Positions 1 to 64,000 of a DNA stretch of 64,000 nucleotides are shown piece after piece. Position 1 is the first letter of the stretch. Each line of letters begins with the position of its first letter. Source of the DNA: the human T2T-CHM13v2.0 reference genome, Homo sapiens. The notes beneath the pieces were generated by a model. That model was not told the DNA's origin. It worked only from the letters and a program-made list of their open reading frames with translations, and did not search any database. Made by a program: the position numbers and the translations under genes. Where the stretch lies: the NCBI RefSeq assembly GCF_009914755.1, contig NC_060935.1; one strand, written 5' to 3'.

Positions 1-1139
1 CTGTGGCAGTCAGCATGCAGTTTAATAAAACATTTTCAAACCACTGGGCCCATTCTTCCCTTCCCACCTACATCTTATGCAGTACAAGATTTTAAGCCTT
101 ATTTTGAAGGTGATTGATTTGGTGTATTTTCCACTTGCTTTCCTGCTGTGGGGACATTTTGCCTCTATGTGTGATAAATTTTTTTAAAGGAACTTTGATT
201 TTCCTGTCCCCTCACTTTCCACCCTGCTGTTGCAGAACCAAGGACTGGGAAGCTTTACTCCTCAAGTAGCTATTTTGCCTTCTCCAATTCTGTGATTAGT
301 TGTTGGTGCTTTGGATTAGCCGTGGCCAGTGCTCAGGGGTTGTCATTCAGGGCTCACATCGGCAGGGTGTTTGAAAGGAGGTGATGGAGATGTGTGTACC
401 ACAGCTACCGACGGTTTTTCTTTTGAAACTAGAGAATAGGCCGATATTTAATTGTATATTGTTTTGTCTTATTCTGGATGTGATTACAGATAAGGGAAAT
501 TCATTACCAATGAAGAGATTCCATTGGGTATGCAGTAGTGGCCCCTGAAAGACACAGACTTGGGGAGGTCTCTACATTTTCTATTTCCTGGCATAAGTAA
601 TATCGATGCTGGGATGGAAGGCTCTTAAGGAAAGCAAAACCTATGATGAAAGCTTTGATGATGTCTTGCTGATATTATTTCTCTTTTGTTTCAAAGTTAT
701 CTGCTTCATCTCTTCATTCTCTCTCAATGAGTACAATTGTGTGTGTGTGTTTTTCAGAAGTACATCTTGAACATGAGATTATAAAATTATGACAACAATA
801 TCAAAACTAGTTATAAGAAGAATATTTTAAAATAGCAAGAATGTTATAAGATATTGAGAACAGAGGTATCACACATAAACACACACACATGTTCACATGT
901 ATTAAAAAGGAGGCACAGTTATTCCATTGTTATCCACAAAATCTAACATAATTTATCAAAACTTATGATGCCAATGCTTTTATGTGATAAAATCATATTA
1001 GGATAAGTGAAGGGACAGTTCTAAAAGTTGCTGAACCACCCTGGCATAATATTTGTCATGCAATCTCAGAAGCATTTTCAGGAATTAACCTAGCAGTGGA
1101 AAACAAATAATTTTAATAAACTATAGAGGGTTGCACCTT

Positions 1140-1275
1140 AATGCCCAACCTCATGAAGAAGGTGGGGCATGCTTTCTTTCCCACAGTTGACAGATGAAGA
1201 TTCTGAAACATAGCAAGGTTGAGTAAATCATTTCAGGTCACAGAGCAAGTGGTCAAACCAGGAGTGAAATTTTAC
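1140..1275 (-). mobile_element. MIR SINE fragment
   Basis: Core-like cccacagttgacagatgaagattctgaaacatagcaaggttgagtaa...aggtcacag. Confidence 0.7.
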
Positions 1276-1545
1276 ATACCTTCCTCCTAGAAGCAGCTCA
1301 GTAATTGAGACTCTTTTCCATATATAGGAATTAAGGCTTTAGCCAACATTAGTATTGCCTTTTCTGTTGAATATACCTCAAAATTAGAGCACTTGGAAAA
1401 TGCAAGCCCAACCCTCAGTGGCCAGCAATGTGATTAGTTCTCAGTGGTGGTGTGGAAAGGAAGGAGGGTGGCATAGGGTGAGAGGCAGACACCTGGCCTG
1501 CTCCTGCTGTGCCCCACGTGGGAATATTTTAAAAAGTTCATTCCT

Positions 1546-1731
1546 ACCCTGTCTCTACTAAAAATACAAAACAGCCAGGCATGGTGGCACGAGCCTGTAA
1601 TCCCAGCTTCTCGGGAAGCTGAGGCATGAGAATCACTTGAATGCAGGAGGCAGAGGTTGCGGTGAGCCGAGACAATGCCGCTGCACTCCAGCCTGGGTGA
1701 CAGCGTGAGACTCCATCTCTAAAAAAGAAAA
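1546..1731 (+). mobile_element. 5'-truncated Alu (linker + right arm, AluS-like)
   Basis: ccctgtctctactaaaaatacaaaa...cctgtaatcccagct...gcactccagcctgggtgacag..., then A tail. Confidence 0.93.
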
Positions 1732-2644
1732 GCTGGCTCCTGCTCTTGCCTCTTGCTGAAGGAGCTCAGGCAGAGCGGTCGGAGAGCAGAGACCCTCCCT
1801 GGGGAGTGTGCCATTTGCCCAGAGAACCGCAGGGTGTCCTGGAACAAGGTGCAGATTGGGCTTGCACCGGGAGGGCTGCATGCAGAGCCTCAGGGAGGCT
1901 GGCTCTGCTCTTTGATTTTCCCACCCCCAACCAGGGAGGCGCCCTCAGAACACCAAGCCACGGGCGAGGCTCCTCTGTCTCTTCCTTCTTTCTCTTGACT
2001 CTCGACCTTCCTCTGCTTCCTTTATTTTCATTCACATCCTCCATTTGTACATCTGTGGCTCTTTGCAGGCATCTTCAAGTTCTTCTTCCATCTCTTTCCC
2101 TTATCACCTTTTACTTTCCCAAATCTCCCAGGCAGGAGCCCCACTCCTCCAGCCCTCCACTTACCAGGGCTAACTCAGACTCTTTTATTAAGGGGAACAT
2201 CCAGTGTCAAACTCTCCCATGCCTCTCTCATTCAACAAGCTCAGTTTGGTCTGCGTTAGAGAGCCATGTGCCTAGAAGTGTGTGTGTTTTGCTAATTGTA
2301 AATCACATATGAAATCTACATCCTGAATCAAAAAATTGACTGCAAACTTTGTGTCTGAAAGAGACCAAACTTTTTGTCCTCAAGCAACCTGTACCTTGGA
2401 AATGACAAACACTCCTCGTGGTCGTCTGATCCCAGATCATTGCGGAGTTTTTAGAAAACACTCTAAGTTCTATTTAAATTTATTGCTTGGCATTTCTGGG
2501 ACACAGAATAATCTCTTCTGCCAACCTATAAATTCATTTAAAATCTGTGCTTTCCCCTGAAAAATCATAATAACCAAAAGAACCAATAACAATGCTATAA
2601 TTAATTATTATTTCTATTAAAAGATAGGGCTTATTTTTTTTCCT

Positions 2645-2695
2645 ACCCTGTCTCTACTAAAAATACAAAAATAGCTGGGTGTGGTGGCAGGCACC
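2645..2695 (+). mobile_element. Very short Alu linker fragment
   Basis: accctgtctctactaaaaatacaaaaatagctgggtgtggtggcaggcacc. Confidence 0.85.
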
Positions 2696-2847
2696 ACCAC
2701 GATTTAGGTGACATTCTAGGAGCAGTATTTCTACAGCTCTGTTAATCACCCTTCATCTGTCAATCAGAGGGAACTCCTTCTCTGCTTTTAACTAACAAAA
2801 ACCCAGTAATAAAACTCGGACTCCCAGGGGACGCATGGCTCGCTTAC

Positions 2848-2907
2848 CTGCGGATTTTAGGTTACCCGGGGAGCTGTTATGTTGTGTCTGAGGGGGAAAT
2901 AATCTAT
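2848..2907 (-). CDS. Candidate alternative 60-nt cassette exon of OPCML (20-aa insert DRLFPPQTQHNSSPGNLKSA)
   Basis: ~65-nt pyrimidine tract + ttcag| acceptor, CAG|gtaagc donor. Length is a multiple of 3, and only the phase-1 frame is free of stops. No transcript evidence available. Confidence 0.5.
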
Positions 2908-4147
2908 CTGAACAGAAATTAAGAAAAAATAAGAAAGAAAAAAAATTAAAAGAAAGAAGAATTGAAAGAGAGGGTACAAATATCTATTACAACGATATCA
3001 TCTTCTAAAGCTGTTTATGATAAAAAGAGGATTTGGTAGCTTGTATCTCAGCTATATTAAATTAAATCCAAGATCCCTTTCCCAGACACACACAGGCCTG
3101 AAAACATCAATCCTGTCACGACAAACTAGCCCCTGGGAAAAGGAATCCTCCTGGCAGTGTGCCACCGACCCTTATAAACTGTTAACCGTGGTAATGAACC
3201 AATCCAAGAGACATATTAATAATGACATGAAGAGACACATTTATTGTTGATTGTTGGGATGGTGGCAGATTTATTGCCAGCTTGCCAGGAGGGAGGGCTT
3301 GGCCCAGCAATGGTACAATTAAAAACAAATTGAATACAGGGACAAAGAATCAATAATCTAACAGAGCAACTTTTAGTTTGCAAAATACAAATATAAATTA
3401 ATTGACCTGAACACAGTTGCTAACTGGTCATTAATGTCTGCTTACTGGCCAATCGGAGCACATAATCCATCCCATTAAATTGATTGCAGCAGGCTGGGTC
3501 CCTGCACTTCCAGCTCTGCCTGCCAGGGCAACCATCAGGGCACCTTGTTTAGGGGTGATTTTTGACACCGCTAAAGCAAAGTGACTGTGTTAGAAATTTT
3601 CCCCAGAAGCCCTAAATTAAGGAATTCTTTTTAAGGTTTCACTAAGAACTTCTTTATTCAACAGGCATGTTTTCAATGCTACAGTGTACAGTGATCTGTC
3701 CCAAGGGAAAGGACTTGAAGGGAATAAATCCATGCTGGACGTGGCTTTTCATGATGTGGCTACCAATATCTCCCCCACTAAGCTGCCCTTTGAGATGCTT
3801 ATTTATTCCTAAGAATAACTGACATTTTCCCTCAATCTTTCCTAAAATCTTAAAAGCATATTTAAGACATTTTGCTATTATTTTTATGGATTAATAACCT
3901 TTTATATGAATTTGTGAAAGAGAGACTTCTATGGTCATGCCAATTCAGATTGCTATCCCTAAGCTGTGCCTCTGTGAAAAATTATGGAGCCACCTCCTCT
4001 GGCTTGTCTTCAAGGAAATTACAGTCTAGGAGAGCAAGAGAGTTACATCCACCAATAACTGAAATTTGAAACAAAAAGCTACAGGTATCACAAGGAAGTA
4101 CAGGTAAAGTGGCAGCTGGAATTTTTTTAAAAAGCCCTAGCAACTCT

Positions 4148-4355
4148 AAAATTGTGCAATATGATAGCTACTGGTCATGTGTGTCTATTTCAAATTAAAT
4201 TAATTAAAATTAAATAAAACTAAAGACTTGGCTTTTCAGTCACACTAGTCACAACTGAAGTTCTCAACAGTCACTTGTGGCTAATGGCTACCACGTTGAA
4301 GAGTGTAAATACAGAGCATTTCCGTCATCGCGGAAAGGTCTATTGGACAGTACTG
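4148..4355 (-). mobile_element. MER3-like hAT-Charlie DNA transposon
   Basis: Ends ...catttccgtcatcgcggaaaggtctattggacagtactg; internal gtggctaatggctacc and AT-rich centre. Confidence 0.8.
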
Positions 4356-4516
4356 CTTTCTGTAGGATTTGGATATCCAGGGAGAAGAACATTAAAGGCA
4401 GATGAATTCTATGAGAAACGAAGAAGAATGCAGGATGCTGGGCAGCGGGGATTACACAAGGACAAACTTGACTAGGTTGTGTGTAGGATGTAAATGTGGA
4501 GAAATAAGAAATAAGA

Positions 4517-4790
4517 GTGGAAAGGGTGGGAGGGGGGTGAGGGATAAAAGACTACAAATTGGGCTCAGTATATACTGCTCAGGTGATGGGTGCACCAAAA
4601 TCTCACAGCTCACCACCAAACAAATTACTCATGTAACCAAACACCACCTGTTCTCACAACTCACCACTAAACAACTTACTCATGTAACCAAATACCACCT
4701 GTGCCCCAAAAGCCTATGGAAACAAAAATTTAAAAAGAAAGAAACATTCCTCCTACCAAAAAGTAAAAAAGAAATAAAGAAGTAAGAATA
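4517..4790 (+). mobile_element. L1PB-type 3' end with an internal 51-bp tandem duplication
   Basis: gggtgggagggggtgagggataaaagactacaaattggg...ggtgatgggtgcaccaaaatctcac...cctatggaaa plus A-rich tail; duplicated units start at 4601 and 4652. Confidence 0.85.
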
Positions 4791-4799
4791 GAAAAGACG

Positions 4800-5440
4800 G
4801 TTTGGCCCTGGATTGCTCAGCACTTGGAAAGACAATCTAAGAGCTTTTGACTTGACTTCATTGTCAACAGGGATCCATTAAAATACAAGTGGGGTAAGTG
4901 ACATGATCAGTATCTGCATCAGAAATACTTAGACAACACTGTTAAAATGAATTATAGGGCGGGAGAGATGAGGATTAGGTATCAATTAGGATGTGACAGG
5001 CAAAAGTCAGTAGAGAGTAAGATTCTGCACTTTGAAGGTAGTGGTTGTGGGAACGGAAAGGGAGAGAATGACGTTATTGGACATGACATTTGCTTTGATA
5101 GAGAAGCAAAAGAGAAAAAGAGTCAAAGCTGAAGCCAAGGTTTTATACACAATGGTGTTTCCATGAATAGAAATGCGAATTACGAGAAGAGGAACAGGTT
5201 TTGGAGAAAAGAAGATAAGTTGAGAGTGGAACATGTTAAGATTCCTAAGGGATACCCAAGTTGAGGAGCTAAGAAAATAATCAAACATTGGAGAATGGAA
5301 TTAGGAAAGAACTAAAAACTGGAAATTTAGATTTAGGAGCCAATGATATAGAGCTGATATTAACTCCAAGAAAAAAAGTTATAATTACTAAGACAAGATC
5401 AACAAAACAAGAGAGAAAAAAGTTTAAGGACAGACCCTGA
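4800..5440 (-). mobile_element. Degraded L2 LINE
   Basis: Purine-rich L2-antisense motifs (gaggaacaggttttggag...ggaacatgttaag...atttaggag). Confidence 0.6.
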
Positions 5441-5556
5441 CTCCACAGAGATTAGACTACAATGCCTTAAGCAGAGGCAACCTGACCTGACACAGAAAGG
5501 ATGTGTATTGTAAATGACCTGGCGTGGCAGTCTGACCTACTTATTTAAAAGCTATG

Positions 5557-5631
5557 GAATTGAAAGGAAGTTAAGCTAGAAGCTGAGTGGAGAATTGAAA
5601 GGAAGTTAAGCTAGAAGCTGAGTGGAGAATT
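5557..5631. repeat. Perfect 35-bp tandem duplication
   Basis: gaattgaaaggaagttaagctagaagctgagtgga x2, then gaatt. Confidence 0.95.
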
Positions 5632-5803
5632 CCACTGTCAACGGAAGTGAGTTTAAGATACAACCTTGTACTTATCAGCAGGGCCCTTAGCTTCTCTGAG
5701 CCTTAGTTTTCTCATTCAAAAAAATGGGAACATGAATCCCACCCTCTGGGGTTAATTGGAAAATAGAATCTGATAATGTTTATAAGATGACCGCCACCCC
5801 ACT

Positions 5804-6241
5804 TAGTTAACTCTTGAATAATATAAGGGCTGGGGGTAATGACCCCCACACAGTTGAAAATCTGCAAATAACTTTGACTCCCTCCAAATTTAACTACTAA
5901 GAGCCTAATGTTGACCAGAAGCCTTACTGATAATATGAAACAGTTGATTAATGTATATTTTGTATTTATATTATATACTGTATTCATATAATAAAGTAAA
6001 TTGGAGTAAAGAAAATGAGACTAAGTAAATAATAAGGAAGAGAAAATATATTTACTGTTCATTAAGTGCAAGTGGATCGTCATAAAGGTCTTCATCATTA
6101 TTGTCTTAATGTTGAGTAGGCTGAGGAGGAGGAGGAAGAGGAGGGGTAGGTCTTGCGGTCTCAGGAGTGGCAGGGATGGAAGAAAATTCACATATAAGTG
6201 GAACTGCATGGTTCAGACTCATATGGTTCAAGGGTCAACCG
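5804..6241 (-). mobile_element. Tigger2a-like Tc1/mariner-type DNA transposon, adjacent to or inside a MIR relic
   Basis: TIRs tagttaactcttgaa...ttcaagggtcaaccg followed by TA; internal gttgagtaggctgaggaggaggaggaagagg; MIR core at about 5680-5730. Confidence 0.85.
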
Positions 6242-6964
6242 TACTCAGCAGATGATAACCATTGTTTATAATTACTGAAAAAGATTATTGACTGTTTTCC
6301 TGGTGATTATTTTGCTTCACTTCTATTGCTCTTCAATTTCTATGCCTATAGAGGAGAAATTTAGTGAACGAAGAGTAAAAGACTTCTTGAGAAGCCAGAA
6401 TAAGAATAGGGACAACAGTTACTTTCGTCAAGGCACTATGTTTGAGGGTAATACTTGTTAACTAGGAGCTCAAAACCAGGTTCGGAAATGCAAGTGAGAC
6501 TCTCCAAATCTGTGTACACCTGCTATGTGTAGAAAGACATCACTATTCTGAATTCACAGTTTACTTGGATGCTAAACAGTGACTGACTAATCTTGCGGGT
6601 GGTGAGGCTTGAAACCTTATGTAAGATCCTCACTATATGAGGGTCATGGTGGACATTAATCTATCAGGAGAGTTTATGAACATTTACTAATTTGTCCTTC
6701 TTCTGAGGTGTGATTGCTCCCCTGCTCACAGCAGCAGGAACGTGTGGGAAAAGACCTATTTACTGGAGGTATTGGCAGACAGGTCTCTTCGGAAATAAGC
6801 TGAGATCACCATGCAAATTCAGCAGAACATAACAGGCATTTCATTTTCCTTCCATCTCCACATCAGTGATGATTTTGAGAACAGGCATTACGACTGTTCC
6901 GTTTATTTAATTCTATTGCAAATAAGGCAGATGACAGCCCCAGGCCCTGACACTTCTCTCTGTC

Positions 6965-7118
6965 TTTTTTTTTTTTTTTTCAGACAGAGTCTTGCTCTGT
7001 CACCCAGGCTGGAGTGCAGGGGTGTGATCTTGGCTCACTGCAACCTCCGCCTCCCTGCTTCAGCCTCCTGAGTAGCTGGGACTACGGGCGCACGCCACCA
7101 TGCCCAGCTAATTTTTTC
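6965..7118 (-). mobile_element. Alu right-arm fragment with a short internal deletion
   Basis: polyT-cagacagagtcttgctctgtcacccaggctggagtgcag...; the gggttcaagcgattct segment is missing. Confidence 0.9.
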
Positions 7119-7422
7119 TGGCTACTGTAAAAATCATCATCAAACCAGGTGCCAGGACTGGCAGCCTCTTCTTGGATCATATCAAGGAGTTTCTCTGCCT
7201 TTTTCCCAGCCAGGACTCTCAAGCGGAAGTGCTGCCTCTTGCCAGGGTCCACCCGTGATTTGTTCTGACAATGTATTCATCCAGAGTCACATTTTTTTTT
7301 GGTCTCACTCACCTTAGAAAATACCGACTCCTCCTATTTTTATAATTAAATAGACTATAAGTGTCCGAGGAGAAATGGAGTGTGTCCTTCCCCCTCTCGT
7401 CTCCTAGACAGAGGCTTAGCCT

Positions 7423-8371
7423 ACATATTTGTGGGTAATGGGATGGAATTCCAGAGGCCACGGAGGAAATAGCCATAAACCCTATAAAAACTGTGTGAGC
7501 GTGTGTGTGGAGTACAGAAGAAACAGACAAAACCCATGAAAACTGTGTGCGTGTAAGAGTGTGTGTATGTGTGAGTGCGTGAGTATGTCTGTGAGTGTGT
7601 GTATGTGTACGTGGTGTCTGTGTGTGTCTTAGTTGCAAAGCAAAGCAGAACAAAGCCCCACATGTATCTTCACAACAGTGGGAGAAAAGGCCTGATACAA
7701 GGAGAAATCTGTTTTTTTTTCTTTTTTTATAAACTGTGTTGTGAACTGTGTTGTCACCAACCACACACAATGTCATGAAAGGTCACAATCTAGGAGACGC
7801 GTGAAGGTCAACGTCAATTATACTCTGGCTACGCAAGGTGTCATATTCGTTAATATCTGAGAAACACAGTAGTCTGAGAGCCGGGATAGGACCACGGCAT
7901 GGTGGGGTGAGTGTGGCCTTGCTCTAACCCTGAGCGCAGGGGGCGGGGCAGGTGCAGAAGGTGGTGTGGGGACACCCTCCCAGTGAAGGGAGACTTGAGA
8001 TCCCTTCCTTTATGTGTTATAGAGGGTATTCTGGACAGTAACTTCATTCTTGATTCCTTCTGTGTTGTAGTTGCCTTCTTAGTTAGCCTAACTCTTCCAT
8101 AAAGCATGTGTATGTATACACATATACATATATACACCTCAAACATTGAACATGTATATGTGTATATCCAAGCATATATATGTGTATCTTTATATACTCG
8201 TATACATATATATGCTTGATGTTTGATGATTTCTCCATTGATCAGGTCTCTTCTCCCATTGTTGTGAGGAGAAATATGTTGGTTGTTCTGCTCTGCTTAG
8301 GAACTAAGACATACAGAGGTACCACGTACACACTCACACTCACGAATGCCCTCACACATACACGCACTGTT

Positions 8372-8403
<32 letters not shown>

Positions 8404-8512
8404 TGTCTGTTTCTTCTGCAGTCACATGCACACACTCACACAGTTTTTATAGGTTGTATGGCTCTTTCCTCTGTGGCCTCTGGAATTCCACCCCACTGTC
8501 CATTAAATATGT
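7423..8512. repeat. Long imperfect inverted repeat (arms 7423-7709 and 8228-8512, spacer 518 bp)
   Basis: ggaattccagaggccacggaggaaatagccata pairs with tatggctctttcctctgtggcctctggaattcc; cacaacagtgggagaa...ggagaaatc pairs with gatttctcc...ttctcccattgttgtg. Confidence 0.92.
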
Positions 8513-9014
8513 GTCCGCTTGACGTGGGTTGTGGAGGTTACAAATGTTAGAGAAGAACTTGGAAGCAAATGGTATCTTTCTCTTCCACCTTCTCTAACCA
8601 AAAAGTGAACAACAAGGTTTACAGTCACCCCTAACTAGCAGTGTTAGTAAGGGACACTAAATCCTAAAGCCTCTGGAGAAAAATACAAATAAGAAATAGT
8701 AGGAACAATGGCAAAAGACTGCGATTACTTTCACACCAACCTAGTAATTGTGCCATCGGCGGGTGAAAGTAGGAGAGACACAGAGTGCAGAGACTCCTGG
8801 TCACACACAAATTCCCAGATGAATTACACTGACAAGTTGTCACACAGAATAACTAGAAAGGACTTTCATATCATCAGTTCAACCTTTCCATTGCAAAGTC
8901 AAGGACATGACGCCCAGAAAAGTCCTTAACCTAATTTTGGCTGTGTGCTTTATCTGCACTAATATACAGAATTTGCAGCTTAGAGACCCCTTCTCAGAAT
9001 CTTATTTCCAATTG

Positions 9015-9060
9015 ACATACACACACACACACACATACACACACAAAAAAAACACACACA
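9015..9060. repeat. Interrupted (CA)n microsatellite
   Basis: Read directly. Confidence 0.9.
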
Positions 9061-9649
9061 GCCACACATGGGATTAAAGTATGCATATGTGCACATAAAT
9101 AAATTACTCTGAATTCTACTCTTCACCCCATGTTAATAAGCCAGGAGAGGAACGTCTTGGAGATGCAGGCCTGCACTTTTAGGAGCCGAGCGCAGGGCTG
9201 AGGAGTGAGCATTCTGCTGGCCTGTCCTGTTGTTTTCCACTCTTCTATCCTGTCTTTGTGAAGAGTAAATGTGATTACAATTTTAAGTAGCGGTTGAATA
9301 CATTAAATTTATTTCAGGTTAACTGCCTGCTTTTCTTTAAGTCTATAAGCACACATGTTCATTTAAATGTTTGGGTAATATTTAGGAAAAGAGGAGAAAA
9401 TAGCCTAAAAAAAGAGATTGCTTACAAAGAGTTGAAAATAGGGAAATCCCTGGCAAAATTGTGACCTATGGCTCTGCCTCCCTGGGCCTGCTGCAACCGC
9501 TCCTTGGTGCAATCCCAGCATCCACCTGCTGCCCCAACCCCAGAATTGTCACCTCAGGGCCCACCCTTTTCTGGAGCACCTCTGAAGGTTGACATTTTTC
9601 TCACATAAGAACAAGTACCTGTCTACGTATTTAACTCTGAGTCAGTGGT

Positions 9650-10110
9650 GTGTTGAACACTCTGGTGGCTACAGAGTAAATATACCCGGTCTTGGGTGTT
9701 GCTTTGCCACTTCCTCGCTAGTGTAACTCGGACAAATCACTTCCAAGTCTCTGAATCTCACTTTCTGGTCTTGGAAAGGTGTGCCTTTCTATTCTGTCAT
9801 GTGGGGCTTTTGGGAAGCATAATCAAAAGAGATAATGCATATAAAGTACCTTGTTAACTGTTTGTATTTTGATAACTTTTTTTCTCGTGAGAAAAGCTTA
9901 ACCTCGATGAGTAAGTCTAGTGAAGGGGATTTAAAGCACGCGGCAGCTGCATCAGCGTTGGGTAAGTTGTTAATCTTTCTAAGCCTCCATTTCCTTATTT
10001 GTAAACATGACTAGGGTGGATATTCTGTAGAGTGGATAGATGTAAGGAACGGCTGAGATAACGTTTATACTTAGTGCACCCAATGCTGAGGTTGGTTGGT
10101 GATCAGCAAT
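9650..10110 (+). mobile_element. Two adjacent MIR fragments
   Basis: ggacaaatcactt...tctctgaatctcactttc; gggtaagttgttaatctttctaagcctccatttccttatttgtaaa. Confidence 0.7.
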
Positions 10111-10789
10111 ATCTAGGACTGGCAGGGCTGGGAACACATTTTTCTTTACAAGCAAAACTCAACTTCAGATACCAACCAATTTCACCTGAACTGACACCAG
10201 GCTAAGAGATGTAGAGTCTTTTGTTTACATAGAAATTGCATAAGCTTGCTGTGGAGCCTCCTATGTAAGAATTTAATAAAATTCATCATTTCCAGCCCTT
10301 TGCATAAAATTGGGCTTAGCAAGAGGAGTTCATTCCATAAAAGGAAGTAACCTGTAGTGAAGAGATTTCTGAACAAGGCAGGAAAGCAGGTAGAGAATAC
10401 CTACATCCAAAAAGCAACCATAGACGGATCTTCTTACTCCATCTATCTCCAACAAACAACGACAATGACATACCACTGGCACACATAGATCTCTGCATTC
10501 TTTCAGAGTGCTGAAGAGCTCATGACAGTTAGAATGACAATGAGATTCTGGATCCACAGAGGGTCCAGGGTTTTCAGTACTTACATAGGATAAAGTGGTA
10601 ACATTTAAAATGCATATCCCTGAAGGGATGAGCTACTAGAAAATTAATTATCCTCTCTTTGCCCCCCTCACAGCCTCTCTACATCATTTATTGTAGCTTT
10701 GGTGTCCCACTCCCACCACTAATTTTCTTTCTTGAGCTTTGTCCTCAATTTCTGTTGCTACAATGCAATATCAATAGAAGGAAGAATGA

Positions 10790-10792
<3 letters not shown>

Positions 10793-10830
<38 letters not shown>
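10793..10830. repeat. (AC)19 microsatellite
   Basis: Read directly. Confidence 0.97.
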
Positions 10831-10834
<4 letters not shown>

Positions 10835-10924
10835 AGAAATCCTGAAAATGTTCCATTGATCTAGAGCAGAGAACTAACTTTGGATGTTGTTGGCATTGGA
10901 GGGACTGCAGAATGCTGAAAAGAC

Positions 10925-11130
10925 ACTACTCTGAAAGTCCTGTGGCCATGGTTCAAGACCCAGCTCTGCTACTTACTCACTGGGGACTCAGCCAGGCTCT
11001 TAACCTCCATGAGCTGCAGTTACCTAATTTGTAAATGGAGATAACGGTCACTGCACTACAGCCTCCCAGGGCTTGTTGTGTGAGTCAAAGGTGACAAACA
11101 CTGTGCCATCTCTGTAAAGTACTAAATAAA
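10925..11130 (+). mobile_element. MIR SINE
   Basis: ggttcaagacccagctctgctacttact...cttaacctccatgagctgcagttacctaatttgtaaatggagataa. Confidence 0.8.
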
Positions 11131-12750
11131 TGCCTGGAATTTGTGTTATCCTTTTAGAACAATCTCTTAGCTTGTCACATCGAGGACCCTCTCCCCTCAG
11201 GGACCTTTCCTCCATGACTGTCCTCTCCGAGTCATCTGGACATAGTCTGACTTCCCTGCCACCTGTATCTGCAGGAAGATGCTTTATGATCGCTGTGTTC
11301 CTATGCCACTCCAGTAGCAACATCAATCTGCTTCTGCTCATTGTACAAACATTTGCTGAGTGCCTACTGTGCCTCAGACGGTGTGCTAAGTGCTGAGGTT
11401 GGATATAAATAAATTATGATTCTTACTGTTATCTACGAATAGTTAACCTCAGAACATTTACCTACTCTCCAGCCAGGAAATTCATGCTGAATCTCAAATA
11501 TGCCCTTTCTGGTGTTAGGTTACACCTGTTCCCTAGTTCTGCAACATCTGTGTAATGTTTGTGTGTTGTTTATCTCTAGACCTCGTAAGCCCAAAGCTGT
11601 TCTTTCCGAGTGGCATAGGATCGTATCTCCCCAATCACTAGCATTTCTCCAAACTAAAAAATCTGGGTGATATCATTTTAATTCTTCCTCTTTCCAGGTA
11701 TGAGGATGAATGCTCTCAGTTTCCTGTGGACAGTGCCTCTCAGGCACCTCTGGATCTTTTCAGGTAGGCCCACGGTCACCCTGGCTGCACTGCTTAGCGG
11801 GGATGGGAGTCACTCCTGCCTGCGCTTGTGCCTCCAGCTTCTCCCGCTTTAGCTCCTGCTCTGCGGGGCTGCCAGGCTGATTTTCCCCCCAACTAATCCG
11901 ACCCCACAGCTGAGCATCCCCCTTGCTCCGGATTTCCTCCACACTGAGGTGTGCAGCCTAGATCACATTATCACATGCTCACACGGTGCCTGTGCTGATC
12001 CCCTCAGTGGCTGAGATGTACCTCAGGTATCAGTGACACGATTTTAATGAAGGCAGCTTCTGTTCTCAATGAGAAGGATTTGGAAATTAGTTCCATCAGA
12101 TATGTGGCAAAGGCTGCCTTCTACAACAGGAAAGGGCAGGCAGGAAAGTTGGTGGCAGAGTGTCTCTCAGGCGCTCCCATGGCAGGAGGGATAAAGCTGA
12201 GTCCCTTAGGCGTGCACTCCCTTCTGCTGATGGCATCTGGTTGGCAGAAGAAATGAGATACCCACCTTCTCAAATGGACAGAAGATACATAAACACCTTT
12301 TGTTTTTATAAACAGACAAGTGGCAGCTCGGAAATTTTTCTGTTTTCTCTCATTGCAAAATCAATACCCATCAGCAGTTTGAAATTAAAGGCAAGATTAG
12401 GCCTCAGTTTTATACATGCCTTATTGTCTTCCAAAAGCTTTCTACTCAGTCAGATAAATTTTCTTTAAGAGGATTAGGAAACTTTCATTATCTTTATCTA
12501 ACCTGAACTAACACTATGTCTGAAAAATTAATCTATAGACTGGACAAAAGCTGATGCTGCTGGGAGAAGAACTCTGGGGCTTCTTTCTAACTGAGTAGTG
12601 GGGTCTCTACATCCACCCTCTGGTAATTCAACTGTCTTCCAAAGAAAGAGCAAGTCACTGGATCACTAAGCAAGAGGAAATAATTCAGCTTTCTGATCTC
12701 CTTCTCTGTGGCCTCTCAGTAAAGGTACAAACCAGCCTGCCAAGGATCCC

Positions 12751-13277
12751 AAGAGAATGTCCTCCCGAAGAGAAGATCTTCCCAAAGAGAAGCTTCTCCC
12801 CAAGAGAACGTCATCATCAAGAGAAACTCCTCCCCAAGAGAAGATCCTCCCCAAGAGAATGTCCTCCCCAAAGGAATGTCATCCCCAAAAGAAGATCTTC
12901 CCCAAGAGAAGCACTTCCCCAAGGGAAGCTCCTCCCCAAGAGAAGCTCTTCCCCAAGAGAAGCTCCTCCCCAAGAGAAGCTCCTCCCCAAGAGAAGGTCC
13001 TCCCCAAAAGAACATCATCCCCAAGAGAAGCTCCTCCTCAAGAGAAGCTCCTCCCCAAGAGAAGCTCCTCCCCAAGAGAACATCATCTCCAAGAGAAGAT
13101 CTTCCCCAAGAGAATGTCCTCCCCAAAGGAATGTCATCCCCAAAAGAAGATCTTCCCCAAGAGAAGCTCTTCCCCAAGAGACGCTCCTCCCCAAGATAAG
13201 CTCCTCCCCAAGAGAACATCATCCCCAAGAGAAGCTCTTCCCCAAGAGAAGCTCCTCCCCAAAAGAATATCCTCCCC
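12751..13277. repeat. 17-bp minisatellite, 31 units, consensus AAGAGAAGCTCCTCCCC
   Basis: 527 bp = 31 x 17. Register checked at 12751, 12853, 13108 and 13261. Units differ by substitution. Confidence 0.96.
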
Positions 13278-15529
13278 TCCCACCCCCACCCATCCTGACT
13301 GCCTCTGGACTTCCCAGGCCACCTCAGAGGGCTGGAGCCAGAGAGTAGCTTGGCCTGGAATGCGGAGACTGAGGAGCTGACCTCTGAAATAGATGCCATG
13401 CTGTCCTTAGACTTTTTCTGACCTGAAGCTTGGAGGTCCACAGGGAGACCCCACAGGCTGCCACATCCCACCCAAGGGATCGCTCAGCATGTGTTATGGA
13501 GAACATCCTTCTCTGTTGCTCAGCCCCCAGCCCATTATGTTGTGCATTGACTTTGATTTGCTTATATCATCTATCTTCGTTCTTGAAAAGGGATAGGCTT
13601 GCTCTGTTTGAGTCTGTTTCTCTACAGTGCCTGACAGTTCTTTTTTATTTCGGTGCCACATTTCCTGAATTTGAAAATAACTTTGCTGTCAAGGCCACAG
13701 AGGTGCCACTGAGGTGGCACTTCCGATGCCGAGAATGTCAGCTCCTCTGGAACCAAGCCCAGGTGCAGGCAGGTGGGGTAGTGAGAGCTCACAGTCTTTT
13801 GTTTTCTACACCCTCAGAAACGTTCAACAGATAGCCCAGCTCATCTCCGATGACTGATCTCACCAAGTGCCTCTGTCGTCCTCTGAGGAGAAGTATCAGA
13901 TGTGACAGTTGTCTTGATCTCCAGATGGCAGGCAGTCTTGTCACTCCAGAGCTGTGGGTGGACGTGTATGGAGAGTGGAAACCCGCAGCATCTGTAGATG
14001 TCTGTCGGATGGCGTGTGTGAACGCCTGAAAGCACGCGAGGAGGGGAGCAGGGCTTGGAGGCTGGGCAGGAGCAAAGCTTCAGGCAGCATGGCAGTGCCA
14101 AGGACTGCTGGGGAACAGCAGTGACAGCAGACAGCTCTCTGGCCCCACACATGCCATTACAAATGGCTACAGAGGCAGGCCTGGCTGCTTGCGCCAAAAG
14201 GAAAGAATGGGCAACCTGAATCATGCAAGTGACTGAAGCATGAATAGACAGCCCCCACGCAACCTCTCTCTAGGAAACCAATTGAAATGAGCAACATCGT
14301 GGTCCTTTTTTTTTTTTTTTTTAAATCAGAGATGAGGAATCTATCTTAGCTAAGCAAGGATGCCATACACATTTCACAAACTAAAAAAAAAAAAAAAATT
14401 CTGTTGGATCTATGACAGATGGGATCTGATAAAAGGCAGATGCTAAAGACTAAATCACACATAGGGACCCTTTCTGAGAGCTCACTGTGTTTCCTCAAGA
14501 TATCTGCAAACGAGGCTCTGAAAGAAGTCCACCCGAACCTTTCATTTGGTGGAGGAAGGATGCATCACTGGCTGACGGAACTAATGTGCTTACAACTTCA
14601 TTCCTGCCGTGAGCCAACACCTGACAGAAATGGCTTTACATGGTGATGATAGTTGGGGTCAAGTTCAAAATAAGTTCATTTGGATTGCTGCCTTGCTTTA
14701 AAATGGTTCTCAAATTCTTGGAACTGCTATCTGCATGTGTTTTTAATTCTTAATATTTAATATCTGAGAATCTGACATTTCTTCAGCCCCATTTTTGAGG
14801 TGTAATATGAAATTTAAATTAAAAACTATTTTAAAATGCACGTGACACAATTCCTGGGCTATGTCGATTCAAGTTTTTAAAGGAGAATGGAAGAAGATGC
14901 TAAGTCTTCCTTCCTCCTTCTCCCTTTTTAAAATTGTCTGAATTTATTACTAACATTAACCTGCAGATATCATTCTGACTAATATCCCTCTTGGATCTGG
15001 ACTTCATTGTCTGGCTATGAGAGAGTGTTTAAAGACAGCAGCAATGCCAGGGAGGACCTGCCTAAACAGCACTCAGAGACCCCTCCAGAGCATGCATGAC
15101 CAGCAACTGTGCGAAAACAGTCATGTCACGTAGTTTCTCATTGGCATTATTCGTCTTTTATCATGAAATAAGCCTATAAGAGAATTAAAAGGCACTGAGA
15201 GTAGTACTGTATTTATCTATGTTTGCATGTATCTCACTCCAGCTCCAGAGTGCTAAGTAACTTACGAGAGCTCAATACGAGTGCATGTTACACAACGTAT
15301 TGATGAGAACAGAAGGACTAGAGATAACATTTAGAAACTTTGAGAAGATATTCAGCACTTAGTTAAGTACCCATTCGATGGGAAACATTCCAAGACATAT
15401 AGTCAAACTCTGAATTCAGTAGAGGAAGATGACTTTTGTGTCTTCGCACACAGGTAGAACAAACACCAACACTGTTCTTCCCCTCCATCACTGACGGGAA
15501 TGGCAACCCCAGATCCAGCTGGGACTTAC

Positions 15530-15762
15530 CTTGCACTATTAGGTGAACCCGGGACGTTTTGGGATGATTGTCTGTCTGCACAGAGCAGGTGTACGGACCT
15601 TCGTCATACACATCCACATTTTGGATCATGATGCTGTACTGGGTTGGTGTATTGACCAGGATGATCACACGAGGGTCTATGGACCACTTGTCATTCCCAG
15701 CGTAGAGGATGGTGCTGCGGTTTAGCCAGGCCACCCGGGTTACCCGGTCATCTATGGTACAC
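15530..15762 (-). CDS. OPCML: Internal coding exon of OPCML (OBCAM, IgLON family), most of Ig-like domain 1
   Basis: 233 nt. Translates (R)[77 protein letters not shown](V). Acceptor: pyrimidine tract + ctgcag|G (AG at 15764-15763, phase 2). Donor: CAAG|gtaagt (GT at 15529-15528, phase 1). DDR and [19 protein letters not shown] distinguish OPCML from the paralogue NTM (recalled sequences). Confidence 0.97.
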
Positions 15763-18147
15763 CTGCAGTGAGGCAGGGAGTGGTGGAGGGAGGAAGAAGG
15801 GAAAGAGAGAGAGTGGAGAGATTATATAATATGGTAAATAAGACGTTGCATTTTGAGGAGTAAATGAAACAACAAAACACAGTGCTAAAAGGAAACAATT
15901 ATTGATGAAACTTCCTAAATATAAACTAAGAGTGACCAGAATCATCTTGAAGAACTGACAATACAAAATCATTTCTATTTGACTTCGAGACATATTATGT
16001 ATCTTTGCCATCCATTTGCTTTCCCTGTTATTTTTTTCCCCATAGGCTTATATGAAAATCAGTTTATGTTTCTTGAGCACATTTACCACCTTGGGGAAGA
16101 AGTGGCCCAGGGGCACATGGGAGAGAGAGTGGATCAGCATTTCAAATAGGTCACAGATAACCCACAAAGCAAATACTTAACTTGTAGTTAATCAAAAATT
16201 GAACATATTTACCTCCAGACCTCCCTGGTGTTGGTAATCTCCTTATACCCCTAAGCAGCCGAAAGCCTGCAAACTACAATTTATAACATAGGTTGGTAAA
16301 ATTCACCTTAGAAAGCCAACACTTCTTGAGGAAGTCAAAACTGCATCTTAGGACTTCAGGAGAGGAAAAAGAAAATTATCAGCAGAATCCCTGTTCCTCA
16401 TACACTCCCTGTCCCATTGGGAGACAGAACAAGGCTATTATCAAAGCAGGGAACTGTGCAACACCTCTCACCTACTCTCCTTAACAATTCAAAGCTATGA
16501 ACACAAACAAGGCCTGTGTGTCAGTGTGGATGACCTGCAGGCTGTCAGGTCTGATATAGGACTGAAAGTGTTGGACGTCTGCGCATGTGCCCAGGAACTG
16601 AGGACGTGGGAATGGAAGCATGAGGAAACAGAATGCTTTCTAAGTGTGGAGGCACACCCATCACTCCATGCTGCACATAGGAATGCACAAGGACAACCAC
16701 TCTTGCCAATGTCCTGGCAGAGAGAGGAGGGACTTGAGTCCAGCACCTGCAGGTGAGGAGAACACGGGGAATAGGCATGGCCTTCCCTCACTGGATCTGA
16801 CCTAACACTTGGGTGGCAGCAGTGATCCTTCAGGCAGGTCTCAGGAGATGGAAGGACCCCAGAGACACTGGCCACAGTGGAGATGTCAGGACCTGGCCAA
16901 GTGACCAGTCTCACCTGGCCTGCATGGCTCAGGGTCTCCAAGCACCAGAACCATGACCCTCTAGAATGGGGAAAGCACCTGATCTAGGGCGGTCCTCTCC
17001 CTGGTTGGTAGGAAGAATAAAAGCAATACCAGCTTCCGGTCACCCAGGCCTTTTTATGAGCTGGCCCATCTGCCCTTTAGCCGCTGAGAAGTTGGGTAGG
17101 GAGGGTGTTAGGCACTCTCACAATATTGCAGGAAGACATTGTTCTTTTCTAAATAAGCATGTGAACAATACAAAGTGAATAATGCATGTAAATAACACTA
17201 AGATGATACAGACCCATCTAACCATTCACTCCTCACCAATGCCCAGCACCCCATGGTGATTTGCTAGCAACTTGTTATATCTCAGTCTACATCTTACTCC
17301 TTATACACATGCATGAACTTGTATGAAGCTTGTGCTGATTTGCTTTCACCTGAAATAGAATCATACTCTAACATTCCAATGAAACTATTTTTTTTTATTT
17401 GACCACAGGCATCCCTTGCACACCAGCAGTTACAGACCTCAATCTGCATACTTTCTAGGTAAGCGAGTTTCCAGGGCCCAACTGCATTCACCAGTAGGAC
17501 CTGATAATCTAGGTACCATCGAATGATTCTTTCACATCATTATAGAAATGTCATTGGTATAAAGAAAAAATGAAGTCATGTTATCTCCTCCACATCGTGA
17601 GGCATCTTGCTTCTTTTCCTGTTGCTTTCTTACTTCCATAGCATTTTTCTATTTCCCTTATGAAGACCTAATGGATCTTAAACGTTAATGGATCCTCCCT
17701 GCTCCCCACTTTCAAAGGCTTTTCTTGGGGAAAAAATATGATAAATTTATTCATTCTCAGTTGCAAATGACTGATAAGGGGAAATATGCAACCTTTCCTA
17801 AGGATAGGTGAATTTTCATAAAGGAGAAATCCCTGTTTGAAGAGCTCCTCCTAAAGAAAGTTCAAATAGTAGAATTCCAAAAATCAGCACACCTGGAATT
17901 AGATGCTAAATTGAGACAGAGTGAAGGGCGTGATGTTCCAGTCGCTTCTAGTTGTGTGGTCTTCTAGTCACCACACAACCCAAGTGACTAAGTGCAAACA
18001 AATATTGCTTTAATTTTGCTTAGTTATGTAACCCCTTGCACATTCTTAAGTTGCCATAAAAAATTGTAAGCTACAATTGAAAAGGATGATTTTTTTGGCC
18101 TTTAGAACATATTCACATTTAAAAATTTTTTTAAGTCACAAAATTCC

Positions 18148-18174
18148 TGTGTGTGTGTGTGTGTGTGTGTGTGT
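18148..18174. repeat. (TG)n microsatellite
   Basis: Read directly. Confidence 0.95.
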
Positions 18175-20209
18175 ATTTGTTCAGTAGAATTTAAATATCA
18201 CAGTGATTAACACTCCTGATTATCTGCTTTCAAAATTCAGGAACTAACTCTTTTTCTAAAAGTCATAACACGTGCATTGTTCCTTTTTAAACTGGAACTT
18301 GTTTTTCCACTATATATCTTCTGCAGAAAAATGTACTTTATGCTTGAAGGTCTTTTATTGATCACCTACCATATTTATTTGCAACCAAAAATATACAGAG
18401 ATTGAAATTTAAATTTCTTTTATGTCCTATGACCATAAAACTTTAAGCAATAATATATTTCTTAAATGAATGATCATTACAAATATAAAATTGATAGAAC
18501 ATAAATATAGAGCACATTTCGTTAAGCAATAATTAAACATGAAAAAGCAAACTTACTAGAAATATAGCTTTTAATAAGAGGGATAGGCCCCTTTTTTTAA
18601 ATGCCGTAGATAAATATCACTCACTGCTAGAATGAGATGGAGTTCAGGATCAATTCTATTCCTACTTTTGCTTTTAGAGAAACCTTGTTCACATAAGAAG
18701 ATGGAAATGAAAATTGTGCATAGCAATGCCAACTCAATTATTTGAATGCTTTCCAAGATATATGCCAAAAATCACATAGTAATATAGCTTCAAAGATAAT
18801 TTCAATGATCTCGCAGCTGACAAATCAATTAATTCCTCTTTCAATTTATTTTAATGCAATGAATTGGAAAATACCTGACTCGCAAAGGGGTTTATAACAT
18901 GGCATCAAATTCATTCAATTTCTCAGTATCTGGAAAGTATATGATACCATTTTACCAGGCCTTATCAGATGGCTGCAAAAAGATGTTATTCTTTTACTGG
19001 AAGTGCCTTGTTTAACCCAATACACTCAGAAATGTTGGGAAAATACAAATACTGTTTATTTTAATATGCTAAATCACCGAGCCCTCTGTTAGGACATGTC
19101 TCATCTCCAAGTTCTAATTCTAAATGGAGAATGCACTAGTTTGCCATGAATCTGTTCCTGATGCAATCAGGTGCCATTGCCTTTAGTGCCCTGCTTTGCT
19201 TCTGTGGGAGTCTCCTTCAAGACTGATACCCTGCTCCATGACAGTCGGCTGATGGAGGTGACAAAGAAAGCCAAAGAAGTTTATCTCCTGGACGAAGTGT
19301 GAAGTGGGAGCTGTCAGAAGGGAGACACAGAATTACACTGCAACCTCAGGCACTTACTCAAGCAGATCAACTTTAGGGAATTTGAGATCTTTGAAGTGCA
19401 TTTCCTGAATCCTATCGTTGTCCTTGTATAGGACCAACCACTTCAGGTTGAGGGTGCATAGAACCAGTGCAAGTGGCCACAGGCTTGAGTAAGGGTGGAC
19501 TTTGAAAAAGGGCAATCCAAAACTACTCTGTGGGCCAGAACACACTGTCATTGCCCTAGCCACACAGCCCTTGGAAAGCCTGTGTGTCCCTTGGGTAATC
19601 CTCTCCCTGGTGAGTAGCCATGATCCGGTGTACTTGCTCTTGGACCTGGGCCTCCTTATGGGCCTGGAGTAGAAACAGAAAAGAGTAACTGAGTAAAAGC
19701 CATCTCTCTAAATGGGCAAAGATGGTTCACAAGTTTGTATGGTTCTCAGAACCTAACAACAGAGAAACTGAGGGAAACAATGAAATCAGTTGAGGAAAGT
19801 TATTTTCCTCATGATGTTGCTCTGCTTCAAAAGAAAATGTAGTTTCATGGCTTCATGCTTTCTTCCATCACCATAGGACTCTTCCATAGTCCCCTGAACA
19901 GCAGGAAAGAGAACTCAGGGAAGGACTTAAAAAGTTGGCTTGAGTGCTCTTCTAAACTCAGGCTCCTTCCCTGCTGTCTGTGGCCGTGTCCTGGACTCTC
20001 ATTAACAAGAAGCACAGAGGGGAACACTTTTGAAGTTAAATAAGGGGGAGCCAAGAGGCAAGTTGAGGAAGGCTAATGACAACTTTCTGATGTCTTGGAA
20101 ATTATTTCAGATATTTAAAATTCTTACATTCCAAGCTAACCCTACCTACTGATCCTTGATAAAACAGAACTCATTACAACTACATCACAAGTAACCTCTA
20201 AAATTATAT

Positions 20210-20345
20210 ATTGCTTGTACTGCACCAGGCATAGTTGTAAGAACTTTCAATATATCAAATCATTCTATCCTAATAACTACCCTTTGAGATGTGTTCTATT
20301 AATATTATATCCACATTTTACAGATGAGGAACCCAAGGCACAGAT
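20210..20345 (-). mobile_element. MIR SINE fragment
   Basis: ccacattttacagatgaggaacccaaggcacaga. Confidence 0.8.
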
Positions 20346-20569
20346 AAGAAAAAAGGAAAGCTATCTGGAAGACACTTGTACACATTCTTAACCTCTAGCC
20401 ATGTGTGAGGAAAGAAGGTATAAATGAGAGTCTGGAAGAGCAAAGAAATGCCTGACAGACATCAGAAGGCAGAGATGTTTCTGAATATGTACCGTGGGGT
20501 TAAGATTCAGGGTCGTTTTGTTTTGTTTTCAGAGGAAGAGGTGAACTTAGGGAAATCCATGCCTTAAAG

Positions 20570-20722
20570 CAGTGGTTTTCAACCTTTTCTGTGCATCAAA
20601 AACAGATTGCTGAAGCCAGCCCCCAAAGAGCTTTTGGTTCATGGGTCTGGAGGGACCAAGAATGTGCATTTTCAACAAGTTCCCGGATACTGCGGCTCTG
20701 GGGACTCCTCCTGGAGAACCAC
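20570..20722. mobile_element. MER5A-like hAT-Charlie DNA transposon
   Basis: cagtggttttcaa...aagaatgtgcattttcaacaagttccc...gagaaccact. Confidence 0.8.
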
Positions 20723-20880
20723 TCACTGCCTTAAAGAAATGAGGCAAGTGACAGGTTGGAATTTTAATCAAAATAATCACTGAAAATTAAAATCAATTGG
20801 CTTTAACTTTTTTGTGTTCTTTACTTTTGTTTTTATATTTTGTCTTTGAAAATGCAAAAAAAAAAAAAAAAAGTGCCAAG

Positions 20881-21100
20881 ATTCATTCAACAGATATGGA
20901 GTGAGTGCCTAAGGTGCATGAGATAACTTCCTAGGAGCTGAGAACACAGTAGGAACAGGCCGACAAAGTTCCTGCCCTATGAAACTACACCTAGTGAGAG
21001 ACAAATAAAGTATGTATGTCTAGATATATTTGTTTCAGAAGGATACCTGGATAAAATAAAAGAAGGTAAGGAATGGAGAGTGTATCATGGGAACTGTGGA
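20881..21100 (-). mobile_element. L2 3' end
   Basis: attcattcaacagatat...gagtgcct...gacaaagttcctgccct. Confidence 0.65.
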
Positions 21101-22252
21101 TATATTTGGAACAGAATTCCCAAGAAATGCCCTTCCATGGCCTCATGCCAGACGTTGAATGGTTGAATGTTTATAACTCTAAAGTTGGGTGCAATAAGAT
21201 GCATGTCCGAAAATTGTGTCTAACTTTACAATGAAATTCTCATCTCACATACAGGCACAGATAGCTGCAGGGACATTTAAGTGATCTGGGTAGTTGGAGA
21301 ACAAGTCTTTTAAACCAGCCTCACAAATGGTGTCCTCATATATTGAGGACTTTGTACGTGTTCAAAGAATTGATAATTGATATTTTGATAAACTGAGAGT
21401 TAACTAGAAAATGCCTTTATGTTTCCTCCTTTGTTACGGTAATAATACCTAAAACAGGGTGCATACCTTTGTGTTTTAATTAGTAGACAATGGCAAATGT
21501 AGTTAAATCTCTAATTCAGACTCCATTCTCTTTGTAATATACGGATAATACCAAAGATCCTAGACTCTTCATAGAGCTTACATCACTGAATTTAATTATT
21601 TATACTCTCATGTGTTAAACTACGAATGTCACATGGATAGTAACCATATTCAGTATCACCAGCACCTCCCAGCCTCTACCCAGGAGCTAGTAGGTCATCA
21701 ATACATATTTATAGTGATAAAAGGTGTAAGACAATGTTTTTCAAATGGGCATCAAAAGAACCCACATAAGGAGACTTATATGTGGGGACATATATGTGTC
21801 TTTCTGCAGGATAACTGAATCTATATCTTTATCTGTATCTACATAGACACACATAGAGTCCATGGGCTCTTTATGTATATTTTTCAATTTAGTGTTTTCA
21901 TTTCTATTGTAATTGGGAGATGTATAATATAAACCTATGCTAGATGTGGTATGACAACAATTAAATTTAAATGTTCAGATTTGCACCTGTGTTCACCACA
22001 CTGGCACATTGAGAAGTCCTTGCATCATATCAGGCTGATGACAAAAATACAGAGGTGACTGGCTTTGTCAGTGACGCCTTCCTACCAGCAAAAGCTGAAT
22101 GATATGGGCTCCACTGTAGTAATGAAGGTTCCCAAGCGCTAGAATGAGCCACTGTGGAAGGAGAACTTCGTTATCACAGGATGAGCGTGGAACCCAGAAG
22201 GGCAGGCCTTACAGCAGTCAGTGCCACATCCACATTGCAACCTGGGATTTAA

Positions 22253-22540
<288 letters not shown>

Positions 22541-24379
22541 GATTTAATTTTAATAAAACATCATCTGTTCCATTAAGTTAATGTTCCAAGTTTAAATTTT
22601 AGTGGCTATATATGTGCATAACTTATAATTTCAGAAGTTACAGTCATATCAGAGTGTAAGCTTAAGGCATTTATACCTAGTTTTATGATTGCACATATAT
22701 AAAGTTTTTTTTTAATAGTTACCACTGGAAATCCATGAAAATCTTGTCTCTCTTCCCATCCTTGACCCCTGCTTTTAAAGTGGTCTTCTATAGAGTACTC
22801 AATTTAAGAAATGCTGGGTGGAATTTTAAAGCCCGAAATGCATTTCTCTGAATTTACTTTTTTAATACATTCCCCCATATTATCTTGTAACTTTTTGGTT
22901 TTCCTTTTATCATTTGCCTTTTTCATAAATTGAGAGTTAATTGAATTTTTGCTAAGAAAAACCTGACTATGTATCCAAATATATTAATAATGCCAGTCCA
23001 AAAACTGGGAGGAAGACCTTGCTTTAATAAACTCATAAACCAGTGATAAATAATTTTTTAAGGGAAAGAAGAACAGGCAAGCCAAAATGAAATATTTTTA
23101 GATCAACTCCCAAGGTATTCTAAATTGCAAAAGCTGTTCTCCCAGGAGGCTTTAACTACTCATTTATTTCCTGAGTTACAAATAGAGCCAACTTCAGAGC
23201 ATCAACAGGGACCCTAAATTATGTAAGGGAAAACTTTATGATTCAGATAGTTGGAAATGCAACGAGAGTAATCACTCTGCTAGAGCTAATATTTGCTGAT
23301 AAGGTATTGGTTGAGAATGTATCTGAAAGCCTCTGCAGAAAAATGGTGAGGGATAAGAGCTACTTAAGGAGAGTACAGCACAAAAATATTTCAGTAGTGC
23401 AACGGGTTGACTTTGAAATCTGACATAACATGACATCTGCCACTCGCTGGAAAATTGGAAGACAGTGCCACACTAACACCAGCTGGAGGGGAGATGTCAC
23501 ATTAATACATAGGAAGGGTGCATGCCCACGTGTGTGTGCATGTGTATGTGTGTGTGGAGCGGGAGGGGAGGTTATGCAGAGAAAACACACTAATGCCTTC
23601 AACGTGAGGGCCTGCAACATGAGGACATAGAGTAGTGGAAACACAACCAAGGGAGGTTGCAGGCTTTCCTGAAAACAGCATCACCTGAGGCAGAAAATCA
23701 GCCACTGGATGATAATGTGCTGCACTTTCAGCCATGTCTGATGATAGATGAGTCCACCAGAAATTGCTCATTGTGTCCTGACGCAAACAAGGGGAATCTC
23801 TGGTCCCCACAAGCACAGTGAGGGCTCTACCTGAATGCAGAAAGCAATTTCTCACACCACGCAAGTGAGGCAACTGTGCTGACGGCAGCTCAGAACAGAG
23901 TATCTGATGCCGGGAAGGAAAATGAAAGGAGTGATTTATATGGAAAGATGGCTCCACAAAGAGGCAGAAATTGCTTACAACTACAGAAGTGGGGTTAAAC
24001 TGCTTGGCTGTGGGAGGAGAGAGGAGGAGAATTCCTATCTTGGTAAAAGAAGTAAAGCGTAGGGTAGCGAAACACAATTATAAAAAGTAAGGGTGAGCAG
24101 AAAGGCCAGAGAAAGCTCTCTGAACAAAATAATGAATGATTGAGCTGGTTTCTTCCCAGGCTCCAAGTCACTCTATAAATCCACAGGGTATGTTGAGGAG
24201 ATCACATTACTAGTTTCCCAAGAAGAGGTAGGCAAGGTTGAAATAAAAATAACAACAAAAAACATCTGAAAAGGCAATACCTGCTTTGAAGGTCCTTATG
24301 ATCTCAGACAAATGATAGAACACAAGAGTATTACAAAGGCACCCTATCACATTCATGGATACAATAAAAAGTATACATC

Positions 24380-26700
24380 TGTCCATTTGTTTAACAAATA
24401 TTTAGTAAGCACCTGCTAAGGACCAGACACTGTGTCAGGCCTTATAAATAGAACATTTAGGAGAGACGCCCCACCTCTACCTTCATGAAGCTCGCAGATT
24501 TGAGGTAGCAATATGCAATACACAAAGTCACAGAACACTGATACATGAGTACAAGCTGAATTAGGATGGTGTCTTCGTCCATTTCCATTACCATAAGGCT
24601 GGTAATTTATAAAGAAAAGAGGTTTACGTGGCTCACGGCTCTGCAGGCTGTAGAGGAGGCATGGCGCCACCATCTGCTTCTGGTGAGGGCCTCAGGAAGC
24701 TTCCAATCATAGCAGAAGGGAAAGGGGAGTTGGTATCACATGGCAAGAGAGGGAGCAAGAAAGACAGAGAGGAGATGCCAGGCTCTTAAACAACCAGCTC
24801 TCTTGTGAACTAACAGAGCCAGAAATCATTCCTCACTCATTACAGCCAGGAGGGCACCATATCATTCATGAGGAATCCACCCCCATGACCTAAACACCCC
24901 CAACCAAGCCCCACTCCAATCTTGGGGCTCACATTTCTAGATGAGGTTTGGAGAGAACACACATCCACACCATATCAGATGGTCATGTAGGGGTGGCATG
25001 GGCAAGACCTTACTCACACATGCAGTCTAGAGACTAGGCCACTCTGAAGAAGTAACATAATTGTTAGATTAACAGACAAATATCTAAAGCTGATAACTCA
25101 GAAGAAAAACTAGGTACAAGTATTGGGTACTGATAGAGTCTTAGATAGAAGGCAGGGCAGCCATGTGGGGTCTGGGATTGAGGTTGACTCAGGTAAGGAA
25201 TGGAGTGGAAGCCAGAGTAGTCCAAGCGAGATAGACAAGGACATGGTTGTGTTCCACAGGGCTGCAGAGGTAGACATCTCCATGGTAAAATGTCTGCATA
25301 GGTTTAACTATAGGCCTGTATTTTATGAGAATAGGCTGGACTTCTTTTGGAGAATAGACTGTAGCAGGGCCAGAGGCAGAAAGAATAGTGAAGGGACCAT
25401 TGCATCCCTATAGATGTGAGAGTACAGTCACATGATGAAAGGGTCTGCCGCTTAAGGAAGAGCTTGAGGGAGCTAGAGTGAAGGAAGGAGTCATCAGAGA
25501 ATCAGGCATGAGATGTTGATGAAAAGTTTGCAGCCAACACTTTAACGAACTTTGATGTCAAAGTGGAGTGGGGAAAAGACACAGAGGTAGAGGCAATTAG
25601 GTTCTTCAAAGGGTTTTTGTTTTGCTTTTTTGTTGTTGCTTATTTGTTTTAAGAGTAGGAACACTTGGGAACTAATTAATTCATTTTGCAAATATTTACT
25701 GAATACCTATTGGGTGCTGGGATGTTTCTAACTTTTGTTAGCCTGCATATCACCTGTGCATCTTAATTCACTAAATCCGAGTGGGGACCATGGTCTGCAT
25801 TTCCAACAAGCCCACATGCTGAGGACTTAATGAACTTTGAGTAGCCTGATTTTAGGCAGTAGAAACAAAACTGCATGAGACAAGGACCAGGCCTTCTTAC
25901 ATTGCAGTATGTAAGTATATATACTAATGAGAATGATCTTATCAATGGGAGCAAGTGCTAATGCAGGAGAAAGGGGATAACTGTCAGAGAAAAGTTACAG
26001 GGAAAGTGAGAAAACATTAGATATAAAGTATATGAAGGAAAGATGCTCTATCTGCTCTATAAGAGAAGAAAAAATAAGAGAAACCTGGGTGGCTTTGTGG
26101 ATTCAGCTATGGGAAAGCCAGGAGGCAATCTTTTCTCCAAAGTGGAAGACTAAGTTATCAGTTGAAGGTAAATGGAAGAACAGAAGAAAGGGGATGAAGG
26201 ATGCAAAAAAGTGAAATAACTATCGCAGAAAATGACATCAAAACTACTAGGGAACTATAGTGGGACTTATAGGCTATGTTGAGGTCCCATTTGTAGTTGG
26301 TGGTCAAGAATTTGTAGTGACAATATTCTGCTAGCTTTGAGAATATTCTCCAGCAATGCCTAGCTTCAGGCATAGAGAATGTAGATGATGGGTTTATCCC
26401 GTGTTGGAGTACGCCAAGTGAGCAACAGGGAGGAAGGCAAGGATTACAGGAATTACAAAATATTGAATAAAAATAGTGAAGATAGGAGGGGCTGACGGAT
26501 ACAGAGAATGTGGTAGGCTCAATGCATTAGAAGTCTTAATAAAGTCCTTGAGCAAATCAGCTGGAATGAAAGAAATTATACACGATGAAAAGTTGAAATA
26601 AGTGTGAAATGAGCAATAGTCACCCTTGTCAATGATGGGGATGTGAACTAACTTAGAGGCAAGTTGGTTCTTCTAAGTTCATATTGACAATATCAAGAAT
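24380..26700 (-). mobile_element. Fragmented L2 relics interrupted by the MST LTR and a MER5-like element (~25730-25845)
   Basis: L2 tail tttaacaaatatttagtaagcacctgct..., followed by purine-rich L2-antisense sequence. Confidence 0.55.
24570..24977 (-). mobile_element. MSTB-like MaLR solo LTR inserted in an L2, 5-bp TSD GATGG
   Basis: tgtcttcgtcc...aatttataaagaaaagagg...ggcctcaggaagcttccaatcat...ccatatca; gatgg at 24565-24569 and 24978-24982. Confidence 0.9.
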
Positions 26701-26779
26701 GATGATGAGAGCTGAGAGTTCTTTATGAGGTTTTGCGAAATGTATAAATCGAGCATTATAGAGATAATATTAATATATT

Positions 26780-27010
26780 GTGGTGTTCAGGAGAATGCCT
26801 GTCATTGGACAGATGTGGGCTCTGCCACTTACTAACACAGAGCACTAAGATAAGCATTTTGTTTAACCTCTCAGAATCTTCATTTGTGCATCTGTGAAGT
26901 GGGATGAACGTATTTTCCTCATGGCATTACACAGTGCTATTATGAGGACTGAAGAAAGTGATGCGTGTTGAGAATAGGAATTATACTTGGTAAATAGTGC
27001 CTGCTCTATT
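26780..27010 (+). mobile_element. MIR SINE
   Basis: ggctctgccacttacta...tttaacctctcagaatcttcatttgtgcatctgtgaagtgggat. Confidence 0.75.
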
Positions 27011-28206
27011 AGTACGAGCACTGTTGCCTCATCTGGACAAATATAATTCAAGCTCTATGATCTAAGAGTGCATGTGAGTTTAACCAAGTGATACTGAATC
27101 CGTTCGCATATCCTTTTCCAAGCAGTTCTGATGCCTTCTCCTTCTGTACTTCCAAATCTATAAAAACGGATATTGATGTGGTATTAATCAGAAATAACAA
27201 GAAATTTACATTTTTAGCATTACTAGCTAATCCTTCTAGGGCTGTTCCAGTCTACCTATAGATTCTCGTACTTCTAGTAACATTTTCTGTTTTTTCAAAA
27301 ATGTCTTACTCTCCAGAAGTGTTCTATACTCAACCTACGTAGAATTCTGCAGTGGGATTTCATTTCCCTCTGAGGTTTATTTTCTCAGCTATAGCCACTG
27401 AGACAACTTTAACTTTTTATTTTGATCAGGCCTTTTTCACAGTGTGTTGACACAGTGGTTGATGGGCTGGTTTCTAGATTGATGTCCTGTGGTTGGTGAA
27501 ATGCTGTATTTCTAAAAATACATAATTGGGAGATCAATCAACACAATTGTGCACACCTGAAGCAGAATTCAGTTGGCCCACAGGCCCCAATAGCTTAGGC
27601 ACTAGTGTTGTCCTTTTCTTGGACAGCGTCAGTGTATAAACAGGATACTGCTCAGTCTAGAAGAACCATTCTCAAGCAGATTGAGGCATTCCTGAAGTCA
27701 GATGCCAACCATGTGTCAGCGCTGAAGGAGATGAGGGACATGGAGTGATGGGAATCAGATCACAGGTGAATGGGTTAAGGAGCTTCAGAGAAACACATCC
27801 AATTCCCTAAGGAGACATTCACTGCACAGATACTGCTGGGCACCATGGAAAAGGGAAAAGGGAAAATTATTCTAAGGGTCTTACTCCCAACCCAAGGTGA
27901 CACCATTAGCTAGTGAAGCAGTTTTTTGGAGTCAGTAATGGGGCTGCATCTTAGGAAAGATGAGTAACCACAGATTTTAGCAAATGGTATCTCCACAGAA
28001 AAATGCACTGAGCAAGCTGCTCGGGTATTGTCATCTCTTCTTTTAGAGTCACAGTCTGGCTTTGGAACACCTTTATGTCCACCTTCTTCCATCGTGACTC
28101 ACTTAAATGGTGGTGCTACAGTACAAGGCAAAGCCATTTCTGAAGCAATGAGCTTTTGGGTATAGAAGAAAAGTGTCTTTTGAGGCAAGAATGATAAAAA
28201 GTCTCT

Positions 28207-28256
28207 TCTTTCCCAATATCCAGCCCCATTTTCCATCTTTCCCAATATCCAGCCCC
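28207..28256. repeat. 21-bp perfect direct repeat, period 29
   Basis: tctttcccaatatccagcccc at 28207 and 28236. Confidence 0.92.
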
Positions 28257-31200
28257 TCTGGTCATCAGCAATGGTTTGGAGTTCCACGTAAAGTTGTAAA
28301 AGGCAATGAAGGTATAGCTCTCACACCTGCCTGCTTGTTATATAGAGCCTTTTAGGGAGCTACCCACTGACTAGTCAGGGATGCCTTAAGAAGCCACCCA
28401 GAACAATTCTTGTTATTTATTTGTCATCTGGCTCTGACTCTGCCCTCCCTTCCTCCACATCCTGAACAGCTTTAAAATTCAGCCTCCCAATTTTTTCATT
28501 ATGCTTGGCAAAGAAGTGAGCAAGATGAAATTAAAATGTTTCCCAAGCACACACCATTTTAATTCCATTCAATAGATTATCCTGACATATTTACTCACGA
28601 CCATGTCTGTCTCAGTATCATCCATGGAAAAGTATAAATTAAAATTTTAAATTAAAAGCAGAGAGTCTGGGGAGCTTGATATCTTTTTGAAGAATGGCGC
28701 AAGTCAGCCACAGGCTCCCGCACAACTATCGTGGGAGCAAAGACTTCGGCAGTGCAGAAATTACAGCCCACAGATTTCCCTACAAATACCTGCCTACATA
28801 TAATGTACGGGATCACAGAATCCCACAGACGGGCAAGACCACAAAGGCCATTCTTCTTTCTCCAGAACTGTGCATAAACAAACCTCCTCCCCTTTTTGGT
28901 TCAAATGAAACTCACCCAGAACTGCTAAAGGACTGATTTATTTATGGAACCAAAAAATATACTGAAAATTGATTTGCTTTTATTCTGTCCATAAAATTTC
29001 TGTGTAGCATATGGGGTAAGATAATAAATATTTTAATAAGAAGTATATAAGTTCCAGTCACAGGTCTATAATTTACTAAACTCCTGATCCTCTGTGAATA
29101 TCAGTTTTCTCATTTGGAAATAATATTTGTAAAAAAAACAAAAACTATAGATTGTAGTGAATATCCAAAGAAACTATTTTTTTTTAGCACTGTTGCCACA
29201 GTTCTGGAGCATAGTGAATAGTCAATAAATGTTTGCTATTATATTTACATAATTACTTACTACTAAAGAGTAATGATACCCCTCATGTTATAATGATCTT
29301 AACTTTTCCTAGTGTTCATCTCTCCATCTACACATACATCAGTTTTACAGTTTGGAAAATTAAGTAGGACATCCATCTCTTCCAATCACAACCCATAGAC
29401 TGTGCTGCCTCAAGTTTAGAAAACAGAAATTGTGTGTGTTCAGGTGACTGTGGCTTAATGGCCAACTAGTAGGCCAGTAGCTTTCCTTGATTCATCCTGT
29501 GCCATCCTGAACAGATTACACATCTGAACAAAACCTTATTTGAGTTTTTAAAAATAAAACTCTCATGAAACAGACAGATGGGCAGGGACAGATGGCGGAG
29601 AAGGGATGGGAGGTGAAGTCTTCACCGTTCCTACAGCATTGCTCCTGTAGAATGTCAACTCTGCCTGTTTAAAAATATATGCTATATATTTTTAATAAGC
29701 CAATCATCTTTTCCAGAATAGTGGCTTATTTTATACAGATTATGCGAACTGTCTCTCCTAAAAAATAAAATAGAAGGCAGGCAAAACTCTTTCCTTGGGC
29801 CATGAAAAGCCCAGAGAGATATTCCCTGGAGGCAATAAAGCCACAGGGTTAACTTGCAAATGTTTCCAGTTCAGGCACCAAGAGTTGCTGCTTTTAATTT
29901 GTGTCACCTAGAAATCAGCACCACCAGATTGCTAATATGGGAGGAAGAGGGTATTCTTAGCTGCTGAGACTCTCTGAACTGCTCCGAGGCAACCAAAATA
30001 ACAGGGAGTCTGACCCGAAGGTAACCTGAATTTCTCCAGCCTTCTCCATTTTACTCATATGTATGAAACAGCACTCAACATGTGGGCAAGACACTAAGAA
30101 AGACTGAGCTTGTGGGACTCTCTGTAGAGGAGGATCCTTCCATAGAAACTTGTAAGGGTTTAAGAAGCTCTGGCATGAAAACCCAAATTTTCATTATAAG
30201 TAGGGAAAGTCGAGTTTCCTTATCATGGATTTTAAATAAATAAGTTGAGAAAGAAAGAGAAGGAGAGAGAAAAGGAAGAAAAAAAAGAGAAAAAAGAAAA
30301 CGAGAAGAAATAAATCTTTAGAAATGCATATGTAGAAAATGTATAATTTACTCTGTACTTTACAGCCAATACACCACCTTAATTGTGTTCTGCTCAAGTG
30401 ACTATTGAAATTATTATGCACTTCCTCAGCACACTGACTACAGATTCCTGTTATTCTGTAATGATTCTTTTGTAACACTTCCCTATTTGGCACTCAACAG
30501 ATCTGCTGTCTGTGCTCTTATAACTTGACCTCACATTGCCCTTGCCATCAGTCCAGCTGGGGTCTCTCATTCTCCTTTTCCTGCTCACACCTAGACTAGC
30601 ACAAGTCCTACTTAGGCCACAGGTACAAAGAGAAGGGTCCCCTTCTACTCAAATTAACTGTGGGAAAGCAAAGCACAGCCTGGTTAAGCCCTCGGGGATT
30701 GCAGCAGAGTGGAGAATTACTCCTGTCTCAGTTCATTATAATGAATAATAAAGAAATACTTACATGTGCTTTTTAGTAAATTATTCGTCTTGTGCACTGA
30801 AGAATCAGGGCAGTAATACGCAAGGGAAACAACTAGTGCATTTGGGGTCCTAAAGTACTCAATCTAAAGCATTTTCAAAGACCATCTCCCACCTTCATTA
30901 AGCACTGAAGTAGTTGTGGATCTTGGAAAGAAGCGGCTTAAATCAAACACTTCCATCTCCCTCCTTGCTCTCTGTGTGTGGCTCCCTGTAAAGCTGATGC
31001 TATTTAAAACATATTTGTTATTTTAGCGTAGCTCCAAGTCTCTTGAAGCAACCGGAAAATCTCAGCAGGACCACCACTTTGCTGTCTGCAGCCATCATCA
31101 GGAGGTAATTAAGAGAGCGAGAATTGTTTCCAAACCAATAAAGCTCTTCCACGACCCTCTATTATCCCCATATTCACCCAGCCCCAACCCCTCTCTATTA

Positions 31201-33219
31201 ACAGGAGATCCATTGATTCCTGTAGGAGACAACATATTTAGCTTGGTTCTTCACTGCTTCCTACTTGATTTCATTGTACTGTCATTTGTCCATGCTTAGG
31301 GGCCAACATATTGAGATGTTTTGAAAACCATCACTGATTGTTGTAATATCACCTTCATTCCAGGGTAAATGAACATGAGGAATGAAATATTTTGGGGCTT
31401 CAGATTTTGCTTCTCTAAGAAATAAGAGACTTTGCTCTTCTTAGGCCTTCATTTGTCAAGCTTAAAAAAAAATCCTAACACCATTTGACCTGTTGATACT
31501 TCTAAGTCATCAATGCATATTAGCAATAAGGTTAATGCTACACACCTTATTTGGTACAGTTTGCACAAGATGCTTGCCCCAAATGAGGTCTGGCACCATT
31601 CACTGATGAGTGGTATCGTCCTTCCTGACACAGCACAGTTAATGTCCGCTCATGACTTGGTCTTGTCCTTAGAACGCATGGGTGAAGATCAGAGGTGATG
31701 TTCATGAGCAAAACCAAACCAAACATAAAATGCATGATGATGATGATGATGATCGTGATGGTGGTGCAAACAGAGAAAAATAGATCACAGAGAGATGGAA
31801 GTGGGTGGGCCATTGGGGCATCAGACATGAGGAAAGTGTCTCTATGACTGTCCTCAAAACGCAAGGGAGAAACCAAGTGAGAGGACTATTTTCAGGAGTG
31901 AGAATCAAGAAGCCAAGCAATTGTTTTCAATGCTGTCACTGATGACCAAGAGACATTATTGAGCTCATCAACTGCACCCAGGTTGATTAGCTGTATTTAT
32001 GCTCTGATAGGGTTGGGGCAGGGTTGGGAGGTGGAAAAAAGCCCTATTTTGAAAGGGGTCATTGGCTCCTCAGAGTTTGAGGAGAAAGCACTTTCTGTTT
32101 TGGTCATTGAGTATTGGAAACTACACTTCTGACAGGAAGAAACACGTATCTGTAACCATTTAGAACTCCACAGGGAGAATTTTTCCACCCATTTTTTCTC
32201 ACCTTATGATGACTTGTCAAAACAGCAATCATAAATTTTCCCAGAAGCAGAATTGGGGCCAAAAACTGAATAGCAACTAGACAGCATGAATCCAAAGGGT
32301 AGTGGTCTCTGCCACTCTGTGAAGCTCCACTCTATCCCATTCCTTCCTTCCCTTTTCTCTCCTAACCCACTATTAGCAATTTACCCTGAGGCCTTCCTAC
32401 TTCTGTACTACCCTGGTTCTACCTTTTTCCAATTGACCAGTACTATGAAAATGTATATTGAAAGCATATAGGCAGTGTATGGTTGAAGAGGCTCTTCAAA
32501 GTGTTTAGATAAAGCAGACAAGCTCTGACAAAGCTAGCTAATAAACCAGGCCAGGAGGTTTTTCCTTGAAGGTGGCTAATTAAGAACAAAGCAAACATAC
32601 ACTAACAGTCTCCTCTAGGCACTGCGTTCACCTCAGAAGAAATTTTACTATAAATCCAGAAAAGAAAACTTAGCATCACAGCAGAGCGGTCGAAGCAGAG
32701 AGAACTAGAGAGGCTTGCAGCTTTGCTGTGGGTGGAAGGGGCATCCAGGGAAAGGAAATCCAAAGCCTCTGAAACAGGAAGCATTTAAATCTGCAGGAAG
32801 CTGAGCCAAGCTCAACAGATGGCAGGAGAGGAAACCTGGCCTCACCATTGAAGGCTGAACTTTTTGGCAGGGTGAACAGCCCCAGTGAATAATCAGATTT
32901 ATTTTGTGTTGTATTTTTTAAGTGGAAAGTTCGACTTGATCTCTTGACAAAAGAAAATGTCACCCAAAGTCTATGTGCACACTCCAAGAAACCCAAGGTG
33001 GGGTGGCACTTGTCTTATAAAATTAAATTAATTCAAAGACAACTTTTGGTGACTTTGAGGGTGGTGATAATGGCTGCTTTTTAATTAAAGTTTATTAAAT
33101 TCTTAAGATCATAATACTTCTGAGTACAATTTTTCACATTATATAAGTGATTCAGGAAGCTTATGAAAAGGAGTATATTAAACCAACACAGAGCTCACTC
33201 TAAGGTGGAACAGGTAGGG

Positions 33220-33400
33220 TATTTGAAAGACCTTCTCATTGCTGAGTTGCAATATCCCTCTCTAAGGCACATCCACTGGTTCTAGTTCTTCCTTGTAGCA
33301 GAAATAAATCCAGTGCTGCTTCTTCATGGCAGTCCTTCATGAAGATGAAGAAAACTATATTATCCACTCTAAGTTATGTCATTTTGTGAATAAGCTTTTC
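33220..33400 (-). mobile_element. L3/CR1 relic
   Basis: ccactggttctagttcttcc...tcttcatggcagtccttc...tgaagaaaacta resembles the CR1 3' region. Confidence 0.5.
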
Positions 33401-33587
33401 CACTTACCGTTTTTAAATCAGCTACTATTCATATGTTCCTTGTTCACATGAGTAAATTTCCCTGTGTCATTAAATAGAATATCCTACAGAAAGACAGGCC
33501 ATCTAGACAGGTGAGTCACATTAGGAAGCAACTAGAAGGTGCAATTCAGTGGTTCGGATTTTGCCATGCCTAGAAGTATGACAGCCC

Positions 33588-33594
33588 ATATATA

Positions 33595-33642
<48 letters not shown>

Positions 33643-33683
33643 ACTTTACATATATATATATAAAACGTTATATATGTATATAT
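33588..33683. repeat. Compound (TG)n/(TA)n microsatellite
   Basis: Read directly. Confidence 0.93.
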
Positions 33684-33869
33684 CTTTCATTGTGAATTTA
33701 AATAAAAACAAACTTATCTGCATATATAAAAGATTTCACTTTTATTTACAAAAATCTTGGAGACACAACCCCTCACACACAATGACACAATGTATAGCTC
33801 TTAATTACACCCTCGCCTCCCCTTTCTTATCCAGGAACACAAACATTTCTATTCAAAATTGTATTTAAG

Positions 33870-36800
33870 CTTGCAATATGCACAATTAGGTAAGAAGTGA
33901 TATAAAAGGCACCCAGTTTGGAAAGAAACAATTAAAAATATGTCTCTGCGAATGAAATATCTTACATATAGAAAATCATAAGGATTCCACCAAAATAAAA
34001 AAACGCAAGTAGAATGAATAAAGAAATTTAGCAAGGTTGCAGAACACAAGATCAATATATAAAAATTAACTGTGTTTCTATACATTAGCAATGAAAAATC
34101 TGAAAATGAAGTTAAGAAATCAATTTCATTTACAATACAATCAAAATGAATAAAATATTTTAAACTACTTTTTACAAAAGAATTACAAAGCTTATGCTCT
34201 AAAAACAAAAGTGTTGAAATAAATTTGAAAAACCTAAGTATTAATAAATGGAAAATGGCCAACGCCCATGAATTGGACAATTTAATATTGTGAAGATGGT
34301 CATATTTCCCAAACTGTTCTACAGAGTCGATGCAGTCTTTATCAACATTTCAGCTGGCTTCTTGGCAGGAATTGACCAGCTGATTATAAAATTTACATAG
34401 AAATCCAAGGGACTCAGAACAGCCACACAATCTTGTAAAAGGAGAAAAAAGTTGGAGGAATCACACTTTCCAATGTTAAAGCTTACTAAAAAGCTACAGC
34501 AATTAAGTCAGTGTAGCACTGGCATAAAGATAAACATATAGATCAATGGAATAGAATTGAGAATTCAGAAATAAACTCTCACATTTAGAGTTGGTTGATT
34601 TTTGACAATAGTGCCAAGGCCATTGAATAGGGGAAATAATAGTATTTTAAAGAAATGGTGCTGGGACAGCTGGATGTCCACACACAATTGAATACAGCTG
34701 GAACTCTGTTTCATATCACATACAAAAAATAACTCAATATGTATCAAAACCCTAAAGGTAAAAGTTACAACTCTCTTAGAAGAAAACATAGACATAGTCT
34801 TTGGGACTGGATTAAGCAAATGGTTTCTTATATATAACACCTAAAGTATAAGCAACAAATAAAAAAATTGATAAATTGGATTTCATAAAAATTAACAACT
34901 TTTGTATTTCAAAGAGCACCAGTGAGAAAGTAAAAAAAAAATCTATAGAATGAGATAAAATATTTGCCAATTATATATCTGATAAGTGACTTGTTTCTTG
35001 AATATATAACTTAACACTTACAACTCAAGAACAACAAAAAATCCAGACAACCCAATTTAAAACAAAACTATCTGAATAGATATTTCTCAAAGATATATAA
35101 ATGGCCAATAAGCACATGGAAGTAAGCTAATATTATTAATCATTAGTAATACATAAAGCCTTAATAAAATACCATTTTAGGCCCACTAGAGCAGCTATAA
35201 TAAGAAAAAAAGAAAGAAAGAAAACAAACAAGAAAAAAAAAAAAAAAGAAAGAACGAGAAAAAAGAAGATAACTAGGGAGCAAGGCAAGGATGTCTCTTT
35301 GTACCACTACTTTTCAACGCTGTACTAAACAGCCTGGCTAATGCATTAAGACAAGAAAAAAAGCAAACTGATTAAGAAGAAAGAAACCAAACTGTCTTTG
35401 TTCACATATCACATTTGATATAATCATCTATGTAGAAAATATGAAATAAATGACCAAAAAATCCTTCCTGGACTAATAAGCAATTATAGCAAGGTTGCAG
35501 GATACAAAGTTAGTATATAAAAGTCAATCACTTTCATATATGCCCCCAAGAAATATGTGGAGACTGAAATTAAAAACACAGTACCATTGATATTAGCACT
35601 CCCAAAATGAGATACTTAGATATAAATCTAACAAAGTATGTGCAAGATTAATATAAGAAAAACTGTAAAACTGATGAACAAAATGAAAGATGAACCAACT
35701 AAATGAAGAGGTGTTCCATGTTCACAAACAGGAAGACTCAATATTGTCAAGATTTCAGTTCTTCTGAACTTTAGCTCTAGATTCAATGGAATTCCAATTA
35801 AAATCCCTGAAAGCTATGAAAGTTATTTTGTGGATATCGAGACACTGATTCTAAAGTTTATGTGGACAGGAAAAAGACCCAGAATAACCAACACAATATT
35901 GGAGTAAAATAATAAAGTTGGAGAACTGACAGTACCTGGCTTCAAGAATTACTATAAAGCTACACTAATCAAGACAGCATGTATTATTGGCCAAAGAATA
36001 GACTCCAAGTAAATGGGACAGAATAGAGAGCTTCCAAATAGATCTGTCTTCAGAGAGTCTACTGATCTTTTACAAAGGAGCAAAGACAATATAATTAAGA
36101 TAGTCTTTTCAACAAATGCAACTGGTACAGCTTGATGTCCACATGAAAAAGAAAAAAGAAAAAGAATCTAGACACAGATCTTACACTTGTTTAAAAAATT
36201 AACTCAAAATGGAAAACAGATAAAACAAAAAATTCTAAATCTCCTGGATAAAAACAGGAGAAAATCTAGACAAACTTAGGTTTGGCAATGACTTTTTAAA
36301 TAAAACAACAAAGGCACAATTCATGAAAGAAAGAATTGATACGCTGGATTTCATTAAAATTAAAAAATTCTGCTTTATAAAAGACACTGTCAAAAGAATT
36401 CAAAGAAACCACAGACTGGAAAAAATATCTGCAACAGACATCTCAGTTAAAGGGCTGTCATCCAAAATGTACAAAGAACTCCTAAAATTCAACAATATGA
36501 AAACAATTCATTTATAAAAGATGTCAAAGACCTTAATAGACACCTCACCAAAGAAGACATACAGATGGCAAGTAAGCATCTGAAAAGATGCTCCACATCA
36601 TATATTATCAGGGAAATGCAAATTACAACAAGGAGATACCACTACACACCTATTAACCTGGCCAAAATCCAGAACACTGACAACAACAAATGGTGACAAG
36701 GATGTGGAGCAACAGGAACTCTCCTTCATTGCCGGTAGGAATGCAAAATGATATGGCCAATTTGAAAGATAGGTTGACAGTTTTGTACAAAATTAAACGT

Positions 36801-38226
36801 ACTCTTACCTTATAATCCAACAAATGTCCTTTTTACTATTTTTCTAAAGGAGTTGAAAGTTTATGACCATGCAAAGACCTGCACACAGATGTTTACCGCA
36901 ACTTTATTCATAACTACCTAAATTAGGAAGCAACTAAGAGGTTCTTCAGTAGGTGAGTGGATAAACTGCGTTACATCCAGACAACAGAATACTATTCAGT
37001 AGTAAAAAGAAATGAGCCACAAAAAGACATGTTGGTAACTTAAATGCATATTACTAAGTAAAATATGAATTTGAAAAGGCTACATATTGTATGATTCCAG
37101 CTACATGACATTCTAGAAAAGGAAAAACTACGGAAACAGAAAAACCATCAGTGGCTATTAGGGGTTGGGCGAGGGAGAGGTGAACAGGCAGAGCAATGGG
37201 GCTTACAGGATAGTTGAACTACTCTGTATAATACTAGCGTGGTGGCTCTATCTCATTACACATTTGTCTAAAACTATGAAATGTACAAAACCAAGAGTGA
37301 ACCTTATTGTGAACTACACAGTCTGCCAGTGATGATGTGTCATTGTAGGTTCCTCAGCTGTAACAATGGCCCACTCCGGTGGGGGTGGTGATGATGGGGA
37401 GGCTCTGGGGGAGAGCAGGGGATGTGTGGGGACTCTGTATATTTCTCTCAATTTTACTGTGAACCTAAAACTGCTCTAAAAATAAATTCTATTAAGGCAG
37501 ATATTAAAATATTTGACAATAAAAAAGAAAATATTAATGAAATAATTGTTGGCCAGGATGTGAAGAGATGGGAATCCTCAGGGACTGCTTGTGGGAATGC
37601 AAAACGAGGCAGCTGTGGTGGAAAACTGTGTCAGTTTCTCAGAAGTTGATCATGAGATACTATATGACTCAGTAAGTCTATTCCTAGATACATACACAGG
37701 AGAAATGAACACACGTCCACACAAAAACGTATACACAAATGTTCATAACAGCATTATTCATTATAGACAAAAAGGAAAAATAGCCCAAATGTTAACTGAT
37801 GAATGGATGAATAAAATGTGGGTATATCCACATGGTGAAATATATTCAGCCATATATAAAGAATAAAGTAGTGATACATTCTCCAACGTGGATCAACCTT
37901 GAAAACACACTAAATGAAATAAGACAACAACAAAAGATCTCCTATTGTATGATTCCATTGATATGAACTGTTCAGAACAGGCAAATCTAAAAAGACAGAA
38001 AATAGTTGCTTGATTGCCTAAGATTGCGAAGGAAAGATGAGCAGGAAATGGGGAATGACTGTTAATAGGTATGGGATTAACCTGGAGGATGATGGAATTG
38101 TTCTAAAACTGATTGTGTAGATAGTTGTACAACTCTGCAAATATACGAAAAACAAACAAGGTGCACACTTTAAATGAGTAAAGTGTATGGCATGTAAATT
38201 ATATCACAATAAAACTGTTACAAAAA
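33870..38226 (+). mobile_element. L1MB (L1MB7/8-like) ORF2 and 3' UTR relic, split by a nested L1
   Basis: ORF2-like sequence 33870-35200 resumes at about 37545 (tgttggccaggatgtgaag...) and ends ...atgtaaattatatcacaataaaactgttacaaaaa. Confidence 0.85.
35275..37495 (+). mobile_element. L1MC1/2-like element nested in the L1MB
   Basis: ORF2 segment restarts (ggagcaaggcaaggatgtc...); 3' UTR atgtacaaaaccaagagtgaacc...tgtgaacctaaaactgctctaaaaataaa. Confidence 0.8.
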
Positions 38227-39592
38227 GGGAGGAGTGTGCCTAATCCATGAAGGAGGATGTTAAAAGATATATTTGGTCTTCAGGTGATCAAAATTAATGC
38301 TATGATTATGGACGTGTGAGTGTGATTTGATGGTTATCCAAAGGAACTGTTTGTTGGAGACAGGTGGAGTGGTAGGTGATGTGCATTCTCAAAGAAGGAC
38401 TTTTTAGTAGATGCAAGAGTAGAGAAGGTTTTATCTCAATTTATTCTTCAATTTTTTTTCTTTTGTGAATGCAAGATGCTTTATCAACCCACATGTATTC
38501 CAGAATGTGCTCAGGTCTACAGAGTGCAATTTCCCATGTCACTGTGGCAAATTCAGGTGCTGTGAACCATTCTGCTTTATTACTGGAGCTGAGTGGCCGT
38601 GATCAAGCCATTGTGCAATGCACCTGCCCCTCACCCAGTGCCTCAGGGTTGGACATCTGCTTTAATAACCCCAATTTATCATGGGATAAAACACCCACTT
38701 TATCATGGGCCCTCTCATCAACTCACATCCCCTCAGGTAACCTGTATATTTCAGTAGTGGTCTTCTCTGAGTCATCATCAGCATCACCAAGTATAAAGGA
38801 GTAACACAAAGGGCAGGAAATCTCTCCCAGATTGGAGAGAAACCCACCCCTTGAAGAAGTGCTAAAACATATCCTACCACATAGGCAGTTGTTCCCTTTG
38901 CCCACGTGAAGACAGATCTGATGCACTTTCCTCAGGGCTGAAGAATAAAAATTTCAGGTTCGGAACCTTCAAGAGAAAAAGGCCCTGGCTGCAGGCGCAG
39001 TCAAGTAAGAAGATGAGTGGAAGAGGGAGCTGGGGCGGCTGCGGCCACGCTACCTCAGCTGTAATTGTGATGATTCTTTATTCTTAATGCTAATTTTGAA
39101 GTTTTCCAAGGAATTATTTTACTTAGTGTCAACGATACAGATAACACTGTGGATAAGCTCTTTATATTCGAGCAGAGAAACTGGTCAGTGTCCTCTCTGG
39201 GGGCCTATTAGCCAGGCCCTAGCTTGAATCACTCTGGCGGTTGCATGCTGCCTTCATTAATGAGACTGACAAGCCGCTCCTGCATGTGAAGAATTCAGCA
39301 GCAGAAGACGCCTGTTGCCCTCATGCCCCAGTCAGTTTTCTCCCGCTCCAAACCCATGGCATCTTTTCTCAGGCAAGCATCGCGCAGCGTGGTGTTGGTG
39401 ATGGTAAAGGGCCATGAAGCTGCTGAGTAATCTCCCAAACTAGCAGAACCCCTCCAGCCAAGAATGGCTGGCAGGCGGGGGTTGCCTTCCTAAGCCTGAA
39501 GGACAAGGCAACCAGAGGAGAGTGAGGCCACATGGTTGTCCCTCATGTTTTGACACTGCAGGACTTGTCTCCAAAATCTCATTTTCTGATAG

Positions 39593-40713
<1,121 letters not shown>

Positions 40714-41100
40714 GTAGGTTTCTAACCTAAGCTGACAGAATCCCTAATAAAAGGCAGCAAAGACCACAAGAATTTATGTTTCTTAGAGGAAGGAAGGAGG
40801 CATGAAGAAAATTCTCTATCTCATTTATGTTTTATAACATATCATCTTTTAAAAAAACTCTTTTCCTTCTCTTTGTTTTTAACTGTTAAGATGCTAAAAG
40901 GGGGCCAGCCTCTTTCAAACCCTTGCTAAAAGGAATAGAATCTGAGTTAAGAGAGAACAATCATCTTTGGGACATTAATTAAGCACCCACACATGAGAAA
41001 GCCTGTTTAGAACCAAGGTCTGCTTATGGCAAACTCAAAGCAGTTTGTGCCCACAGGGCAATAAAGAGGCGATAAGGAGGCAATTAACCTCTCCTCTAGA

Positions 41101-41140
41101 GAGCAACCAGGGAGAGAATGGAGCAACCAGGGAGAGAACG
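41101..41140. repeat. 20-bp tandem duplication
   Basis: gagcaaccagggagagaatg / gagcaaccagggagagaacg. Confidence 0.92.
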
Positions 41141-41575
41141 GAGGACCGAGACCTGTGTAAAGGACCCATCTCAGCCATGAGTAAAAGTTGATCTCTCCTC
41201 AACAAGATCTTTCTCCCGTTACATAGATACTAATTTCTATTCTACCAGACTTCACAATGCGTGACCCTCTCTCACACTGTGACCCAAAGGTGTCATTCCC
41301 CTGCATGTGGAAGGTCTTTCACGCTCTCACTTGTCACCAGCAGGTGCCTTCTTCAAAAGGGTTTCTCACCATTCAAACTGGGTAATAGAGGCAAAATAAT
41401 GTATTCAAGGCCAGTCAGAAGAATTAAGCCTCAAACTCATTTATAACATTCTCATTCTAGATTTTGATGTTCTTATGAGTTTAGCACACAACTTATATCT
41501 AAGTGGTTGAAGGAATTTTTATTTACTTTATGCTCTAATAGAGTATTAAAATACTTGTAAAAAATATAAAAGCAA

Positions 41576-41830
41576 GACCGAGTGTGGTGGCTCACACCCG
41601 TAATCCCAATAATTTGGGAAGTTGAGGCTGGAAGAGTTGGAGACCAGCCTGAGCAACACAGAGAGACTCTGTCGCTACATAAAAATTAAAAAATTAATCA
41701 GGCATAGTGGCGCATGCCTGTAGTCCCAGTTACTTACGAGGCTGAGGTAGGAGGATTGTTTGAGCCATGGTTGCGCCACTGCACTCCAGCCTGGGTGAGA
41801 GAGTGAGACTCTGTCTCAAAAAATAAAAAA
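41576..41830 (+). mobile_element. AluJ-like with internal deletions
   Basis: ggaggattgtttgagcc (J-type); TSD aaaagcaa. Confidence 0.88.
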
Positions 41831-41879
41831 GCAAAAGTTGACAGGTGCACTACTTTCTTAAGGAAAAACCTGGTTGATA

Positions 41880-42840
41880 TGCTGCTCAGACTGGAAAAAG
41901 TAGATGATTTAGAGTCACAAAACCTAATATCAAGACCAAATCCTGCTACCTATCAAATGTATGACTTTTCGTAACTTAAATAACTTCTCTGAACCTCAAT
42001 TTTCTCATTTTTAAAGTTGGGATGACACCATCTCAGACTGTGAGAATAAAATGAGAAGTTTGTAAAAGACATTTGCAAACCATAACTCATGCATTCAATT
42101 TGCTTATTACTACAGCCCAGTATTTCCAATTCTTCTCACTCCATCTTTAGAAAGCAGAATGTGCTGTCATTCAGAGTGATACTGATGCTGACTCATGGGT
42201 CAGGTTCAGCTATCCTTGTGTACATACAAAGCAGGTCTCAGAGGGACCTTGGGCAAGGGACCTTGGGAAAGTGGCTCTGAGTGAGTTTTGCCCTCTGTGA
42301 AATGATGGGATTGCATTGCATCATATCAAAGCTCCCTTTCAGTTTTAATATTCTATACCTCTAGCTACTATTAACAGGTACGTCATAATTTTGCCTCCCC
42401 GAGATGTCCCTTTCTGAATATTTGTCTCCAACTTTATACTTGTATTGACCCTTTTAGTATTAGCACAGACATTTGTTACACACCAAAAATACAATATTGT
42501 TTATGTTAAAAAATCCCTTTTGCAAATAAAGATGAGCAGTTCTAGGCTACACGATAATCGCTGATGAACTGAGAGATTAAAACTAAAGAACTTGACATAC
42601 CTCTCCTTAATTAATTTATAATGCTTAATACCAATAACAATAATAAAGTTAGCTCCTGCTATACTAGTGGCTATTATAAATATATATGCTAGACACTGTA
42701 TTCAGATTATTTGCATGAATTCTCTCAACATCTTTGAGATAGGCAACTTTATTTCCATTTTATAGGTTAGTAAATTGAGCCTCAGAAAGGTCGTGTGTCC
42801 CAGCAAATATAGTAAGTGGGAGAGCTAGTTTTGCTATAAA
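41880..42840. mobile_element. Cluster of MIR fragments (41880-42080 +, about 42250-42355 +, 42640-42840 -)
   Basis: aacttctctgaacctcaattttctcatttttaaagttggg; ccattttataggttagtaaattgagcctcagaaagg. Confidence 0.7.
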
Positions 42841-45810
42841 ACTCATGCTTCACCCCTAATTCATATTACATCATATGATTCTAATATAAAGCAGAATATA
42901 TTAATTGGCACATTAGCGTATTAAGCCATTTCCACAGAGGACACAGATACTAAATCTAAATTAAATTCCTTTGTTGGCTTTTATGGAGTTTAATATATAT
43001 TTTTCTACCTCAATAGGACAAAAGGTTCCTAATCCTGTTATGAAAATAAATATTATAATTATAAAACCAATGGATTCATTAGCTTAACAAATATTTCTAG
43101 AGTGCCCAGGATGTGCTGAATATCATCTATACACAAAGAATTAATCAGCAGTGAAAAATGGACAAAAATCTTTGTTCTTGTGGAGCTTTGCTTTCTATAT
43201 GCGTTTGTTCAAAAACCAACCAACAGACAGACAAATAAATAACTTTGCGGTCACTGTTGTAAGATGATCAATGTCTCTTCTGGGTTGATTTTCTTCACTT
43301 GAATTTCCTATTTGTCTTAAAGCTATATTTTAAAAAACAGTTTGGGCTCAATATTGGTACAGCTATTAGATATTTAAAAGTCAGCATCTCTTCTGTACCC
43401 ACTAAAAGCTCTTTTATTAATCCACCTTCACCTAAATACTAAATTACCTGCAGAATGATTGTGTTTATGTAGAGCTTATTTTAAATTTGATATCAGGACT
43501 GATGCCTAAACCTGATTAAATTATGTATTGTCAATGTAACTTTTAAATGGCTATCTTTGGATTTGATTTGCTCTAAAAAGTACTCCTAATCAAGCTTTTT
43601 CTTGCCCTGTCATCTCCATGCCAATAGTCTATTGCAATAGACAAGCACTGGATTTTCCCTTTCCGTTTTTGTGGTCATTGGAATAGCTTTTCAGTGTGTC
43701 TGTATGATGTCAGTCTTAGTTGAATTCAGAATACATATGACATTTCTCCCTTGCTTCTTCAAGAGACCTAAAAATGTTGAGAGATTTGCTTTGGCTCCCT
43801 GAGTTCTTTGGAAATTAATCAGAACACTTCTTTATCAAGTTTTGAAGTCTGTAGCCTACATTTTCTTTGGTGCTATCATTTTTCATGACACACCGGGTCA
43901 CGACATCCCAGTCTGGAGCCACCACTTCCTGTGGGGCAAGTTTCTCTTAGACAAGCTGCAAAAAACCACAAAGGAGAAGACACATGTTTTAAAATGAAAT
44001 GTAGCAATCATCCTCTTTGGGAAGGAAACAGTAATTACATGTTTGAAGGAGTTATAATTGGATTTTATGTCTCCCTTTTTTTGATAGTTATTCAAGCTAT
44101 GGAGTTAACACACTCCCCCCATCTTTTATTCAGTCAGTTTGAGAAAAGGAAGAAAGATTTATTTGTAATTATCAGAAATAAACACAGTTCCTGAGAAGTA
44201 AACACAAAGGAGTAGAACCTGGCTTGAATCCCACCTCGTTAAAGATGCAAATTAGAAACAGGTCATCGAAATGGGAGGTTTCACTAATCCTTTCTCAACA
44301 ATGTAAATCACTAAATTAGCCCCCAGTTCAATGGCATCTGCAGTGTGTAACTTCGGGTTTAATACAAGGGATCCCAAAAGGAACAACAACGTCCTTTGGG
44401 CCTCTATTATTGTTCTGGTGGCATTTATTTTGAGTTGTGGGGCATGAGGCATGTTCACTTAATGCCTGCTCCCACCTGCTGTCATTGCATTGTCTGCCTC
44501 ACCTATAGAGCTGTCCATTCCTTAATTCTAGTCCATCTGTGATCTCTCTCCAAACCTTCTGATCTATTTCCAGTTGATCAGCATCAGGCTGTCCTTCAGG
44601 TGCTGGCCCCAAGTTCCCCGAAGCAGATGTGTGCAGATCATCAATTCTAACTCAGACTGTGCAACTTGCCTTTGGGGGACATGACAATCCCAAATACAAC
44701 AACATGAAAATGAGGACAGAAACCACAGTGCCTTGCCTCGGAAAATGGAGTTTTAACAATAATCTTCTAGGCTTTCTCAGTCATAATTGGCTAAATCCAC
44801 GAAGGTCTGATCTGTCCTGTCCTCAAGAACTACCAAGGAAGATGGAGAACTCACTGCAGTCTACAGAAACTGACTGTATATTAACTTGCAAATAATGGAA
44901 TCTGATTGATTCAATTGAAGAAATGCTTTTCTACTCTTCAAATCCCTTCTTCTCATGTAAAGTCCTTCCAAAACATCGTGCCTCTTATGCAAATAGTTTC
45001 AGTTTATGGCCAGCACATGGGTTCTCTGGAACCAAAGTATCAATGACCTCTCATTAGTCCAATTTCTTTACTGCTCAAAACACTTCTATAGGAGCATCTC
45101 CTATTCCCATTCCCCAGTGTCCTGAGAAGGTTCCTTAAGCTGTCCATTGACCCTAGGTTTCTAGGACTGTCAAAACTTTATATTTGTTTTTCCACGTGTT
45201 CTATTCTCCCACATTGATGTTTCGAATGCCCTATTCTGGACACATCACCCACAGATCCCCCAGGAGTGTTTTTGTCCCACTCACACCCCATTTTCAGTGT
45301 AAACACTCCTTCTTGATGGATATCAAAGAGAAAAGGCCGTGGCACAGAAAACCAGACCTATAAGCAGAATGTCTGGCTGCTGTGCTGGAAGATAGACACC
45401 CCTTCTGGACATCAGAGATATTTTTATGCTACTCAGCTGCCCCCTGAGATATTTCTAGCTAGCTGAAGTCACACAAATATTGTAGGGTCATTTGGCAGAG
45501 ACTATAACTAGTTCTATTTTAAATAAGATCTATAAATGTAGGCACTTGACAAACACTGAATAATAACAGGAAGAAAGACAATTCCCTCAGGAAATCGTGT
45601 TACTCTCTCATATGTATTACGGTTAGGAATTTTTCCACTCACCAGGGGACCAAATTTTTCTTGATTTAGCTTTATCCTATTAAGGTCAGTTTTGCCGTAT
45701 TATGTTGTTTTGAATATGTTGATATATTCTGTTGATTTGAATGCTCTGCTCAAGACTTGGACTTCTATTTCTCAATCTATGGGGTTCATATAAACTGCTC
45801 TGCCTTAAGC

Positions 45811-45813
<3 letters not shown>

Positions 45814-45871
<58 letters not shown>
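45814..45871. repeat. Perfect (AT)29 microsatellite
   Basis: Read directly. Confidence 0.97.
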
Positions 45872-45874
<3 letters not shown>

Positions 45875-47141
45875 ATCTGTATAGCAAGAAGTGCTGTAGC
45901 ATTGATTTGCAATTTAAGATCCTTAACATAAATCCGATCTTCTTCTGCAAAACTTAAAACACAGCCTTTCCTCAGCATAGAAAATTATTTTTTAAAATAT
46001 CTTTCTATTATATTCTTTTCTTTTTTAATCCCTCAAATACTCAGAGAATTAAAAGCAGAACTTGTATTTAAATGAGCTTCTTCCATCTTAATTTCACCAT
46101 CTGAGGTCATATCATAGCATTTTCCATCTGAAAGCAACTCTCCTGTTTGTCACAAAATCAACTCCCAAATTGAAGTACTAAGTAACAAGTATTTAGAAAG
46201 TGATTTGATTCTTGTAATATCTCCAGTCTAATTTGCATCAGTCACTTTACTTTCTTTCTTTCTGCAACTGCTTCCATACTCACTGAAAAGTAGAGGGGTA
46301 GACTTTTTTAGAGCTAAATGTTTGGTATAAAACAGATATTCCACTAATTTGCTTTGCAAATTGGGCTCTCTGTGATTTACTATAGAATGCACTCCAGGAG
46401 ACTTAAAAAATCTAGGGATAACTTGCTTTGCCATTCACACAAAGGCACTTAATCATTCTGGATGTTGCTGCTTCTATCCGGGAAATGACGATTCTATCAC
46501 CTATTTCTTTAGCAGAAGGGACATTTGCTAGGATTCCTGCAAAAGCCCTTTTTGGATAACAAAACATGTACATTAATAATAATTCCGGCTTTTCTGTTTA
46601 GGAATCATGGTTTTTTTTTTTTATGATTCTTGCCGAAAATTAAACTTAAAAACAAACAAAAAACCCACATTCCCCTGTGTAGTCAAAACACAACATATTC
46701 TTCGCAAAGAAAAAGAAGTTGAATGGATGAGCATATTTTTCATCACTCATGCTCTTTGAACCGGCAGTAAATGACAAACATGAGGAGAAACAAGAGCACT
46801 AAACTGGTACCCGTAATCTAGTCCTGACCGACACTAGCTTGAGACATTGAGTGTGACCTTGGGAAATCAAAGAGCTTTCCTGGGCCTCAGTTATCCAATC
46901 TGAAATCCAGGATATTGGATGTGGTGGTTGCCAAGACCTCTCCAATTAAAGGCTGTAATTTAGAAATTGTCTTTTTTAACCTTTTTCAAGGAATGATAGT
47001 ATATTCAATGCAGCCTGGAAATAATGATGGTATCACTGTTTTTGATGGAATTGGTACTGGATAACCTTACATTAAGTAGAACCAGGCTGCATTTTCAGCA
47101 AGAGAGCATATTATCTAATAGATACAAAATATAAAAATAGA

Positions 47142-47429
<288 letters not shown>

Positions 47430-48084
47430 GAAAAGCTCCTTTTTGTGTATTTGAGAAACAAATTGTTAGTAAAATGAGCTGACTGTGCTCTTTGAGCCCC
47501 TGAGCTGCCTGCCCTGAGGATTACGTGTGACATGTAACAAATCCCGGGAATGCTGTTTCAGTCTGTGAGGCAGGGCTCCATAATTATTTTTAATACATTT
47601 CTAGGCTTGTTTTCAGAATATACAAAGAAAACATTCAATAATGTCATCTAAATTGTGAAGGGCAATTAGATTGTTACATTGGGATTTTCACTGGATTATG
47701 TGGTGAGGTTTCCTCACTTGGAATAAGGCCCTCCTTTGTTTTCTCATTGATTTAAAATGACAAGTTTATAAAGAGCAAAAATGTTTGGATGACTGACAGT
47801 TCAAATTTTGTGGTAAAGAGTAATGGTTTTGTTCTGAGGAATAGGGCAAAGACTCTCTCCGTGTATTGACAAAATTGTGATTCTAGAAGCCACACCAATC
47901 CCATTCCCAGCTAAGGGTATTAGAAAAGAAAAATGCCTGCAACCTTATCCACTGGTTCAAAAGTAGACTGTGTCACAGATAGCTTAGAAAAACATTTGTT
48001 TAGCTGTATTTTTGACTGAGATGGCTCAATGTCATAAATTGATATTTAACATCTCTGGAAGGTAGAGACGAGGTGTCATGAGGC

Positions 48085-48210
48085 AGGAAGAGCAGTACTG
48101 CACAGAATTTGATAACAGAGTCTGTGGAGTCAAAACACTGGCATTCCAACTCAGCCCTGCCATTTACTTACCTGTGAGATCTTATCCAAGTAGCTGAACC
48201 TTAAGAGGAT
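48085..48210 (+). mobile_element. MIR fragment
   Basis: tggagtcaaaa...ccctgccatttacttacctgtgagatctt. Confidence 0.7.
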
Positions 48211-48547
48211 CTTTATCTCATGAAATAAGCTTTGTAAAATACATCAATGGAAAGAATGGGGCAGATGCATTTTGCCACATGAAATATACCTTTATACCTT
48301 CTTTAAAAAGAAGTTAACAAAGAATTAAAATTTGCCTTGGACCATAAGTAATCATTTATAGGAAAAAAACTATGGGAGTGCTCATATCTAATGCTGAGAG
48401 AAAATGACTTACTTTATGTATGTAAACAGAAGCAACATTCTAAACAAGTTTCGTGGACCTTCTATGTGACAGTACTGGATCACACTGGCCCAAGGCTAAG
48501 AACATGAATCAAAATATAGGTTTAGATTTCACTTAGATCAGGTTCTT

Positions 48548-48682
48548 TGTCTTTTTCTTTTCTTTTTTGGCAGCGTCTTACTATGTTGCCCAGGTTGGCC
48601 TCAAACTCCTGGGTTCAAGTGGTCCTCCCACCTCAGTCTCACAAAGAGCTGGGGTTACAGGAGCCCATCACCATGCCTGGCC
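48548..48682 (-). mobile_element. FLAM / Alu left monomer at the start of a MER5-like element (to ~48872)
   Basis: tatgttgcccaggttggcctcaaactcctgggttcaag...cctggcc; caggttctt on both sides. Confidence 0.85.
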
Positions 48683-51600
48683 AAGCCAGGTTCTTAAACT
48701 TAACGTGCATCCGAGTCATCTGGAAGACCTATTAAAACAAGATTACTGGGTTTCATTCTAGAGCTTTTGAATCAGTATAGCTGAAGTGGGGCCAGAGTTA
48801 GAAAGTACATCTCTAACAAGATTAGATAATGCTTATGCTGCTGGTATGGTGAGCACACTTTGAAGACCACAATGCATTATCATCTCCGAGTGCCTATTTG
48901 TATAATAAAATCACTACTGGAGTGTGTCAAAGGAAAGCTGAGAGAGTTCACTGCATGAAGTGACTGGCATATTTCTTTCTCTCTGAGTACCAGTCTTAAG
49001 ACAGAGGAAGAGAAATGGAATGGTTAACGTACCAAACCATTCTTTTTTCCTTCCACTGGTTATGAATACATCTATTCAGTCATTCATTCAAACATGGGAT
49101 GTTTGAGTGTGTACGTGTGTGTGCTCATGCGTGTGTGCCTGCACAGGCATAGCAGTAGATTCTGGGTTACAGCATAAAAGGAGAGAAACCAAGATTATAG
49201 CATTGGGGTTAATAAAGCCTAAGAAAGAGGCAGGAACTCATTGCTCACCTCAAGCCTTACCCAGCAGGATTTCGGACTATTCTGTATGTGTTAGGTGGAA
49301 AGCAGCTTTCAGTTTAAAAGGAAATATCATAAGAAATTAAGAGATTCCATATAGAAAAGTGCAATTGTATAAAGAAAACATGCAAAATAGGCTTTACGAA
49401 ACCTTTCAGGTTGACTCATTCTCTCATCAGACCACTAATAAGACCTAACATTGATCTTGCTCTTGCATAGAAGGCACATAGAAGGTGGAAGATGCTGTTC
49501 TACACATATTAGTCATTTTAGCCCCATGACAACCCTATGAAGTAGGTGCTAACATAGACCCCACTTAAATATAAGGAAACGGAGCCACAGATAATTTCTC
49601 CTTTGTTCTTAAGATTGCTTTATATATTAGATAATGTATACTTGAAAAACATTTGACTATGTGAATTGTGAGTGAATGGATGCATTCAATGGCAAGAAGA
49701 TATTTTTGCTCACTGTTGATACCTCCTGACCTCCCATTGCATGGCTATTCACGGTCAAAACAGCTAGTGAGCCTCCTGACAGCTCTCTGAACTAGGTGAA
49801 GACTAGGTTAAAGCCATTGCAGAAAAATAATGGTCTCTTGGTTTTCACAAGATTGTCCAAGTCCTTATTTGCAATTGTGTCAACTTCTGTGTTATTTCTC
49901 CTACCAACTAACTCCATTTCCTTCCCAGTAGGGTAGCCTCTGCAGTGTCATAGGGCTTATATGTCATGCATTTTTAAAATGTAGGATAAAAGATGTTGAG
50001 TGTCAGCTACATGTGGAGTGTTGGCCTGGACCATCCAGTGACAGCACCTGGTGTACTCCCATGGGTAGTTTCAAGAATTCTGTGCCAACAACTCAAATTT
50101 TTTCATCCTGTTAGCAAATTGGATGCTATTAAATGGAGAACAAAAAGGCCTATGTCCATCCAGTTTCATTACCAAGTCTGATGAACATCTGATTATTGTC
50201 ATGATTTAAATGTTCATCTACTCAGCATGAGAAGGAAACAGCATTTGAAACCATGTCTCTTCTTTTTCCAGAAATCCATTTTTATGCTTGTGACCAGCTT
50301 AGGGTACTATTTCACAGAGGGGACTTAGAAGTCTAAGCTCCAGTTGACAGTATCGACAGATTTGAGGGTGTTGATTAAGGGACTTGATATGGCAAAATAC
50401 CCTCCTGGTTGCAACCTAGTGTTTGTAGAATCATAAGCTTGCAGAACACGTGCTTCAATCAGCTGGCTGTGTAAGAATTCAATCAGCGTTAATCTAACAC
50501 AATGCAGCACCTGCTCCCCGACTGATTTCTAGTGTTCTTCAATCAAAAGCAGCAGAAGAAAAGCATCATTTATCGTAAGCAATGTTAGCAGACCTGAAAA
50601 TTCAAGAACCTGAAGTTCAATAGGAAGATCAGGTTTGCCTTTTGCTTCTCTTCCTGTCATTGGTGATGCTACAGGAAAAAAAAAAAAAATGAGCTGTTGT
50701 TCACAAAGAAAGTGGGAGAAGGTTGGTGTGTCCAGCACTAAATTCACTCCATATAAAATGAGTGCTGTAATTAGGTGCTGGTAATTAACACTCGTTGCCA
50801 TGCAGCTCATGCATCTATAGGATCAGGCATCTTTTGGGACTTGGCAGTTTTCCTCTAAGCTACAGCACTAAACAGAGAGGACAGATGACATTAGTAAGCT
50901 GTATTAAAGAGAACCTGACTATATTGCTCCATATTCAGTCTTAGATCCAAAGCCAGCTTGCCACTTTGGTGGAAAATTGATAAATCAATCACTTGCTGGA
51001 AAATTAATAAATCACCCAGGGGAGGTGCTTTCACTGCAATAGAAAATAAACCACAGAAACATTTTCCCTTCAAAATGTTGAGCTTCCGGAGGCAGGAACT
51101 AGTAAATCCTGTTCACAATTTCATCCCACGTGGTTAGAATGGTGTCTGGTTATAATAGGTGCTCCATGAATGTTTACTGAATAATAATTAAACAAAGCAA
51201 ACATCACCAACATTTATGTGCAAAGATGTTCCCTACCACTCAAGTTCATGCCAAAATAAAAATTAAAATGTCCATTGGTCCTTGTATTGAAATTGATCAT
51301 GAACCACCTTTTCCCACTGGCTTTAACAATTCCTCTAAATGGAAATAGCACAATTTTCCTAAAGCAGACACTTATTAAGAATGGAAATCATGCTTTGCAA
51401 TTCAAACTCCCAACTTCATAGTACAATGCACAGTATTTGACTTGAGATAGAAAATGTGTGACTTACAAGTAAAGGAGAACTTGGTATCATTGGAGAATAT
51501 GTCCTCAGTTCCTGGCTCTTTGCCCAGAAGGATTATTTTAGAGCAGGTTGAATTCTCTACTAATTATCTTCAAAACAGCTGGACTACTGGATAAACTCTA

Positions 51601-52566
51601 TCTTAATGCACAGTACAAGAGCAAATAAGGATAATTAAACTTTGATTTCAGACGAGACTGACAAGGGGAGTGAGTGGAAGACTGTGCTCTAAGATTGAAG
51701 GCAGAGGAGACAGCATAGTTGTTACCTCATAAAACCCCCCTTCAGGACCAAAAAGTATGACCTATTGTTAATACATTGCAGCTAACTTTGATGAATGCCT
51801 ACCTTAGCCTGATTATTTTATTTGCTTTGGGAAACACCTAATCAATTCCACTGGGGCCCTAAGTGATTTCAAACAAATTGTACAAACAACCCCTTGATTT
51901 CATCAGAAACATGCAGCTAACAGAATTAGCACCTAAACTTCCTGTGGGCAAAGGTAATAACATTCTCCAAATGAAGAATATATTAAAAAAGGAAAATTCA
52001 GCTTAAGGATGATGAAGCCATACTTCATGGTAAGTGTTCTGAAGCATTCTTGCCAAATGAGAAATCTGTAAATTACCTGGGTAAGCAATCAGCTCCAGAT
52101 TATAATTGCCAATTTGAGAAAATTTTACCAACAATTAAGCAAAATCAAATAACCCATTTGAAGAAGTGGAGTGGTATAGGCCACCACCTTTTCCTTCTTG
52201 TTAAGGTTTGCTATAATTGGTTTTCATTTTCCTTTAGAAATTGAAATTCCTTTCTCTTTTATTGGGCTAGAAATAATCAAGGGCCACCACGGAGAGGTCC
52301 AGACACATCTGGACACGAGTCTCTGAGTGATTTGGTTTCAGTATGAAAATAGGAGTTATGTGACCCAGTAATAAGAATCTTAAACTCAAATGACAAAGAA
52401 ACACGTGACCTATTTTTCTAGTTTATTATACCAGATTGGTTCCAGAAATTAGAATACAAACCACACTCTCTGCAGGATGACTGAGAGAGGCTCTGATTTC
52501 ATGTTCTTCCTAAAACCTCTCACAGTTCTGCCATATCTAGCTATGAATCTTGGTGAAATCATTTAA

Positions 52567-52938
<372 letters not shown>

Positions 52939-53034
52939 AAGTCAATGTCTTTCTCTATAAATGTTTGATGAGTGCTTACTATGTGCCAGCTATTGTGCAC
53001 AGTAAAGAAGATATAAAAAATGAACAACAACTTT

Positions 53035-53536
53035 GTGCTACATGCTGCCAGTTGCTTCCTATCTTCATGCTCCCCTTCTTTCTTCTAAGAGAACCTCAGA
53101 GCTGTTGAAGGTGGTGACTGCATAGATAAAACACATCTTTCTAGACTTTCTTGCAGCCAGAGGTGACCACGTGCCTCAATTCTGTCCAATAAGAAGAAGA
53201 TGGGTATCTGCCCAAGGATCCCAGGACTTTGGAGTTTACAGATACCTATGCTGCAATTCTCCCCTTCCTTCCTTAGTTTTGTTCTGGTCTGTGGTGACAA
53301 AGGAAGGAACAAGCATTTTGAGACCAGGAAATGGCAAGACTTAGAAACTATAGACTACGTATGATAGAGAGAAAGGAAAGATGATACCTGCGACATTAAT
53401 GGCATAAAAAATTATTGCCTAGCTCTGAAATGCATACCTTCAAAGATCTTTGTTGAGAAGAACGGACTCCTACTGGGTTCAAACACAGCATGTGCGTTTT
53501 ATCACTTGCAGCCAAATACAACCTCAGCTGATGCAA
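53035..53536 (+). mobile_element. Old ERVL-class LTR (LTR16/LTR33-like) within an L2 relic
   Basis: cttgcagccagaggtgaccacgtgcctcaattctgtccaataaga...cacttgcagccaaatacaacctcagctgatgca. Confidence 0.6.
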
Positions 53537-54079
53537 TGCTTCCGTGCCCTTGAGACACTTAGGGGGATTATAGGCACATATGCAAATTAATTAAAAGGAT
53601 ATGTGGTAAAGGTTATGAAAAATACGGAGAGAGAGTGAGAGACTGTTCATTGGAAGCACGGCCCCTTAGAACTTTGCCTGTCCATTTTGGGAGTTGGAGT
53701 CAAGTAAATGTTCCTGAAATACGATATGCTGCATAATCCTTGAATGATGGGTACTGTTAGTCTAGGGGGAAAGGCAGTGATGGTATGGTGTATTCTAGGC
53801 CAAATAAAAGCACAATGGAAGCCATGGAAGTGCGGGAGGCAGGAGCAGTATTATGGCAATGTGCAATTCAAAGTGAGCCCTGGGCAAGGAGGTGAAGGGC
53901 TGAGCATGAGAGCTTATATAACACATTAAGGAGCTTAACAATCCATCTTCAAAGGAGACAGATGCTGAGGGGTTTCATGACCAGGCTGAATAACTTCACT
54001 AGTCTGTGCTAGGCTTAGTTGATACATAGAAAAACAAGCTTAGTAGACCTGTGTGCACTGTATATTTATGTAATGACAC

Positions 54080-55550
54080 AAAAGATGAGGGCAGCCAGCA
54101 GGACCTGAACTTGGAGATCTCACTAGACACATCTATTGGCGATTTCTTCTTCCTGACACCCACTACAATGACAGTAAAGGGGAAAATAAAAGGAATCATC
54201 ACATAACATCAAAGAGCACAGGTGAGGGAGGATCAGCAGACAAGGACTTTCAAGAAAATCCTAGAAGTATGGAGAAAGATGAACAAGACACAAGGAAGCC
54301 ACTCCTCAGGAGAGTGCTCTAGCACAAGTGTGAACTTGTCAGACAGAATTCGGAGTGGCTTGGAATTGAAGGCAGAGGTATGGAGGGCAGAAATGAGCAG
54401 TGGGGCCAACAACAGAGGATGAAATGGCAACTGCACCCACAAGTCAGTTCTTCCTCCAGCCCTTCCTGCACATCTCTTTGCACACAAAACACAGACAGCC
54501 CACTATTAACCCAGGCAAATAGAACAAATGGTTTCTTTTAAAAATAAATAAATAAATAAATAAGCTGCCAAGGAATTTGCCCCAGTTTAGCATTTGAGAA
54601 TGCCCGACCCTAAAGTTTATTTCCATGTCTGTGTTAAGAAATGTGCCACCTGCCCATAAATGAGCTTAATCACATAAGCACCTAGATGCTTTAGCATTTA
54701 TGGGAGAAACTCAGTAGGAAGAAGGATCTACATTTACAACATCACAGAAAGCCCACCCTAGCTATGATGAAATCCTATTCCAGTGCCTCACAAATATATA
54801 TGACAATCACAAAATAAAACTAGTAAATTTTTTAGAAGGCTAAGATAAACAAAGAAAACTGGTCTCAGAAGAAACAGGGAACAGGAGAAAGTATTTTTTA
54901 AGCACCTCTAATTGGTATTCTTAGAGATTTAAGATGATACTATACCAATAAGATAAATAAATAGATACTATGTAGAAGTAATTGTCAGGGAAAAATAACA
55001 AGCCCATGGAATTAAAAATAATATTGTTGTATTAAAATAAAATTAATAGGCTACCCAGTAAAGCAGAGGAAATCTCTCAGAACTGGAGCAAGAAGACCAT
55101 GATGGAAAGTATGTGTGAGGAAGCACTGCTCGTATCAGATAGGAACTATTGTATCACATACAACAAAACTTATGCAGAGACACACACACACACAGACACA
55201 CATGAAGATGTAGTCAACCCAAAAAGTCCAACGCTGACCCATAAAACCTGCAGAATTAGAGAATGGAGAAAGTAGAGAAGAAATTACTTAGGAAATAGAA
55301 GAAAATGTTACCAACAAATTATAGGCTGAATACCAAACAGGATTAATGAAAAATGATTCATATACAGATACATCACTGTGAAATTTCCAAACACTAAGAA
55401 TAAAGCAACATCGTGAACACTTCTAAACAAAAATAAATATATTTCCATGCTCATATGTATAGGTCCTATATAAAGGATTAGTCATCAGGACTGACAACAG
55501 TTGTCTTATTTTTGAATCATGGATGAAAAAAGCAAAATGTGGCAAAACTA
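54080..55550 (+). mobile_element. Ancient L1/HAL1-like ORF1 relic, probably continuing at 62620-63540
   Basis: A-rich ORF1-like remnants (cagacacatcactgtgaaatttccaaacactaagaataaag). Confidence 0.45.
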
Positions 55551-56208
55551 TTTTAAAATGAAAATTTCCCCGTTTCATTGAGGTATAATTGACAAAGAAA
55601 AATTGTGCATATTTAAGATGCACAACATGATGTTTTGATATATGTATACATTATGAAATGATTGCCACAGTCATGTTAATTAACATATCCATCACCTCAC
55701 ATAATTACCTTCTTTTTTTCTGGATATGGGAAGAGCATTTAAGAGATCTTCTAGCAAATTTCAAGTATGCGATACACTATTATTAACTACAGTCACAGTG
55801 CTGTACATTAGGTTTACAGAACTTAGTCATCCTGCATAACCAAAATGTTGTATCATTTGACAAACATCTCCCTGCTTCCCTCCTCCTCCAGTCCCTGACA
55901 ATCACCATTCGACACTCTCTTTCTGTGAATTTAAATTTTTTTAGATTCTACATATAAGTGAGATCATGCAAAATTTTGTCTTCCTATGCCCGCTTTGTTT
56001 TACTTGGAATAATGCCCTCCAGGTCCATCCATGTTGTCACAGCCTTTATTATGGCTGAATAATATTCCATTGTATATTTTTATATAGAACACGTTCTTTA
56101 TCCATTCACCCATCAGTGGATGCTTATGTGGATTCCATATCTTGGCTATTGTGCACAGTGTTGCAGTGAACATGGCAGTGCATATATCTCTTCACAATAC
56201 TGATTTCA

Positions 56209-56421
56209 TTTTGTTTTTTTCTTGAGACAAGGCCTCTCTCTCTGTTGCCCAGGCTGGAGTGCAGTGGTGTAATCATGGCTTACTGCAGCCTTGTCCTCCG
56301 GGGCTCAAGTAATCCTCTCACCTTAGCCTCCTTGAATAGCAGGGGACCACAGGCATGCATTACCACACCAGGTTAATTTTGTATTTTATTTTATATTAAT
56401 TTATTTTATTTTATTTTCTAT

Positions 56422-56464
<43 letters not shown>

Positions 56465-56567
56465 TTGTAGAGATGGGATCTCTTCTTGTTGCCCTGGGCC
56501 CAAGTAATCCTTCTGTATCAGCCTCCCGAAGTGCTGGGATTACAGATGTGGGCTACCACACCCAGCC
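56209..56567 (-). mobile_element. AluJ-like with an expanded (TTTA)n linker, TSD ctgatttca
   Basis: gcagccttgtcctcc..gggctcaagtaatcc (J-type); TSD at 56200-56208 and 56568-56576. Confidence 0.92.
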
Positions 56568-59485
56568 CTGATTTCAATTTTTGAGGGGGCATATACCCAG
56601 AAGTAAGATTGCTGGATCATTTGATAGTTCTCTTTTTAATTTTTTGAGGAACTTCCATACTGTTTCCACAATGGCTATACCAATTCAAATTTCCACCAAC
56701 AGTGTACCAGGGTTCCCTTTTCTCCGCATCCTCTCCAACACTGATCTTTTGTCATGCTGACAACTGGCATTCTAATAGCTGTGAGATTATGTATGTTTGT
56801 GGTTTTGATTTGTATTTCCCTGATGATTAGTGATGTTGAGTTTTTTTAAATATACCTGTTGGTCAACTGTATGTCTTATTTTGAAAAATGTCCGTTCAGG
56901 TCCTTTGCCCATTTTTAATAAGGTTTTATTTTCTTGTCATTAAGTTGAGTTTGTATATATTTCGGATATTAATGCCTTCTCAGATATATGGTTTGCAAAT
57001 ATTTTCTCCCATTCTTTAGGCTGTCTCTTCACTCTGTTGATTATTTTATTTGCTGTATATGTCTTTTAGTTTGATGCAATTCCATTTGTTCATTTTTGTT
57101 TTTATTGCCTATGCTTTTGGGATCATATCCAAAAATCATTGCCCAGACCAATTTCAAGAATCTTTTTGATGGTTTTCTTCTTGTAGTTTTACAGTTTCAG
57201 GTCTTATGTTTAAGTCTTTAATCAATTTTTAGATGATTTTCATATATATATAGTTGGGTCCAAGTTCATTCTTCTGCATGTGAATATCCAATTTTTTCAA
57301 TAAATTTTAGAATTGTTCTTTATATTTCTCTGAAAAAAAATGCCATTGATATTTTGATAAAGATTGCATTGAAATTGTAAATCGCTTTGGGTATTGCAGA
57401 CATTTTAACAATATTAATTTTTCCAATTCAGGAACATGAGATATCTTTCCATTTATTCTTGTCATCTTTAATTTTTTTCATCAATCTCTTATAGTTTTCA
57501 GTGTACAAGTCTTTTACCTCCTGGTTAAATTTATTCCTAAGGTTTTTTTAATGCTATTGTAAATGGGACTGTTGTTTCAACTTCTTTTTGATAGGTTCTT
57601 ATTAGTGTATGAAAATGCAACTGATATTTGTATGTTGATTTTTTATCCAGTAACTTTACTGAATTTATTAGTTCTAGCAGTTTGTTGGTGGAGGCTTTGG
57701 CATTTTCTATATTTAAGATTATGTCATCTGCAAACGGAGACAATTTTACTTCTTCTTTTCCAATTTGAAACTCTTTTATTTCTTTTCTTGTCTAATTGTT
57801 CAGGCTAAGACTTTCAACACTTTGTTAGATAAAAGAGATAGATGGACATCTTTGTCTTGTTCCTCTTCTTAGAAGATAAGCTTTCATCTCTTTACTATAG
57901 AATATGATGTTAGCTGTGGACTTGTCATATATGGACTTTATAATATTGAGGCACATTCGTTCTATAAATAACTTGCTCAGAGGGTTTATCATAAAACAAT
58001 GTTGAATTTTGTCACCTTTTTTCTGAATCTGTTGATACGATCATATAACTTCTATCTTTCATTCTGTTAACGTAGTGCACCATAATTATTAATTTGCATA
58101 TGTTGAACCATCCTTGCATGTTAGGAATAAATCCCACTTAAGTTATGATGTGTGACTCTTTTAATGTGCTATAAATTCAGTTGGCTAATATTTTGTTAAG
58201 GATTTATGCATTTATATTTATCAGGAATATTGGCCTATCTTTTTCTTTTCTTGTAGTATCCTTGTCTGGCTTTGGTATCTGGGGAATACTGGTCTCATAA
58301 AACTAGTTTGGAATTATTCCCTTCTTTTAAATTCTTTAAGAAAAATTTGAGGATTGACATTAATTATTTAGACATTTAGTATAATTCACCAGTGAAGCCA
58401 TCAGATCTTGGGCTTTTCTTTTTTGGGAGTTATTTAATTTCTGATTCAATCCTTGTAATTGGCCTATTCAGATTTTCTATTTCTTCATGATTCATTCTTG
58501 ATAAATTGTTCTTGGTTATTCAGTTCATTGGTGTATAATTGTTCATAGTAGTCTCTTATGATCTTTTGTGTTTCTGTAAACTGTATTGTGTACTCTTTGA
58601 TTTATAAATTTTTTTATTTCAGTCTTCTCTTTTTTTTCTTAGTCTAGCTAAAGGTTAGTCACTCTTGTTTGTCCTTTTAAAAAACAACTCTGTTTTAAAT
58701 TGTTTATTGTTTTCAGTCTTTATTTATTTCTGTTCTAATCTTCATTAATTACTTTCTTCTGCTAATTTTGGGCTTTGTTTGATCTTTTTTTCTAGTACCT
58801 ATAGGCATAAAGCTAGGTGCTTATCTGAGATTTTTTTCCCTCTAATATAGGTGTTTGTTGCTATAATATCTCCACTTGAAGCTGTTTTTGCTGCATCCCT
58901 TAAGTTTTGGTATGTTGTGCTTTCATTTTTGTTTGTCTCAGATTTTTAAAAAATATCCTTTTGATTTCTTCTTTGACCCCTCGTGGTTCAGTAATGTGTT
59001 GTAAAATTTCCAAATATTTGTGAGTTTTCCAATATTCCTCCTATTATCAATCTCTAGTTTTGCACCATTGTGGTCAGAAGAGGAACTTGATAGAATTTTA
59101 AACTTCTTAAATTTGTTAAGACTTATTTTGTGGTTGAACATATAATCTGTCGTGGGGAATATTCCATGTGTGCTTGGAAACAGTGTGCGTTCTGCTGCTG
59201 ATGGATGAAATGTTCTGTATGTGTCTGTTAGGTCTATTTTGGCTTACAGCGTTGTTAAAGTGCATATTTCCTTATTGAAATTCTGTCTGGATGATCTATC
59301 TATCGTTGAAAATAATGTATTCAAGTCCCTTACTATTACTGTATTGTTATCTATTTTGCTCTTTCATTCTGCTAATGTTTGCTTTACATATTTAGGTTCC
59401 CCTGTATTGAGTGCCTATATATTTACAATTGTTGTATCTTCTTGATGAACTGAACTCTTTATTGTCATTATATAGTGACCATTTT

Positions 59486-59831
59486 TGTATTAGTCTGTTC
59501 TCACACTGCTAATAAAGACATACCCAAGACTGGGTAATGTATAAAGGAAAGAGGTTTAATGGACTCATAGTTCAGCATAGCTGGGGAAGCCTTACAATCA
59601 TGGTGGAAGACAAAGGAGAAGCAAAGGCACATCTTACATGTTGGCAGGCAAGAGAGCTAGTGCAGGAGAACTCTGGTTTATAAAACCATCAGATCTCATG
59701 AGACTTATTCACAGTATGGGGGAAATTGACCCCATGATTCAATTATCTCTGCCTGGCCCCACCCTTGACACATGGGACTTATTGCAATTCAAGGTGAGAT
59801 TTCAGTGTAGAGGCACAGCCAAACCATATCA
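59486..59831 (-). mobile_element. THE1 (B/C-like) MaLR solo LTR
   Basis: tgtattagtctgttctcacactgctaataaagacatacccaagactggg...gcacagccaaaccatatca. Confidence 0.92.
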
Positions 59832-60197
59832 ATGACCATTTTTGTCTCTTATGACAGGCTTTTACTTAAAGTCTATTTCTGTTGGTTAAAGTATAGCCAC
59901 ACCTGCTTCCTTTTGATTCCCATTTATACAAAATATCTTTGCCTATCCTTTCACTTTCAGCCTATGTTTGTCTTTAATCTAAAGTGAGGTCCTTGTTGAC
60001 AGCAAATAGTTGGACCAGTTTTTTGTGTTTATGCTCTCAGCCACTCTATGTCTTTTGATTGGAGAATTTAATCCATTTAAATTTAATGTACTTATTTATA
60101 ATGCATAATTTTCTGGTGTCATTTTGTTGTTTTCCAACTACTTTGTGGTTTCTTTTTTCCTTTCTTCCTCCCTTGCTGCCTTTCTTTGCAATTTGAT

Positions 60198-60200
<3 letters not shown>

Positions 60201-60236
<36 letters not shown>
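60201..60236. repeat. (TG)18 microsatellite
   Basis: Read directly. Confidence 0.95.
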
Positions 60237-60237
<1 letters not shown>

Positions 60238-61515
60238 TGGTGGTGGCCGTGTGCTTTCCTTTTTTTTTTATCTTTTGTGTATCTACTATAGGTGTTTTTG
60301 TGATTAGCATAGGGCTTACATCAAAACATCTTGTAGTTATAACCGTCTACTTTAAGCTGATAAATCTTAATTTCAACCACATACGAAATTCTACACTTTA
60401 ACTTCTTCCCTACATTTTGTGTTGATATCACAATTTACGTATTTTATAGTTTGTGTTCATCAGGAAATTATTATGGCTATAATTATTTTTAATAATCTTG
60501 TCTCTGAACTATTATACTAGAGTTAAAAGTTATTTACACACCACTCTTCTGTATTAGAGTATCCTGAATTTGAATATGTTCTTACCTTTAGAGTGACTTT
60601 TACATTGCACATATTTTCTTGCTGTAAGTTAGTGTTCTCTCATTCCAACTTGAAAAACTCCATTTGGCATTTATTGTAAGGCAGGTCTAGTGGTGATGAA
60701 CTCCCTCAGTTTTTTGTTTGTCTAGGAAAATCTCCTTCATTTCTGAAAGACAATTTTTCTGGTATAATATTCTTGTTTAACGCTTCTTTCCCCCAGCACT
60801 TTGACTATATCACCCCATTCTTTCCTGGCTGCAAATCTGCTTAGAAATCTGCTGATAGTTTTATGGGAGTTGGGGGAGGGTTTCCATTGTATGTAACCAG
60901 TCACTTTTCTCTTGCTGCATTTAACGTTCTTTCTTTGTCTTTGACTTTTGAGAATTTGATTATAATGTGTCAAAGTGAAGATCTTTTATGTTTAGTCTAT
61001 TTGGAGTTCTTTCATCTTCATGGATATGGATATTCATTTTCCTCTCCAGATTTGGGAAGTTTTTTGTCATTTTTCCCTTAAGCAAGTTTATTTCCCCTTT
61101 CTCTTTCTTTGCTCCTTCTGGAACACCTATAATGCTACATATTGGCTCACTCGATGGTGTCCCATAAGTCCCGTAGGCTTTTTCACTCTTTTTTTTTCTT
61201 TTTGTTCCTCTACTTCAAATGACATGACTTTGATCTTGCTGATTATTTCTTCTGCTTGATTGAGTCTACTGTCAATGCTTTATATGAAATTCTTCATTTC
61301 AGTCATTGTCTTCCACAGAAGCAGGATTTCTGTTTGGTTCTTTCTTTAATGGCTCTCATCTTTTTGTTAAACTTGTAATTTTGTTCATGTAGTGTTTTCC
61401 TAATTTTGTTTGGTTCTCTATCTGTTTTGTCTTCTAGATAACTGAGCTCTTTAAAGACAATTATTTTAAATTTTTTCAGGCAGTTCCTATATTTCCATTT
61501 CATTAGGCTAGGTTA

Positions 61516-61853
61516 CACTCCTGCATTGCTTGACAACAAAGATATGTCCTGAGAAGTGTGTTGTTAGGTGATTTTGTTGTGCAAACATTATAGAGTATAC
61601 TCACACAAGCCTAGGTAGTATAGCCTACTATACAACTAAGCTATATGGTATATAGTCTATTGCTCCTAGGCTATAGGCATGTTGTTATTTTGTATACTGT
61701 AGGCAATTGTAACACAAGGGTAAGTATTCATGTATCTAAATATATCTAAACATTAAAAAGGTACAGTAAAAATATGGTATTATAATCTTGTGGGACCACC
61801 TTTGCATATATGGGCCATGATTGACCAAAATGTTGCTGTCCAGTGTATGACTA
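61516..61853 (-). mobile_element. Tigger3a (MER7A)-like DNA transposon, TA flanks
   Basis: ctattgctcctaggcta...aggcaattgtaacacaa...tattataatcttgtgggaccacc...atgacta; TA on both sides. Confidence 0.85.
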
Positions 61854-63551
61854 TACTGGTACTTTATTTTGTGCCTTTGGTGGCACCATGCTTCCCTGAT
61901 ATTTGCAATCCTTGTTGCCTGTACAAGAAGTACACATCTCTTCCGGTCTGTATAGACTGTCTTTGCCAGGGAAGTCATTTCCCACTCAGTCTGTCCAGAG
62001 ATTCTGGTGGGCTGGTTGGTAGGGTCTACCAGTAGGCTTGCTGTTAGAGTTCTTGGGTGGAATGATCCGGTGCATATGTCAGTGAGCAAGCAGGCCTAGA
62101 GAGACTGATCTAAAGAGACTGACCTGGCACCTGGTCTGCAGAGAGCATACCTGGAGCCTGTGTCCACTGAGGGCAGGACTGGAACTTGGGTCCATGTGAG
62201 TAGGCCTGAAATCTGGGTCCACAGGGGTGGGCCTAAAGCCTGGGTCTTCAGGGGCTGTCCTGGTGTTAGGGCAGGCCTCAGCCTGAGTCCATGAATCTAG
62301 CCTGGTGCTGAGGCAGGCCTGGCATCTGGATTTGCAAGGATGGGCCTTGTTCTGATTCTATGAAGGTGACTTGGTACTGGGGTCCACGGAAGTAGACCTG
62401 GTGGCTGAGACCATGGTGGATGACTTGGAACCTGGATTTGCAGCAGTAGGCCTGGGACCTGAGTTTTTTGTTTGGTTGGTTTTTTTGCAGTCTACTTGGA
62501 AAGGCCTGTGTCCTGTGTCTGTTGGAGTTTGAAGCCACATGGACTAGTGTAGTCCTGGAGAAAACCTAGAGCCTGAGTCCACAGGAGCCAGTTTAGTGCT
62601 TGTGTCTACAGGAACCTAAAACTAAATTACTATATGCAATTAAAAGGGCCAAAAACAAAAAAGTATCAAATGGGCAAGCAAGGATTCAGAACATTTCTCT
62701 CTCTCATATTTTTTCTGAAGAAGTTACCTGAGAATGTACCAAAGAAAAATTAGGGTTAAAACAAAGAAGGTCTACCTACATTTAAATAAGAGTGAAAACA
62801 AAGAGGATGATATTGGATAAAAGAAATTATGGGATGAAACCAGTTTGTAAAGAAGTTTAAAGCCAGTAGCAGTAAGGCAGGTCTAGAAAGCAAGTAGTTT
62901 AGGTGAGAACTAGAAGCCAGTGGGCACTCCCAAAAAATGCCTTTGAGGGGAATAAATTAATTTCAGCATTGGAATGGAATAGGTAAATAAATGAAAGATA
63001 TTACAGTTATATGAAAATGTATACATTTAGTTTCTCAGCAAGAAAAAAGAAATTTGTTTAGAAACTCTAAAATAAACAAAAGTAAGGTCAAAATATGGAG
63101 CAAAGTGAAATGTAGAATAAGTTTGAGCAATGGATGAACAGTAGGAAAAACAATTCATATCATCTAGATGGTAAGACTGTTTTTAATTCAAGTATTCAAG
63201 AAACTGTCACCCTAAGCCATTGAGAAATAGTCATTCTACAGAAAATACCATTTACAAAGCTGTAATGTAAATGCTTTTTATTGGCTTTAAGCCTTTATAA
63301 TTGACTTAGAGACTAAATAATAAAGTAAAACATGGTTACAAAACAGAAGGTTAACATCAGTGGAAGTTAATGTTTAACCAATGGAGGTTGGGAGATGGAA
63401 GAGTGAAGTATGCAAACAAGGCTGGCTCAGTGCTGAGTTCCATTTTGTAAATGTTGAGTAAACAGATCTGGCTGAAAGTTAATCATACAGAACCAGCGAG
63501 TGTGTATTTATTTATTTTACTTGGTGCAGGTAGTACTTTGATTAAAAGGGG

Positions 63552-63748
63552 TGATATAGTTTGGATATGTGTCCCCACCCAAATATCTATTGAAATGTAA
63601 TCCCCAGTGTTGGAGGTGGGGCCTGCTGGCAGCTGATTGGATCATGGGAGTGGATTTCTCACGGATGTTTCAGCCCCATCCCCTTGGTGCTGTTCTTGTG
63701 ATGGTGAGTGAGTTCTCGGGAGTTCTGGTCGTTTAAAAGTGTGCGGCT
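63552..63748 (+). mobile_element. MSTA-like MaLR LTR, 5' part
   Basis: tgatatagtttggatatgtgtccccacccaaat...aatccccagtgttggaggtggggcctg. Confidence 0.88.
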
Positions 63749-64000
63749 GGCTGGGCACTGTGGTTCATGCCTGTCATCTGGGCACTTTGGGAGGCTGAGG
63801 CAGGCAGATCACTTGAGCTCAGGAGTTCAAGACCAGTCTGGGCAACATGGCAAAACCCCATGACTACAAAAAAAATAACAAATTCAGCTGGGTGTGGTGT
63901 CATGTGCCTGTAGTCCCAGCTACTAAGGTGGCTGAGGTGGAAGGATCTCTTGAGCCCAGGAGGCAGAGGGTGCAGTGAGCCCAGATTTGCCACTGCACAC
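63749..64000 (+). mobile_element. AluJ-like inserted in the MST LTR, cut by the window edge
   Basis: ggctgggcactgtggttcatgcctg...cttgagctcaggagttcaagaccag...aggatctcttgagcccagg. Confidence 0.92.

What the first reader, a model, noticed from the sequence alone, without database searches (positions are those of the whole stretch)
2848..2907. Candidate in-frame 60-nt OPCML cassette exon that would lengthen the Ig1-Ig2 hinge by 20 aa
Seen, on the OPCML strand: ...ctctctttcaattcttctttcttttaattttttttctttcttattttttcttaatttctgttcag | ATAGATTATTTCCCCCTCAGACACAACATAACAGCTCCCCGGGTAACCTAAAATCCGCAG | gtaagc. It has a long pyrimidine tract, a ~74-nt AG-free zone (2910-2983), a near-consensus donor and a length of exactly 60 nt. 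The upstream OPCML exon ends in phase 1 (CAA G|). In that phase the exon is open (G+AT=D, then RLFPPQTQHNSSPGNLKSA, exiting on G in phase 1), while both other frames hit stops (TAG, TAA). Several CpGs survive at 2817-2870 in CpG-poor DNA, and I recognise no repeat overlapping it. Established: this junction (HLIVQ|VPP) is the Ig1/Ig2 boundary, and IgLONs dimerise through Ig1. Inference: inclusion adds a Pro/Ser-rich spacer with an N-S-S sequon (followed by P, so possibly poorly used) that could change adhesion reach or geometry. I do not recall this insert from the canonical protein but cannot check annotation. Nearby alternative AGs (56-nt and 40-nt versions) would frameshift.
Basis: partly seen in the sequence, partly recalled or inferred. 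Interest (0 to 1): 0.8.

Follow-up and report, generated by a model that had tools for sequence, protein, structure and literature searches.

The report
Exon-like 60-nt stretch in OPCML intron
A 60-base stretch deep in a long intron of the human adhesion gene OPCML looks just like an in-frame extra exon, but no protein record or paper I could search uses it, so it is most likely a silent look-alike.

Summary
It is 60 nt at 2848-2907 (-). It has a 74-nt AG-free pyrimidine tract, the acceptor ttcag|AT and the donor CAG|gtaagc. It is open only in phase 1, and the Val codon of the next exon is kept.

It lies 12.6 kb into a 127.8-kb intron. It is single-copy and hits no Rfam family.

In 264 kb around it, equally strong acceptor/donor pairs are as common on the antisense strand (6) as on the sense strand (7). 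About 7% of looser pairs are also frame-preserving. The splice signals and frame alone are therefore within chance for a 1.1-Mb gene. The overlap with one of three non-repeat CpG clusters is the only extra hint.

None of the 120 listed vertebrate IgLON protein models has the insert. No protein of 34-2000 aa in a 5.8-billion-sequence database carries the peptide. No paper mentions it.

RNA-seq and cross-species DNA could not be examined.

Verdict: most likely an unused or barely used pseudoexon (0.6). A real regulated hinge cassette remains possible (0.25).

The parts
2848..2907 (-). The 60-nt exon-like stretch. In phase 1 it reads D-RLFPPQTQHNSSPGNLKSA and leaves a G. It holds an N-S-S sequon followed by P.
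2908..2983 (-). Acceptor AG (2908-2909) behind a 74-nt AG-free tract that is 82% pyrimidine. The tract has 7 TCTT motifs and branch-point-like yTnAy sites with A at -23, -39 and -12. On the + strand this is a low-complexity A-rich run (AAGAAA-type repeats).
2842..2847 (-). Intronic half of the donor, CAG|gtaagc. It matches the U1 consensus at 8 of 9 positions (consensus recalled). Its score ranks among the top 4 of 3295 GT on the minus strand of the window.
2808..2876 (.). Local CpG cluster of 5 CpG in 51 nt. GC is 53% in 2800-2899, against 23-40% beside it. The cluster spans the 3' half of the stretch and about 30 nt of intron behind the donor.
15530..15762 (-). Annotated OPCML Ig1 exon, the upstream splice partner, ending in phase 1 after HLIVQ.
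   Evidence: and the hub's gene table

Best explanation
It is an intronic pseudoexon. A low-complexity pyrimidine run happens to end in CAG, and a near-consensus GT site happens to lie 60 nt further on. The stretch is not joined into mature OPCML mRNA, or only at noise level, and no protein with the 20-residue hinge insert is made in meaningful amounts. Shown: the signals, the frame, the absence from protein records and the antisense control. Inferred: the silence itself. A likely cause of that silence is the UCUU-rich tract, a typical binding site for the repressor PTBP1/2, together with the 115-kb distance to the next exon.
For: Four results support this reading.

(1) Background rate. In 264 kb around the site, pairs of 30-300 nt with both scores at or above the candidate's number 7 on the sense strand (including the real Ig1 exon and the candidate) and 6 on the antisense strand, where no OPCML exon can lie. 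At looser thresholds, 5 of 74 sense pairs and 5 of 62 antisense pairs are a multiple of 3 and open in phase 1. One such in-frame look-alike per few hundred kb is therefore expected, in a gene of about 1.12 Mb (hub table).

(2) No protein record.
- 0 of the 120 listed IgLON proteins from mammals, birds, reptiles and amphibians (474 passed E <= 1e-20) have a related insert after HLIVQ.
- The 63-aa stop-to-stop read-through of 2795-2983 found nothing at E <= 10 among proteins of 112-2000 aa (39 word-sharing candidates).
- It found no candidate at all among proteins of 34-111 aa.
- Isoforms with inserts of similar size form their own clusters in that database. One is the 24-aa Ig1 insert of P0022 (23 members); another is the Ig3 insert of P0038. 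A hinge-insert isoform should therefore have been visible.

(3) No paralogous copy in NTM, LSAMP, NEGR1 or IGLON5. The protein search of the whole human assembly gives only the site itself below E = 0.03.

(4) The acceptor tract is a simple A-rich repeat on the + strand, a common chance source of acceptors.
Against: Three points speak against a pure chance look-alike.
- The stretch overlaps one of only 3 CpG clusters (>= 5 per 60 nt) in the window that lie outside masked repeats; 7 such clusters exist in all. It is also a local GC peak. The real Ig1 exon shows the same kind of CpG enrichment (two clusters of >= 4).
- Its donor (7.60) scores above that of the real next exon (5.58), though its acceptor (5.74) scores below (6.95).
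- It is the only one of the 13 strong pairs in 264 kb (7 sense, 6 antisense) that keeps the frame open.

Absence from protein databases cannot exclude a rare, cell-type-specific or recently evolved exon. My scoring uses recalled frequencies, not MaxEnt or SpliceAI.
Confidence: 0.6

Rival explanations
1. It is a genuine, regulated, in-frame cassette exon. In some neurons or stages, for example when PTBP1/2 repression is lifted, the 60 nt are spliced between the Ig1 and Ig2 exons. The result is an OPCML with a 20-residue Pro/Ser/Gln-rich flexible hinge behind the Ig1 dimerisation domain, which would change the reach or angle of IgLON dimers.
For: Strong donor and acceptor, long AG-free zone, and branch-point-like sites at -23 and -39. 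Exact frame preservation, with Val kept at the junction. It is the only frame-open pair among the 13 strong pairs in 264 kb. A CpG and GC peak lies on the stretch. Seven UCUU motifs lie upstream, as in PTBP-repressed neuronal exons (the link to PTBP is established knowledge, recalled). IgLONs dimerise head-to-head through Ig1 (passages of PMC13658817), so the hinge is a plausible place for regulation.
Against: No protein model in any species and no database peptide. No paralogous exon. No mention in the papers searched. The antisense strand gives as many strong pairs. The PTBP2 knock-down supplement lists OPCML only at gene level (log2FC -0.46), with no splicing event in the files held as text; file 4 was cut when stored and file 1 could not be read.
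Confidence: 0.25
2. The GC- and CpG-rich block at about 2808-2890 is a conserved non-coding element, either regulatory DNA near the RefSeq enhancer at 1793-2292 or part of an unannotated non-coding transcript. The splice-like signals and open frame are then incidental to it.
For: The CpG cluster runs about 30 nt past the donor into the intron and does not cover the AT-rich 5' third of the stretch, which fits an element not bounded by the exon. A RefSeq enhancer lies about 550 nt away (hub table).
Against: Nothing was found that defines such an element. There was no Rfam match at E <= 1 in 2300-3400 and no inverted repeat. Conservation was not testable. The hub table lists no other gene in the window.
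Confidence: 0.1
3. It is a recursive-splicing exon, or a poison exon, used to process the 128-kb intron or to down-regulate OPCML.
For: The intron is long (127,827 nt). OPCML is named among human genes with a recursive splice site (review PMC8758631, passage seen).
Against: The acceptor is followed by ATAGAT, not GTAAGT, so no 5' splice site is regenerated. The stretch has no stop and no frameshift in the phase used, so it cannot trigger nonsense-mediated decay by itself. Only the 56- and 40-nt versions would.
Confidence: 0.03

Closest known systems
Intronic pseudoexons of long human genes (exon-sized stretches with good splice-site matches that are not spliced). The concept is recalled from the splicing literature and was not read here.
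   Same: Deep intronic position (12.6 kb from the upstream exon and 115 kb from the next). Good consensus sites. The same frequency on the antisense strand. No transcript-derived protein record.
   Different: It keeps the reading frame and sits on a local CpG/GC peak, which most pseudoexons do not.
Mini-exon meB of the LAR-type receptor phosphatases (PTPdelta/PTPsigma/LAR), a splice insert in the Ig2-Ig3 linker that sets trans-synaptic partner choice. PMC4423211 and PMC6078854 were seen only as search listing and abstract.
   Same: It would be an alternatively spliced insert exactly at a junction between two Ig domains of a neuronal adhesion molecule.
   Different: meB is 4 residues, conserved and experimentally shown. 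This one is 20 residues, with no expression or conservation evidence.
The known OPCML/IgLON alternative insert EISPSSAVA between Ig3 and the GPI signal (354-aa versus 345-aa forms).
   Same: A short in-frame Pro/Ser-rich insert in a linker of the same protein. It is visible in many species' models (P0003, P0014 and P0015 at 354 aa, against P0010 at 345 aa).
   Different: That insert is present in hundreds of database members (clusters of 378 and 155). The hinge insert is present in none.
Alternative 5' exons and promoters of OPCML (v1-v6; 1a/1b promoters). PMC2500176 and PMC5288359, passages read.
   Same: The same gene. This is the documented source of OPCML isoform diversity.
   Different: All described variants differ at the 5' end. 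None touches the Ig1/Ig2 junction.

Membership tests
Alternative cassette coding exon of OPCML | Canonical AG...GT borders with a pyrimidine tract and a usable branch point | tested here: met
   acceptor score 5.74 (58 of 4379 AG as good or better), donor score 7.60 (4 of 3295 GT), yTnAy at -23 and -39. The scoring frequencies are recalled.
Alternative cassette coding exon of OPCML | Length and phase keep the frame of both flanking exons, with no stop | tested here: met
   60 nt, enters in phase 1 and leaves in phase 1, no stop, Val codon restored.
Alternative cassette coding exon of OPCML | Presence in a transcript or protein record (cDNA, RefSeq, Gnomon, Ensembl, UniProt isoform) | tested here: not met
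   0 of the 120 listed proteins (474 passed the cut-off); no protein of 34-2000 aa with the peptide. The other 7 RefSeq transcripts of the hub table could not be read directly.
Alternative cassette coding exon of OPCML | Splice-junction reads in RNA-seq or long reads | not testable with these tools
   No expression data on hand. The supplements of two brain splicing papers gave no OPCML event.
Alternative cassette coding exon of OPCML | Conservation of the sites and the frame in other species | not testable with these tools
   No vertebrate genomes are held. Indirectly, no species' model has it.
Recursive splice site / RS-exon | Acceptor AG directly followed by GTRAGT, so that a 5' splice site is regenerated | tested here: not met
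   cag|ATAGAT.
Poison (NMD) exon | Brings a stop codon or a frameshift | tested here: not met
   open and 60 nt. Only the 56- and 40-nt versions from the internal AGs would shift the frame.
Exonised transposable element (Alu, MIR, L1, L2) | The stretch or its splice sites lie in a repeat copy | tested here: not met
   2700-3000 matches only itself in the 3.1-Gb assembly. The nearest repeat is a roughly 50-nt Alu fragment at 2645-2696. The stretch is not in the hub's masked list. Very old repeats could escape this search.
PTBP1/2-repressed neuronal exon | UCUU/CUCUCU-rich tract at the upstream 3' splice site | tested here: met
   7 TCTT and 1 CTCTCT in the 78 nt printed upstream (which include the acceptor AG); the 76 nt before the AG are 82% pyrimidine.
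PTBP1/2-repressed neuronal exon | PTBP binding (CLIP) and a rise in inclusion on PTBP loss | tested here: inconclusive
   the supplement of PMC10164156 holds OPCML only in a gene-level table (log2FC -0.46, padj 1.7e-14). File 4 was cut when stored and file 1 could not be read.

The most novel reading that the evidence does not exclude
An unannotated, PTBP-gated, neuron- or stage-specific OPCML isoform carries a 20-residue flexible, possibly glycosylated hinge between the Ig1 dimerisation domain and Ig2. This would uncouple the otherwise rigid head-to-head IgLON dimer from the membrane-proximal domains and so tune cis versus trans pairing. It would be an IgLON counterpart of the LAR-RPTP linker mini-exons.
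Probability: 0.12. Interest if true: 0.55.

Novelty: not a real feature. Interest (0 to 1): 0.2.

Why it matters
If real, it would be the first splice variant of any IgLON that alters the Ig1-Ig2 hinge. All solved IgLON structures are canonical forms (5UV6, 6U7N, 6DLF, 6DLD and others), and dimerisation goes through Ig1. OPCML is also studied as a tumour suppressor. As things stand, its main value is as a calibration case. A perfect-looking in-frame exon in a 128-kb intron is what chance gives once or twice per megabase-sized gene. Such a stretch remains a place where a single variant, or loss of a repressor, could switch on a cryptic exon.

Tried and rejected
- The 19-aa peptide was too short for the protein search. 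I re-sent the window's own 63-aa stop-to-stop frame 2795-2983 to the same tool; nothing was found.
- I ran tblastn with every non-canonical continuation after HLIVQ of at least 12 residues, taken from the 120 listed models, against the window. I ran five of them against the whole intron. None maps to 2848-2907. The cat (P0034) and sheep NTM (P0084) hinge inserts are unrelated to this one, and their insert parts gave no match in the human intron.
- Retro-insertion or transposable-element origin: rejected at the sensitivity.
- Known RNA family: none.
- Recursive splicing and poison exon: rejected on sequence.
- Papers: eight full-text searches and passages of PMC5288359, PMC2500176, PMC8758631 and PMC13658817 gave no such exon.
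- Sibley et al. 2015 could not be opened under a PMC id I recalled or under its DOI.
- The supplements of PMC10164156 and PMC13059442 gave no OPCML splicing event. One file in each could not be read, and one file of PMC10164156 was cut when stored.
- Folding the insert-bearing protein was not attempted, because it needs a joined sequence.

Full report
**What is there.** On the minus strand, which is the OPCML strand, the window reads ...ctctctttcaattcttctttcttttaattttttttctttcttattttttcttaatttctgttcag | ATAGATT...ATCCGCAG | gtaagcgag. The middle part is 2848-2907, exactly 60 nt. The nearest AG upstream of the acceptor is at 2984-2985, so 2910-2983 is free of AG (74 nt).

- The annotated Ig1 exon (15530-15762) translates to CTIDD...SRVHLIVQ and leaves one G before gtaagt, which is phase 1.
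- With that G, the 60 nt read D RLFPPQTQHNSSPGNLKSA and again leave a G. The two other frames hit stops.
- I located the next OPCML exon in the same assembly at chr11:132,567,577-132,567,702 (126 nt). It begins TTCCTCCTCAG, so G+TT restores Val of VPPQIM.
- The five CpGs are at 2868, 2852, 2842, 2833 and 2818. The internal AGs that would give 56- and 40-nt versions and the N-S-S-P sequon are all present.

**Where it lies.** The intron between the Ig1 and Ig2 exons is 127,827 nt long. The stretch lies 12,622 nt behind the Ig1 donor and 115,145 nt before the Ig2 acceptor.

**Is it more than chance?** I scored all AG and GT sites with a simple position-weight scheme. Its frequencies are recalled consensus values, not MaxEnt, so the scores are only a ranking device.

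- In the window, the candidate's donor (7.60) is among the best 4 of 3295 GT on the minus strand. Its acceptor (5.74) is among the best 58 of 4379 AG.
- Pairs 30-300 nt apart that reach both scores number 2 on the minus strand, the true Ig1 exon and the candidate, and 0 on the plus strand.
- This looked striking, so I widened the control to 264 kb: the window, the rest of the intron, and 80 kb on the other side. There the counts are 7 pairs on the sense strand and 6 on the antisense strand, where no OPCML exon can be.
- Of these, 2 sense and 1 antisense are multiples of three. Only the candidate is open in phase 1.
- At looser thresholds, 5 of 74 sense and 5 of 62 antisense pairs are frame-preserving and open, about 7%.
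- A long AG-free zone is not rare among strong acceptors: 13 of 237 sense and 9 of 259 antisense.

Exon-like pairs of this strength thus occur about once per 50 kb per strand regardless of strand. An in-frame one is expected roughly once per several hundred kb, that is once or twice in a 1.12-Mb gene. The splice signals and the frame do not by themselves exceed chance for a scan that reads many windows.

**The one feature that stands out.** The stretch sits on a local CpG and GC peak: 5 CpG in 51 nt, and 53% GC in 2800-2899 against 23-40% beside it. Seven clusters of at least 5 CpG per 60 nt exist in the window. Four fall in stretches that the hub lists as masked repeats, and three do not: this one, 7789-7857 and 13976-14065. 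The real Ig1 exon shows two clusters of at least 4. The cluster here continues about 30 nt beyond the donor and does not cover the AT-rich first third of the stretch, so it is not shaped like the exon.

**Origin.** The region 2700-3000 matches only itself in the 3.1-Gb assembly. The nearest repeat is a roughly 50-nt Alu fragment at 2645-2696. The pyrimidine tract is a low-complexity AAGAAA-type run on the plus strand. No Rfam family matches 2300-3400 at E <= 1. A six-frame protein search of the assembly with the 63-aa stop-to-stop frame gives only the site itself below E = 0.03. NTM, LSAMP, NEGR1 and IGLON5 therefore hold no sister exon.

**Records of use.**
- A search with the Ig1 exon peptide among longer proteins returned 474 proteins at E <= 1e-20. 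The best 120 were listed: OPCML, NTM and CEPU-1/OBCAM models from mammals, monotremes, birds, reptiles and amphibians, from NCBI, nr and UniRef.
- I looked at what follows HL[IVT]V[QK] in each. None has this insert or shares a 4-mer with it, except one chance RLFP in an intron read-through.
- The non-canonical continuations are intron read-throughs, exon skips or unrelated species-specific inserts (cat P0034, sheep NTM P0084).
- None maps to 2848-2907.
- The 19-aa peptide was too short for the protein search, so I searched with the window's own 63-aa open frame across it. Among proteins of 112-2000 aa, 39 shared words but none scored E <= 10. Among proteins of 34-111 aa there was no candidate.
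- The database is clustered at 90% identity, which could in principle hide an isoform. However, isoforms with a 24-aa insert (P0022, 23 members) or an Ig3 insert (P0038) do stand as separate clusters. A hinge-insert isoform in any well-annotated species should therefore have been seen.
- I could not read the other seven RefSeq transcripts of the hub table directly.

**Literature.** Searches combining OPCML with alternative splicing, isoform and exon (one search), and with cryptic exon, recursive splicing, cassette exon and novel exon, gave no description of an exon at the Ig1/Ig2 junction. Neither did a search for a 9-residue piece of the peptide.

- Passages of PMC2500176 and PMC5288359 describe only 5' variants and twin promoters.
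- A review (PMC8758631, passage) names OPCML among genes with a recursive splice site. The acceptor here is followed by ATAGAT, so it cannot regenerate a donor.
- The supplement of a PTBP2 study (PMC10164156) lists OPCML only at gene level (log2FC -0.46 on knock-down).
- Another brain-splicing paper's supplements had no OPCML entry.
- In each paper one file could not be read, and in PMC10164156 one file was cut when stored. These may bear on the question.

**Reading.** The most likely explanation (0.6) is a pseudoexon: a chance acceptor at the end of a simple pyrimidine run, plus a chance strong donor, that the spliceosome ignores or uses at noise level. The silence itself is inferred, not shown. 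A plausible cause is repression through the seven UCUU motifs (PTBP binding to such tracts is established knowledge, recalled), together with the isolation of a 60-nt unit in a 128-kb intron.

The main rival (0.25) is that it is a real, tightly regulated cassette. Ig1 is the domain through which IgLONs form head-to-head dimers (IgLON5 cryo-EM, passages of PMC13658817). All solved IgLON structures are canonical forms.

A third reading (0.1) is that the CpG/GC block is a non-coding conserved element near the RefSeq enhancer at 1793-2292. Recursive-splicing and poison-exon readings fail on sequence.

**Comparison with known things.** If real, it would work like the linker mini-exon meB of LAR-type phosphatases (seen as listing and abstracts only), or like the known EISPSSAVA insert of OPCML. 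It meets only the sequence-level criteria of a cassette exon. The record criterion was tested and not met. Expression and conservation could not be tested.

**Not done.** I examined no RNA-seq, SpliceAI or MaxEnt scores, or cross-species alignment. I made no fold of the insert-bearing protein, because it needs a joined sequence.

Noticed in passing
window 14585-14731 (-), also 12184-12282 (-): The continuation after HLIVQ of a Cebus imitator 'OPCML-like' model (P0035: DSSSENLRTVLKQGSNPNEF...) maps here at 67% identity (E = 4e-17). In human the frame reads DSSSKNLRTILKQGSNPNELILNLTPTIITM and then stops. It is preceded by acatgcag|ATAGCAG, which has a weak pyrimidine tract. If used, it would give an Ig1-only truncated product. 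It is another possible alternative exon, about 800 nt behind the Ig1 exon.
   Followed up: partly
L030:1677-2447 (-) = G000:C7:65,777,177-65,777,947, outside the window: An intronless 256-aa ORF begins MPPAAPGARLRLL... Its Ig1-Ig2 part is 80-90% identical to the chr19 IGLON5 exons and about 50% identical to OPCML. After about 240 residues the IgLON-like sequence breaks off, and the next part of the match lies in a separate, adjoining hit. It is a processed retrocopy of IGLON5 on chromosome 7. I did not check whether it is annotated.
   Followed up: partly
proteins P0030, P0032, P0049, P0009, P0011, P0020 and others: Proteins from metagenome-type sources (lgn, ena; contigs of 0.5-4 kb) hold the OPCML Ig1 exon and then read on into the intron. 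P0049 is 100% identical, and P0030 96% identical, to window 15366-15530 over 55 residues. This is host (human or other mammal) DNA predicted as microbial proteins.
   Followed up: partly
window 7789-7857 and 13976-14065: These are the two other clusters of at least 5 CpG per 60 nt that lie outside the masked repeats listed by the hub. I did not examine what they are.
   Followed up: no
G000:C11:132,586,700-132,586,937; 132,595,326-132,595,611; 132,792,865-132,793,053 (-): Other sense-strand acceptor/donor pairs reach the candidate's scores. The first donor has three possible acceptors. Two of these sites lie in the same 128-kb intron. The third lies in the intron upstream of the Ig1 exon; it is 189 nt, a multiple of 3, but not open in phase 1.
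   Followed up: no
window 2645-2696: A roughly 50-nt Alu fragment (ccctgtctctactaaaaatacaaaaatagctgggtgtggtggc...) lies 150 nt downstream (OPCML strand) of the candidate's donor. The first look found 745 word-sharing candidates in the genome.
   Followed up: yes
supplement file 4 of PMC10164156: OPCML mRNA falls on PTBP2 knock-down in the sheet PTBP2_vs_Unt (log2FC -0.46, padj 1.7e-14). OPCML-IT1 is unchanged.
   Followed up: no
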